Origin: Anaeramoeba ignava BMAN
Lineage: Eukaryota; Protista; Anaeramoebae
Direction of reading: 5' to 3'
DNA: 64,000 bases
Assembly (NCBI GenBank): GCA_028826165.1
Contig: JAPDFW010000072.1
Coordinates: forward strand, 310,001 to 374,000
This document shows, piece by piece, positions 1 to 64,000 of this stretch. The translations under genes and the position numbers were made by a program. The notes below the pieces were generated by a model. It ran no database searches and was not told the DNA's origin. It was given only the letters and a program-made list of their open reading frames with translations. Within the stretch, counting starts at the first letter, position 1. Each line of letters opens with the position of its first letter.

Positions 1-418
1 TACTTGATTAAAAGATAAAATATCTCCTTTTTTAATCAATTATTAAAACAGAAAATCTAATTATTGAAAAAATTCAATTCATCAAGGAAAGTAATTAATA
101 ATTGATTAAAAGATAAAATATCTCCTTTTTTAATCAATTATTAAGTTAAAAATAAAGGAATAGAAAAGCAGAGAAATTTTCAATTCATCAAGGAAAATAA
201 TTAATAAATAAAAGATAAAATAAGGTTTTTGTTAAAAAAATTTGAACTCTTTAGCAGGTAATTAAAAACCAATTATTGAATCTTTTTAAAAAGAAAAAGG
301 AAATTTAAATTAATGTAAAGAAATAAAGAAAAAAAAATGAAAAAAAAAAGTTGTAAAAAAAAATATTTTTTCATTTTTTTAATTGTTTTACATTTTATTT
401 TTTTCTTTAACTTTTTAA

Positions 419-1001
419 ATGGAAAATAAATCTAATCAAAATCAAAATCAAAATCAAGATACAATTTCAAAAGAAATAGAAAAATGGAAATCAATATTTC
501 AAAAAAAACCAAAATTATCATCAATAAAAAAACCACAAAAAGCAGGATTTTTAACTAAAAAAGGTGTAGGAATGTTTAGTAATTGGAAAAGAAGATATTT
601 TGTAGCAAAAGGACCTTTTATGTATTATTTTTTATCAGAAAAAGTACAAAAATAATAAAATATATTTAAAAAATATTTTTAAAAATATTTGAAAAATTTG
701 AAAAAGCAAAATCTATAAAGAAAAATAATTAACATATTTTGATTGTGGTTAAATTTAATAGGACGATGAAAAAGCATTGGGAGTTATTTATCTCCGTAAT
801 TGTACTTTATTAAAAAATCCAAATCCTTCAAAACAATTTGAATTTTCAATTGATACAATTGTTTCAAGAAAACCTGGAAAAAAAGCTGATTCAACAAGAA
901 TTTATCAACTTTGTTCAACTAGTAGTTTAGAAAAAGATTCTTGGTGTGAAATTATTAGTCATTTTGCTCGACCAAAAGAAGATAATCTTTTGGATATTTA
1001 A
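419..1001 (+). CDS. Small PH-domain protein (exons 419-643, 762-1001)
   Basis: PH motifs KAGFLTKKG..NWKRRYFV..YYF and ALGVIYL..FSI..IYQL..EKDSWCEII. A GTACAA..TAG intron (644-761) joins the two ORFs in frame. Confidence 0.85.
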
Positions 1002-1120
1002 TCAAAAAAAATTAATCAAAAAAAATTAAATCAAAAAAAAGTGGAATAAAGAAAAAAAATTTTTTTTTTTGAAATTTCTTTCAAAGATTTAGTTAAGAAA
1101 TTAATTAAAATTGTATTAAC

Positions 1121-2710
1121 TTTAATTTTTAATTTTTAATTTTTAATTTTTAATTTTTAATTTTTAATTTTTAATTTTTAATTTTTAATTTTAATTTTTA
1201 ATTTTTAATTTTAATTTTTAATTTTTAATTTTTAATTTGAATTAATCTAAATATTTTAATTTGAATTAATATAAATATTTTAATTTGAATAAATATAAAT
1301 ATTTTAATTTGAATAAATATAAATATTTTAATTTGAATTAATATAAATATTTTAATTTGAATTAATAAAAATATTTTAAATTGAATTAATATAAATATTT
1401 TAATTTGAATTAATATAAATATTTTAATTTGAATTAATATAAATATTTTAATTTTGAATTAATATAATAATTTTAATTAATTTAAAATATAAATATTTTA
1501 ATTTGAATTAATATAAATATTTTAATTTGAATTAATATAAATATTTTTAATTTGAATTAATATAAATATTTGAATCAAATCTAAATAAAAAATTTGAATT
1601 AATATAAATATTTTAATTTGAATTAATCTAAATATTTTAATTTGAATTAATATAAATATTTTAATTTGAATTAATATAAATATTTTAATTTGAATTAATA
1701 TAAATATTTTAATTTGAATAAAATCTAAATATTTTAATTTGAATTAATATAAATATTTTTAATTTGAATTAATATAAATATTTTAATTTGAATTAATATA
1801 AATATTTTAAAATTGAATTAATATAAATATTTTAAAATTGAATAAATATAAATATTTTAAATTGAATAAATATAAATATTTAAAATTGAATTAATATAAA
1901 TATTTTAATTTTGAATTAATATAAATATTTTAATTTGAATAAATATAAATATTTAAAATTGAATTAATATAAATATTTTAATTTGAATAAATATAAATAT
2001 TTTAATTTGAATAAATATAAATATTTTAATTTGAATAAATATAAATATTTTAATTTGAATTAATATAAATATTTTAATTTGAATTAATATAAATATTTTA
2101 AATTGAATAAAAAGGGTGGAATATAAATATTTAAAATTGAATTAATCTAAATATTTTAATTTGAATTAATATAAATATTTTAATTTGAATTAATCTAAAT
2201 ATTTTAATTTGAATTAATATAAATATTTTAATTTGAATTAATCTAAATATTTTAATTTGAATTAATATAAATATTTTAATTTGAATTAATATAAATATTT
2301 TAAATTGAATAAATATAAATATTTTAATTTGAATTAATATAAATATTTTAATTTGAATTAATATAAATATTTTAATTTGAATTAATCTAAATATTTTAAT
2401 TTGAATTAATATAAATATTTTAATTTGAATTAATATAAATATTTTAAATTGAATTAATATAAATATTTTAAATTGAATAAATATAAATATTTTAATTTGA
2501 ATAAATATAAATATTTAAAATTGAATTAATATAAATATTTTAATTTGAATTAATATAAATATTTTAATTTGAATAAATATAAATATTTAAAATTGAATTA
2601 ATATAAATATTTTAAATTGAATAAAAAAGTGGAATATAAATATTTTAAATTGAATAAATCTAAATATTTTAAATTGAATAAAAAAGTGGAATATAAATAT
2701 TTTAAATTGA
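1121..2710. repeat. Intergenic tandem repeat: (TTTTAA)n followed by ~24-bp unit TTGAATTAATATAAATATTTTAAT
   Basis: Many near-identical 24-bp copies are visible; a few variants carry AAAAAGTGGAAT. Confidence 0.9.
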
Positions 2711-2937
2711 ATTTTATTTAAATTTATGTTAAAAAAGTTTGTTTTTCTGTTTAGTTTTAAAAAAAGAATAGAAAATAAAAGGAAAAAACAAAAACATAAT
2801 TTTTATAAGAAATTATTCACATTTAATTTATTTTTTAATTTATTTTTTTTCATTTTTTCATTTTTTTATTTCCAACTTTTAAATTTTATTTATTTTTATT
2901 TTTTTAATTCCCAAAAATAATAAAAAATAAATAAAAA

Positions 2938-5900
2938 ATGCAATCTTTAGATGAATTACTTGCTTCTTTGAATAATTCTTTAACAACTAATGAATCTGAA
3001 ATTTCGAATAATTCTCAATCTAATATAAATATGAGGAATGAATCTGCAAATTCTCTTGATGATCTTTTAGAATCTTTAAATAGAAATTCACAAGAAAATT
3101 CTCAAAATCCTAATTTAGAAATTCCTGATTTAAATCAATTATCTGGAAATTCAAATTGTAATAATTTTTTTTATAATATTAAAATTAAATTCAAATATAA
3201 ATCTAAATCTAAATATAAATATAAATATAAATATAAATATAAATATAAATATAAATCCAAATCTAAATCTAAATATAAATCTAAATCTAAATATAAATAT
3301 TTAAAATATAAATCTAAATCTAAATCTAAATCTAAATATAAAATATAAATAAATATAAATATAAAAATATATTTAAATATAAATATAATATATAAAATAT
3401 AAATTGAAAAATATAAATATAAATATAAATAAATATAAATATAAATATAAAAATATAAATATAAATATAAATATAAATAAAAATATAAATATAAATATTT
3501 TAAATATAAAATATAAATATAAAATAAATTTAAATAAAATAAAAATATAAATATAAAATAAATATAAAATATAAATATAAAATATAAATATAAATATGAA
3601 ATATAAATATAAATATTTCTGTTTAAATTTTAAAAATAAATAGAAAAAAAATAAAAAGGAAAATAAAAAATATAAAATAAAATATAATTATAAATTTAAA
3701 TATAAATATAAATCATTTATAATTTGAATTTTTCAAATATAAAAATAAATATAAATTTTTATATATAAATATAAATATAAATCTAAATCTAAATATAAAT
3801 ATAAATCTAAAAATAAAATATAAAAAATAAAAATAAATAAAAATAAAATAAATATAAAATTGCTAAATCTTTAAATAAAAAATACAACTATGAATATAAA
3901 TATAAATATAAAATAAATATAAATATAAATCTAAATAAATATAAATATAAATATAAATATAAATATAAATCTTATAAATATAAATCTAAATCTAAATATA
4001 AATATAAAATAAAAATATAAATATAATTATAAATCTAAATATAAATCTAAATATAAAATCTAAATATAAATCTAAATATAAAAAAAAATATAAATCTAAA
4101 TATAAATATAAATCTAAATATAAATATAAATATGAATATAAATATAAATATAAATCTAAATATAAATATAAATATAAATATAAATATAAATACAAATATA
4201 AATATAAATATAAATATAAATATAAATCTAAATATAAATATAAATCTAAATATAAATCTAAATATAAATATAAATATAAATATAAATATAAATATAAATA
4301 TAAATATAAATATAAATATAAATACAAATATAAATACAAATATAAATATAAATCTAAATCTAAATATAAATATAAAATTTAAAATTAAAATCAAATAAAT
4401 TAATAGCAACTCAAAAAGATGATCTTGATTCATTACTTGATTCACTTAAATTTGAGCAAATTCCGAAACAAAATTCAAACGACTTGCAACAAAAAGATCA
4501 AAACACACAAGATCTAGATGATTTATTAGACTCACTTGATGGTTTACAAAATCCAAATCAAAATCCAAATCCAAATCCAAATTTAAATTTCAATCCAAAT
4601 CCAAATTTAAATCAAAATACAAATTTCAATTTAAATCAATTTGGAAATCAAAATTTCTCACCCAATAAATTCGATTTTGGTAATTCACCAACAATCAGAA
4701 AGAATACACAACAAAATCCATATGATTTTCAAAACACACAAAGTCCAAACATAAAAACAAACTATGAAACCCAATTTACAACTCCAACAAAAACAACTGA
4801 AAATATGCGAATGAATTCAATCGACCAGCTTCTGCAAGGAAACTACGGACAAACATCGCCAAATCCAAGCAACATAACAACACAAACAGGAGGAATAGAT
4901 GGGAATTTTGACAATTTATTAAAATCACTTGGAATTTCTCAAATTTCACGACCGAATCAAACAACAACAACCAATTTTCAGCCAAATTCATTTAGCAATC
5001 TGACACCAAGACAGAGCAGTTTTACGACAGGATTGTCATCACCAGTGCAACCGCCGCGAACAGTATCAACGGGGCTCACAAACGTGGACGAATTGATTAA
5101 ATCGCTGTCACAAAACACACCAACACAAAATTTTTCTCGAAATCCTTCTTTCCTTTCTGGAATACAGACACCCAATTCCGAGCTGAAAACAAGCGGGTTC
5201 ATAAGCCAAAGACAAGAAGTCAATAATGAAATTGAGAGTGCGGACGATTTCTTGAATAAATTAAAATCGGCGAAAAATCCGCAATTTAGTCCGCAAATTT
5301 TGGATCAAAAAAACGAACAAGAAAACACACAAAACACGGACAAAGATAGCAATTTCGAGCACATGTGGGAAAACGGGACAACATATGATGTGGATTGCAA
5401 TGGGATCCATTCAAAATACAGTAAAATAAGCGACATCTACGAGCAGATGTCGAGCGGAGACACGATAAGAGTATTTCCAGGAATCTACCACGAGAGCATG
5501 GAAATCAAGAAAGGCATCCGGATCATTGGATTTGGACAGAAGAACCAGGTTGTGTTTGAAAACCCTGAGGCGGAGTATGACAAGCCGATATTCCAGTTTC
5601 ACTCGAGTTTTGGGAGTCTGAAAAACATCTACATTAAGTATTCAGGAATTGATACAGGAATAAAGCTTTTCACAGGAACAGTCACAATCGAGGGGTGCAC
5701 AATCAGCTCACAAGGAGTGTCTGGGATCACGGCAGAAAGCGGCGCTCAGCCTCAGATCAAAGACTGCGTGATCTCCGGATGCAAGCAAGTGGGTGTGCTT
5801 ATCCTCTCGAATAGCACTGCCGGGAAGCTTGAAAATAACACCTTCTCAGACAACTTGATCTCAGACATAGAGATCAAAACAGAAGCAAGCCCAACCATTA

Positions 5901-7423
5901 TCGGAAACATCCTGCGTTCCGGTATAACCGTGCACGATCACGCAACTGGAAGAATTGAGAACAATAAATTTTTGAAGTGTCCAAAAAATGGATTAACAGT
6001 TATGAACTTTGCCAGTCCAAATGTTGTCAATAATGTGGTTCAAGAATGCGGTTATTTTGGAGTTTTTATTTGTCAGAGAGCAAAGGGAGTTTTTGAGAAA
6101 AATACAGTAATTGGGAATCAAAAAGCAAATTTCGGCATTTCTAGTGAGGCGGATCCTGTGATTCGCGACAACCAAATCCTTCAAAGCGCGGGGTTTGGGA
6201 TCTGGTGTTTTGAGACTGCGATGGGAGAAATTGAGAGTAATGAGATTCGAGGAAATGGCGAGGCAGGGATTTTGATCTCAACAGGATCCGATCCAAAAAT
6301 CTTGAGAAATTTAATTAGCGAACAAAAAAAAAACGGTGTATTCATTTTCCAGAATTGCCAGGGGAGACTTGAGCGCAATAAAATATTCCAGAATAACGGA
6401 CACGGTGTTGAGATCAAGAAGGCTGCGTCTCCAACACTTGATTTCAATGAGATTTACAAGAACAAAGGCGCCGGAGTTCTTGTCAGTGAGTACTCAAAAC
6501 CAACGATAACCAACAACGAAATCTTCATGAACTACAAGCCCAATCTTGTTGTCACATCTCATTCCGAACCGTCTGTTGAGCGCAATCATATTTACGATGG
6601 ATTCCAATCGGGAATTCTTGTGATCGATTCAAAAGGTGTTTTTTCAAGCAATGAGCTCGATGGAAACCAGTTTTCTGGCGCAGAAATCAAGAGCAAAAGC
6701 GAGCCAATCTTCAAACAGAACAAGTTCCATGATTGCCAAGCTTACGGAATTTGGATTAACGAAGAATCCACAGGTGTATTTCAAGAAAACGAATTTACAA
6801 ACAATAAAAACTATTCAATTTTCATTACAAATTCCTCAAATCCGCAGATCCTCTCCAACACAATTACAAAGGGTGAGAAATCGGGTATTTGTGTGCAGGG
6901 ACCCAGCGCAGGTGTGTTCTCCAAAAACAACATTTCCGCGCACCAACAGCCCGAAGTTGTTCTAAAAAACGGAGCAACATCGGTTTTTTTTGACAACAAA
7001 ATTCACCATTCAAAACAAAGTGGATTTTTCATAACGGATCAGTCTCATTGCACAATTACTGAGAATCAGATATTCAACAATACGCTTTCGGGCATCGAAA
7101 TCAACATGATGAGTTTCCCTGTTATTGAGAAGAACAAAATTTTTGATGGTCAAAGTTCCGGTATTCTTATTCATCAGAAAGCGGGCGGCACAATTAAAGA
7201 GAATGAGATTTATTGTAATTGCGGTCCTGCTATTACAATCGGTGAATCTGCTGCTCCAAACATTGTCCAGAATTGGATACATGATGGTCAGTCTTGTGGC
7301 ATTAAGGCTATGAAGGCTGCAAAAGGAAATGTTACTTTGAATAAAATTGTTCGTAATAATGGTGGTGCTTTAACTGTTCTTCCTAATTGTTTTACAAAGT
7401 TTGTGAAAAACGAACTTGCTTAA
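2938..7423 (+). CDS. Protein with N-terminal LDxLLxxL (LD-like) motifs and a long C-terminal right-handed beta-helix (CASH/NosD, FBXO11-like, no F-box); exons 2938-3157, 4407-7423
   Basis: The GTAATA..TAG intron (3158-4406) restores frame into ORF 4484-7423. Motifs SLDELLASL, SLDDLLESL, DLDSLLDSL, DLDDLLDSL. GDTIRVFPGIYHE is followed by many ~23-aa N..G..I beta-helix repeats. Confidence 0.8.
3190..4375. repeat. (AAATAT/AAATCT)n microsatellite filling the intron of the beta-helix gene
   Basis: Hexamer array lies between the GT at 3158 and the AG at 4406. Confidence 0.9.
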
Positions 7424-7544
7424 TTTTTTTTTTTTTTTGATCCACTTTTTTTTTTTTTCCTCATTTCAAAAATCAAAATCAAAAACAAAAATAAATTAAA
7501 ATCACATTGAAAAATTTTTTCCTTTTTTTTTTTAGAAATTAATT

Positions 7545-7940
7545 CAAATTAAACTGAAAATTTAATTCAAAATTAATTCAAAATTAAACTGAAAATTAAA
7601 CTGAAAATTAATTCAAAATTAAACTGAAAATTAAACTGAAAATTAAACTGAAAATTAATTCAAATTAAATTTAAAATTAAACTGAAAATTAATTGGAAAT
7701 TAAACTGAAAATTAAACTGAAAAATAAACTGAAAATTAAATTGAAAATTAAACTGAAAATTAAACTGAAAAATAAACTGAAAATTAAATTGAAAATTAAA
7801 CTGAAAATTAATTGGAAATTAAATTGAAAAATAAACTGAAATTTAAACTGAAAAATTAATTGAAAATTAATTGAAAATTAATTGAAAATTAAACTGAAAA
7901 TTAAACTGAAAAATTAATTTGAAAATTAAATTCGAAATTA
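7545..7940. repeat. 12-bp tandem repeat AAAATTAAACTG between convergent genes
   Basis: Seen directly in the sequence. Confidence 0.85.
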
Positions 7941-7942
7941 AT

Positions 7943-10900
7943 TCAAAATTGATAATTCATAAATTCTTTTAAACTTGACCCAAATTGTCCAATTTCATTT
8001 GGGAAAAATTCAATAACTTCAGATTTTTCTCCTGAAACTAATCTGATAATTTTTGGATCTTTTTTACTTTTAAAAAATCGAAGATCTGCAAAACCAAATA
8101 TTGTTTTTTGATCACCTTCTCTTTTTATTTCAATTTTTTTATTGTTAATTGAAAGAATTCCAATTTTTTTACTTGAAGATTCTTTATTATGAATAAAGAT
8201 TGAAAAATTTATTCTTTGATTTACTTGTTGTTGTTTGATTTTTTGATTTGAAGATTTATTTCTTGATTGATTTAAATTTTCTTTTATTTTGGAATTATAA
8301 ATAATTTTTTTCATTTTCCGTTTTTTTTGTTTGTGTTCTTTCTGATTTGATTTAATTTCTTGATTTGAATTAATTTCATCTTTTAAATTAATTTCTTGAT
8401 TTGAATTAATTTCATCTTTTAAATTAATTTCTTGATTTAAATTAATTTCATCTTTTAAATTGATTTCTTGATTTAAATTAATTTCATCTTTTAAATTGAT
8501 TTCTTGATTTGAATTAATTTCATCTTTAGAATTAATTTCTTGATTTGAATTGATTTCATCTTTGGAATTGATTTCTTGATTTAAATTAATTTCATCTTTG
8601 GAATTGATTTCTTGATTTAAATTAATTTCATCTTTGGAATTAATTTCTTGATTTAAATTAATTTCATCTTTGGAATTAATTTCATCTTTTAATTTAATTT
8701 CATCTTTTGATTTAATTTCATCTTTTGAATTAATTTCATCTTTTGAATTAATTTCATCTTTTGATTTAATTTCATTTTTTGATTTAATTTCTTGATTTAA
8801 ATTAATTTCTTTTTTAGATTTAATTTCTTTTTTAGATTTAATTTTTGTTGTTCCTTTTTCTTCTGATTTTGTTGTTGTTGTTTCTTTTCTTCTTTCTTTT
8901 TCTTTAATTTCATCTCCTTCTCTTTTTTTAACTCAATTTTCTTCTTTAAATTCATTTCTTTCTTCTTCTTTAATTTTGCTTTTTTTGGATTTTTCCTTTC
9001 TTCAAATTTTTCATTAAATTCTTTCAAATCAGAACTTGAATCAAAAATTATCTGAAATTTTTTTTTTGGATTAGAAGATATAATTTCAATTCTTAATAAA
9101 TTCTTTTTATTCATTTTCAATTTTGTTTTTTTATAAACTAATGATTCGTTAATCAAATCTGAATTAATTAAAATGTTATTTTCTTCAAATGAAATTATCC
9201 CATTTCCAATTTTATTACTTTCTTCACCAATAATTTGAATCATAAATTGATTTTCATTTGCTTTAGAAAAACTTTCATCTGTAAAATCAATATCTTGATA
9301 ATCCTCGTCATTTTGGATTGAAATTTCTTCTTTTTTCTCAATTTCTTGATTATCTAAAGAATTTGAAATTAAATTATTTTCAGATTGTTGTTGAATTACT
9401 TCCTTTTCATATTCATTCTCTTTTTCCAAATCATAATGAATTTGCATTTGAATTTGATTTTGATTTTGATTTTGATTTTGAATTTGATTTTGATTTTCAT
9501 ATCTAAATTCATTTTGATCTAAAATAATTTGATTTTCTCGAGAAAAATAAGCCTCATTTCTTTGTAATGGAGGTTTTTGATTTCCAACTGATTTAGGAAG
9601 CAAATGACTATACTTGTTTTTTGAAGAATCAATAATTTGTTCGAATTTTCCACATTGATCTTCAGAATAAAAAGAAACAATTAACGATAATAAATCTGGA
9701 AACCGTATTTTTGCCATTTTATGATTGATTGAACTGGGAAAAAATTCAATCAAGTAAATAGGAATATTTTGTGAAAAATATGTTCTTGAAGAAAAATCAA
9801 GAAGTTCATTATTAATTGATATTTCTCCAAAATCAATAACTTGGAAAGAAGGATCCAAAATTCCAACTCGAAAAACATTTGGTTGCCAAAAATATAATGG
9901 TTTTTTTGTTGGTGAAGGAATAGAAAAGTTTGCGTTTTCTTGGAAATACTGATTATTATTATTATTAATATTAATTTGGGTTTTCTTTTCTTGGATTACT
10001 TTTGGTTTTTGAATTTTATTCTCCATTTGTGGTGATTTTTGACTTGGAGAAACAATTTTTTTGGTTTCTGGTTTTTTGTTAATAAATAAATAGAAATATT
10101 CTAAAAATTGTTTCAAATCTGATTTGTATTGAAATTTTAAAACATAATTTGAAAAATATGACTTGATTTCCAAAATTCCTTCATTTTTGTATTTGTCTTG
10201 AATTTCTAAATTTTTTGGAAGAAGATGTTCAACTGTTTTGTTTGTGTTTATGATCCGAAATTTATCATTTTCAAACTGAACAAAACCTGAATATAGTTTT
10301 TGATATTGAGAATTGAGGATATCTATTGGGATTTGTTTTATAATTTCTTGTGTTGGAATTGAAGTTAAATTAATATTTTGTGAAATTTTTGACTGTTCTG
10401 ATTTTGTTCTTAAATTTTGATTTTGATTTTGAATTAGATTTTGATTTTGATTTTGATTTTGATTTTGATTTTGATTTTGATTTTGATTTAAGTTTTGATT
10501 TGTTTTTTTCTGTTCTGATTTTGCTCTTAAATTTTGATTTTGTTGAATTCTTTGTTTTAATTGTAAATTTGGTTTTTTTTGTTCAGATTTTGATTTTGAA
10601 TTTTTAGTATTTGCAGAATTACCAAGAGGAATCCAATGACCTAAATTGTCTTCTTGATTTTGATTTTGATTTTGATTTTGATCTTGATTTTGATTTTGAT
10701 TTTGATTTTGATTTTGATTTTGATTTTCAATTAAAAATTCTCTGTAATGTTGCATAAAAATATTTGTATCTTTTTTTGATTTTAATTTTAAATAAATAGA
10801 TTTTTTGTCTGACTTTATTCTCAATAACTTATTATTTTTCGGATCATTCGAAATTTTAAAATTTATTAGAGATCGTTTTATTTTTTTAGAAAGAATATTT

Positions 10901-10992
10901 AAATGATGAGAACTAAAATAAACTTGTGTTTTATCAATTTTTCTAAGTTCTCTATCAAGTAAATTTGCTTGAATTCGATTTGTTTTACTCAT
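7943..10992 (-). CDS. Uncharacterised protein with several small beta-rich (PH-like?) modules; split by one -1 frameshift between ~8930 and 8797
   Basis: ORF 10992-8797 overlaps a second frame that is open from ~8930 to 7943 (IKSKKE/EINSKD repeats, then ORF 8314-7943). A similar F.I.I....K.G.ISI module occurs on both sides of the shift. Confidence 0.6.
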
Positions 10993-11484
10993 AAAAAATA
11001 AAAAACTAAAAAAAGAATGAAAAAAAGAATGAAAAAAAAAATAAATTTTTGCTTTTTTCTTAATTTAATTTTTTTATTTTTTTTTATTTTTCTCCTTTTA
11101 ATTTTTTTTTTTATTTTTCTCCTTTTATTTTTTTTATTTTATCTCTATTTTAAAATAAATTAAAATAATTAACTTAATAATAATAAAATATATATAATTT
11201 AAAAAATATTTAAATATAATTTTATATAAATAATAAAAAATATTATAATAAAAAATTTATTTTTCTCTTTTTTTTAATCAATAAGAAAAAAATTTTTTTA
11301 ATTAAATTTTTTTAATTAAATTTTTTGCGTTATTTTTTAATTAATTTTTTATTTAATTTTTTTTTCATTTTTCTTTATTTACTTTTCTTTTTTTTTTGTG
11401 CAATTTACTTTTTTCTTTTTACTATTTTTTTTTTGATCTATTTTTTAAAAAAAAAATTATATAAACACAAAAACAAATTTAAAA

Positions 11485-12901
11485 ATGTCAGAACTTAAAC
11501 TTGTTATTGTTGGTGGAGGAGGTGTTGGTAAATCAGCGTTAACAATTCAATTTTTACAAAATCATTTTATTACTCAGTAAATTATCAAAAAAAAATAAAT
11601 AAAAAAAAATAAATAAAAAAAAATAAATAAAAAAAAATAAATTAAAAAAAAATAAATAAAAAAACATATGGCAGAAAAAAAAATAAAACAAAATGATTAA
11701 AATAATTAAATTAATTCAAAAAATTAAATTTTCAATGTTTTTTTTTAAATAAAAAAATTTTTTTTTCTTTTTTTTTTTTAATTTAATAATTTAATAGATA
11801 TGACCCAACTATTGAAGAAACTTATCGAAAACAAGTGACAGTTGATGCAAAAACTTATGTTCTTAATATTTTGGATACAGCAGGACAAGAAGATTATTCA
11901 GCAATGAGAGAACAATATATGAAAACAGGAGAAGGTTTCTTACTTGTTTATTCAATTGTTTCAAGATCATCTTTTGAAGAAATTGATGATCTTCGTGATC
12001 AAGTTTGTGTTTAAAAAAAAATGATTTAAAAAATTATTTACAAATTTATTTAACAATTTGACATTACAATTTATTTACAAATTTATTTACAAATTTATTT
12101 AACAATTTGACATTAAAATTTATTCAAAAATTTATTTACAATTTATTTAACATTACAATTTATTTAAAATTTATTTAAAAATTTATTCAAAAATTTATTA
12201 AAAATTTGACATTAAAATTTATTTACAAATTTATTTACATATTTATTTAAAAAATTATTTACATTTATTTACAATTTATTATAATTTTGACATTACAATT
12301 TATTAAAAATTTATTTACAATTTATTTACAATTTATTCAAAAATTTATTAAAAATTTGACATTACAATTTATTTAACAATTTGACATTACAATTTATTAT
12401 AAATTTGACATTAAAATTTATTACAAATTTATTTACAAATTTATTAAAAAAATTATTCAAAAATTTATTTACAAATTTATTAAAAATTTGACATTATAAT
12501 TTATTTAAAAATTTATTATAAGTTTATTATAAGTTTATTTACAATTTATTCAAAAATTTATTTAAAATTTAATTGACAAAATTCATTCTAAATTTTTCAC
12601 TTTTCCAAAAATTTTTTTCCCCTTTTTTTTTTTTTAGATTTTAAGAGTTAAAGATGCTTCACTTGTTCCAACAGTTCTTGTTGGAAATAAATCCGATTTA
12701 GCTGATGATAGAGTTGTTGAAGTTTCAGAAGGACAAAATTTAGCAAAAACATTTCAATGTACTTTTATTGAAACTTCAGCTAAAACAAGAAATAATGTTG
12801 AAGAATGTTTTCATGCTTTGGTTCGTGAAGTTGTTAAAATGAGAGAATTAAATCAACAAACTCAACCAAAAAAGAAGAAAAAAAGATGTTCAATTCTTTA
12901 A
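11485..12901 (+). CDS. ras: Ras-family small GTPase (exons 11485-11576, 11798-12002, 12638-12901)
   Basis: [61 protein letters not shown], and a polybasic tail with CAAX ([10 protein letters not shown]). Both introns are GT-AG and in frame. Confidence 0.95.
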
Positions 12902-13292
12902 AAAAAATTATTTCAATTTCTCAAATTACTTTTACTTTTACTTTTACTTTTACTTTTACTTTTACTTTTACTTTTACTTCCTTTTTTTTACCATTTTTTC
13001 TTCTTTTCCAAAAAAAAAAAGTTATGTTCTTTTCTTCTCTTTTTTTTTCTTTTTACTTTTTCTTTGATATTTTTTGCTGGACACTGATTGTTGTTTTTGC
13101 TTTTTCTTTTTTTTTATAATTTTTTTCCTTTCTCTTTTTCTTTTTCTTTTTCTTTTCTTTTTCTTTGATCTAAACTCAAAAAAAAAGAAAAAAAAAAACA
13201 AAAAAATTAAATAAAAAAAAACAACAAAAACTTTAAAAAAGAAAAAAAAATTCATTTTTTTATTTTTATTTTTTTATTTTTTTTATTATTAA

Positions 13293-16200
13293 ATGATAAC
13301 TAATTCCTTTATAATTGAAAAATCAAATCAATTTACAAATCAAAATCAAAATCAAAATCAAAATCAAAATCAAAATCAAAATCAAAATCAACTTGTAAAT
13401 CAAAATCAAAATCAAAATCAAAATCAAAATCAAAATTTAAATCAAAATCAAAATCAAAATCAAAATCAACTTGTAAATCAAAATCAACTTGTAAATCAAA
13501 ATTTAAATCAAAATCAAAATTTAAATCAAAATCAATTTACAAATCAAAATCAACTTGTAAATCAAAATCAAAATCAACTTGTAAATCAAAATCAATTTCA
13601 ATTTGTAAATCAAAACCAAAATCAATTTACAAATCAAAATCAACTTGGAAATCAAATTGGAAATCAATTTCAAAATCAAAATCAAAATCAAAATCAAAAT
13701 CAAAATCAAAATCAAAGTCAAAATCAAAATCAAAATCAAAATCAATTTCAAAATCAAAATCAAAATCAATTTCAAAATCAAATTGGAAATCAACTTGGAA
13801 ATCAAAATCAAAATCAAAATCAATTTACAAATCAAAATCAAAATTTAAATTTAAATCAACTTGGAAATCAAAATCAAAATCAAAATCAAAATCAAAATCA
13901 AAATCAAAATTTAAATCAAAATCAAAATAAAATGCAATTATCACCTTTAACACTAAAATCTCCAAATTTAATAAACCAAAACAAAAATTTATTTCAAAAT
14001 CAAAATAAAACATACTCAAATAATACAAATTTTGGATCAAATTTGAATTCAAATATTTTCAACAAACAAAACAAATCAGAACCATTTACTTTATCAACAT
14101 CAAAAAAATTATTTCCAAAACCCAATTTAAAACCAGTTCAATTGTTTCAAAGACAAAATTTAAATTTAAATTTAAATTCAAATTCAAATTCAAATTCAAA
14201 TTCAAATTCCCAACAAGAAATTGATTTAACTTTCAATACAAATAATAATTCAAATTCAAAATTAAATTCAATTTCAATTTCAAATTCAAATAATAATATG
14301 AATCCTAATCAAATCATAAATTCAAATAAATTCTCTTTTTCACAAAAAAATACTTTATTATCTCAACAACCTTTAAAATCTCAAAATTTATCTCCCTTTT
14401 CAACTCCAAATTTAAAAAATTCTCTAAATTTAAAATCTTCTTTATTAAAAACATCACCTCCTTCTAATTTCAAACCATTAACCAACGAGAAAATTCCTTT
14501 ATTACAATCAAATTCATTTCCAAAAAAACTTGATTCAAATTTTTCTATTCAAAATCAAAATGATTCAAATAATTTTTCACAACCATTTCAATCACAATCA
14601 AATGAGAAAAAAATATTTTCAAACTCAAACAACACAAATAAAGCTCAAAATCAATTTATAAATCAAAATCAAAATATAAATCAAAATCAAAATCAAAATA
14701 TAAATCAAAATTTAAATAAAGATCAACATATTACAATTAATAACAATCATATCCGAAATAATATTTATGTTACATCTGATACACAATTCAGTTTCCAAAA
14801 CCAAAACCAAACCCGAAATAATCAACCTCAAACATTCTTTAATCAAAACCAAAAAATTACAGTAAACTCAAATTACCAAAAATTCGCAAATTTATTTGAT
14901 AAGGATGAAGAAAAAGAAATAGAAGAAAAACCTAAAAAAATATGGACAAGTACATTTGATAAATCCTTCTCACCACTTGGATTATCAAACAGTAAATTGG
15001 ATCCAAATATTTCACTATCAATGAGTAATAAAAATACACACGAAAAACTAGAAATAGATTTGGAAGCAGCAAAAACATGGATTTTCCCAATAAATAAGCC
15101 CAAAAGAGATTACCAATTCAGTATTTGCTATACATCATTGTTATATAATACACTAGTATCCTTACCAACAGGATTAGGCAAAACATTTATTGCAGGAGTT
15201 TTGATGTATAATTTTTACAGATGGTTTCCAAACGGAAAATTAATTTTTATGGCACCAACAAAAGCACTTGTTTCTCAACAAGTAATGGCAGTTTATGAGA
15301 CTGTTGGATTGCCTTTGGAAGAAACTGAGGAAATGACAGGAGATATAAACCCAGAAAAACGCGTCAATTTATGGAAAACAAAGAGGATTTTTTATGTCAC
15401 TCCTCAGTCACTCAAACACGATCTGGAAAATGAAATTTGTCCTTCTCATCTTGTTGTTTGCGTTATTGTTGATGAAGCTCATAGAAGTATGGGCAAATAT
15501 CCTTATACAGAAGTTGTCAAGATGCTTTTATTTAATAGTTCTAATTTCCGCATCCTTGCTTTGAGTGCAACACCAGGAACTTCCAAAGAAAAAATACAGC
15601 AAATTGTCAATAATCTTCTCATTGCAAAAATCGAAAATCGAGATGAAAGTGATAGCGATGTTTCCAAATATTTGCATGATAAAACAATCGAAACATACAC
15701 AATTTCACTCCAACAAAACAACGAATTAATCTTGTTGAAGAATATATTTAAGGATATTATTGAATCCCAATTGAGGGAATTATATGATAGTGATTTGATA
15801 TATTCTGCAAATATAGATGTAATGAATACATCCAGAGTATATGGAGCATATTTCAACTTGAAAAAAACACAACAAACACAAAAAAAACAAGATTTGCCAC
15901 AAAATGCACTTATAACTGCTCTTTCCCATTTTGGATTGGTTCTCACTCTTTATAAGGCATGGGATAGACTCATTCAGCATGGAATACTATCTTTTTATGA
16001 ATTTATCCAGAAGAATTACATCGATTGCCCAAAAAATCAACTCAGAAAAAAGGAAAAAGTGTTGAATCACCCTTCTTTTTTGAAATTGCAACAAATGCTT
16101 CCCAAAATTATCAATGGATTAACTAACTCCCATCCCAAACTTAAAAAATTGTATGAGATTGTTTCCTCTCATTTTGAAGAGAAAATGAAACAAGGAAATG

Positions 16201-19200
16201 AATTCTACCAAAATTCGCGAGTCATTGTTTTCTCTTCTTTTCGTGATTCTGTTGATGTTATTACATCCACTCTTTCTCAAAATCAACTGATCAAAGTAAT
16301 GCCTTTTATTGGGCAAAGTTCAAAGAAGGGAAGTCGTGGATTAACCAGCAAAGAACAGAAATTTGTCATCGCAAAATTTAAGGAAGGTGGTTTTAACACT
16401 TTGGTATCAACATCAGTGCATCCCGATGAATATATTATTTTAATGAATCCTCATAATGAAATTGTGATTGAGAAAATTGGAAAATTTGTAGAAATGTTTC
16501 TTGTTCCAAAAAATCAAGATCCAAAAACCAAAAAAATACCAAAAATCAATGCAAAAAGAAACATTTCCACTCAAAATTGGAAAAGTCTTTCTTGCGACCA
16601 ATTTGGTTCTAATGTTGGTTTTTATCCAATTACTCATGTCCATCGACATGTTAGAAGAAGTAATGTTGTTGATGTAAAACTTTCAAATGGGTTTTCAACT
16701 CTTGTAACTGAAGATCATAGTTTGTTTACAGCATACAACAACAATAACAACCAACAGAAACTTGTATCATTTAAACCTGAATTAGGAAAGTTGTGTAATT
16801 ATTGTGTTCAAATTCCTGATATTGACTCGAAAAAAACAAGTATTGATTTAGTCTCAGAAATGCTCAAAGAAACAAATTCTTTTCCTTCTTCAAAATTAAT
16901 TTGCGTTTTCCAAAACTTGGATCAAATCAAAATGCAAGATTTATATGAAGATTTCCAATGTTTATCCAATAAAAAATGTTATTCACATAAAATTCCAAAA
17001 TTGGTCAATTCTCAATTTATTATTAAAATGGAAGAAAATGGAATTGAACAATTTATTATTACCCAAAAAGGGAAAAAATATTTTGGAGCAATTTTGTGGT
17101 TAATGGAAAATGTATATTTTAATTTGAAATTCAGAAGATATTCACGAATATTTACAGAAAACAACAAAAAAATAAACTTTAACTTTAACGAACCTAAATT
17201 TATCAAAAAGAACTTTTCTCAAAAAATTTATTTTGGAACAAATCAAAACCAAAATGTCCCAAGATTTTTGGAAATAAACCCGCAACTTTTGAGATTTATT
17301 GCAAATTTTCTTGTTTATGGAGAAGTTATTGATTCCCCACAAAGCAAGAATAAATTAATCCAGTTTAAAAATGTGAGAACAGAAAAACAGAAAAGAAAAA
17401 TTATTGAAAATGCAACAGGATTCATTGATTGTAAAAAATGGCGAGAACGAAGTGATTTAAATGGAGAAATTTTAGAAATTGAAGGAGATTTAATTTTATC
17501 AATATTCCAAATGTGTTTTCATTGTGATCCTCAAGAACAAATGAAAGAAATTCCAAGATTTATTTTTTCGTTGGGAAAAAAATACAAAAAAGAATTTATA
17601 AATGAGATTTTCAATTCAAATTTTCAAGTCAATGATAAAATGTTGCGAACATCAAGTAGAAAATTAATTATTGGGATAATTTTATTAATAAGACAAACAG
17701 AAATTTTTTCAAGAAAGGAAATTAGTATTAAAACTAAAGCATATAAAGATGGGAAAGGAGTAATTTTTGAGGTTGGAAAAAAGAAAAGAGAAAAAGAACA
17801 AGAAAATGAAACATTATTTAGTAAGATTGATAGTATTGATATTATTGAGAGGCAACCAGAATTTGTTTATGATATTTCTGTATTTGGAACAGAAAAATTT
17901 TTTGGAGGAGTTGGATTAATTAATATTCACAATTCTGTTGGTGAGGAAGGACTTGATATTGGAGAAGTTGATTTGATTGTTTGTTATGATTCGTCGAGTG
18001 ATCCAAAACGTAATATTCAACGATATGGACGAACAGGAAGGAAAAGAGAAGGAAGAGTAGTAATTCTTGCGACAGAAAATTCAGAAGAATTAACATTGAA
18101 AAAAAGTGCAACCAAAAAGAAAGCAATTGCAAAAGAATTAAGTCATGTTGATCAATTTGAGTTATATTCAAGAAATCCAAGAATGATTCCTGATGATATT
18201 AAGCCAGTTTGTGTTGAAAAGAAGTTGGAAATTCTTCCTTTGAATTTTTCGGATGTGAAAAAGAAGTTTAAAAGAAGAAGTCCACAAAAAAGATCAACTA
18301 ATTTACCTTTTTTATCAAAATCAGAAATTGATTTTTTGCAATCGAGGTATCATATTATGGAATATGAATTTGGGAGTTTTAAATTTGATATTGAGAAAAA
18401 TATTGAAGATCAAAAAATTTTAAATGATTGCTATGAAGTTGGGCATTCAAATAGAACAAAATTATTGAATGAATTTCTTTTATATTTTGAGAATAATCGA
18501 TTAAATACAAATTTAGAAACAAATTTAGAAACAAATTTAGAAACAAATTTAGAAACAAATTTAGAAACAAATTTAGAAAGAAATTTAAATACAAATTTAG
18601 AAAGAAATTTAGAATCAAATTTAGAATCAAATTTAAAAAGAAATTTAAATTCAAATTTAGAAAGAAATTTAAATTCAAATTTAGAAAGAAATTTAAATTC
18701 AAATTTAGAAAGAAATTTAAATTCAAATTTAGAAAGAAATTTAAATTCAAATTTAGAAAGAAATTTAAATACAAATTTAGAAAGAAATTTAAATTCAAAT
18801 TTAGAATCAAATTTAGAATCAAATTTAGAATCAAATTTAGAAAGAAATTTAGATACAAATTTAGAAAGAAATTTAAATACAAATTTAGAATCAAATTTAG
18901 AATCAAATTTAGAAAGAAATTTAGAATCAAATTTAGAATCAAATTTAGAAACAAATTCAAATACAAATTTAAATACAAATTTAAATACAAATTTAGAAAC
19001 AAATCCAAAAGAAGGAAAAAACAAAAAGGAAGATAATAAAGATAAGAAAAACAAACATAAGCATAAACATAAGCATAAACATAAACATAAACATAAACAT
19101 AAACGCAAACATAAACACAAACATAAACACAAGCATAAAAATAAAAATAAAGATAAAGATAAAAATAAAAATAAAAATAAAGATAAAGATAAAGATAAAG

Positions 19201-19892
19201 ATAAAAATAAAAATAAAGATAAAGATAAAGATAAAGATAAAACAATGGTTCAAAAGCAACTTGAATTCGAAAAAACACCAAAAATTCTTCCATTTCAAAG
19301 TACAATTGATAAGATTAAAAATTTTTCAAACAATTTCAACAAAGAAATTCAAATTGAAAATGAAAATTTAAATCAAATTCAAAATGAAAATTTAAATCAA
19401 ATTCAAAATGAAAATTTAAATCAAGATCAAATTGATAATGATAATGATATTATTAAAAATGAAGATGATTATGATAATTATTATGATATAGATTACGATA
19501 TGGATTACGATATGGATTATGATATTGATTATGATAATGAAATTAATGATGATTATGATATGGATGAAGAATTAAGTCAAAATGAAAATCAAATTGAAAA
19601 TCAAATTCAAAATCAAATTGAAAATCAAAATCAAAATCAAAATCAAAATCAAATTCAAAATCAAAATCAAAATCAAATTCAAAATCAAATTGAAAATCAA
19701 AATCAAATTGAAAATCAAATTGAAAATCAAATTGAAATTCAAAATCAAAATGAAATCGAAAATCAAAATGAAAATCAAAATCAAAATAAGATTCAATCAA
19801 GATTTGCTAAATTTTTGAATGTTAATAAGAAATATGAAAATATGAAAAATTCTTTTGGTTCACATAATATTTCATCTTTATTTAAAAAATAA
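13293..19892 (+). CDS. FANCM: FANCM/Mph1/Hef-family DEAH helicase precursor containing an intein; long N/Q-rich termini; no ERCC4 nuclease domain seen
   Basis: PKRDYQ, LPTGLGKT, FMAPTK, VDEAH, LALSATPG, HPKL, FIGQ, LVST|SVGEEGLDIGEVDLIVCYD, QRYGRTGRKREG. Confidence 0.92.
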   Translation: MITNSFIIEKSNQFTNQNQNQNQNQNQNQNQNQLVNQNQNQNQNQNQNLNQNQNQNQNQLVNQNQLVNQNLNQNQNLNQNQFTNQNQLVNQNQNQLVNQNQFQFVNQNQNQFTNQNQLGNQIGNQFQNQNQNQNQNQNQNQSQNQNQNQNQFQNQNQNQFQNQIGNQLGNQNQNQNQFTNQNQNLNLNQLGNQNQNQNQNQNQNQNLNQNQNKMQLSPLTLKSPNLINQNKNLFQNQNKTYSNNTNFGSNLNSNIFNKQNKSEPFTLSTSKKLFPKPNLKPVQLFQRQNLNLNLNSNSNSNSNSNSQQEIDLTFNTNNNSNSKLNSISISNSNNNMNPNQIINSNKFSFSQKNTLLSQQPLKSQNLSPFSTPNLKNSLNLKSSLLKTSPPSNFKPLTNEKIPLLQSNSFPKKLDSNFSIQNQNDSNNFSQPFQSQSNEKKIFSNSNNTNKAQNQFINQNQNINQNQNQNINQNLNKDQHITINNNHIRNNIYVTSDTQFSFQNQNQTRNNQPQTFFNQNQKITVNSNYQKFANLFDKDEEKEIEEKPKKIWTSTFDKSFSPLGLSNSKLDPNISLSMSNKNTHEKLEIDLEAAKTWIFPINKPKRDYQFSICYTSLLYNTLVSLPTGLGKTFIAGVLMYNFYRWFPNGKLIFMAPTKALVSQQVMAVYETVGLPLEETEEMTGDINPEKRVNLWKTKRIFYVTPQSLKHDLENEICPSHLVVCVIVDEAHRSMGKYPYTEVVKMLLFNSSNFRILALSATPGTSKEKIQQIVNNLLIAKIENRDESDSDVSKYLHDKTIETYTISLQQNNELILLKNIFKDIIESQLRELYDSDLIYSANIDVMNTSRVYGAYFNLKKTQQTQKKQDLPQNALITALSHFGLVLTLYKAWDRLIQHGILSFYEFIQKNYIDCPKNQLRKKEKVLNHPSFLKLQQMLPKIINGLTNSHPKLKKLYEIVSSHFEEKMKQGNEFYQNSRVIVFSSFRDSVDVITSTLSQNQLIKVMPFIGQSSKKGSRGLTSKEQKFVIAKFKEGGFNTLVSTSVHPDEYIILMNPHNEIVIEKIGKFVEMFLVPKNQDPKTKKIPKINAKRNISTQNWKSLSCDQFGSNVGFYPITHVHRHVRRSNVVDVKLSNGFSTLVTEDHSLFTAYNNNNNQQKLVSFKPELGKLCNYCVQIPDIDSKKTSIDLVSEMLKETNSFPSSKLICVFQNLDQIKMQDLYEDFQCLSNKKCYSHKIPKLVNSQFIIKMEENGIEQFIITQKGKKYFGAILWLMENVYFNLKFRRYSRIFTENNKKINFNFNEPKFIKKNFSQKIYFGTNQNQNVPRFLEINPQLLRFIANFLVYGEVIDSPQSKNKLIQFKNVRTEKQKRKIIENATGFIDCKKWRERSDLNGEILEIEGDLILSIFQMCFHCDPQEQMKEIPRFIFSLGKKYKKEFINEIFNSNFQVNDKMLRTSSRKLIIGIILLIRQTEIFSRKEISIKTKAYKDGKGVIFEVGKKKREKEQENETLFSKIDSIDIIERQPEFVYDISVFGTEKFFGGVGLINIHNSVGEEGLDIGEVDLIVCYDSSSDPKRNIQRYGRTGRKREGRVVILATENSEELTLKKSATKKKAIAKELSHVDQFELYSRNPRMIPDDIKPVCVEKKLEILPLNFSDVKKKFKRRSPQKRSTNLPFLSKSEIDFLQSRYHIMEYEFGSFKFDIEKNIEDQKILNDCYEVGHSNRTKLLNEFLLYFENNRLNTNLETNLETNLETNLETNLETNLERNLNTNLERNLESNLESNLKRNLNSNLERNLNSNLERNLNSNLERNLNSNLERNLNSNLERNLNTNLERNLNSNLESNLESNLESNLERNLDTNLERNLNTNLESNLESNLERNLESNLESNLETNSNTNLNTNLNTNLETNPKEGKNKKEDNKDKKNKHKHKHKHKHKHKHKHKRKHKHKHKHKHKNKNKDKDKNKNKNKDKDKDKDKNKNKDKDKDKDKTMVQKQLEFEKTPKILPFQSTIDKIKNFSNNFNKEIQIENENLNQIQNENLNQIQNENLNQDQIDNDNDIIKNEDDYDNYYDIDYDMDYDMDYDIDYDNEINDDYDMDEELSQNENQIENQIQNQIENQNQNQNQNQIQNQNQNQIQNQIENQNQIENQIENQIEIQNQNEIENQNENQNQNKIQSRFAKFLNVNKKYENMKNSFGSHNISSLFKK
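16413..17933 (+). mobile_element. Intein (507 aa, Ser1...His-Asn, +1 Ser) with degenerate LAGLIDADG homing endonuclease, in FANCM helicase motif V
   Basis: Removing it restores TLVST-SVGEEGLDI. Block A SVHPDEYI, block B LVTEDHSLF, block F EFVYDISVFGTEKFFGG, block G LINIHN/S. LAGLIDADG-position remnants are LLRFIANFLVYG and KEFINEIFNSN. Confidence 0.93.
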
Positions 19893-20074
19893 TAATTGAA
19901 AATAATTAGTAAATTTCCCAAATTCAAATTCAATTCAAATTCAAATTCAATTCAAATTCAATTCAAATTCAAATTCAAATTCAAATTCAAAATCAAAATA
20001 AATTTTTCATTTTGTTTAAATTTTTCATTTTTCATTTTTCATTTTTCATTTTTCATTTTTCATTTTTATTTAAA

Positions 20075-22122
20075 ATGATAAATTTCGAAAAAAAGAAAAA
20101 AAAAACAACAATTAAAAAAAAATTAATTAAAGAAAATCCAAAAGATAATTTTAAAATTGAAGTTCATATTTATAATTTACTTTGTGAATTTAAAGGAAAA
20201 CAAATTCCTCAAAAAATTTTATATCCATTTTCAACCAATTTTGTTGAACCAAGTTTAGATAAAATTTTAAAAATATTTTTACAAAAACTTGCAAGAATTC
20301 AATTTCGTTTAAAGAAAAAAAAAGTAGTTGATAGAAGAAAAATACGTTATGTTGTTGGTTTTAGGTTAATTTTAATTTTGAAATGAATTTTGAAATGAAT
20401 TTTAATTTAGAAATGAATTTAAATTTAGAAATGAATTTTAATTTTGAAATGAATTTTAATATTGAAATTAATTTTAATTTAGAAATGAATTTTAATATTG
20501 AAATGAATTTTAATATTGAAATTAATTTTAATTTAGAAATTAATTTTAATTTAGAAATGAATTTTAATATTGAAATGAATTTTAATTTTATAAATAGAGA
20601 AGTTGTTTCATATTTAAAAGTGAAAAAAATAAAAATTGTTATTCTTGCATCAGATATTGATCCAAGTAAAACATTATTTGATTTAATTGAAAAAATAAGA
20701 GCAGCACAAATACCAATAATAGTTGGATTAACTCGGAATAAATTATCAAAAGTTATCAGCACAAGAGGTCGTTCAAGTTTAGTTGCTATTCTTAATCCAA
20801 ATGGTGCTGATCAAGTTTTTAAAAAAATTGATGCATTTTTTCTTCGTAGTCAAAATAATTATTTCAAAATTGCTGTTGATTTTATTATCCAAAAATTTAA
20901 TGATTTACATAATTTGGATTTTTCCGTTTATTCTATTAATTCTTTGGAAAATATTCAACTTAAAAATCAATTTAAATCAAATTACTTTCTTCAAGGAATT
21001 GAACATTTCCAAACCCTTCCCATTTTAAATCAAAATCAAAATCAAAATCAAAATCAAAATCAAAATCAAAATGAAAATCAAATTGAAAATCAAAATCAAA
21101 ATCAAATTGAAAATCAAAATCAAAATGAAAATGAAATTGAAAATCAAATTGAAAATCAAATTGAAAATCAAAATCAAAATCAAAATCAAATTGAAAATCA
21201 AAATCAAAATCAAATTGAAAATCAAAATGAAAATCAAATTCAAAATCAAAATCAAATTGAAAATCAAATTGAAAATCAAATTGAAAATCAAATTCAAAAT
21301 CAAAATCAAATTGAAAATCAAAATCAAATTGAAAATCAAATTGAAAATCAAATTGAAAATCAAATTGAAAATCAAATTGAAAATCAAATTGAAAATCAAA
21401 TTGAAAATCAAATTGAAAATCAAATTGAAAATCAAATTGAAAATCAAATTGAAAATCAAATTGAAAATCAAATTGAAAATCAAATTGAAAATCAAATTGA
21501 AAATCAAAATCAAAATCAAATTGAAAATCAAAATGAAAATGAAAATCAAAATCAAATTGAAAATCAAATTGAAAATCAAATTGAAAATCAAATTGAAAAT
21601 CAAAATGAAAATCAAAATCAAATTGAAAATCAAAATCAAATTGAAAATCAAAATCAAATTGAAAATCAAAATCAAATTGAAAATCAAATTCAAAATCAAA
21701 ATCAAATTGAAAATCAAAATCAAATTGAAAATCAAAATCAAAATCAAAATCAAAATCAAATTGAAATTGAAAATCAAATTGAAAATCAAATTGAAAATCA
21801 AAATCAAAATCAAATTGAAAATCAAAATCAAGTTGAAAATCAAATTGAAAATCAAAATCAAATTGAAAATCAAAATCAAATTGAAAATCAAATTGAAAAT
21901 CAAAATCAAATTGAAAATCAAATTGAAAATCAAATTGAAAATCAAATTGAAAATCAAAATCAAATTGAAAATCAAAATCCAATTAAAATTATTCTTCATT
22001 TTCTTAATTTTCTTGGAAAAGAAATTCATGAAATGCCAATAGAATTAATAACAAAATTAAAAGAAAATATTCAGAATTCACCTTTTCCTGGAATTTTTAA
22101 TCAAATAGAAAATCAAAAATAG
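20075..22122 (+). CDS. SECISBP2: SECIS-binding protein 2-like L7Ae protein (exons 20075-20364, 20598-22122) with a ~310-aa NQIE repeat tail
   Basis: Spliced sequence LDKILKIFLQKLARIQFRL..RYVVGFREVVSYLKVKKIKIVILA..IPIIVGLTRNKLSK..SLVAILNPNGADQVFKKI resembles the SBP2 RNA-binding region as recalled (LLKELVRFQDR..RLVLGLREVLKHLKL..VSVVGIFSYDGA). GT-AG intron at 20365-20597. Confidence 0.8.
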
Positions 22123-22203
22123 AAAATAAAATAAAATGAAATGGAATAAATTTGAATCCATTTTTTTTATTTAAAAAATTGAAAATTCTATATAATTTTT
22201 TTT

Positions 22204-22264
22204 GTTAGAATTTCAAAAAAACCCCTTCCAATTAGGATTTCAGGGAATCTTATCATAGATCTAA
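22204..22264 (-). promoter_or_regulatory. Eukaryotic SECIS element (type II)
   Basis: The minus strand reads TTAGATCT-ATGA-TAAGATTCCCTG-AAA-TCCTAATTGGA-AGGGGTTTTTTT-GA-AATTCTAAC, i.e. ATGA-N12-AA-N24-GA. Helix II contains CCCU/AGGG, the apical mini-stem is UCC/GGA, and helix I is UUAGA/UCUAA. Confidence 0.8.
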
Positions 22265-22355
22265 AAAAAAAAATTTAAGAAAATTCAAAAAAAAAAGTGT
22301 CAAAAAAAAATTGTTCAAGAAAGTTTTAAATTTTAAATTTTAAATTTTAAATTGT

Positions 22356-22550
22356 TTAATTTCATCCTTCTGAACATTCGGATGAAGTTTGACTTCGACT
22401 TTTTCTTGATTTTCTTGAACTTTTTTCTTTTAACATTGGTTGTGTTCGTTTTGTTCTTGTTGTTCTTGTTGTTCTTGAATTGTTAGAATTTGAACATCTT
22501 GGTTTTCCATCATCATCTCCAAAACAACATGCAAATAACATTCAGCACAT
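22356..22550 (-). CDS. Candidate small selenoprotein, 64 aa, in-frame TGA at codons 3 and 63
   Basis: MC(U)MLFACCFGDDDGKPRCSNSNNSRTTRTTRTKRTQPML...SSRKSRKSRSQTSSECSEG(U)N-TAA. The ATG has AAA context, the stretch is GC-richer than its flanks, and a SECIS lies ~105 nt past the last TGA. Confidence 0.72.
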
Positions 22551-22739
22551 TTTAATTTTATCTTTAAATTTTTTTTTGTTTTGTGTTTTAGGGAAAATTA
22601 AAACAAAAAAGAAATAAAAAATGAAATAAAAAAAGAAAAATGAAAAATGAAAAATGAAAAATGAAAAATGATTTTTAATTTTTTTTTTAATAAATTTAAA
22701 AAAATCACACGTGTTCTTATATTTTTTTTATCCCCTCTT

Positions 22740-24120
22740 TTTATTTATATTTTTAATTAGATTTTTATTTATATTTTTAATTATATTTCAAATTAAATTC
22801 TATTCCACTTTTTATTTATATTTTTATTTATATTTTTAATTAGATTATTATTTATATTTTTATTTAGATTTCAAATTAAATTCTATTCCACTTTTTATTT
22901 ATATTTTTATTTATATTTTTATTTAGATTATTATTTATATTTTTATTTAGATTTTATTTATATTTTTATTTATATTTTTATTTAGATTTTTATTTAGATT
23001 TCAAATAAATTCTATTCCACTTATTATTTATATTTTTATTTAGATTTTTATTTATATTTTTATTTAGATTTTTATTTATATTATTATTTAGATTATTATT
23101 GAGAACATTTCAATTTTTATTTATATTTTTATTTAGATTTCAAATTAAATTCTATTCCACTTTTTATTTATATTTATATTTAGATTATTATTTATATTTT
23201 TATTTATATTTTTATTTAGATTATTATTGAGAACATTTCAATTTTTATTTATATTTTTATTTAGATTTCAAATTAAATTCTATTCCACTTTTTATTTATA
23301 TTATTATTTATATTTATATTTATATTTTTATTTTTATTTATATTTTTATTTAGATTATTATTTATATTTTTATTTAGATTATTATTTAGATTATTATTTA
23401 TATTTTTATTTATATTTTTATTTATATTTTTATTTAGATTATTATTTATATTTTTATTTATATTTTTATTTAGATTATTATTTATATTTTTATTTATATT
23501 TTTATTTATATTTTTATTTAGATTATTATTTATATTTTTATTTAGATTATTATTTATATTATTATTTATATTTTTATTTAGATTTTTATTTAGATTTTTA
23601 TTTAGATTATTATTTAGATTTTTATTTATATTTCAAATTAAATTATATTCCACTTTTTATTTAGATTATTATTTAGATTATTATTGAGAACATTTCAATT
23701 TTTATTTATATTTTTATTTAGATTTCAAATTAAATTCTATTCCACTTTTTATTTATATTTCTATTTATATTTTTATTTATATTTTTATTTATATTATTAT
23801 TTATATTTTTAATTAGATTTATATTTAGATTATTATTTATATTTCAAATTAAATTCTATTCCACTTTTTATTTAGATTATTATTTATATTTATATTTATA
23901 TTTTTATTTATATTTTTATTTATATTTTTATTTATATTTTTATTTAGATTTTTATTTATATTTATATTTATATTTTTATTTATATTTTTATTTATATTTT
24001 TATTTAGATTTTTATTTATATTATTATTTAGATTTATATTTATATTTTTATTTATATTTTTATTTAGATTTTTATTTATATTTTTATTTATATTTTTATT
24101 TATTTTTTGTTCCACTTTTT
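22740..24120. repeat. Compound AT-rich tandem repeat (12-bp TATTTATATTTT/TATTTAGATTAT units punctuated by AAATTCTATTCCACTTTTT)
   Basis: Seen directly; lies between the divergent selenoprotein candidate and copine. Confidence 0.85.
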
Positions 24121-24467
24121 TTTGAATAAGTAAATAAAATTAAATTTAAAAAAGAATTTTAAATAAAAATTAAATTAAAAAGGGGTTAGAAAAAGAAAAA
24201 GAAAAAGGGAAATTATCTTATTTTATTTATTTCAAAAAATTTAAATTAAAAAGGAGAAGAAAAAAAAAAAGGAGAAAAAAAAAATGATCAAAAAAAAAAA
24301 AGAAAAAAAAAACTTTTTAATTAAATTTGACTTATCAAAACAAAAACAACAAAACAAAAAAAACAAAACAAAAAAAAAATTTAAATTTCATTTTTTTATT
24401 TTTATTTTTATTTTTATTTTTATTATTATTATTAAATTTATTAAAGAAGTAAAATAACAAAGAAGAA

Positions 24468-27400
24468 ATGCAACAAAACGCACAATTTGAATTTGCAGAT
24501 GATGGTTATTTTTCGAAAGTAGAAATACATGTGAGTTGCACAAAGTTAGTAGACCTTGACACGTTTACAAAAAGTGATCCAATGGTAGTTATATTTACAC
24601 CAGCACCAGGTCAACGTGGAAGATGGATGGAACATGATAGAACTGAGATTGTTTGGTATTTTTTTTCTTGAAGTTTTTTTTCCTTTTTTTTCTTTTTAAT
24701 TTTTTTTATTTAAAATTTTTTGAATTGAATTTAATTTAAATTTGGAATTCTCAATTTATTTTAATAATTATTTAATTCAAACTATTTTAAAAATTTATAA
24801 TTATTTAATTCAAATTATTTTAAAAATTTATAATTATTTAATTAAAATTATTTTAAAAATTTATAATTATTTTATTCAAACTATTTTAAAAATTTATAAT
24901 TATTTAATTCAAACTATTTTAAAAATTTATAATTATTTTATTAAAACTATTTTAAAAATTTACAATTATTTAATTAAAATTATTTAAAAATTTATTATTA
25001 TTTAATTAAAATTATTTAAAAATTTATAATTATTTAATTAAAACTATTTTAAAATTTTTATTATTATTTAATTAAAATTATTTTAAAAATTTATAATTAT
25101 TTAATTAAAATTATTTTAAAAATTTACAATTATTTAATTAAAATTATTTAAAAATTTATAATTATTTTATTCAAACTATTTTAAAAATTTATAATTATTT
25201 AATTAAAACTATTTTAAAAATTTATAATTATTTAATTCAAACTATTTAAAAAAATTTATAATTATTTTATTAAAACTATTTAAAAAATTTACAATTATTT
25301 AATTAAAACTATTTTAAAATTTATTATTATTTAATTAAAATTATTTTAAAAATTTACAATTATTTAATTAAAATTATTTTAAAAATTTATAATTATTTTA
25401 TTCAAACTATTTTAAAAATTTATAATTATTTAATTAAAACTATTTAAAAATTTATTATTATTTAATTAAAACTATTTTAAAAATTTATAATTATTTAATT
25501 AAAACTATTTAAAATTCTTAAAAAATTTTTCTCCTTTTCTTTTACTTTTTCTTTCTTTTTAGGAATGATTTAAATCCACGTTTTGTTAAAGCTATTACAA
25601 TGGATTATCATTTTGAAGAAAATCAACCTTTAAAATTTGTTGTTTATCATGTTGTTTCAGAAAAAAAACCTTTATCTCAACAAAGAGTTATTGGAGAAGC
25701 TGAATGTATGTTATCTCAATTAGTTTCAGCTAGAACTGGTGCTTTTACAAAAGATTTAACGTAAAAAATAAAAAAAATAAAAAAAATGATGATTAAAAAT
25801 GATTAAAAATGAGTCATTATTAAAAATTGCTTTTTTTTAATTAATATTTTTTTTTTTCATTTGATTAGTCATCCAAGTAAACCAAATCAAAGTAGAGGAA
25901 AAATTAATATTTTTTGTGAAGAAGTTCGTGCAATGAGTTATATAGCTAAATTCCGATTCTGTGCAAAAAAACTTGATAAAAAAGATTTTTTTGGAAAAAG
26001 TGATCCATTCCTTGTTATAAGTAAGTGTAGAGAAGGGAATGTGTATGTACCAGTTCATCAAACAGAATTTTACAAAAGAACATTAAACCCAACATGGAAA
26101 CCATTTTCAATTACTGTTCAGAAACTTTGCAATGGAGATTTTGATCGACCACTTAATTTAGAAGTAATTTTGAAATGAATTAAAAAAATATTAAATAAAT
26201 AAATAAATAAATTAAATAAATATTAAATAAATATATTAAATAAATATTAAATAAATAAATATATTAAATAAATATTAAATAAATAAATATATTAAATAAA
26301 TATTAAATATATTAAATAAATAAATATTAAATAAATATATTAAATAAATAAACTTTATTAAAGGTTTACGATTGGAATAGAAACTCAGCAGCTGATTTCA
26401 TCGGTACAGCTAAAACTTCACTTCGAGAACTTCACGAAGGAAACAAAAGAACATTTGATCTAATCAACCCAGAAAAAAAACGGAAAAAGAGAAAATACAA
26501 AAATTCTGGAGTATTACATTTACTTCATTGCGAATTAATTCAAGAATATTCATTTTTAGATTATATCGCTGGAGGATGCGATATATCATTAATTGTAGCA
26601 ATAGATTTCACAGCATCCAATGGAAATCCTCAGATGCCTAACAGTTTACATTACATGGGAAACCCATACGAGCCTAACGAGTATGTAAAAGCAATCACAG
26701 CCGTAGGAGAAATTTTAGCATATTACGATTCAGACAAGATGTTTCCAGTATATGGATTTGGAGCGAAGATTCCACCACGCGGAGATGTGAGCCATTGCTT
26801 CCCATTGAATTTCAATTGGGAGAACGCAGAGGTTCAAGGAGTTGGAGGAATTTTACAATCATATCAATTCGCACTTCAACAAGTCCGATTACACGGACCG
26901 ACAATATTTGCAAACATCATTCGTGTTGCAGCACAATTTGCAAGCCAACAAGTGACACAACAGAACCAACGATTCTTTATTCTTCTTATTATTACAGACG
27001 GTGTTATCAACGACATGGAGGCAACCATTGATGAGATTGTTCGCGCTTCCGTTCTTCCACTTGCAATCGTTATTGTCGGCGTTGGAAATGCTGATTTTTC
27101 AAATATGGATGTTCTTGATGCTGATGATGTTCCTTTAAAATCTTCTTGGGGAGAAACTATGCATCGTGATATCGTTAATTTTATCCCTTTTTCTGAGTAT
27201 AAAAACAAACCAGTTTCCGAACTTGCTAAAGCAACTTTGGAGGAAATTCCTCTCCAATTAACTTCCTTTTTCAAAATGAAAGGAATTGTTCCAAATCAAA
27301 GACCTCAAATGCAACAAGTCCAACAAATGCAAACTAATCAACAAATGCCTAACCAACAAATGCCTAACCAACCAATGCAACCAAATCAACAAGTTCAACA

Positions 27401-27485
27401 AATTCCTCCTCCAAATCAACAAATGACAAATCAACAACCTCAACATCAATCTTTCTATCAACCTCCTCCAAATCAAAATAACTAA
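24468..27485 (+). CDS. CPNE: Copine (C2-C2-vWA); exons 24468-24655, 25563-25760, 25869-26163, 26364-27485
   Basis: LDTFTKSDP, LDKKDFFGKSDPF, VYDWN, SFLDYI, AIDFTASNG, YDSDKMFPVYGFGA, LLIITDG, RDIVNF. Three GT-AG introns, all in frame. Q/P-rich tail. Confidence 0.93.
24760..25510. repeat. 33-bp tandem repeat filling copine intron 1
   Basis: Unit is approximately TATTTAATTAAAACTATTTTAAAAATTTATAAT. Confidence 0.85.
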
Positions 27486-27739
27486 TTCTTCCCTTTTTTT
27501 TCTTTTTGATTTTTCTTTTTCTTTTTCTTTTTCTTTTTCTCTTTTATTTTTTCTTTCTTTATTTTCATTTTGATTTTGATTTTCATTTTGATTTTCAATT
27601 TGCTTTGCTTTGCGAAAAAAAAATTAATTTTCTTAATTGATTTATTTTGTTTTTTTTGATTTGGATTCTTATTTTTTTTTTATTAAAGGGAAAAATAAAA
27701 AAAACAAAAAAAAAATTCCAATTTTTTAAATTTTTTGAT

Positions 27740-30192
<2,453 letters not shown>

Positions 30193-30519
30193 TTTAATTT
30201 AATTTTAATTTTAATTTTAATTTTAATTTTAATTTTCGTTTTTTTTTTTAATAATAATAAAAGAATAAAAATTAAAAAAAGGGAGAAAAAAAAAATGATT
30301 AAAAAAAAAAGGAGAATTTTAATAATTTTTTTTTATTTTTTTTTTCATTTTTTTCATTTTTTTTTAAATTTGTAAATAATTTTTATTAAAATAAAAAAAA
30401 TTTTTTTTTCCTCTTTTTATAAATTATTTAATTAAGTTTCTCAAGCATTTATTTAACAATTAAATGTTTTATCTTAATCACAACACTTTTATGCAGAATT
30501 TCATTTTACATTTATATAG

Positions 30520-31160
30520 AAATATAAATCAAATCTAAATATAAATATAAATATAAATATAAATATAAATATAAATCTAAATATAAATATAAATATAAAT
30601 ATAAATATAAATATAAATATAAATATAAATATAAATATAAATATAAATATAAATATAAATATAAATATAAATATAAATATAAATCAAAATATAAATATAA
30701 ATATAAATATAAATATAAATATAAATCTAAATATAAATATAAATATAAATCTAAATCTAAATCTAAATCTAAATATAAATCTAAATATAAATATAAATCT
30801 AAATCTAAATATAAATATAAATATAAATATAAATATAAATATAAATATAAATATAAATATAAATATAAATATAAATATAAATATAAATATTAATTTAATT
30901 ATAAATATAAATTTAATTATAAATATAAATATAAATGTAAATGTAAATATAAATATAAATATAAATATAAATATTTAAATATAAATATAAATATAAATAT
31001 GAATATAAATATAAATATAAATATAAATATAAATATAATTATAAATATAAATATAATTATAAATATAAATATAAATATAAATATAAATATAAATGTAAAT
31101 GTAATTATAAATATAAATATAAATATAAATATAAATATAAATATAAATATAAATATTAAA
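30520..31160. repeat. (AAATAT)n array, probably inside a 5'-UTR intron of the Alba gene (GT 30372 .. AG 31212)
   Basis: Hexamer array; TTAG|G-ATG immediately precedes the Alba start and GTAAAT lies at 30372. Confidence 0.7.
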
Positions 31161-31213
31161 ATTAAAATAATATTAAAATTATAATTAAAATTATAATTAA
31201 AATTATAATTAGG

Positions 31214-32526
31214 ATGGAAAAATTTTCACTTCAAAGAAAAACCAATCGAACAAGACCACAACCAGGAGAAATTAGAATTTCACCAAGATCAAGAAAAAAT
31301 TGGATTTTTAGATTAATTTTAAGAAATTTAGAAAATAGAGACAAAGTGGAAGTAAGAGCAAGAGGTTCAGCTATTCATCATGCTCTTATCATTACAGAAA
31401 GAGTTAAACAAGTTATAAAAGATCTACATCAAATTGTTGAGATTGGAGTTACTGAATTAAAATCTACATGGATTCCAAGAGAAGAAGGTCTTGATATGTA
31501 CTTGTCTTCGAATTATTCAAGATTTATAAATTAAATTCATTTATAAAATTAAAATTAAAATTAAAATTAAAATTAAAATTCATTTATAAAATTAAAATTA
31601 AAAATAAAATTAAATTAAAATTAAAATTAAAATTAAAATTCATTTATAAAATTCATTTATAAAATTAAAATTAAAATTAAAATTAAAATTAAAATTAAAA
31701 TTAAAATTAAAATTAATATTAAAATTAAAATTCATTTATTAAATTAAAATTAAAATTAAAATTAAAATTCAAATTAAAATTAAAATTAAAATTAAATTAA
31801 AATTAAAATTAAAATTAAAATTAAATTAAAATTAATATTCATTTATAAAATTAAAATTCATTTATAAAATTCATTTATAATATTAATTTTAATATTAAAA
31901 TCGGATAAAAAATTAAATTGAAAAATAGTGTGGAAACAACAAAAAGAATCGAATACATCGTGATCCAGCTTTCTAAAACAGCACCCAAAGACACTAACAT
32001 AGTTGGATATCAAGCACCACCAGGAAAAATCTACTCAAGCCAAGACATATCATTTCCACGAAAAGATACAATCCGATCAAATTTCTCCAACAAACCAAAT
32101 GATCAACAAAGATCAAGATTTTCAAATCAAAGAAGAAATCCAAGATCCCAAATGCCATTTGGAAATCGGCGAAGACCATTCAACCCACAAAGAGGATTCA
32201 GACAACCAATGATGAGACGAACAGGACAAATGCCATTCCAATCAAGAAATTCACGTTTCCAAAGACCTCGAAACCCTCGAAACTTTCGAAATCAATTTTC
32301 ACAAAGAACTCAGCCCTCTAGATCAAGATTCCCCCAATCAAATCGTCGCCCTTTTAATCCTCAAAGACAGTTCAATAGACCAAGAGATAATTCAGGTAGA
32401 TCTTTTAATAGAAATCGCTTGCCTCAAACTTTCCCAATGATGGTTGCTTACCCTCCTTTCTACCCACAATTTTCCCCAAGAAGAAACCAATATTTCTCAG
32501 GAAGAAGACCTCCTCAAAGAGATTAA
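31214..32526 (+). CDS. Alba/Rpp25-family nucleic-acid-binding protein with Arg/Phe/Gln/Pro-rich tail (exons 31214-31497, 31929-32526)
   Basis: GEIRIS, VEVRARGSAIHHALIITERVK, LHQIVEI, WIPREEGLD, IVIQLSK, GYQAP are eukaryotic Alba signatures. Confidence 0.88.
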
Positions 32527-32896
32527 TCGCAAGCTTGCTTCTTTTTTAATTCTCATTGTCGTTATTTAGCGACTAAACAAAAACCACTTTTTTCTTTTTT
32601 TAAAAAATTTTCCAAAAGAAAAAAATCATTTTTTTCAATAATAAAAAAACTTCTTCAAAAACTGGAATATTAACAAAATTAATTCTCAATTCAAAATTCC
32701 AGTCTCAAAATCAACTTCGCTTTTAATTTTTTTGATTAATAATTTTAAAAAAATTTTTTTCATTTTTTTTTTTCATTTTTTTTTTTCCTTTTTTTTTTAA
32801 AGTTTAACGAATTCAAAATAATTCAAATTCTTTTGAAATTATTTTTGAAATTAATTTTTCTACAAAATTTACAATTCTTTTCAAAATCAAAAATAA

Positions 32897-35800
32897 ATGA
32901 ACAAACAAATAAAAAATAAACCAAATTATGTTCAAATCAAAAATCAAGAAAAATACATGATCAAATCGATCATCAAAAACAAAACCAACCGCTATTTCGT
33001 CTTAAGACACGCAACCGAGGGAACATTATCAGTTGTTGTGCCGAAAGGGAAGTGGCGAAACTCGATACTAAATGTGGGGAATTATGTGAGAATTTTCATA
33101 TCGCCTGAGAATTGCGATTACAAACAAAAAGAGTATTTTTGTTTAACAAACACAGATATTATGATTGTCGAACCGGATGTGCTAGTGAATGTAACAACGG
33201 TTCATCAGAGCGAGTGGTGTTTGCGTAAAGTGGTTCTGTCTCAAAAATTCCCTAGAAGTTATAATGAGTTAACCGAAGCCACTTTATTAGTCGGAAATAT
33301 TTTGCATCTCATTTTCCAAAAATTCCTTCAGTTCGCCTTGATCTCCTGCGACCATTCTCTTCTTGAGAAAATTGTCCGTGAAGTCATCTTGGAGAACTGG
33401 GAGTCAATGCTTCTTTCTCCAACAACACAAGTCAACCAATTAATTTCCGAAATTTTCAAAAGTATCCCCCATTTTTTGGATTGGCGAAAATCCTTTTTTA
33501 TTGACAGTTCGGAGATCTTGTTTGAATCAGATCGCTTGGTTCGCTTCAAATGCCTGAATTTGCTCAGCTCAGAAGAGTCTGTTTGGTCTCCTTTGTTGGG
33601 ATTGAAAGGTCGACTTGATGCTGTAATTGAGACGTTATTTTTCCCGAATCTGTCAAATCAAATACAAAATTCCGATCAGATCCAAAAAAACCCTTTTTTG
33701 AGTTCCGAAGAGAAGGAACAATCCCAACAGCAAATCGCTATTCTTCCTTTGGAACTCAAAAACTCCACAAAAATGAACGCTTCGTCTCACTTGGCTCAAG
33801 TCGTTCTTTATCTGCAGCTCTTAAAAAACCGTTATCTTCAGGATATCCCTTGTGGTCTTCTTCATTACCTCCCTCTAAAACCCCAGCAATCTATGCTTGG
33901 AGTGGAACATAATCAACATGTTCTTGTCGATCTCATGATCCAAAGAAATAAGATTGTTGATTCTTTCAAACAAAACCATTTGCCAGATTTCGATGATCCT
34001 TCAAGATTCAAATGCCAAAAATGTGGATTTCGTAAAATTTGTGGGATTTTTGAACAACTTGACCACGATCCATTTACACAACCTCAATTTGATTTAACAT
34101 CTTCTCAAGAATTACTTTCTCAGAACCACGTTAACTTTCTTAAGAAATGGAATCGGTTGATCAATCTTGAGGAAAATGAACTCATCTCAACTCAACAGAA
34201 CATTTGGATCCAAAAGAGAAGTGAACGAGAAAGTTTGGGGTTAACAATAACAAGATTATCACTGATTCAAGACTCTGTTTCGACACGATTCACATGGATT
34301 TATAAGTTCTATAGAGCTCCCGATCCAAAAATGAATTCAAAAGGGAAAAAACAGGAATCTTTATTAAAAATGGATCATTTTTCTGAAGGAACTCGAGTAA
34401 TAATATCCGAAGATTTTTTGGAAGATGAAGAGTTTTCCAAATTTTACTCAAATAAAATTGGTATTTGTGAAGGATATATTGTTGCTCTTTCTCGTTATAC
34501 TATTGAAATTGAAGTTCATCAAAGAATTTTTTGGCTTGACAAGAAAAATCAACAAGAAAATCAGTTTTGGAGATTGGATTGTTCAGAACATACTCATTCT
34601 CTTTCTCTTGCTAGAGATAATTTGTTCAAATTATTTTCAGAACCTTCTAATTTAGGTCTTCGTGAAATGGTTGTTGATCTTAATTCTCCTCAATTTATGA
34701 ATGAAAACAAAACAAATATAAATAATCTATTCAAAAATAATCAAAATCAATTAATTTTAAATCAACTTCAAGAAAGCTCACTGAAAAATCAATTCCAAAT
34801 AAATTCTTTATTAAATTCAAATCCAAAACCAAATTTAAATTTATCAAATTCACTAAATAATAATAACAATCAATTAGAAACAAAATATCAAGAAAAATCT
34901 CCACAAATTAAATTGATTCCATTGAATTTCCATAATTCAAATCAAAATTTAAATTCAAATTTAAATTCAAATTCAAATCAAAATTTAAATCAAAAATTAA
35001 ATCAAAATCTAAATTTAAATCTAAATTCAAATTCAAATCAAAATTCAAATTCAAACCAAAATTCAAATCAAAATTCAAATTCAAATTCAAATTCAAATCA
35101 AAATTCAAATCAAAATTTAAATTCAAATTTAAATCAAAATTTAAATCAAAATTCAAATCAAAATTCAAAATTAAATTCAAACCAAAATCAAAATTCAAAT
35201 CAAAATTTAAATTTAAATCGATTTAAAAGTTTCTCACCTTTAACAATAAAGATAAACCAAAATTTAAATCAAAACAAGAATATGTTACCTTTAACTCCTC
35301 TCAAACTCAATCCTTTATTTAATCAAAATTCAAATTCAAATTCAAATTCAAATTCAAATTCAAATCAAAAGAAATTTAATCCTCAACCTTTAACAAAATT
35401 AAAGCTCAAACCTTTACTAAATTTAAATCAAAACCAAAATCAAACTTTAAATTTAAATTCAAATCCAAAACCAAATTCAAATTCAAATCAAAATTTAAAT
35501 TTAAATTTAAATTTATCAAATTCAAAACAAAATTTAAATTTAAATTTATCAAATTCAAAACCAAATTTAAATTTAAATTTATCAAATTCAAAACAAAATT
35601 TAAATTTAAATTTATCAAATTCAAATCCAAATTCAAATCAAAATCAAAATTTAAATTTAAATTTATCAAATTCAAAACAAAATTCAAATTCAAAACCAAA
35701 TTCAAATTCAAAACAAAATTTAAATTTAAATTCAAATTCAAAACAAATAAATCCTTTAAATCAATTAGAAACAAAATATCAAGAAAAATCTCCACAAATT

Positions 35801-38362
35801 AAATTGATTAAATTGAATTTTCATAATTCAAATTCAAATTCAAATTCAAATTCAAATTCAAATTCAAATTCAAATTCAAATTCAAATTTAAATTCAAATT
35901 CAAATTCAAATAAAAATTCAAATTTATATCAAAATTCAAATTCAAATTCAAATTCAAATTCAAATTCAAATTCAAATTCAAATTCAAATTCAAATTTATA
36001 TCAAAATTCAAATTCAAATTCAAATTCAAATAAAAATTTAAAGTTATATCAAAAAATCGATCTCGAATTGGAAAATTTAAAAAAAGAACAAACACTGCTT
36101 AATTTATCACAAAAAAGAATTGAAAAATTATCAAAGTTTCTGAACGAAGATCAACTAGAAGCAATCAAAAAAGTTCTCTTATCACAAAACTACACATTAA
36201 TATTAGGATTCCCAGGAACAGGAAAAACAACACTAATATCTGAATTAATAAAAATTCTCATTTCAAACAATAAATCTGTTCTTCTTTCTGCATTTACTAA
36301 TATTGCAGTTGATAATGTTCTTCTCAAAATCAAAGATTTTTTCCAAAAACATTCAACAAAATTCATTCGAATTGGAAGTTCACAACGAACCCACAAAGAA
36401 ATATACGAATTCACACTTGAAAACATGGTGAAATCAATGGATCCAGAAAATATTGAAGAATCATTTGTAATAAACTTCCGAGAAAACCTTGAAAAAATCC
36501 AACTTGTGGCAACAACAACATCTGGAATGAATCATAATTTTTTTCGAACAAGAAAATCACATTTTGATTTCTGCATCATTGATGAAGCAAGCCAAGTCTC
36601 TGTTCCCAACACAATAGGACCGCTACTTTATGCAGAGAAATTTGTTCTTGTTGGGGATCAAAATCAACTCCCTCCGCTTGTGATTAATCCGATTGCAAGA
36701 GCAGAGGGATTATCAACGAGTCTTTTTGAAACTCTTTATGTTCATCATCCAGAATCAAGTGTTTCTCTCACAACCCAATATCGGATGAACCAAGAAATCA
36801 TGTCTGTTGCAAATGAACTATTTTACAACCACAAACTAAGGTGTCCGAATAGTTTAATTTCGTCTGCTAAATTATCCCTCAATTTCTCTTCTCAAATCCT
36901 GTCAACTTTTTTCAATCCAAAAATTCCGTTAGAAATTTTAAAAGCAATTGATCCTGATCTTCCCGTTTTATTTATTGACACACAAAAGGATTCTTCATTT
37001 CGAGAAACTCATGATTCAGGCTCCCTTTATAACATAAAAGAAGCTGAATTAACTCTTGGTATTTTGAATGCATTTGCCATTTCGGGACTTTCTGGTTCTG
37101 ATATTGGAGTTATTTCTCCTTATAATGCCCAAGTCAAAATTCTTAAGCATATGATTAAGTCTTCCAAATCTCAAAATCTTATCAAAAGTCAATCTTCAAA
37201 TTCTTCTCCTTCTCTTATTAATTCTTCAAATGATTTGGATGGTCTTGAAATTCATACTATTGATTCTTATCAAGGAAGAGATAAGGAATGTTTAATTATT
37301 ACTTTTGTTAGATCAAATGATAGAAAGGAAATTGGTACTTTAATTCCTGATTGGAGGAGGATTAATGTTGCTTTGACTAGAGCTAAAAAAAAATTGATTA
37401 TGATTGGTGATTTGAATACTTTGGATAATTGTGATTTTATATCAAAATTGGCTAATCTTGTTAGAAAAAATAAATGGGTTTTTGAGATTACAAATTTAGA
37501 ACCAAATTTACAAGAAAATTTAAATCAAATTGAAAATTTAAATCAAAATCAAAATCAAATTCAAATTGAAAATTTAAATCAAATTGAAAATTTAAATCAA
37601 AATCAAATTCAAATTGAAAATTTAAATCAAAACCAAAATCAAATTCAAAATTTAAATCAAATTGAAAATTTAAATCAAAATCAAAATCAAATTCAAATTG
37701 AAAATTTAAATCAAAATTTAAATCAAAATCAAAATCAAAATCAAAATCAAATTGAAAATTTAAATCAAATTGAAAATTTAAATCAAAATTTATATCAAAA
37801 TCAAATTGAAAATTTAAATCAAATTGAAAATTTAAATCAAAATCAAAATTTAAATCAAAATCAAAATCAAATTCAAATTGAAAATTTAAATCAAAATCAA
37901 AATTTAAATCAAAATGAAAATTTAAATCAAATTCAAAATCAAATTCAAAACCAAAATCAAAATCAAAATCAAATTCAAATTGAAAATTTAAATCAAAACC
38001 AAATTCAAATTGAAATTGAAAATTTAAATCAAATTGAAAATTTAAATCAAAATCAAAATCAAAATCAAAATCAAAATCAAAATTTAAATCAAAATCAAAA
38101 TTTAAATCAAAATCAAATTGAAAATTTAAATCAAAATCAAATTCAAATTCAAATTGAAAATTTAAATCAAATTGAAAATTTAAATCAAATTGAAAATTTA
38201 AATCAAATTGAAAATTTAAATCAAATTGAAAATCAAAATAAAAATCAAAATGAAAAGGAAAAAAATTTATTAAAAAATTCTGAAACAAGAAAAAGAGAAC
38301 AAAATTTTAATTCAATTTGTACTTTTTATAATGAAAAAAGAAACAAACTTTCTCAAAATTAA
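32897..38362 (+). CDS. DNA2: DNA2 nuclease/helicase
   Basis: EPDVLV..WCLRK, GNILH, GLKGRLDA, PLELK, HLAQVVLY, Fe-S CQKCGFRKIC; SF1 helicase motifs GFPGTGKTT, IIDEASQ, GDQNQLPP, QYRMN, TIDSYQGRDK, RRINVALTRAK. Confidence 0.95.
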   Translation: MNKQIKNKPNYVQIKNQEKYMIKSIIKNKTNRYFVLRHATEGTLSVVVPKGKWRNSILNVGNYVRIFISPENCDYKQKEYFCLTNTDIMIVEPDVLVNVTTVHQSEWCLRKVVLSQKFPRSYNELTEATLLVGNILHLIFQKFLQFALISCDHSLLEKIVREVILENWESMLLSPTTQVNQLISEIFKSIPHFLDWRKSFFIDSSEILFESDRLVRFKCLNLLSSEESVWSPLLGLKGRLDAVIETLFFPNLSNQIQNSDQIQKNPFLSSEEKEQSQQQIAILPLELKNSTKMNASSHLAQVVLYLQLLKNRYLQDIPCGLLHYLPLKPQQSMLGVEHNQHVLVDLMIQRNKIVDSFKQNHLPDFDDPSRFKCQKCGFRKICGIFEQLDHDPFTQPQFDLTSSQELLSQNHVNFLKKWNRLINLEENELISTQQNIWIQKRSERESLGLTITRLSLIQDSVSTRFTWIYKFYRAPDPKMNSKGKKQESLLKMDHFSEGTRVIISEDFLEDEEFSKFYSNKIGICEGYIVALSRYTIEIEVHQRIFWLDKKNQQENQFWRLDCSEHTHSLSLARDNLFKLFSEPSNLGLREMVVDLNSPQFMNENKTNINNLFKNNQNQLILNQLQESSLKNQFQINSLLNSNPKPNLNLSNSLNNNNNQLETKYQEKSPQIKLIPLNFHNSNQNLNSNLNSNSNQNLNQKLNQNLNLNLNSNSNQNSNSNQNSNQNSNSNSNSNQNSNQNLNSNLNQNLNQNSNQNSKLNSNQNQNSNQNLNLNRFKSFSPLTIKINQNLNQNKNMLPLTPLKLNPLFNQNSNSNSNSNSNSNQKKFNPQPLTKLKLKPLLNLNQNQNQTLNLNSNPKPNSNSNQNLNLNLNLSNSKQNLNLNLSNSKPNLNLNLSNSKQNLNLNLSNSNPNSNQNQNLNLNLSNSKQNSNSKPNSNSKQNLNLNSNSKQINPLNQLETKYQEKSPQIKLIKLNFHNSNSNSNSNSNSNSNSNSNSNLNSNSNSNKNSNLYQNSNSNSNSNSNSNSNSNSNSNLYQNSNSNSNSNKNLKLYQKIDLELENLKKEQTLLNLSQKRIEKLSKFLNEDQLEAIKKVLLSQNYTLILGFPGTGKTTLISELIKILISNNKSVLLSAFTNIAVDNVLLKIKDFFQKHSTKFIRIGSSQRTHKEIYEFTLENMVKSMDPENIEESFVINFRENLEKIQLVATTTSGMNHNFFRTRKSHFDFCIIDEASQVSVPNTIGPLLYAEKFVLVGDQNQLPPLVINPIARAEGLSTSLFETLYVHHPESSVSLTTQYRMNQEIMSVANELFYNHKLRCPNSLISSAKLSLNFSSQILSTFFNPKIPLEILKAIDPDLPVLFIDTQKDSSFRETHDSGSLYNIKEAELTLGILNAFAISGLSGSDIGVISPYNAQVKILKHMIKSSKSQNLIKSQSSNSSPSLINSSNDLDGLEIHTIDSYQGRDKECLIITFVRSNDRKEIGTLIPDWRRINVALTRAKKKLIMIGDLNTLDNCDFISKLANLVRKNKWVFEITNLEPNLQENLNQIENLNQNQNQIQIENLNQIENLNQNQIQIENLNQNQNQIQNLNQIENLNQNQNQIQIENLNQNLNQNQNQNQNQIENLNQIENLNQNLYQNQIENLNQIENLNQNQNLNQNQNQIQIENLNQNQNLNQNENLNQIQNQIQNQNQNQNQIQIENLNQNQIQIEIENLNQIENLNQNQNQNQNQNQNLNQNQNLNQNQIENLNQNQIQIQIENLNQIENLNQIENLNQIENLNQIENQNKNQNEKEKNLLKNSETRKREQNFNSICTFYNEKRNKLSQN

Positions 38363-38419
38363 TTAATTTGTTAATTAGTTAATTAATAAAAAATTTTTCA
38401 ATTTTTTAATTTTAAAATT

Positions 38420-41353
38420 TCATTTAATTACAGAATGTTTAATTTGTAAAAGTTTTAAAGAAATTGATTCAATAAATTTTCTAGTTTCTTCTTCTGTTAA
38501 TTCATTTTCATTTTCATTTTCATTTTCATCTTGTTTAATTTTTCTAATAATTTTATTTAAATTTATTTCAATATTTTCAAATATTTCTTGAACTGAATTT
38601 TGATGTAAATTTTGATTTAAATTTTGTTCTAAATTTTCTTGTAAATTTTCTTGTAAATTTTCTTGTAAATTTTCTTGTAAATTTTCTTGTAAATTTTGAT
38701 TTAAATTTTCTTGTAAATTTTCTTGTATATTTTCTTGTATATTTTCTTGTATATTTTCTTGTATATTTTCTTGTATATTTTCTTGTAAAGAAATTTCAAT
38801 AACTTTCTTTTCATTTGATAAATATTGTTGATAAACTGAATCACTTTCAAAAATAAGTGATTGAGTTTCTAATATTTTTTGATCAACTCCTGATTGTTTT
38901 GTCATTTTAATAATAAAATTAATAATTTGTTCATGTTCATTTTTTGCAAAAATTTGAACTAAATTTGAAGATTGTAAATATTTATAAAAAGTTAAATATG
39001 ATAAAGAAAAATAGGAAATAATCATTTGATCTTCTTTAGGTTGATTTTGGAAAAAATATCGAAAAATTGAACGAATTGAATTAATCATTTTTGAATTTTC
39101 TAAAATATCATTTCCATTTTGTTCGTAATTTTGATGATTATTATTGTTGTTATTATTATTTAGATTTGCAATTAATCTATTGTAATAATTAATAAAAACT
39201 TCTCCAAAATTTTGAAAAAAATCTAAAATTGCAATTTTGGATAATTTGTCTAAATTGTGATTAAGTAATAAATCTTCAAACGAAAAGATCACTTTTTCAA
39301 TCAAAAAATCAGGAATAAAATTGATTGTTGAAGAAATGATTCCAATTAAATTTGTTCTTTGATTATTAAATTTATGAAACCAAATTGGTGGATTTATAAG
39401 AAATCCAACACTCAATCCCATTGCCATTTTTAAGTCTTTTGGGTCTAAATTTGTATTGTTATCAATAATAAGCTTAATCATTTCCAAAAGTTGTTCAAGA
39501 TGTTTTTCATCTCCATTTTGTGTGAAATCATTCCAAAAATAAATCAATGAAAATATTAATTTTCTTCCATAAATTGCATTAAATTCACTTTCAAGTTCTT
39601 TTAATGGAAGTAATTGAAAGAGAAAATGAAAGATTTTAGTTAGATATTCATTGGCAAAGAATTTGGGAGAAATTTGATTTGTAAATCCTGGAAATATCAC
39701 TTGACAAAGCGAGATTATCTGATTATATAATTGAATTTTTCCCGATGAATCTAAAGAAAGGAAAACTTGTCGAGTAATTTTTTTCACTCCCGATTTCGCA
39801 AATTTTGAGATGAGATTGGGATGCGCAGAATTGGAATTTAACAACAATCCAATTTGTTTGTTAAAAAGAAGGAAAAAAGTCTCCAAAATTGTTAAACAAT
39901 ATGATTTGATTTGATTTGATTGAGAATTAAAAATAAGAGAACTCCAAATATCACTCACAATCTCAACAACAAAAAAATGTTGAGATAGCAATAATGATAA
40001 TAAAATCCCTGTTGATTGCTTGTTTCTTTCAAACGAAATTATCTTGATAAGTTGAGATAAAGATTCCAACATTTTTTTATAGAAATTTCCTTCTTGATCA
40101 ATCATTAAAACATGCAAACATTGAGGAAGAATTTTGGAAACGAAACCGTGAAAATATTTAAAAATTTCAAATTGGAATTCAGTATCAAATTCTTCTGCAT
40201 TTGAGCAAATAATCAAATAAATTGTGAATCTTGAACTTTTGGAATAACTAATTTCCTCCTTTTCAACACAAATTTCTTCTAATATCATTTTGCGAATATC
40301 GATTGGAACTACTTCAACATTAAGAAGAACTTTGCTAATAAGAGCATCAAAAATGTTGTTGATTTTTAATTGCAAATCTTCAATTTCGTTTTTGATTTCT
40401 TGTTGATTTGGTGAGAAAACAACTGGAAATATTTCAGGATCAATCAATTTTGCTACAAAAGAAATCACTCGAATATACGATTCATGTTTTAAAAACTTCG
40501 CATATTGATTGCAAACTTTCAATATTTTGGAAGTATTATAAATTATGCATTTGATATACATTGTTCTCTGGAATTGTGGATCAAGAATATTATTTATTAA
40601 GTAGAGAAACACTTCTTCTGTTAAAATTGAGAATGAGGAAATTATTTGGAAAAGTAAAATATTGTTTTGAATATTTTCATCATTTTGAATATTTTCTTGT
40701 AAATTTTGAATAAGACAATCAATAGTGTATTTCACAACATGTAAATCATGGATTCCAATAAATTTCTTATGAATAAAATCAAGAAGATATTCTGTTCTAA
40801 TTTTAATTATTGGCTCTTCTTTGTTGACGGATTTTGTTAATAAATTTAGCAATAGTTTTTGTGTATCTTCAAGCAGATGTTCGAAAAAATTGGTTTGATT
40901 TTCATTTCCAGTTTGATTTTGATTTTGATTATATTCAGTAAATTTAACAAAATAAAATCCTATAATTTCAAAAGTACTTTCCAAAAAAGCATCAAATTCC
41001 ATATTTTCTAAAACAATTCTATTATCTATTATTGCTTGACAAAAAACAACCGCATTTAAAACATTTGGATCAGGAAATATTTGCTGAATTGCGTTTTTTA
41101 ATTGATTCATAAATGAATTTGAAATGAAATTTAATTGATCAATTTTTTGGTTTTCAATAAATAAAGGAATTAATTCTGAAAGTAAATTTGCAAGTGAACA
41201 TATTAATTTTGGATCTGAATTTTGATTTGGTTGTGAAATTTTAATAAATTTTTCAACCAAAGTTGGGAAATTATTTTTTAATTTTTGAATATCAATTCCA
41301 TTATTTTCAATTACTGAATTTGAATGATATTGAGAATTATTTAAAGAAGACAT
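38420..41353 (-). CDS. Alpha-helical protein, probable FIRRM/FLIP (C1orf112, DUF4487)-like
   Basis: 977-aa all-helical ORF. The segment FYKKMLESL..LLSLLLSQHFFVVEIVSDIW resembles the conserved (H)F..EIV.(D/E)(L/I)W block recalled for FLIP/C1orf112; needs HMM confirmation. Confidence 0.5.
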   Translation of the reverse strand: MSSLNNSQYHSNSVIENNGIDIQKLKNNFPTLVEKFIKISQPNQNSDPKLICSLANLLSELIPLFIENQKIDQLNFISNSFMNQLKNAIQQIFPDPNVLNAVVFCQAIIDNRIVLENMEFDAFLESTFEIIGFYFVKFTEYNQNQNQTGNENQTNFFEHLLEDTQKLLLNLLTKSVNKEEPIIKIRTEYLLDFIHKKFIGIHDLHVVKYTIDCLIQNLQENIQNDENIQNNILLFQIISSFSILTEEVFLYLINNILDPQFQRTMYIKCIIYNTSKILKVCNQYAKFLKHESYIRVISFVAKLIDPEIFPVVFSPNQQEIKNEIEDLQLKINNIFDALISKVLLNVEVVPIDIRKMILEEICVEKEEISYSKSSRFTIYLIICSNAEEFDTEFQFEIFKYFHGFVSKILPQCLHVLMIDQEGNFYKKMLESLSQLIKIISFERNKQSTGILLSLLLSQHFFVVEIVSDIWSSLIFNSQSNQIKSYCLTILETFFLLFNKQIGLLLNSNSAHPNLISKFAKSGVKKITRQVFLSLDSSGKIQLYNQIISLCQVIFPGFTNQISPKFFANEYLTKIFHFLFQLLPLKELESEFNAIYGRKLIFSLIYFWNDFTQNGDEKHLEQLLEMIKLIIDNNTNLDPKDLKMAMGLSVGFLINPPIWFHKFNNQRTNLIGIISSTINFIPDFLIEKVIFSFEDLLLNHNLDKLSKIAILDFFQNFGEVFINYYNRLIANLNNNNNNNNHQNYEQNGNDILENSKMINSIRSIFRYFFQNQPKEDQMIISYFSLSYLTFYKYLQSSNLVQIFAKNEHEQIINFIIKMTKQSGVDQKILETQSLIFESDSVYQQYLSNEKKVIEISLQENIQENIQENIQENIQENIQENLQENLNQNLQENLQENLQENLQENLQENLEQNLNQNLHQNSVQEIFENIEINLNKIIRKIKQDENENENENELTEEETRKFIESISLKLLQIKHSVIK

Positions 41354-41513
41354 TAAAAAAAGAAAAGAAAAATGAAAAATGAAAAATGAAAAATGAAAAA
41401 AAAATTTTTGAATTCTTAAATAGTTTTTTTTTTTTATTTTTATTTTTCTAAATCGGATATTTTTTTTTTCATTTTTTTCATTTCATTTTTCTTTTCTTTT
41501 GTTTTTTTTTTAA

Positions 41514-42427
41514 ATGGGAAGAAAAGCTCAATTAGTAATTGGACCTGCTGGAAGTGGAAAAGTAAATTTTTAATAAATTCAATCTTAAAAAAAAAATAAT
41601 TCAATTTAATTAAATTTCTTTCTTCAAAAAAAAAAAAGTCAACTTATACACAAACAATACAAAAACATTGTGAACTTTCAAGAAGAACAGTTCACTGCAT
41701 TAATCTAGATCCAGCAGCAGAATATTTTGCATATAATCCAACAATCGATATTCGGGACTTAATTTCATTAGAAGATGTAACAGAAGAGCTAAATTATGGA
41801 CCAAATGGAGGATTAGTATTCTGTATGGAATATTTTATTAATAATATTGAATGGTTCAAAAAGCAAATTGGCGAATTTGAAGACGATTATTTAATCATTG
41901 ATTGTCCTGGTCAAATTGAATTATATTCGCATTTTTCTTTGATGACAAAATTGATTCAAGAAATGCAAAATTGGAATTACACTGTTTGCGGTGTTTATAT
42001 AATTGATTGCCACTTTATTTTGGAACCTTATAAATTTATCAGTGGAATGTTGGCCTGTCTTTCTTCAATGATTCAACTCGAAATTCCCTTTGTAAATGTG
42101 ATTTCGAAAATGGATTTATTGGGAAAACAAGAAAGAAAAACTGTCAAAAAATTTATTTCTTCAAATCCGCAAGAAATGCTGAGATTAGTAAATAGAAATA
42201 ATAACCCTTTGTTTTATAAACTCAATAAGGCGTTTATTAAATTACTCCAGGACTTTAGTTTGGTCGGTTTTACTACTCTCGATATTACTGATGAAGACTC
42301 TATTGCAAGAGTTTTACTTCAAATTGATTTGACTATTCAATATGGTGAAGATGAGGAAGTTTATGATACAACTAATTTACCTGATGAAAATATGGATGAT
42401 TTTATTAATCAGCATTTAGACAATTAA
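41514..42427 (+). CDS. GPN3: GPN-loop GTPase 3 (exons 41514-41561, 41639-42427)
   Basis: AQLVIGPAGSGK|STY, NLDPAAE, YGPNGGL, IDCPGQIELYSH, SKMDLL, QYGED. Confidence 0.92.
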
Positions 42428-42535
42428 AATTTCTCAATTTCAAAATTTAAATAAAGAATTTTAAATTTAAATTATTTCTTATTTATTGATTTGATTTTGG
42501 ATTGAAAGTAAAAGAAAATTGAATTTTTTGAATTT

Positions 42536-45500
42536 TTAAATGAAATAAGTTTCAAGTTCATCAACAACCCATGAAGAATTAGAGCCAGCTAAATAACTTT
42601 GAGATTCATTTGTATTATAAGTAATTCCATTAGGTAGATTATAACTTTGACCAAAATTTGACCAACCAGGTTGTAAATCAGATTTTAAATGAATATCACC
42701 TATATATATTTTAATAAAGATAAATAATTAATTTTAATAATAATTAATAATAATTTAATTTAAAATTAATTTTATTTTAAATTGAAATAATAATATTATT
42801 TATTATATTAATATTTTAGATTATTTATTAATTTAATTTTAATTATAATAATAAATATTTATTAAATATAAATTATTTACTCCCTATTTTAATAAAGATA
42901 AATAATTAATTTTAATAATAATTAATAATAATTTAATTTAAAATTAATTTTATTTTAAATTTAAATAATAATATTATTTATTATATTAAAATTTTAGATT
43001 ATTTATTAATTTAATTTTAATTATAATAATAATTATTTATTAAATATAAATTATTTACCATCTATTTTAATAAAGATAAATAATTAATTTTAATAATAAT
43101 TAATAATAATTTAATTTAAAATTAATTTTATTTTAAATTGAAATAATAATATTATTTATTATATTAATATTTTGGATTATTTATTAATTTAATTTTAATT
43201 ATAATAATAAATATTTATTAAATATAAATTATTTACCATCTATTTTAATAAAGATAAATAATTAATTTTAATAATAATTAATAATAATTTAATTTAAAAT
43301 TAATTTTTATTTTAAATTGAAATAATAATATTATTTATTATATTAATATTTTGGATTATTTATTAATTTAATTTTAATTATAATAATAATTATTTATTAA
43401 ATATAAATTATTTACCATCTATTTTAATAAAGATAAATAATTAATTTTAATAATAATTAATAATAATTTAATTTAAAATTAATTTTATTTTAAATTGAAA
43501 TAATAATATTATTTATTATATTAATATTTTGGATTATTTATTAATTTAATTTTTAATTATAATAATAAATATTTATTAAATATAAATTATTTACTCCCCT
43601 ATTTTAATAAAGATAAATAATTAATATTAATAATAATTAATAATAATTTAATTTAAAATTAATTTTATTTTAAATTGAAATAATAATATTATTTATTATA
43701 TTAATATTTTGGATTATTTATTAATTTAATTTTAATTATAATAATAATTATTTATTAATTATAAATTATTTACAATCTATTTTAATAAAGATAAATAATT
43801 AATATTAATAATAATTAATAATAATTTAATTTAAAATTAATTTTATTTTAAATTTAAATAATAATATTATTTATATATTAATTAATATTTTGGATTATTT
43901 ATTAATTTAATTTTAATTGTAATAATAAATATTTATTAAATATAAATTATTTACTATCTATTTTAATAAAGATAAATAATTAATTTTTAATAATAATTAA
44001 TAATAATTTAATTTAAAATTAATTTTATTTTAAATTTAAATAATAATATTATTTATTATATTAAAATTTTGGATTATTTATTAATTTAATTTTAATTATA
44101 ATAATAAATATTTATTAAATATAAATTATTTACCATCTATTTTAATAAAGATAAATAATTAATTTTAATAATAATTAATAATAATTTAATTTAAAATTAA
44201 TTTTATTTTAAATTGAAATAATAATATTATTTATTATATTAATATTTTGGATTATTTATTAATTTAATTTTAATTATAATAATAAATATTTATTAAATAT
44301 AAATTATTTATATTTACATCCAAAAATTGGACCATAATTTAAATCATAATAAATTGCATATTTTTCTTTTCCTTGTTTAATTGTAAACTTATCTGGTTTT
44401 CTATCCCCTTTATCATTTCTTAATGAAAAAATAAATGCATTTGAATCTGGAATATATCCTTCTCCATAATTTGGATAAACCAACTTTGAATCTGAATCTA
44501 AATCTGAATTTGAATCTGAATCTGAAAATGAGTCATTCCATTTTGATTTATCATTTGTAAATCCAACTTGAGTAAATCCTCCAAAAATAAAATTTTGTTT
44601 TGTTTTGATAATAATTAATGTTTTTCCTTTATCATCAACTGCTTTATGCCATTTTTTACAATTAAATCCATCTCTTTTTGCTGAAAATCCTTTTTTCATT
44701 TTAGAAAAAAAATCATTATCATTTATCCATTCTTGTAATTTCTTAACATATTTAATATCTTTAATAATTTCTGAATTTGCAAATGCTTTTCCCAATTCCT
44801 TCATTTTCTTTTCATATTCCAAATCTTTTTGATATTGATCTCGATATTTATCAAAAATAGGTTTCATATCTTGATTTTCTTTGTTTTTATCTTCAACTTC
44901 TTTCTTCCATTTCTCTTCAATTTCTCTTCTTAAATTTAGATTTTCTTGTTCTGTAAATTCCAAAAGAGGTTGTTGAATTTGGCTCAAAAAAGATTTGGGA
45001 AGAAAAATATCAAATTGTTTTAATTTATCAAAATCTTGTTTTGAAATTGAATCTTTATCAAATAATGAAAAAAAAGAATGAAATAATCTTTTCTTTTCAT
45101 TCATTTTGTGTTCATATTTCCTTAATTTTAATGATTTAACTCTTTTTTCAATCCAATTATTTAAAAATTGAAAAAAATTAAATTGAAAAATTTCTTTTTT
45201 TTCTTGTTTAAATTGAATAAATTTGATAATTTCTTCTTTAGTTAAATTGAATAAATTCTCATTATTCTGAATTTGGGAAAAATTTTGATTTATTAATTCA
45301 AAACATTTTATTTCAATTTCATTTGAATTTAAATTTCGATTTTGGAATAAAAATTGGAAAAAATTTGAATAATTAATTGAATTTAAAATTTTTTTTTGAA
45401 TAATTTCTTTCAATAAATTTAATTTAAAATAAATTGAAATTTCCAATAATTGAATAAGATTTTCTTGATTCTCAAAAGAAATATTTCCATAATAAATATA

Positions 45501-45812
45501 ACTCAAAATTGATTCCATTTCTTTTTTATTAAATTGATTTAAAGAAATTTTATCAATATCGTTTTGTCCTCTTAAAAACTTATTAAAAAAAGAAGATCTT
45601 GAAGATAAAATTGATTTATGAACTTTAATTTCAAAAGTATTTGATTTATTCTCAACAAAAATTGAAAAATCTTTAAATGAATTTCCATTTAAAAGGTTTG
45701 AATAATTTTTAATTAAATTTTTTGTTACTTTTTTTTCTAAATTTTTCATTTCATTTTCATTTTCATTTTGATTTGCATTTTCAATTTGGTTATTATTATT
45801 ATTATTATCCAT
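42536..45812 (-). CDS. BTB/POZ + TLDc protein (main exons 45812-44318 and 42699-42536, possibly with micro-exons between)
   Basis: IKVHKSILSSRSSFF (BTB); FSAKRDGF, DDKGKTL, FIFGGFT, AFIFSL, GPIFG. The last exon DIHL..NFGQSYNLP..YLAG..VDELETYFI matches the end of the paralog at 48994. Confidence 0.88.
42700..44317 (-). repeat. Nine tandem ~178-bp units, each a complete GTAAAT...TAG mini-intron, separated by 3-4 nt variable spacers
   Basis: Junctions read AAAATAG-[ATG/ATA/ATT/GGGA/ATG/ATG/ATG/GGA]-GTAAAT; spacers start at 44134, 43955, 43774, 43595, 43416, 43237, 43059, 42881. Confidence 0.9.
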
Positions 45813-46220
45813 TTTGTTTTTTGCTTTTTGTTTTTTGTGTTTTGTTTTTTGTTTTATTAAAAAAAAAGGAAAAAAATGAAAAAAAAAAATTAAAAAAAAA
45901 AATGAATAAAAAAAAGTGGATTTTGAAAATAAATAAAAATATAAAAAATAAGAATAAATTTAAATTAATAATTAATTCAATTTTCTTTTTAATTTATTAT
46001 TTTAAATTAATTTATTAATAAATTATTATTATTTTTTATTAATTTTTATTATTAAAAAAAAAGGAAAATTATTTTAATTTAATTTTTAATTTAATTTTTT
46101 TTTTTGGAATTTAAAAATTATTAATAAATTTAAATTTTAAAACAAATTTCCAAATTAATATTAATTCAATTTAATTCAAAAAAAAAGATAAAATTTTAAT
46201 TTCAAAAAAATCAATTTTCA

Positions 46221-46790
46221 AAATATTTTTAAATAATAAAATATTTAAATCTAAAACAATAAATTATTATTTTAATAATAAAATTAAATATTAATTTATA
46301 TTTATAAATTAATTTATAAATTAAATATTAAATTAAATCTATTCTTATTTTTTATATTTATATGTTAAATATTTAAATAATAAAATATTTAAATCTAAAA
46401 CAATAAATTATTATTTTAAACATGGAATTAAATATTAAATATTATTTTTAAATTAATTTATAAATTAAATATTAAATTAAACTTATTTTCATTTTTGATA
46501 TTTATATGTTAAATATTTTTAAATAATAAAATATTTAAATCTAAAACAATAAATTATTATTTTAATAATAAAATTAAATATTAAATTATATTTTTAAATT
46601 AATTTATAAATTAAATATTAAATTAAATCTATTCTTCTTATTTATATTTATATGTTAAATATTTAAATAATAAAATATTTAAATCTAAAACATTAAATTA
46701 TTATTTTAATAATAAAATTAAATATTAAATTATATTTTTAAATTAATTTATAAATTAAATATTAAATTAAATCTATTTTCATTTTTTATA
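46221..46790. repeat. ~145-bp tandem repeat (about 4 copies) in a divergent intergenic region
   Basis: Unit contains AAATCTAAAACAATAAATTATTATTTT and TATATGTTAAAT; copies start near 46221, 46367, 46511 and 46657. Confidence 0.8.
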
Positions 46791-46875
46791 TTTTTTTTTA
46801 ATTTGAAAAATTTTTTCATTTTTTTTTTGTTGTTTTCTTGTTTTTTTCTGTTTTGTTTTCTTTTTTAAATAATAA

Positions 46876-49031
46876 ATGAATAATTTAATTTTTTTGCTTT
46901 TTATATTTTTTGCAATCCAAACAAGTAAAAATAAGAATTTAAAAGAAAAAAAAAAAAGAAAAAAAAAAGAAAATAAACAAATTTTTACTTTTTAATTTAA
47001 TTTATAAGATGAACAAACATGTGAAACTGGAAGAATAACAAGATACACAGTTGGATCAAGTGGAGGACATCAAGCGGGAACTTGTGGTTTTGGACCTGTT
47101 TATAATGATGTTGCACTTTTTAAAGATAATCTTATTGTTGCTGCTTCTCAAGATTTTTATAATGGTTTTCATACAAATCTTGATTTTTCTACAACTTGTA
47201 TTACTCAAAATTTAGTTTCTTGTGGTTTGAGATGTGGTGAATGTGTTGAAATTACTGGAACAAAAGGTTCTTTGTATGTTTTCTTCCTTTTATAAATTAA
47301 AATTAAAATTAAAATCAGAATTAAAATTAAAATTAAAATTAAAATTAAAATTAAAATTAAAATTAAAATTAAAATTAAAATTAAAATTAAAAATTAAAAT
47401 TAAAATTAAAATTAAAATTAAAATTAAAATTAAAATTAAAATTAAAATTAAATTTAAATTTAAAATTAAAATCAGAATTAAATTTAAAATTAAAATTAAA
47501 ATTAAAATTAAAATTAAAATTAAAATCAGAATTAAAATTAAAATTAAAATTCATTTATAAATTTAAAATTAAAATTAAAATCGGATATAAAATTAAAATT
47601 AAAATCGGATAAAAAATTAAAATTTCAAATAAAAAAAGTCCATTTATAGTCGCAGATATTTGTGATTACAATGCAGTAGGAGAAGAATGCGGACAAAGTA
47701 CAACACAATTTGACATTTCAGAATTTGGACAAACAAGTGGAGAAGAATACTGGCGATGTTTAGCAGACTCATTAGGATATGAAGAAGCAACGTACAAAAT
47801 AATACCATGTCCAACGGAAGGAAACATTGGATTTTACATGCCAGAATCAGGGTCTAATTCATACAGCGTTGCATTCACACCTTATAATTACAAAGTCGGA
47901 ATTTCCAAAATGGAAAAAATAGGGGCAGGAAATGGAGTCAACACACCTAATGATTGGATGGAACTTCCGAGATCTTGGACTAATAAGTTTGAATGGAGAG
48001 GAGCAGGCAGCCAACAAATACCGGGCCAATCAGGAGCTATTGAGAACGGAGGCACAGGTTTTCGGCTCAGAATCACTTCACTTTACGACGAGGTCATAGA
48101 GTCTGACATCATAACAATTCCAAGCCAAAACCCGCAGGATTATCGTTACAGCTTCAATGCGCAATTTACCCAAACGCAGGCATATCCTTTGGGGTGTCCG
48201 TGGTCTGGACCTTCAAGAAAAATTTATGATGAATCGGTCGAAGTCAGGAATACTCGACTGTATTTTGAGGGAAATGTATGGCTCACTGAATGGTGGTTTG
48301 TCACCCAATGGGGTCTTCCAAATATCAACTTCGAATATTCTACGTCGTGCTCTAGCGGGAGTCATTGTATTTATACAGGTAGTGCTGACACCTCGGCTGG
48401 ATTCATAATTGGATCATCTGCCGAATTTAATTTTAATGCTTTTACAAGCCTTACTTTTAAAGCCAGAACCGTTTCGGGCACTTATTCTTCTTTGTCGCTT
48501 GTCTGGGATGATTGCTCAACTTATTATTACGCTGGAGAAATTACTTCTTCTTGGCAAACCTTTACAATTCCAATGGATCAAATTGCTTGTGGTTCAAAAG
48601 CAAAAAATTTGAAATTTTTAGTTAATGGTTGTTCTGGTCTAGTTTTGGACCAGATCTCTCTTGTTTATGATGGATCTTCCCCCACTGGTTCTAACTTGGC
48701 TGATTGTGTTTATCCCCCTTCTTCGCCTCAAACTGATTCTTCTTCTTCAAGTAATACGGGTAAAATTGTTGGTGGTGTTTTTGCTGCTTTGATTGCTGTT
48801 TCTTTGATTGTTTTTGTTATTGTTTCTTATAAGAAAAATAATTCAAGTGCGAAAATGATGTTTTTTTCTTGGAAACAATCCACTTCTTCTGCTTTTCACA
48901 AATGCAAATGTTGCAAAAAAAATAAATCAAAAAAAATTCAAAAATTCAAAAATTCAAAAATTCATTTTTTTTCTTTTCCAAAAATTTTTAAAAATGGAAA
49001 ATTATTCAAATTTAGAAAAACTTTCAAATGA
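46876..49031 (+). CDS. Expansin-like (DPBB) + carbohydrate-binding-like domain, single-pass membrane protein (exons 46876-46924, 47009-47273, 47639-49031; true stop may be near 48924)
   Basis: Signal peptide MNNLIFLLFIFFAI; GTCGFG, CGECVEITG, FIVADIC, TQFDIS; jelly-roll-like SLTFKART..WQTFTIPM..LDQISL; TM helix IVGGVFAALIAVSLIVFVIV. Confidence 0.75.
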
Positions 49032-50493
49032 TTTAAAAAATTTATTTCAAAATCAAAATCAAAATGAAAATCAAAAACAAAAAAAAGAAGAAAGTTATTT
49101 TGATTTTGAAATAATTTGCGAACAAAATAAAATTTCATTTAAAACTCATAAATCAATTCTTTCTTCAAGAAGTGAATATTTTAAATCTCTTTTTGATTCT
49201 AAAATGAAAGAAAATAAAGAAAATAAATTAATTCTAAAAGATGTTCCAAGTTCAATTCTATTTTCAATTTTGAATTATTTTTATTCAGGAAAAATTGAAA
49301 TTAATTTAGAAAATGCAATTCAAATTTTAATTTTTTCATCAAAATATTTAATTAATGAATTAATTGAAATTTGTTTAAATTTTATCAAAAACAATTTACA
49401 ATTTGAAACTATTATTGATGTTCTTAAATTATCTGAAACAATGAACTTAAATCAATTATTAGATTCTTCTTATAAATTTATTTTAGAAAATTTTGAAAAA
49501 TTTATTAAAACTTCATTTTTTCTTGAACTTGAAGAAAATCATTTAAATTTTATTTTATTAAATGATTTCATTCCAATAAATGAATTTGAAATGTTTCAAT
49601 CAATAATAGAATGGGGAAAACATAAATCAAATATTAATCAAGAAAAAGTTGGAAAAAAAGAAAAAGAAAAATTACAAAATCAAATTTCAAATATTATTCA
49701 TAAAATAAGATTTATTGATTTCACAAAACAAGAAATTGAAGATACTTTCAAAGAAGATTTAATTCCAAATCAAATTTTTCAAAAATTAATTCAATTCCTG
49801 ATACTTAAAGATCAAGAAAATGAAAAAGAATTAAATGAATTCATTGAAAAAGAAAATCAAAATCAAAATCAAAATCAAAATTCATTCATTTTTAAATCAA
49901 GATTTAGATTTAATTCACAAATTATCAAAGAAAAAGAACATTTCAAGAAATTAAAAGAATGGATAAATGATGATGAATTCTTTTCCAAAATGAAAAAAGG
50001 ATATTCAAGAAAAAGAGATGGATTTGATTCTAAAAAATGGCATTCAATTTGTGATAATAAAGGAAAAACATTAATTATTATCAAAACAACAAATAACTTC
50101 ATTTTTGGAGGGTTTACTCAAGTTGGATTTACAAATGATAAATCAAAATGGAGAAAAGAAGATTCTAATAAAATTTATGGATATATTAAAGATCCAAATG
50201 CATTTATTTTTTCATTAAGAAATGATAAAAATGATAGAAACCCAGAGAAATTTCCAATTAAAAAAGATCAAGAAGAAAATGCACTTTTCTTTTATCCTTC
50301 AATGAGTGGGCCAACTTTTGGAAATGGAGCTGATTTTTGTTTAAATGCTAATTTACAAACTGGTTATTCTGATTTTGGTGAAAGTTACAATCTGCCTTAT
50401 GAAATTAGACGGAATACATATGAATCAAAAAGTTATTTAGCTGGTTCTTATAATGAATGGATTGTTGATGAACTTGAAACTTTTTTCATTTAA
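48994..50493 (+). CDS. BTB/POZ-BACK-TLDc protein
   Basis: FKTHKSILSSRSEYF, YFYSGKIEI, EFEMFQSIIEW, IRF, RDGFDS..HSICDNKG, FIFGGFT, GPTFG, VDELETF. Confidence 0.9.
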   Translation: MENYSNLEKLSNDLKNLFQNQNQNENQKQKKEESYFDFEIICEQNKISFKTHKSILSSRSEYFKSLFDSKMKENKENKLILKDVPSSILFSILNYFYSGKIEINLENAIQILIFSSKYLINELIEICLNFIKNNLQFETIIDVLKLSETMNLNQLLDSSYKFILENFEKFIKTSFFLELEENHLNFILLNDFIPINEFEMFQSIIEWGKHKSNINQEKVGKKEKEKLQNQISNIIHKIRFIDFTKQEIEDTFKEDLIPNQIFQKLIQFLILKDQENEKELNEFIEKENQNQNQNQNSFIFKSRFRFNSQIIKEKEHFKKLKEWINDDEFFSKMKKGYSRKRDGFDSKKWHSICDNKGKTLIIIKTTNNFIFGGFTQVGFTNDKSKWRKEDSNKIYGYIKDPNAFIFSLRNDKNDRNPEKFPIKKDQEENALFFYPSMSGPTFGNGADFCLNANLQTGYSDFGESYNLPYEIRRNTYESKSYLAGSYNEWIVDELETFFI

Positions 50494-50531
50494 AAATTCA
50501 AAAATTCAAAAATTCAAAATGAATTTAATTT

Positions 50532-51656
50532 TTATTTCTCTTTTCTTTTTTGTGAATCTCTTTTCTTTTTTTGAAATTCTTTCCAAACTTCAGAAAAATG
50601 AATTCCAGTGAAAAAAGAATAAATCACATAAACAAACCAAATGATACTTGATATCCAAAAAGAAATAAAAAATTTGAAAGAAATTGAACCACAAGACAAA
50701 ATATTATAATCATAACCAAGAGAATTTTCAGAACCTAAATATTCAAAAATAAGATATTGGCCAGTTTTGCGAAGAGAAGGAACAACAAATTCAAGTGTTT
50801 CTTTTCCAAAACGAAATTCACAATATTTTTCTGAATTTCCTGAAAAAATAAATCGAGGAAGAATAGAACTTAAAACAACAAATGATGAAACTTTTGAAAC
50901 AGTCTTTTTTTCTTCAAGAGTTGAGTTGTTTCCATCTAAACATGCTCCTATTGTCTTTGATAAAGGTAAATGAGAAAATAATATTCTTGCTTTTGCTTGA
51001 GATTCAAATGACTTGAGAAAATTCAAACTTTCCAAATTCCGATTTGTTTCTTCTTCATCAAGAAAAAGCGAATTTAAAAAAATCAATTCATGATCATCCT
51101 TCGTCATTCTTATATTAAAATCATTGAAGTTACTCTTGAAAATTTCTGTCAAATATTCTTGCATTTCTTTCTCATAATTTTCTTCTAAATGTTCTTCTAA
51201 ATTTTCTTCCAAATTTTGTTTTAATTGATCAGGAAATAATTCATTTTTTCCTGGAATAAAAATTGCTTTTTTTTTATTTAAATCTTCAAAAAATAAATCT
51301 TGGAATCTTTGAAAAGCATTAATTTCTGCATCTTTTATATTGATTTTCTCTTCATTTTTAATCATATTTCCCATAAAAACCACATTGTTTGGTTTGATAT
51401 ATTTTTGGATGTTATTTGCAATTTGTTTGTAAAATAAATTTTCAAATTTGGTCTTTATTTTTTGAATTAAAGTTTCTCTATCTTTTTCAATTGGTTCAAT
51501 TTCTAAATTACTTATTAAAACTAGTCTATTTTGTTGATTATTTTTAAGTAAATTTCTTTGACAAAGAAAAGCATGATTATGAAGACCAAATAAAATTATT
51601 ATCATTAAAAAAGTAATAATTGTTTTTACAAATTGAATTGATTTAAAATTTTTCAT
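50532..51656 (-). CDS. Membrane-anchored metallophosphoesterase-fold protein (Cdc1/Ted1/MPPE1-like) with degenerate active site
   Basis: N- and C-terminal TM helices; motif order LISNLEI, VVFMGNM, FIPGKNE, ILFSHLPL, PRFIFSGNSEKYC, EFVVPS. Confidence 0.65.
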   Translation of the reverse strand: MKNFKSIQFVKTIITFLMIIILFGLHNHAFLCQRNLLKNNQQNRLVLISNLEIEPIEKDRETLIQKIKTKFENLFYKQIANNIQKYIKPNNVVFMGNMIKNEEKINIKDAEINAFQRFQDLFFEDLNKKKAIFIPGKNELFPDQLKQNLEENLEEHLEENYEKEMQEYLTEIFKSNFNDFNIRMTKDDHELIFLNSLFLDEEETNRNLESLNFLKSFESQAKARILFSHLPLSKTIGACLDGNNSTLEEKKTVSKVSSFVVLSSILPRFIFSGNSEKYCEFRFGKETLEFVVPSLRKTGQYLIFEYLGSENSLGYDYNILSCGSISFKFFISFWISSIIWFVYVIYSFFTGIHFSEVWKEFQKKKRDSQKRKEK

Positions 51657-51876
51657 TTTTTAAAAAGAAGAAAAATGAAAAAAGAAAAAAGAAAAAAAAA
51701 TTTTTTTAACCGTTAAATTTAAATTTAATTTTAATTTTAAACAAAAAAATTTTTTCCATTTTTTCTTTCTTTTTGTTTTTCTTTTGTTTTTCTTTTTGTT
51801 TAAATAATAATAATAATAAATTTCAATAGTTGTTCAGTTTAAATTTAGTTAAAAAAAAAATTTTTTTTAAAAAAAA

Positions 51877-53579
51877 ATGATCAATAATAAATTTCCTTTA
51901 GAATCTTATATTATTCTTCCAAATACAAAATCCAATCATAATCTTTCTCATTCAAATACAATTTTAAAATCATCTTTTGATTTTCAAAGTTTTATTCAAA
52001 AAAATTCAAATTCAAATTCAAATTCAAATTCAAAAAAAAATATTCAAAAAAAATTCCACAAAAATTTTCAAAATGATTTTCAAAAAAATAAATTTAAATC
52101 AAATAATTTCAATTTATTTCTCAATAATGAAAACTCTCAAAATCAAAAAAAACAAAAGATCACATCAAAACTTTCAATAATCTCAAAATTTTTAAAATCA
52201 AATATTGAACCAGTTAATCCGTTATCTCCAATTCAAAAAAATAAATCAAAAAAACACAATAATTTTCAATTTACAAAATTAACATCAATTCAAAATGTCA
52301 AAAATTCAAATTCAAATTCAAATTCAAATTCTGAAATAATTTCTAATTATAATGATCGATATTTATCTGATAAACATCTTCAAAATTTGATTATCAAAGA
52401 GAATACAACTTTTATATCAAAATTTAACGATCTTATTGAATCAAAAGAAAAATTAAATTTAAGAAAAAAAGTAGTAAAAGAAATATCAAATGTTTGTTTT
52501 GTATTACATTTAGAGAAGCAAACATTCTTTCTTGCAGTTGAAATTTGTGATAAATTCCTTTCCAAAATAGAAATTTCAATTAAAAATCCAAATAAAAATG
52601 AAAATCAAAATGAAATTGAAAATGAAAATCAAAATCAAAATGAAAATCAAAATCAAATTCAAATTAAAAATCAAAATTATTTAAATGATCCAAAAATCAT
52701 CTCTTTGGCTTCCTCTTTAATTGCTATGAAATTCCAAGAAGAAGAAATGGTTTCTATAAATGATTTTGTTCAATCACAAAAAAATCAAAAAAATCAAAAA
52801 AATCAAAAAAATCAAAAAATTACAAAAGAAAATTTAATTGAAATGGAAAATAAAATTCTAAATACAATTAATTTTCATATTCCTTCTTTTACTTGCAATA
52901 ACTTTTTATTACTTTTCATTCAGCGTTATTGTTGGCTTGGTTCTTCAAATCAAAAAGAGGTTCAAATTGTTAAAGAATTTTCAAACAGATTTTCTACTTT
53001 TAAATTTTGGACTTCAAAATCAAAAAATAATTCCAAAAAATCTTTCCATCATCTCAATAATGATTTATACAAAGATAAAATTTTGGATGATTTTATGAAT
53101 GAAATGATTTCAGATATTAATTTAAATCATTATGAAAAATGTCAACTTGTTGAAAAACAATTTTCCATTTTGAAATTTCCAAATGATTTATATTCAAATA
53201 TTTTAAGATTATTAACATTTGCAATTTTTGATCCAAAAAGTCTTGAATTCAAACCAAGTATTCTAACAGCATCTGCTTTTTCTTTATTTTTTTCTCATTC
53301 ACAAGTTTTAGAATTAACTGGTAAATTAATTTAAAATTTAAAATCCAAAAAATTAAATTTGATTTTATTTTTTTTTTTTTTAATTTATTTTATTTAGGTT
53401 ATTCTCAAAAAGATTTAAAAAAATGTATTGAATGGATTTCTAGAATTTATCAAATTATTCAAAAAAAAAGTGATCGTTTATTTACTTTATCTTTAATTTG
53501 GCAAAATATTGATTTTTCAAATCATCAACAACTTCATATTCATACTCCAATGATTGATGAATTTTATAATAATTTATAA
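51877..53579 (+). CDS. Cyclin (possibly cyclin E-like); exons 51877-53320, 53398-53579
   Basis: Cyclin box LRKKVV..LHLEKQTFFLAVEICDKFL..ASSLIAMKFQE..EMENKILNTINF; SLEFKPSILTASA; LTG|YSQKDLKKCIEWI. Confidence 0.8.
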
Positions 53580-53809
53580 TAAAATTTTAAAAATTTTCAA
53601 TATTTTTAAATTTCATTTTTTTAATGACTTTCGTTCCCCAATTAAATTCAAAAACTCAATTTAATTTGGTTTTTAAAAAGTCAAAGATTCTTTTTTTTTA
53701 AATTAAAAAAAAATTCAAAATTTATTTTTCATTTTTTTTTTCCTTTTTTTTTTATAATTTAATTTATATTAAAATTAAAAAATATTCCAAAATTCTTTTC
53801 TAATTTTAA

Positions 53810-56800
53810 ATGCCTCGTTTTTATGGATGTTATTTATTAACATCTTTAAATGAAAAATATAAAGATCATGCTTATATTGGATTTACAAGAAATCCGTTAA
53901 GAAGAATTAGACAACATAATGGAGAAATTAAAGGAGGTGCAAAAAAAACTTCTTTAAAAAGGCCTTGGGAATTAGTTTGTGTTATTTTTGGTTTTCCTTC
54001 TAGTTGTTTAGCACTTAGATTTGAATGTAAAAATTAAAATGAATTAGAAAATGAATTATAAAATCAATTATAAAATCAATTATAAAATCAATTATAAAAT
54101 CAATTAGAAAATGAATTAGAAAATGAATTAGAAAATCAATTAGAAAATGAATTAGAAAATGAATTAGAAAATCAATTAGAAAATAAAAATGAAAATGAAT
54201 TAGAAAATCAATTAGAAAATTAAAATCAAAATCAATTAGAAAATCAATATTAAAATAAAAATTAAAATCAAAATCAAAATCAAAATCAAAATCAAAATCA
54301 AAATCAAAATCAATTAAAAAATTAAAATCAAAATCAAAATCAAAATCAAAATCAAAATCAAAATCAAAATAAAAATAAAAATAAAAATAAAAATCAAATT
54401 CAAAATTAAAATCAAAATCAAAATCAAAATCAAAATCAAAAATCAATTAGAAAATCAAAATCAAAATCAAAATCAAAATCAAAATCAAAATCAATTAAAA
54501 TTAAAATCAAAACCAAAACCAAAATCAAAATAAAAATCAAAATCAAAATCAAAATCAAAATCAAAATAAAAATAAAATTAAAATCAAAATTAAAACCAAA
54601 ATAAAAATAAAAATAAAATTAAAATCAAAACCAAAATCAAAATCAAAATTAAAATAAAAATTAAAATTAAAATCAAAATTAAAATTAAAATCAAAATCAA
54701 AATCAAAATTAAAATAAAAATCAAAATCAAAATTAAAATCAAAATGAAAATCAAAATCAAAACCAAAATAAAAATAAAAATAAAATTAAAATTAAAAAAT
54801 CAAAATCAAAATCAAAATTAAAATTAAAAAATCAATATAAAAATCAAAATTAAAATCAAAACCAAAACCAAAATCAAAATTAAAATAAAAATTAAAATTA
54901 AAATCAAAATCAAAATAAAAATAAAAATAAAAATCAAAATCAAAACCAAAATCAAAATCAAAATCAAAATAAAAATCAAAATCAAAATCAAAATCAAAAT
55001 AAAAATCAAAATCAAAATAAAAATCAAAATCAAAATCAAAATCAAAATCAAAATCAAAATCAAAATTAAAATTAAAATTAAAATTAAAATTAAAATCAAT
55101 ATTAAAATAAAAATAAAAATTAAAATTAAAATCAAAATCAAAATCAAAATCAAAATTAAAATCAAAATAAAAATTAAAATTAAAATCAAAATCAAAATCA
55201 AAATCAAAATTAAAATCAAAATAAAAATCAAAATAAAAATTAAAATGAATTAGAAAATCAAAATTAAAATCAAAATCAAAAATCAAAATCTAAATCAAAA
55301 TTAAAATCAAAATCAAAATCAAAATCAAAATCAAAATAAAAATTAAAATCAAAATCAAAATCAAAATTAAAATCAAAATCAAAATAAAAATTAAAATTAA
55401 AATCAAAATCAAATTCAAAATAAAAATTAAAATCAAAATCAAAATTAAAATTAAAATCAAAATCAAAATCAAAATAAAAATTAAAATAAAAATCAATATC
55501 AAAATCAAAATCAAAATCAAAATTAAAATCAAAATTAAAATTAAAATCAAAATTAAAATCAAAATCAAAATTAAAATCAAAATCAAAATCAAAATCAAAA
55601 TTAAAATTAAAATTAAAATTAAAAATCAAAATTAAAATCAAAATTAAAATCAAAATCAAAATTAAAATCAAAATCAAAATCAAAATCAATATTAAAATTA
55701 AAATCAAAATCAATATTAAAATTAAAATCAAAATCAAAATTAAAATCAAAATCAAAACCAAAACCAAAACCAAAATCAAAATCAAAATCAAAATTAAAAT
55801 CAAAATCAATTAAAAAATCAAAATCAAAATCAAAATCAAAATCAAAATTAAAATCAAAATTAAAATAAAAATCAAAATCAAAATAAAAATTAAAAAATCA
55901 ATATAAAAATCAAAATTAAAATTAAAAAATCAATATAAAAAATCGAAAAAAGGGACTTGGCAAAACCCATACAAATCTTCAAAATTAAAAGAATTCCAAG
56001 AAAAAGGAATTTCAGGATTTGGAAATATTCACAAAGTAAAAGCAAAAGCAAGAATACTTTTTGAAATTTTAAATTCATCTCCATGGAAAAGATTACCATT
56101 ACACATTCGCTTTTTCTCAGATCAACGAATGGAACTAAGACAAAATTGTCCACAACAACCAGAACACATGAGCCTTGTATTAACAAACACTTACGAATTT
56201 GCAAAGGAAATGAAATTCACAGACGCACTTGATGCGATTGGTGAAAAAAAATCTCAATCAAATTCAAATACAAATTCATCAACAACAGAGAAGAATTTGG
56301 GAAAAAACATTAAGAATAAAGAAAATATAAAAAGCGAAAGTGAATCAAGTGAGGAATCAAGTCAAGAATCAAGTGAAAACGATAATGAATGTGAATTAGG
56401 GAAAAATCAACCGTTTGTTTTATCTCAATTAAGTACTCAATGTTTTGAATGTAGTGAACCAATAAATCCTCAAAATCCTTATGTAGAATGCCCATTTTGC
56501 GCCTCAAAAGTCCATCTTCTTTGTATGGCAAGGATTTTCTTATCAAAATCACCTCAGAAATTATTACCAACTAAAGGAAATTGTCCTTGTTGTGGAAACC
56601 GTTTAATTTGGGGTGATATTGTTCGTGTTTCTCAAAAAGGAAAGCCTGGTTTTGAACCCTTTGTCCCAAAAACTAATTCCCATTCTTCTCGTTCTTTAAC
56701 TTTTTCTGATTCTCTTCCTAATCTTAATCCTCCTCAAATAAACCATCTTGATCAAAATGTAAATTCTAATGATCTTCCTCAAAAGAAAAATAAAACAAGA

Positions 56801-57034
56801 ATTAAACGTCAAAAAAATCAGAAATTGGATTCAAAAAAAGAAAGAAAAAAAACTCATGTTAAAAAATCCAAAAATAAAGAAGAAGAAAATAAAAATAAAA
56901 ATAAAAATAAAGAAGAAGAAAATAAGAATGAAAATAAAAATAAAGAAGAAGAAAATAAGAATGAAAATGAGGAAAATTTTCAAAATTTATCTTTGTTAGA
57001 AAGACTTAATAAATATCAAAAATTTGAAGATTAA
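53810..57034 (+). CDS. SLX1: SLX1 structure-specific endonuclease (GIY-YIG + RING/PHD-like finger); exons 53810-54026, 55953-57034
   Basis: FYGCYLLTS..YIGFTRNPLRRIRQHNGEIKGGAKKT..RPW..GFPS..ALRFE|WTWQNP; CFEC..CPFC..HLLCMA..CPCC..WGDIV. Confidence 0.93.
54030..55945. repeat. (AAAATC/AAAATT)n microsatellite filling the 1.9-kb SLX1 intron
   Basis: Lies between the GT at 54027 and the AG at 55952. Confidence 0.9.
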
Positions 57035-57102
57035 AAATAAAAAAATTTTTTTTTTTTTTTGATTTATTTTTTTTCATTTTTTTTTTAAAAAATTACATAA
57101 TA

Positions 57103-60100
57103 ATGGATTTATGGAAAATAATTGAAAAAAAAGATATTGAATCATTGAAAAAAATTAGTTCTATTGAGTTAAAACAAATGGAAAATGAAAGCAATACTTT
57201 ATTAAATTTTGCATTTGAAAAAAAATTACCTTTTGAAATGATTCAAATTTTATTATCAAAAGGAGTTGATCCAAATCTTCAAGATAATTTACAAAGAACA
57301 TCTCTTCACTCAGCAATTCTAAATCATTCTGGAATGGAAATAATTGATCTTCTTGTTCAAAATGGAGTTGAAATTAATTCGGTTGATAATAAATCAAGAA
57401 CTGCAATAATTTATTCAATCATTTACTCAAAAGAACCAGAAAACAAGGAAATACTTGAATATTTAATTGGAAAAGGAGCAGATATTCACACAAAAACAAA
57501 ATCCAAAAAATCCCTTTTGCATTTTGCCTGCAAACACAGTTCGTTGGAAGTTATCAAATATTTAATTGATAAAGGAGTTGATGCTCATTCAAAAGCAGAT
57601 TACAATAAAACCATTTTGCATTATGCTTGCAAAAGTAATTCATTTGATGTTATTAAATATCTTGTTGAGAAAGGTGTTGATATCCAATCCAAAACAACAG
57701 ATGAACGAAATGCTTTGTATTTTGCTTGCAAAAAAAACACACTTGAAGTGATTAAATATTTGATTGATAAGGGAATTGATATCAATGAAGTATCTACTCA
57801 ATACAAAAATATTCTCTATTCTGCATGCAGGAGAAATAACTTGGAAGTTATCAAGTTTCTTATCGAAAAGGGTGTTGATATCCATTCACAATCAAATATG
57901 AACAAATCCATTTTGCATATCGCTTGTAAAAGAAACAAATTGGAAGTTATCAAATATCTCGTTGAGGTTGGAGTTAATATTCACGGAAAAACAAAAGAAA
58001 ACGAATCAACTCTGCATTTTGCTTGCCAAAAAAACACTTTGGATGTTATAAAGTATCTTATTGATAACGGAATAGATATTCATGAAAAAACCAAAGATGA
58101 TGAAAACATTTTGCATTATGCTTGCCAAAAAAACACTCTGGATGTTATAAAGTATCTTGTTGATAACGGAATAGATATTCACGAAAAAACAAGAGATGAT
58201 GAAGATGTTTTGTATTTTGCTTCCAGAAAAAATAACTTGGATGTTATCAAATATCTCATTGAGAAAGGAGCCATTCTTCATCAAAAAACAAGAAAAAATG
58301 AAAATGTTCTTCATTCTGCTTGCAAGAAAAATTCCTTGGAAGTTATCAAGTTTCTTATTGAGAAGGGAGCTGATATTCATTCCAAAACAAAGTATGAGGA
58401 AATACCTTTATATTTCGCTTGTGCAGAAAACAATCTTGAAGTTATCAAATATCTAATAGAGATTGGAAGTGATATCAACGAAAAAACTGATGATCATGAA
58501 TCATTATTGCATTCTGCTTGCAAAGATAATAATTTTGATGTTATTAAATATCTTATTGAGAAAGGTCTCGATGTGAATTTGAAATCAAAATACAAAGAAA
58601 CACCTTTCCATTATGCTTCCAAAGATAGACCGTTAGCTGTTATCAAGTATATTGTTGAAAAAGGAGGCAATATGAATATCAAATCCAGATTCCACGAAAC
58701 CCCTTTTCATTTGGCTTGTCGAGATAACTCATTTGATGTTATCAAATATCTTGTTGAGAATGGAGCAGATATTCATTCATCATCAGATACCAACGAAAGC
58801 GCTTTGCATCTTGCTTGTAGAAAAAATTCATTGGAAATGGTCAAGTATTTGGTTGAGAAAGGTGTTGATATCCACCAGAAAACCGATGATAATGAAGATG
58901 CTTTATTTTATGCTGCTGAAGAAAACTCACTGGATATGATCAAATATCTTGTTGAGAAAGGATTAGATATTAATGCTAAAAATACTGATGATGAATCAGT
59001 TTTGCATAGGGCTTGTAGTGATAATTCTTTAGAAGTTGTCAGATATTTTGTTGAAAAAGGGGCTGATATTTATTCCAAAAACAAAGATGATGAAACACCT
59101 TTACATGAAGCATGCAGAAAAAACACATTCGATGTTATCAAGTATCTTGTTGAGCAAGGAATAGATGTCAACTCAAAAAATAACGAGGATGAATCAGTTT
59201 TGCATTTTGCTTGTGAATACAGTTCTTTACCCGCTATCAAATATCTTATTGAGAAAGGAGCGGATATTCATTTCAAAAGCCAAAAAAATCAAACATGCTT
59301 ACATTATGCTTGCCAACGTAGCACATTTAATGTGGTCGCATATCTTGTGGAGAAAGGACTTGATATCAATGCAAAAACAGATGAAGATGAAACACCTTTA
59401 TATTTGGCTTGTAAAAGAAACACATTTCAAGTTGTCAAATATCTTGTTGAAAAAGGAGCTCATGTTCATTCTAAAAACAAAGAAGATGAAACACCTTTGC
59501 ATTCTGCTTGTTCGTCCAATTCAATGGAAGTTATCAAATACCTTGTTGAAAAAGGAGCTGATATTCATGCCAAAAATGATGATGATGAAACACCTTTGCA
59601 TTTCGCTTGTGAAAATAACTCATTTGAATCAGTCAAATACTTGATTGAAAAAGGAGCCATTATTGATGTCAAAACAAAAAAGAATGAAACACCTTTACAT
59701 TTAGCGTGCGAATATAATTCCTTACAAATAATTCAATATCTTGTTGAAAATGGAGCATATATCGACATAGAAAACGAAGATAAACAAACACCCTTCCATT
59801 ATGCATGCGAAGAGAACTCACTTGAATCAATTAAATATCTTGTGGAAAACGAAGTCGACATCAAAGCAATAACAAAGGAAAAGGAAACAGCTCTGCATTT
59901 TGCTTGCAAATCAAACTCTTTTGATATTATCAAGTATCTTGTTGAGATAGGATTGAATGTCAATGCAAAAAACAAAGACAAGGAAACTCCTTTGTATTTC
60001 GCTTGCAAAAAAAATTCACTGGATTCAATCAAGTATCTTGTCGAAAAAGGAGCTCATATCAATGCAAAAACCAAAAGTAAAGAGTCTCCTTTGCATATTG

Positions 60101-62169
60101 CTTGTGAAAACAGCACGATTGATTCAATAAAATATCTAGTTGAAAATGGAGCTGAAATTAATGCAAAAACAGATACTAATGAAACACCTTTGCATTATGC
60201 CTCCAGAGATAATGTATTAGAAGTTGTCAAATATCTTATTGAGAAGGGAGCTGATATCAATGCAAAATCTGAAACTGAAGAATCTGCGTTGCATTTAGCA
60301 TGCAATAAAAATTCGTTCGATATCGCACAATATTTTATCAGTCAAGGAACAGATATCAATTCAAAAACAAGTGATAACGAAACACCTTTACATTATGCTT
60401 GCAAAAATGATTCTCTTGAATTTGTGAAGTTTTTTGTTGATAAAGGAGCTGATATCAATGCAAAAACAAGTGATAACGAAACACCTTTACATTATGCTTG
60501 CAAAGATCAAAACTTTCAAATTATCAAATATCTTATTGAAAAAGGAGCAGAAATCAACGAGAAAAGTTCATACCACGGCCAAACAGTACTTCATGTTTCT
60601 GCTAAATTTAATTCACTTCAGTCAATCAAATATTTAATTGAAAACGGTGCTGATATCAATGCAGAAACCGATAGAAACGAAACAGCTTTGCATTTTGCAA
60701 CAAAATTCAACTCGTTAAATGTAGTCAAGTATCTTGTTAAAAAGGGACTTGATGTCAATCACAAATCAGAACATGATCAGGTTCCTCTTCATTTTGCTTC
60801 TGAATTCAACTCTTTGCAAGTGGTTAAGTATCTTGTTGAAAAGGGAGCTGATATCAACGCAGAAACTGATGAAAAGGAAACTCCTCTTCATTTTGCTTGT
60901 GAATTCAACTCATTAAATGTGGTTATGTATCTTGTTGAAAAAGGAGCAGATATCAACGCAAAAACAATCAATGGAGGAACACCCTTATCTTTTTGTTGTG
61001 AATTTGACTCGCTCAGAAAACTCAAATTTATCATGGATCAAGGAGCTGATTTCACAGTTAAAAAAGATGATGACCAAACTCTTTTGCATATTGCTTGTGA
61101 ATCAAGTTCATTGAAAGTCGTCAGATATCTTGTTGAGAAAGGAATTGATGTTAATGCAAAAACAACCGAAAAGGAAACAGCTCTTTCCATTTCAATTCAT
61201 AAGAAAAACTTGAATGTCGCAAAGTTTTTGATGTTGAACGATGCAAACTTTTTTGATTTGAAACAAAAATATATCAAGGAAGATTATGTCAAAGCATTCT
61301 TCAAAATTTATTCCATTAACACAGATTTGAATAAGTTTGTAAACTCAAGAGAATTTTCAGATTTGAAAATCAACAAGGATCGTTCTTCAAAATTCCAAAT
61401 TCATCTTCATAAACCAATTTTATTAGCAAGATTCAATAACGACCAATCAATCATTCAAAAATTCCTTGATATTTGTCAAGAAAAACCATTTGAAATTGCT
61501 CAATTTGCAGTCAATTTTATTTATACAGGATTTCCCAATTTTAATAAATCAAATGAATTTGAAGAAATCATTTCACTTCATAAAAAACAAAAAGAACAAA
61601 AAAAGAAAACAAAGAAAAAATCTGATTCTGATTCTGATTCTGATTCTGATTCTGATTCTGATTCTAATTCTAATTTTGATTTTGATTTTTTTTCTGATAA
61701 AAAATTTACAGAATATTCTAAAAACAAAATTCTTTTCGATGAAATTGATAAAGAAGAGGAAATGAATAAATTATTTGAAGAAATTGGATTAGATTCAAAT
61801 TGGATTGAATCAAAAAAAGGAAGAAAAGGAATATTGAAAGATTTCCATGAATTATATCAACAAGAATCATCAAAAGATTTCACAATAATTTGTTCAAACG
61901 AAAAGGAAATCAAAGTTCACCAATTTATTTTAATGTTGAGAAGTGATTTGTTTAGAGGAATGTTTCTAAATGTTCAAGACTCTTCTAATAAAGTTCATGA
62001 TTATTCAGGAAAATCATTTGAAACAATTCAACAATTAATTTATTTCTTTTATCATGATGAATTTGATAAATCATTAATGAATCAAAAAATTATTGATGAA
62101 CTTTCAGATGCAAAAGATTATTTCCAATTAAATCAAAATTCAATTATTGATTTAATTTTATTCGATTAA
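57103..62169 (+). CDS. Ankyrin-repeat protein (~40 repeats) with C-terminal BTB/POZ-like region
   Basis: 33-aa repeats TPLHYAC..NSLE.IKYLVEKGADINAK; C-terminal SKDFTI..IKVHQFILMLRSDLFRGMF..YFFYHD. Confidence 0.92.
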   Translation: MDLWKIIEKKDIESLKKISSIELKQMENESNTLLNFAFEKKLPFEMIQILLSKGVDPNLQDNLQRTSLHSAILNHSGMEIIDLLVQNGVEINSVDNKSRTAIIYSIIYSKEPENKEILEYLIGKGADIHTKTKSKKSLLHFACKHSSLEVIKYLIDKGVDAHSKADYNKTILHYACKSNSFDVIKYLVEKGVDIQSKTTDERNALYFACKKNTLEVIKYLIDKGIDINEVSTQYKNILYSACRRNNLEVIKFLIEKGVDIHSQSNMNKSILHIACKRNKLEVIKYLVEVGVNIHGKTKENESTLHFACQKNTLDVIKYLIDNGIDIHEKTKDDENILHYACQKNTLDVIKYLVDNGIDIHEKTRDDEDVLYFASRKNNLDVIKYLIEKGAILHQKTRKNENVLHSACKKNSLEVIKFLIEKGADIHSKTKYEEIPLYFACAENNLEVIKYLIEIGSDINEKTDDHESLLHSACKDNNFDVIKYLIEKGLDVNLKSKYKETPFHYASKDRPLAVIKYIVEKGGNMNIKSRFHETPFHLACRDNSFDVIKYLVENGADIHSSSDTNESALHLACRKNSLEMVKYLVEKGVDIHQKTDDNEDALFYAAEENSLDMIKYLVEKGLDINAKNTDDESVLHRACSDNSLEVVRYFVEKGADIYSKNKDDETPLHEACRKNTFDVIKYLVEQGIDVNSKNNEDESVLHFACEYSSLPAIKYLIEKGADIHFKSQKNQTCLHYACQRSTFNVVAYLVEKGLDINAKTDEDETPLYLACKRNTFQVVKYLVEKGAHVHSKNKEDETPLHSACSSNSMEVIKYLVEKGADIHAKNDDDETPLHFACENNSFESVKYLIEKGAIIDVKTKKNETPLHLACEYNSLQIIQYLVENGAYIDIENEDKQTPFHYACEENSLESIKYLVENEVDIKAITKEKETALHFACKSNSFDIIKYLVEIGLNVNAKNKDKETPLYFACKKNSLDSIKYLVEKGAHINAKTKSKESPLHIACENSTIDSIKYLVENGAEINAKTDTNETPLHYASRDNVLEVVKYLIEKGADINAKSETEESALHLACNKNSFDIAQYFISQGTDINSKTSDNETPLHYACKNDSLEFVKFFVDKGADINAKTSDNETPLHYACKDQNFQIIKYLIEKGAEINEKSSYHGQTVLHVSAKFNSLQSIKYLIENGADINAETDRNETALHFATKFNSLNVVKYLVKKGLDVNHKSEHDQVPLHFASEFNSLQVVKYLVEKGADINAETDEKETPLHFACEFNSLNVVMYLVEKGADINAKTINGGTPLSFCCEFDSLRKLKFIMDQGADFTVKKDDDQTLLHIACESSSLKVVRYLVEKGIDVNAKTTEKETALSISIHKKNLNVAKFLMLNDANFFDLKQKYIKEDYVKAFFKIYSINTDLNKFVNSREFSDLKINKDRSSKFQIHLHKPILLARFNNDQSIIQKFLDICQEKPFEIAQFAVNFIYTGFPNFNKSNEFEEIISLHKKQKEQKKKTKKKSDSDSDSDSDSDSDSNSNFDFDFFSDKKFTEYSKNKILFDEIDKEEEMNKLFEEIGLDSNWIESKKGRKGILKDFHELYQQESSKDFTIICSNEKEIKVHQFILMLRSDLFRGMFLNVQDSSNKVHDYSGKSFETIQQLIYFFYHDEFDKSLMNQKIIDELSDAKDYFQLNQNSIIDLILFD

Positions 62170-62283
62170 CCAAAAAAAAATTCAATTCAAATTTTTTAAT
62201 TTTCTCTTTTTTCTTTCTTTTTTTTTATTCAGGAACAACAAAATTTCAAAAACAAAACTTAAATTCATAAATTATTTTTTTTT

Positions 62284-64000
62284 TTAATTTGTAAAATGTC
62301 CAATTTTTAAAATTCCATTTTCTAATCCAAGAAGAAAAAAACCTTTTTCAATAATTGAAATGGAATAAATTTTTTCTTTTAAATTAATTTTTTTTGAATT
62401 TAAATTATTTAATTTTCTAATTTCAAGAATTTCAAGAATTCCTTTTTCTCCTCCTAAAAATAGAAAATTTAAATCTTCTGTAATTGCGATTGAATAAATA
62501 TTTTGTGAGCATTTAATTTCTTTTATCAAATATCCATTAATTGAAAATAATCTCAAAATATTTGAATTTTGTGAAAATGTAATAATATTTGCCTCTTTTG
62601 TTATTTGAATAATTGAAATTGGTTGATTATCTGATAAAATTATTGATTGAATTGGCTTTTTTTTGATTAATGAATGGAATATTAATTTCCCATCAACAGA
62701 TCCACTTAAAACAACATCATATTCAATTGATATTGCAACACTTTTCACTTCATTTTCATGTTCAAAAAAACTATGGTTTGAATTATCTTTCACTTTTCCT
62801 TCTTTCAAATCAAGTTCCCAAACAATGACTCTTGTATCTTTTGATCCTGTAACAAGATATTTCCAATCGATTGCTAAACAATTCACAACATCTTGATGCT
62901 TTGAAATACTCTGAATCATTTTGAAATTTTCTATTTTAAAAATCTTGAAACTATCATCACAAAATCCACAACAAATTAAATAATTGGAATCCTTACTAAT
63001 TGCAAATGCTTGTTGAAAATTATTGAAATCTTTTGAAAATGGAACTCCAATTTTTTCATATTTTTCTTGTTTAATTTTTTGGTCCATTGTAAAATTAATT
63101 TGAATAGTATTTGGATTTGCATTCGTATTTGCATTTACATTTTGGAAAGATATTTTATGGTTTCCAATAATTCTTTCTTTATCAATTGTGATAAACTGAT
63201 ACAATGATAATGCATTTGAATTTTTTTGGAGATGTGTAAATATAATTGGGGTTGAATATATTAAGAAGTCATCAGTTGTTAAATTTTTTGATAAGAAATT
63301 ATTTATCGTAGATTCCCGCAAATTCCTCGATCTTTTTGGATGTTTTTGTTTAAATAACTGAACTGGAACTTGTCCTTTTGCTTTGATCTCCATCTCGATT
63401 TCTTTTTTATGTTCCCCTCCTAATTCCGAGATATCAACATTTTCTTCATATGAATTTGGATGAAATAAATTTTCGGATTTTTTGGCTTGTTCTCCCTTTT
63501 GTTTATATCCAAATATCAAATCGATCCATTCATCAAGATGTTCTGAAACATAGTCTGATTCAAGTGCTTCTTTATGTTTTCGAATAAATTCTTCGGGTGT
63601 TTTAGCCCATGCTGGAAGTAGAACATCTTTTTTTTGCTCAATATTTCGATTTACATTTTTGAAATTTTTTGTTTCCCTTAGGAAATCTGGTAAATGGAAG
63701 AATTCTGGAATAAGTTCTCCAAAATCTGTACTTGATTCTTTGATTTTTTGCCATTTTTCTTGAATTGAATTGAAAATGGGGAAATTTCTTGTTTTGGGAC
63801 AAATTGAAGTAAATGGTTCTAATCTAATCAAATACGAAGAAACAACTTCTGGATTTGAATAAAGATTCTGATAATGGAATTGAAATATTTTTGGTTTTGC
63901 TTTTCCTTTATGTTTTTCTTTATGTGTTGTGGTTTCATTCTTGAAAGTTCCAATAGGTTTAGATAAATCTCTAAACTTTCCTCCTTTCTCAGGATCCACT
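62284..64000 (-). CDS. BEACH + WD40 protein, C-terminal part (5' end lies beyond the window)
   Basis: FRDLSKPIG, YLIRLEPF, ELIPEFF, LPAWA, ALESDYVSEHLDEWIDLIFGYKQKG, GQVPVQLF..HP, then WD40 repeats (HQDVVNCL, TGSKD..VW). Confidence 0.9.
   Translation of the reverse strand, partial: VDPEKGGKFRDLSKPIGTFKNETTTHKEKHKGKAKPKIFQFHYQNLYSNPEVVSSYLIRLEPFTSICPKTRNFPIFNSIQEKWQKIKESSTDFGELIPEFFHLPDFLRETKNFKNVNRNIEQKKDVLLPAWAKTPEEFIRKHKEALESDYVSEHLDEWIDLIFGYKQKGEQAKKSENLFHPNSYEENVDISELGGEHKKEIEMEIKAKGQVPVQLFKQKHPKRSRNLRESTINNFLSKNLTTDDFLIYSTPIIFTHLQKNSNALSLYQFITIDKERIIGNHKISFQNVNANTNANPNTIQINFTMDQKIKQEKYEKIGVPFSKDFNNFQQAFAISKDSNYLICCGFCDDSFKIFKIENFKMIQSISKHQDVVNCLAIDWKYLVTGSKDTRVIVWELDLKEGKVKDNSNHSFFEHENEVKSVAISIEYDVVLSGSVDGKLIFHSLIKKKPIQSIILSDNQPISIIQITKEANIITFSQNSNILRLFSINGYLIKEIKCSQNIYSIAITEDLNFLFLGGEKGILEILEIRKLNNLNSKKINLKEKIYSISIIEKGFFLLGLENGILKIGHFTN

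Follow-up and report, generated by a model that had tools for sequence, protein, structure and literature searches.

A nuclear gene of Anaeramoeba ignava BMAN that encodes a FANCM/Mph1-type helicase carries, inside helicase motif V, an in-frame insert that is best read as a genuine class 1 intein: translated as part of the helicase, predicted to splice itself out of the protein, left with a dead homing endonuclease and fixed in Anaeramoeba. We place the probability of this reading as a whole at about 0.88. The gene lies in the window, that is, the whole stretch of 64,000 nucleotides that was analysed, and its features are collected in Table 1. Throughout, an arrow marks the junction between intein and host.

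Table 1. Features of the intein-bearing helicase gene, in positions of the window
Feature	Position	Strand	Details
FANCM/Mph1-like SF2 helicase gene	13293..19892	+	Single open ORF, 2199 codons
N-extein helicase core	15000..16412	+	Pfam ResIII/DEAD and Helicase_C positions 13-72; motifs start at 15171 (Walker A, GLGKT), 15471 (DEAH) and 15564 (SAT); last residues NTLVST
Class 1 intein, predicted to splice, 507 aa	16413..17933	+	Ser1 (TCA) to His-Asn (Asn507, AAT), followed by TCT (Ser+1); PF14890 match, AF2 model, open frame
Block A, SVHPDEYIIL	16413..16442	+	Ser1 nucleophile 16413-16415
Block B, LVTEDHSLFT	16701..16730	+	Thr99 16707-16709, His102 16716-16718
Degenerate LAGLIDADG motif 1	17286..17330	+	...FLVYGEV vs archaeal ...YV(A/S)EG; Tyr at catalytic Glu position
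Degenerate LAGLIDADG motif 2	17586..17630	+	...IFNSNFQV vs relatives' ...(G/T)DG; Asn at catalytic Asp position
Blocks F and G, QPEFVYDISV ... GGVGLINIHN	17853..17933	+	Asp487 17871-17873, His506 17928-17930, Asn507 17931-17933
C-extein	17934..18533	+	Ser+1 17934-17936; remainder of motif V, SVGEEGLD; motif VI, QRYGRTGR, at 18018; Helicase_C 74-109

The window is extremely rich in A+T. Its GC content is 20.8% (about 79% A+T), with intergenic samples at 6-9% GC, and a value of 80.65% A+T has been published for A. ignava BMAN, whose assembly is roughly one-sixth the size of the A. flamelloides assembly (PMC11550330). The genome assembly analysed here comprises 147 contigs with a total of 42.8 Mb, in which the intein profile matches at least 38 times within long open frames. 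The exteins on either side of the insert were searched separately against solved structures, and human FANCM (9el5) was the first match of both, with an E-value of 7e-101 for the N-extein and 9e-25 for the C-extein (residues 474-565). Hef of Pyrococcus furiosus (1wp9) was second in each case, at 1e-52 for the N-extein, while RIG-I and Dicer matched the N-extein at only about 1e-13. The host is a FANCM/Mph1-type SF2 DEAH helicase with a core nearest to FANCM and Hef. A C-terminal ERCC4-like nuclease followed by HhH is typical of FANCM and Hef and is missing in Mph1. A Pfam search of positions 17934-19889 found no ERCC4 or HhH domain after Helicase_C, and the same was true of the FANCM paralog described below; the architecture is thus Mph1-like. 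Outside the helicase core, the protein begins with Asn/Gln-rich repeats and ends in NLE-type, His-Lys and acidic repeats. An earlier note on this DNA, made from its letters, had proposed that motif V of a nuclear helicase of the FANCM/Mph1 type harbors an intein and had mentioned that Anaeramoeba is reported to be intein-rich, and the structure matches and the number of intein matches agree with that proposal.

The insert interrupts the helicase at a single, well-defined point. The residues around its N-junction read ...NTLVST↓SVGEEGLDIGEVDL..., and the Pfam model of Helicase_C ends at position 72 on the N-flank and resumes at position 74 on the C-flank. In 1wp9, the N-flank stops at residue 426 and the C-flank begins at residue 427. 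Together, these two breakpoints define a clean break in motif V. Removal of the insert would rebuild the conserved host motif, LVST↓SVGEEGLD, exactly as the earlier note had described for an in-frame insertion of 507 residues, and its coordinates were correct to the nucleotide. The 507 codons contain no in-frame stop, compared with about 48 expected from composition; a stop-free frame was obtained in none of 20,000 shuffles (analytic P about 9e-23), and the remaining five frames of the insert hold 20-53 stops each. The open frame across the insert is not due to chance.

Within this frame, every splicing block that had been claimed (Ser1, LVTEDHSLFT, QPEFVYDISV and IHN↓S) is present. In an alignment of 14 sequences, T99, H102, D487, H506 and N507 are invariant and Ser1 is nearly so, one row being truncated; Ser+1 lies outside the alignment. 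The large majority of the Hef copies from archaea discussed below share the block A pattern S(V/L)HP(D/E)E, and a few differ from it at one or two positions. The Pfam profile Intein_splicing (PF14890) matches the insert at 44.4 bits against a curated cut-off of 35.8, a cut-off exceeded by all three Anaeramoeba copies of the element, and, among PDB sequences, the region of blocks F and G weakly resembles the Mja TFIIB intein and PI-PkoII. An AlphaFold2 model of the intein, built from the 14-sequence alignment, reached a pLDDT of 78 and a pTM of 0.80. Its best Foldseek match was PI-PkoII (2cw7; E 4.8e-26, TM 0.66), with both domains covered, and further matches were to VMA inteins (TliVMA), mini-inteins and hedgehog Hint domains, as well as to I-DmoI and I-SceI for the middle part. 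Judged by sequence and predicted fold, the insert is a genuine class 1 intein with a Hint splicing domain, and splicing is the behavior that these features predict. PI-PkoII, the DNA polymerase intein of Thermococcus kodakarensis, resembles it in overall structure and in blocks F and G but occupies a different host protein and site, has an active endonuclease and shares only 15% identity. The fungal VMA1 and PRP8 inteins are likewise nuclear, eukaryotic and class 1 with a LAGLIDADG insert; however, their hosts and sites are unrelated, they start with Cys1 rather than Ser1, and the fold match to PI-SceI is weak (E about 1e-6).

Much closer relatives are found in archaea. A word search with the intein alone retrieved a partial archaeal protein (P0001, E 5e-23) whose Helicase_C, intein, LAGLIDADG_3, ERCC4 and HhH domains mark it as Hef, and a longer query that contained the intein retrieved P0003 and P0004, both complete Hef proteins that carry this insert (E about 1e-34). 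By BLASTP, the window intein is collinear with P0001 from end to end, with the same C-junction (...LHN↓SVAEEGLDI in P0001). Scans of genomes yielded six additional complete copies in MAGs that bear the labels Woesearchaeota, Pacearchaeota, 'Methanosarcinales' or unclassified archaeon (a seventh match, L013, is the same contig as P0001). A scan of metagenomes added about 26 more, on contigs that are mostly low in GC (about two-thirds at 28-36%, the others at 44-49%) and with a site that in all of them reads ...(A/S/G)(T/S)↓S(V/L/I)... ...HN↓(S/C)(I/V)(G/A)EEG(L/I)D.... The flanks of one copy, L010, match DEAD/ResIII and Helicase_C 5-72 before the insert and Helicase_C 74-109, ERCC4 and HhH after it. 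About 30 archaeal contigs carry what is, by alignment, an allelic intein at the identical site of Hef. In addition, two viral contigs contain a more distant full-length relative (23-25% identity), located at Helicase_C position 74 of a ResIII-type SF2 helicase. The earlier note had likened the splicing blocks to those of archaeal and viral inteins and had advised a comparison of insertion sites; the nearest relatives are indeed the allelic inteins of archaeal Hef together with that of the viral SF2 helicase, all at the same site.

The archaeal Hef inteins of motif V (P0001, P0003, P0004, L010-L016 and L024-L049) share with the window copy the site …T↓S…HN↓S(V/I)(A/G)EEG(L/I)D, collinearity over the full length, and the Ser1, TxxH, VYDI and HN signatures. 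They differ from it in having an intact LAGLIDADG domain that passes the LAGLIDADG_3 profile, and their overall identity to it is 26-30%. Their hosts also end in a nuclease tail with ERCC4 and HhH domains, which is absent from the Anaeramoeba host. A closer donor did not emerge from the genome, viral and metagenome scans, in which about 35 relatives share at most about 30% identity with the window copy. A literature search on Hef inteins returned nothing relevant.

Two further copies of this intein are present in the same genome. The first lies in a second FANCM gene, FANCM-B, a 1619-aa ORF on contig C124 with the site NTLVST↓S...HN↓SVGEEGLD. The second, on contig C77, lies in a DEAD-box helicase with the site ILIAT↓S...HN↓SVAGRGLD, and its C-extein is that of DDX46/Prp5 (6y50, E 3e-46), with a KH_12 tail. 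All three Anaeramoeba copies split Helicase_C between positions 72 and 74. A weak match on contig C69 was rejected as a member of the family, being a DNA-polymerase intein. The genome has only two FANCM genes, with the intein in both, and the C-terminal region of DDX46 is single-copy. Because there is no intein-free copy of FANCM or DDX46, these genes could function only if the family splices; and because an intron-rich eukaryote needs Prp5, we infer that this intein lineage splices efficiently.

The intein would thus be translated as part of the FANCM precursor, inside motif V, and would leave it through an N-O acyl shift at Ser1, attack by Ser+1, cyclisation of Asn507 and an O-N shift, joining LVST to SVGEEGLD so that the RecA2 domain is restored. 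It is improbable that splicing has ceased, with the insert persisting as a tolerated dead intein or in a host gene that has become a pseudogene: the endonuclease part is clearly decaying, which would suit such a state, but all splicing residues are intact in each of the three copies, no stop interrupts the 2199 codons, the break in motif V falls within the RecA2 core, and the genome offers no intein-free substitute for FANCM or DDX46. The family to which the intein belongs aims at one structural site, Helicase_C 72 to 74, in the Hef of many uncultured archaea, in FANCM and in the viral SF2 helicase, and one of its lineages now resides in both FANCM paralogs and the sole DDX46/Prp5 gene.

The central part of the intein has fared differently from its splicing blocks. 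Neither LAGLIDADG motif retains its catalytic acid (Table 1), and about 40-50 residues of the endonuclease domain are missing C-terminal to motif 2 (alignment columns 460-590). Both sister copies likewise have other residues in place of either acid in the alignment. The LAGLIDADG_3 profile (PF14528) matches none of the Anaeramoeba copies, even at E-values as high as 5, whereas its scores for the relatives from archaea and viruses are 31.7-45 bits and exceed the cut-off of 22.5. Among the relatives, L015 is the only partial exception, with the motif 1 Glu kept and Gly replaced by Ser. From the alignment and the missing Pfam match, the homing endonuclease is judged to be dead in all three Anaeramoeba copies, and the loss of both catalytic acids together with the partial deletion of the domain would make the element fixed and immobile. 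The earlier note had missed both the dead endonuclease and the two sister copies.

Two smaller observations concern the same domain. A Glu located two residues past the motif 1 position (YGE) could conceivably substitute for the lost acid, which leaves a small doubt. Moreover, the predicted fold of this part is still LAGLIDADG-like, a prediction that the archaeal sequences in the alignment may have shaped.

An intein that is still mobile, or one whose conditional splicing regulates FANCM activity, has little to recommend it. The Glu just past motif 1 would have to sustain cleavage in an element of which no copy retains either canonical acid or a complete domain. As for regulation, the host is a DNA-repair helicase, like the hosts of many prokaryotic inteins for which conditional splicing has been proposed, but Ser1 and Ser+1 provide no redox switch and the sequence indicates no sensor. 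Nothing in the analysis speaks for the post-translational control of fork repair that had been suggested for this gene. The intein, spliced out of each precursor, would instead be an immobile passenger, retained only because its imprecise loss would ruin motif V.

The history of the element was approached through two trees. In an IQ-TREE analysis of 14 sequences, the Anaeramoeba inteins of all three genes group together (100/100), with the two FANCM copies as sisters (94/90), and this clade meets the Hef inteins in a polytomy. When the sampling was raised to 33 sequences and the tree was rooted on the viral relatives, the Anaeramoeba inteins (98) branched as the sister group of the archaeal Hef inteins as a whole (SH-aLRT 84) and not from among them; the internal order of the Anaeramoeba clade is then no longer resolved, and the branches, 1.3-2.0 in length, gave long-branch warnings. 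Between FANCM-A, the gene in the window, and FANCM-B, identity is 46% for the N-extein and 38% for the intein, whose parts differ among themselves, with 64% identity in the N-splicing part, 26% in the endonuclease and 59% in the C-splicing part. Compared with P0003 from archaea, the window copy has 31% identity in the helicase core and 56% in the N-splicing part. The GC3 of the intein is 0.18, which is host-like. These comparisons suggest a single old entry into the Anaeramoeba lineage, after which the intein would have reached the second FANCM gene by spread or duplication, and DDX46 by an ectopic jump.

How the intein first came to be in a eukaryotic FANCM is a separate question. Across domains, the intein is more conserved than its host, which favors lateral transfer over descent from an archaeal ancestor; from this we infer that a lateral entry at some old date is plausible. 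Lateral transfer had also been put forward in the earlier note, and it stands as a plausible origin, tempered by the sister rather than nested position of the Anaeramoeba clade, the distance of even the nearest relatives and the host-like composition. The alternative is a vertical relic, in which the Hef of the archaeon that gave rise to eukaryotes already had the intein, FANCM received it at eukaryogenesis and only Anaeramoeba has kept it. FANCM and Hef are counterparts, the insertion site is identical, and the position of the Anaeramoeba clade in the viral-rooted tree is compatible with such descent. We nevertheless give this scenario a slim chance. A word search of 5.8 billion proteins, a collection that seemingly has no Anaeramoeba proteins and in which an exact look-up of the 2199-aa product found no entry, revealed no other eukaryotic FANCM with an intein; the archaeal carriers with a taxon label are the Woesearchaeota, Pacearchaeota and 'Methanosarcinales' MAGs and none is Asgard, most carriers being unclassified; the N-splicing domain is far more similar to its archaeal counterpart than the helicase cores are; the sister position may reflect long-branch attraction; and Anaeramoeba is known for the lateral uptake of inteins and genes (PMC10710043, PMC11550330).

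A laterally acquired intein would be in keeping with what has been published on this genus. According to the main text of Gallot-Lavallee et al. (2023, PMC10710043), three Anaeramoeba strains carry 45 to 103 nuclear inteins each, mostly in replication and repair proteins, with 103 in BMAN; 29 of the hosts have intein-bearing prokaryotic homologues, usually at homologous sites; and the inteins have spread among paralogs as well as between unrelated proteins that share a motif. The same text describes frequent loss of the endonuclease and experimental demonstration of splicing for three inteins. The present element resembles those described there in the kind of genome, the location in a conserved motif, the site shared with prokaryotes, the spread among paralogs and the decay of the endonuclease. 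FANCM, Hef and DDX46 are not named in that main text; the FANCM intein exceeds the threshold of a standard HMM, which makes its inclusion among the 103 very probable. Within the published set of Anaeramoeba inteins it is an ordinary case, and the novelty attached to it in the earlier note was overstated.

As a discovery, the locus thus carries little weight, because nuclear inteins, prokaryote-like sites, jumps and decayed endonucleases in Anaeramoeba were all described in 2023. What is added here, on the strength of sequence comparison, is the site shared with Hef and the viral helicase, the two sister copies, and the loss of the endonuclease acids in all three. One family is found at one structural point of four SF2 helicases, namely archaeal Hef, FANCM (in two paralogs), DDX46/Prp5 and a viral helicase, which makes the locus a convenient case of homing that tracks a conserved motif and not a gene. 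Protein splicing would be indispensable to the organism's two FANCM genes and its only DDX46 gene.

The remaining explanation, removal of the insert from the RNA, is very unlikely. That the segment leaves as a spliceosomal intron instead of leaving the protein has a next to negligible probability, as the boundaries (ACA↓TCAGTG ... CACAAT↓TCTGTT) offer no GT..AG at the in-frame ends, the GC content is 26%, compared with 28-32% in the flanking exons and about 8% in A. ignava introns (PMC11550330), the frame is free of stops throughout, and the encoded protein has about 30 homologues. In the contigs of one sequencing run, which are of unknown kind (RNA or DNA), one contig spans position 16413 unbroken, others lie inside the intein, and no joint skips the insert. 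An odd joint also occurs in these contigs, leading from 14927 to 17466 with 6 extra letters; it was rejected as a real junction, the segment 17400-17640 being unique in the genome, and the contig was taken for chimeric.

The intein that splits motif V of the window's FANCM/Mph1-like helicase has a sister within the same genome, located in a different helicase gene. The host of this copy is the spliceosomal DEAD-box helicase DDX46/Prp5, the sole such gene in the genome, and the sister shares about 37% identity with the window intein. Its junctions read ILIAT/S...HN/SVAGRGLD (slashes mark the intein boundaries), and the copy represents a jump across different SF2 helicase families with the insertion position, between 72 and 74 of the Pfam Helicase_C model, unchanged. 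An allelic intein is also found at an insertion site identical to that of the window intein in a second FANCM/Mph1 paralog (ORF of 1619 aa), whose helicase core is 46% identical to that of the window FANCM. An intein in a family-B DNA-polymerase-like ORF, with weak similarity to the window intein (E 1e-4), is unrelated to it.

Inteins and low-complexity tracts in the A. ignava genome (C, contigs; L, stretches)
Feature	Location	Strand	Remarks
Sister intein, 519 aa	C77:230841-232397 (L002:1501-3057)	-	splits motif V of DDX46/Prp5
Allelic intein, 512 aa	C124:79781-81316 (L006:5782-7317)	+	in second FANCM/Mph1 paralog
Polymerase intein	C69:117550-118059 (L007, ORF 2262..5222)	-	in family-B DNA-polymerase-like ORF; ends ...LLCHN/T
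Tracts flanking FANCM helicase	window 13293-15000 and 18534-19892		low-complexity; very long

Outside this genome, an intein allele whose LAGLIDADG motifs are intact is widespread at motif V of Hef, the archaeal counterpart of FANCM, among uncultured archaea (L010-L016, L024-L049); most of the contigs that carry it are low in GC. Motif V of a viral ResIII helicase, on the viral-type contigs L018, L019 and L053, holds a distant relative. None of the papers in the library searched describes a Hef intein.

Of the 2199 codons of the predicted window FANCM ORF, over half fall in low-complexity tracts, which consist of NQ repeats, NLE(T/S/R) hexads, runs of HK and DK, and DYD/ENQ repeats. One contig of the sequencing run X1 fuses window position 14927 to 17466, with six additional letters (GGGATT) between them, at a depth of 19. 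Since 17400-17640 occurs only once in the genome, the joint looks like an assembly chimera among the run's contigs rather than a real rearrangement.

What the first reader, a model, noticed from the sequence alone, without database searches (positions are those of the whole stretch)
22204..22550. Hidden two-UGA micro-selenoprotein gene with a canonical SECIS
Seen: a 195-nt minus-strand frame (22550-22356), absent from the ORF track, reads MC*MLFACCFGDDDGKPRC...SSECSEG*N-TAA with TGA at codons 3 and 63. About 105 nt downstream is ATGA-N12-AA-N24-GA, which folds by eye into a type II SECIS (UGAU/UGAA quartet, CCCU/AGGG helix, AAA bulge, UCC/GGA mini-stem). Known: this is the eukaryotic Sec-insertion signal, and a near-terminal G-U-x-stop is typical of SelK and SelS. 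Inference: a 64-aa basic, disordered selenoprotein with both TGAs next to Cys (C-U and CxxG-U) and a possibly palmitoylated CC N-terminus but no TM helix. I do not recognise it as any described family.
Basis: partly seen in the sequence, partly recalled or inferred. Interest (0 to 1): 0.92.

Follow-up and report, generated by a model that had tools for sequence, protein, structure and literature searches.

The report
Candidate orphan small selenoprotein gene
A tiny, isolated gene-like island in a very AT-rich protist genome ends in Gly-UGA-Asn-UAA and is followed 105 nt later by a hairpin that scores like this genome's own verified selenocysteine-insertion signals, so it is a credible but unproven new selenoprotein with no known relatives.

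Summary
The sequence is as described. The minus-strand frame 22550-22356 has TGA at codons 3 and 63. A type II SECIS-shaped hairpin lies at 22265-22204, 105 nt after the second TGA.

"Canonical" is too strong. The hairpin scores 29 bits on Rfam SECIS_1, below the 35-bit cut-off, and has U.U mismatches. But six SECIS elements that I tied to real selenoprotein genes in this genome score 21-39.5 bits with the same AUGA-N12-AAA layout. These genes are three Rdx/SelW-like genes, thioredoxin reductase, SPS2 and a SelK-like gene. tRNA-Sec is present.

The 59-codon ORF fills an isolated GC island exactly, is longer than chance (p about 0.01) and has coding-like codon usage. However, frame +1 looks equally codon-like, although it is closed by a stop.

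I found no homologue or paralogue anywhere, and no RNA data could be used.

The Sec reading of codon 3 is unsupported. That TGA may simply close a two-codon upstream ORF. Long microsatellite introns in this genome mean an upstream exon cannot be excluded.

Verdict: a plausible new orphan selenoprotein with one C-terminal Sec, about 0.6. The two-Sec version is about 0.15.

Other first-reader notes of this scan flag further small selenoprotein candidates in this genome. I did not examine them.

The parts
22600..22745 (-). Possible promoter or leader: a small GC-containing box, an A/T-rich TATA-like stretch, a roughly 75-nt T-rich tract, then an A-rich stretch of about 45 nt up to the first ATG. 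Alternatively it is a polypyrimidine tract with the first AG of an intron 3' end.
   Evidence: Read directly. The function is inferred only.
22542..22550 (-). ATG-TGC-TGA, in frame with and directly abutting the main ATG. It is either the N-terminal Met-Cys-Sec or a two-codon upstream ORF.
   Evidence: The first ATG has an A-rich context (AAA before ATG). No test could tell the two readings apart.
22365..22541 (-). 59 sense codons, starting MLFACCFG and ending ECSEG. The product is basic, Ser/Thr/Arg/Lys-rich and predicted to be mostly disordered.
   Evidence: The ORF is listed. It fills the GC island exactly. Codon score is 11.6 bits, the 28th percentile of true frames, and only 0.3% of off-frame windows reach it. 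ORF length gives p = 0.009. pI is about 9.9 with K+R = 14. AF2 mean pLDDT is 55.
22362..22364 (-). TGA, the putative selenocysteine codon, preceded by GGA (Gly).
   Evidence: The same GGA-TGA context occurs at the Sec codon of the three Rdx-like selenoprotein genes of this genome.
22356..22361 (-). AAT TAA: Asn followed by the likely true stop. The GC island ends here.
22204..22265 (-). SECIS-like type II hairpin. AUGA is at 22256-22253, AAA at 22240-22238, the mini-stem is UCC/GGA, and the 3' UGAA has its GA at 22214-22213.
   Evidence: Rfam SECIS_1 gives 29 bits over the full-length model. The layout is the same as in six verified SECIS elements of this genome.
22165..22175 (-). AATAAA-containing stretch about 30 nt after the hairpin, a possible poly(A) signal.
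   Evidence: This motif is common by chance in such AT-rich DNA.

Best explanation
This is a single-exon gene for a lineage-specific micro-selenoprotein of about 61 residues.

Translation starts at the ATG at 22541, or at the ATG three codons upstream. It runs through a basic, disordered Ser/Thr/Arg/Lys-rich chain. At UGA 22364-22362 the 3'-UTR SECIS hairpin, 105 nt downstream, recruits the Sec machinery (an SBP2-type protein, eEFSec and tRNA-Sec), so that Sec is inserted. Asn and a UAA stop follow.

The product would carry an exposed C-terminal Cys-x3-Sec pair (C-S-E-G-U-N). That pair could cycle as a selenenylsulfide, as the flexible C-terminal Sec tails of thioredoxin reductase, SelK and SelS do.

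Shown here: the sequence features, the presence of the Sec machinery, and the likeness of the hairpin to this genome's own SECIS elements.

Inferred only: transcription, translation, Sec insertion and any redox role.
For: 1. The genome decodes Sec.
- tRNA-Sec scores 70.3 bits and ARAGORN calls tRNA-SeC with anticodon TCA.
- SPS2 has an in-frame TGA.
- Thioredoxin reductase ends TGC-TGA-GGT-TAA.

2. The hairpin scores like this genome's verified SECIS elements.
- The candidate scores 29.0 bits on SECIS_1.
- The verified ones score 39.5, 32.2, 26.4 and 21.1 bits, 31.9 bits for the SelK-like gene and 28.1 bits for SPS2.
- All six share AUGA-N12-AAA with an 11-bp helix II.
- In the genome-wide listing, every other hit at E <= 10 sits 3' of a known selenoprotein ORF.
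- It is the only SECIS_1 hit in the 64-kb window.

3. Its deviations occur in verified elements too.
- U before AUGA also occurs in the SelK-like SECIS.
- U after AUGA also occurs in the third Rdx gene's SECIS.

4. The upper stem is unusually stable. It folds at -8.9 kcal/mol against -4.4 to -6.1 for five verified elements (-8.6 for the SelK-like one). Only 1 of 124 descriptor hits in 40 Mb of Markov-simulated sequence is as stable.

5. The ORF looks like a real coding unit.
- It coincides with an isolated 30% GC island in 5-15% GC surroundings.
- It is longer than chance, p = 0.009.
- Its codon usage lies within the true-gene range.

6. Of 18 genome matches to the linear pattern GGN-TGA-NNN-TAA...ATGA-N12-AAA, only this one has a long open frame combined with a stable stem.

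7. Of 11 matches to a SECIS sequence pattern, only thioredoxin reductase, SelW2 and this one form helix II by my reading of the matched sequences.
Against: - No homologue or paralogue was found in any search, so conservation around the UGA is untested.
- The hairpin is below Rfam's gathering score. It has two U.U mismatches in helix II, which SECISearch3 grading penalises (PMC3753652).
- A covariance model trained on four of the genome's own SECIS elements gives it only 19.8 bits, barely above chance hits of 19.0 and 18.6 bits in the window.
- A plain structural descriptor without the stability term finds about 3 chance hits per Mb.
- 6-9% of window positions lie 40-400 nt 3' of some TGA-ended ORF of at least 50 codons.
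- Frame +1 of the same island scores as well by codon usage (13.8 + 13.0 bits), although a TAA closes it.
Confidence: 0.6

Rival explanations
1. Chance coincidence. The island is an ordinary small ORF, or not a gene at all, that simply stops at TGA. The downstream hairpin is an AU-rich stem-loop that happens to carry AUGA, AAA and GA.
For: - The hairpin is below the Rfam cut-off.
- The whole-hairpin fold z-score is only -1.58.
- The own-genome model gives 19.8 bits, close to background.
- Descriptor hits are frequent in this base composition.
- 6-9% of positions lie just 3' of a TGA-ended ORF.
- There is no conservation and no expression evidence.
Against: - The Rfam genome-wide E-value is about 0.02, and all other listed hits are true SECIS elements.
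- The stem is as stable as only about 1 chance hit per 40 Mb.
- The combined chance expectation, hairpin times position, is roughly 0.002-0.2 per genome.
- The ORF fits the GC island exactly.
- Among 17 other matches to the linear pattern, none resembles it.
Confidence: 0.2
2. The SECIS is real but the gene model is wrong. The island would be the last exon of a larger selenoprotein gene whose upstream exon or exons lie beyond the 1.4-kb AT satellite at 22740-24120. Reading frame 0 would make the first TGA an internal Sec. Reading frame +1 would end the protein at the TAA at 22432-22430, with the Sec codon in an unseen exon.
For: - Verified selenoprotein genes of this genome are split by kb-long introns of about 0% GC microsatellite: the SelK-like gene and the Rdx genes.
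- A T-rich tract followed by the first AG lies just upstream of the island.
- Frame +1 has good codon scores and a CxxC motif.
Against: - No exon-like GC island lies between 22551 and the divergent copine gene at 24468.
- The AG is preceded by an A-rich stretch, not a T-rich one.
- Frame +1 would leave about 70 nt of 30% GC sequence as 3' UTR.
- The frame 0 ORF starts with ATG exactly at the edge of the island.
Confidence: 0.1
3. One reading: both UGAs are decoded, giving a 64-residue protein with an N-terminal Met-Cys-Sec and a C-terminal C-x3-U.
For: - The first ATG has the better A-rich context and appears to be the first AUG after the putative leader.
- TGC-TGA is the same Cys-Sec codon pair as at the thioredoxin reductase C-terminus of this genome.
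- One SECIS can serve several UGAs. MSP has two Sec residues (PMC2375036).
Against: - There is no evidence of any kind for decoding at codon 3.
- ATG-TGC-TGA-ATG reads equally well as a minimal uORF or as untranslated leader.
- Some SECIS elements of C-terminal-Sec proteins support Sec insertion only near the natural C-terminal position (PMC3737529).
Confidence: 0.15

Closest known systems
SelK / SelS type selenoproteins (small, disordered, Sec one to three residues from the C-terminus)
   Same: Small size, a polar and basic disordered chain, a Gly-Sec near the C-terminus, and a 3'-UTR type II SECIS.
   Different: - There is no TM helix and no Pfam SelK_SelG or other match.
- There is no Gly-rich tail.
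- The genome has its own SelK-like gene, ending GGGG-U-GGGNC, on another contig.
- That SelK and SelS end in G-U-x is my own recollection and was not tested here.
Thioredoxin reductase C-terminal redox tail (GCUG)
   Same: A penultimate Sec with a nearby Cys on a flexible C-terminal end. The UGA lies close to the true stop.
   Different: The Cys is four residues away (C-S-E-G-U) rather than adjacent, and there is no flavoprotein domain. The genome's own thioredoxin reductase is a separate gene on another contig.
Lineage-specific orphan selenoproteins of protists (for example Plasmodium Sel1-Sel4)
   Same: Short proteins without homologues outside their lineage, recognised only from a SECIS plus an in-frame UGA.
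   Different: Those were backed by conservation among related species and by labelling. Here no relative is available. Lobanov et al. 2006 is cited in PMC3753652 but is not held in the library, so the details are from memory.
Dictyostelium discoideum selenoproteome (SPS2, SelK, Sep15, MSP, DI)
   Same: An AT-rich amoeba-like genome whose SECIS elements are all type II with an unpaired AAA. U-U mismatches in the stem are reported (PMC2375036).
   Different: - This genome has a different set: thioredoxin reductase and several Rdx/SelW-like genes.
- It lacks the conserved UGUA before the SECIS core.
- It is 42.8 Mb in 147 contigs.
- Its FANCM is only about 40% identical to anything in the databases.

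Membership tests
Eukaryotic SECIS element (Rfam RF00031) | Kink-turn core UGAN / KGAW (AUGA on the 5' side, GA on the 3' side) | tested here: met
   AUGA-U at 22256-22252 and UGAA with GA at 22214-22213. The core consensus is taken from PMC3753652.
Eukaryotic SECIS element (Rfam RF00031) | Conserved unpaired A's at a fixed distance above the core, with a helix II of about 9-12 bp | tested here: met
   AAA lies 12 nt after AUGA, as in all six verified SECIS elements of this genome. Helix II pairs at 8 of 10 positions with U.U mismatches, against 9-10 of 10 in the five scored by that count.
Eukaryotic SECIS element (Rfam RF00031) | Score at or above the curated gathering threshold (35 bits) | tested here: not met
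   The candidate scores 29 bits. Five of the six verified SECIS elements of this genome are also below 35 bits: 32.2, 31.9, 28.1, 26.4 and 21.1.
Eukaryotic SECIS element (Rfam RF00031) | Supports UGA recoding | not testable with these tools
   This needs a reporter assay or 75Se labelling.
Selenoprotein gene (generic) | An in-frame UGA upstream of a SECIS on the same strand, in a genome with Sec machinery | tested here: met
   The UGA lies 105 nt upstream of the core. tRNA-Sec, a Sec-containing SPS2 and a Sec-containing thioredoxin reductase are present.
Selenoprotein gene (generic) | Homologues conserved across the UGA, with UGA or Cys at the aligned position | tested here: inconclusive
   No homologue was found in protein, metagenome, own-genome or Atlas searches. 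No close relative of this organism is in the databases.
Selenoprotein gene (generic) | A transcript that covers both the ORF and the SECIS | not testable with these tools
SelK/SelG (PF10961) | Profile match and an N-terminal TM helix | tested here: not met
   Pfam finds no family at E <= 1. The maximum KD19 is -0.31.
Rdx family (SelW/SelT/SelH, PF10262) | A CxxU motif in a thioredoxin-like fold | tested here: not met
   There is no Pfam match. The AF2 model is mostly disordered, with pLDDT 55.

The most novel reading that the evidence does not exclude
A new selenoprotein family with two Sec residues in about 64 residues: a Cys-Sec pair at positions 2-3 and a C-x3-Sec pair at the C-terminus, on a disordered basic chain. 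In this reading the ATG-TGC-TGA-ATG start also acts as a selenium-dependent switch between two N-termini. It would be one of the smallest selenoproteins and would have a Sec codon nearer to the start codon than any I know of.
Probability: 0.12. Interest if true: 0.75.

Novelty: new member of a known kind. Interest (0 to 1): 0.45.

Why it matters
If real, this adds a new, very small selenoprotein family with no Cys-containing relatives, found in a poorly sampled AT-rich protist lineage.

Such orphans bear on how new selenoproteins arise and on what the smallest useful Sec-containing peptide is.

The locus also lies tail to tail with an L7Ae-domain, SBP2-like gene. That would be a curious pairing of machinery and client.

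As it stands it is a prediction of the kind that SECIS-based pipelines produce. Many such predictions fail without conservation or labelling data.

Tried and rejected
Searches that found nothing:
- Homology searches with the 59-aa ORF: word-indexed protein database, own genome in six frames, JGI metagenome contigs, ESM Atlas.
- DNA of the island against the own genome. Only simple-repeat matches came back.

Synteny route: I used the neighbours to look for relatives.
- The L7Ae neighbour gave no close hits.
- FANCM gave only about 40% identity.
- So no related locus could be fetched.

Expression:
- Only one run of unknown kind holds the locus.
- Read laying failed first on a repeat and then on a filter at 22260-22296.
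- Two whole-window RNA-model scans by reference did cover those places as part of the window.
- The output printed them.

Own-genome covariance model R1, built from 4 SECIS elements:
- It is overfitted to their AU-rich sequence.
- The candidate scored 19.8 bits, near background.
- Its two extra genome hits lack AUGA.
- I rejected it as a discriminator.

Corrected figures:
- An early codon score of 4.5 bits and a UGA-to-SECIS distance of 102 nt wrongly included the stop codon or used coordinates 3 nt off.
- The corrected values are 11.6 bits and 105 nt.

Rejected ideas:
- I rejected a SelK identity after finding the genome's real SelK-like gene.
- A T/G-rich run on the minus strand near 24390 reads as a hydrophobic peptide. 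It has no usable splice donor, so I did not take it as an exon.

Full report
**Observation**

On the minus strand the frame 22550-22356 reads ATG TGC TGA ATG, then 58 further sense codons, then TGA AAT TAA.
- The first TGA is at 22544-22542 and the second at 22364-22362.
- The ATG-initiated ORF 22541-22362 (59 aa) is listed by the mechanical ORF tool.
- 105 nt after the second TGA comes AUGA (22256-22253). It is followed by 12 nt, AAA (22240-22238), a 3-bp UCC/GGA mini-stem, a G-rich return strand and UGAA, whose GA is at 22214-22213.
- The minimum-energy fold gives that type II shape.

So the described letters are all there.

**Context**

The window is extremely AT-rich. Intergenic DNA is 3-15% GC and exons are about 27-40% GC. 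It belongs to a 42.8-Mb, 147-contig assembly.

The organism is Dictyostelium-like in style but is not D. discoideum.
- Its selenoprotein set differs from the published one of SPS2, SelK, Sep15, MSP and DI (PMC2375036).
- Its FANCM-like helicase is only about 40% identical to anything in the protein database.
- No close relative is therefore available.

**The genome uses selenocysteine**

- tRNA-Sec scores 70.3 bits, and ARAGORN calls tRNA-SeC with anticodon TCA.
- SPS2 carries an in-frame TGA.
- A thioredoxin reductase ends TGC-TGA-GGT-TAA. Its Pyr_redox_dim domain scores 106 bits.
- Three Rdx/SelW-like genes have GGA-TGA at the expected Sec position.
- A SelK-like gene ends GGGG-U-GGGNC.

**How good is the hairpin?**

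Rfam SECIS_1 gives 29.0 bits. That is below the 35-bit gathering score. The E-value is about 0.02 for the whole genome.

The six SECIS elements that I could tie to verifiable selenoprotein genes score as follows:

| Score (bits) | Gene |
|---|---|
| 39.5 | Rdx/SelW-like |
| 32.2 | thioredoxin reductase |
| 31.9 | SelK-like |
| 28.1 | SPS2 |
| 26.4 | Rdx/SelW-like |
| 21.1 | Rdx/SelW-like |

- The candidate therefore sits in the middle of the true range. Failing the cut-off is normal for this genome.
- All six share AUGA-N12-AAA and an 11-bp helix II.
- The candidate's U before AUGA recurs in the SelK-like element. Its U after AUGA recurs in the third Rdx element.
- It is the only SECIS_1 hit in the 64-kb window.

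Weak points of the hairpin:
- Helix II pairs at 8 of 10 positions, with U.U mismatches. SECISearch3 grading penalises this.
- The whole-hairpin z-score is -1.58.
- A covariance model trained on four of the genome's own elements gives only 19.8 bits, close to the next window hits. I judge that model overfitted, because its extra genome hits lack AUGA.

**Chance estimates**

- A structural descriptor that recovers five of the verified elements (the sixth, found later with a slightly looser version, was not run through it) finds about 3 chance hits per Mb of third-order Markov sequence.
- Only 1 of 124 such hits in 40 Mb has an upper stem as stable as the candidate's. The candidate folds at -8.9 kcal/mol, five verified elements at -4.4 to -6.1, and the SelK-like one at -8.6.
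- That is about 2 per genome, with wide error.
- 6-9% of positions lie 40-400 nt 3' of a TGA-ended ORF of at least 50 codons.
- Combined, the chance expectation is roughly 0.002-0.2 per genome.

Two pattern controls on the real genome agree.
- Of 11 matches to a SECIS-like sequence pattern, only thioredoxin reductase, SelW2 and the candidate form helix II, by my reading of the matched sequences.
- Of 18 matches to GGN-TGA-NNN-TAA...ATGA-N12-AAA, only the candidate has a long open frame and a stable stem.
- Both patterns were written after seeing the candidate, so they are illustrative only.

**The ORF**

- It coincides with an isolated island of about 30% GC. The edges of the island are the ATGs and the TGA-AAT-TAA.
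- Dinucleotide shuffles give an ORF this long in 0.9% of trials for three frames, or 2.2% for six frames.
- Codon usage scores 11.6 bits for the 59 codons. That is the 28th percentile of true coding windows of this window's genes, and only 0.3% of off-frame windows reach it.
- A caveat: frame +1, which is Q/E/N-rich, scores as well (13.8 + 13.0 bits). It is closed by a TAA at 22432-22430.
- The product is basic (pI about 9.9), Ser/Thr/Arg/Lys-rich, lacks a TM helix, and is predicted to be largely disordered.

**What is missing**

- No homologue or paralogue was found. Conservation across the UGA is therefore untested.
- No RNA run holds the locus, and read laying could not be used.

**The first UGA**

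Nothing distinguishes Sec at codon 3 from a two-codon uORF or an untranslated leader.
- For the Sec reading: the first ATG has the more A-rich context, and TGC-TGA is the same codon pair as at the thioredoxin reductase C-terminus.
- Against it: SECIS elements of some C-terminal-Sec proteins restrict insertion to the C-terminal region (PMC3737529).

**Gene model caveat**

Verified selenoprotein genes here are split by kb-long introns of about 0% GC microsatellite. A 1.4-kb satellite lies just upstream of the island.
- I see no exon-like island between it and the divergent copine gene at 24468.
- The island starts with ATG.
- A single-exon gene is therefore the simplest model, but an upstream exon is not excluded.

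**Verdict**

| Reading | Probability |
|---|---|
| Lineage-specific selenoprotein with one C-terminal Sec | about 0.6 |
| Chance coincidence | about 0.2 |
| Real SECIS with a different gene model | about 0.1 |

- The two-Sec version is a sub-case, at about 0.12-0.15.
- It belongs to no described family. Pfam finds nothing, and SelK and Rdx membership tests fail.
- It is a new member of a known kind, if real.

Whole-window RNA-model scans by reference did include it as part of the window.

Noticed in passing
window 20012-22122 (+): An L7Ae-domain gene with long N/Q/E repeats lies tail to tail with the candidate. Its stop is about 80 nt from the end of the hairpin. The exon junction reads like the SBP2 RNA-binding motif (R-x-V-V-G-F-R / E-V-V-x-Y-L-K). 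Sequence support is weak: Pfam L7Ae scores 22.3 bits, and in the PDB eL8 gives E = 0.005 while SBP2 (7zjw) gives E = 0.09. No close homologue exists in the databases.
   Followed up: partly
L038:7513-9830 (-), = G000:C15 about 53000-55330: A SelK-like selenoprotein gene lies directly downstream of an Rdx/SelW-like one. A short first exon with a hydrophobic stretch is followed by an intron of roughly 1.9 kb of about 0% GC microsatellite. The last exon ends GGGG-U-GGGNC. Its SECIS scores 31.9 bits and was missed by the genome-wide filter.
   Followed up: yes
L011 (G000:C64:1028733-1031981): The SPS2 gene has an in-frame TGA. Its SECIS at L011:2837-2898 scores 28.1 bits and was missed by the genome-wide and 3-kb scans. 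A C/D-box-snoRNA-like element (UGAUGA...CUGA, about 25 bits to SNORD79/63) sits in its last intron at L011:2199-2273.
   Followed up: partly
L001, L004, L025 (G000:C137, C15, C1): Three Rdx/SelW-like selenoprotein genes have a C-G-G-U motif split by an intron just before GGA-TGA. Each has its own SECIS.
   Followed up: yes
window 22740-24120: A 1.4-kb AT satellite made of 8-10-nt units (AAATAAAAAT / ATAAATCTAA types). It is punctuated about every 120 nt, though irregularly, by a conserved box of about 30 nt (AAAAAGTGGAATAGAATTTAATTTGAAAT). It lies between the candidate and the copine gene.
   Followed up: no
window 13293-19892 (+): A 2199-aa FANCM-like helicase ORF has best database hits of only about 40% identity, spread over chytrids, Anaeramoeba, Balamuthia and animals. 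The organism therefore has no close sequenced relative in the protein database.
   Followed up: no
G000:C126:535403-536359: Three identical pattern matches lie 456 nt apart, which points to a tandem repeat of 456-nt units.
   Followed up: no
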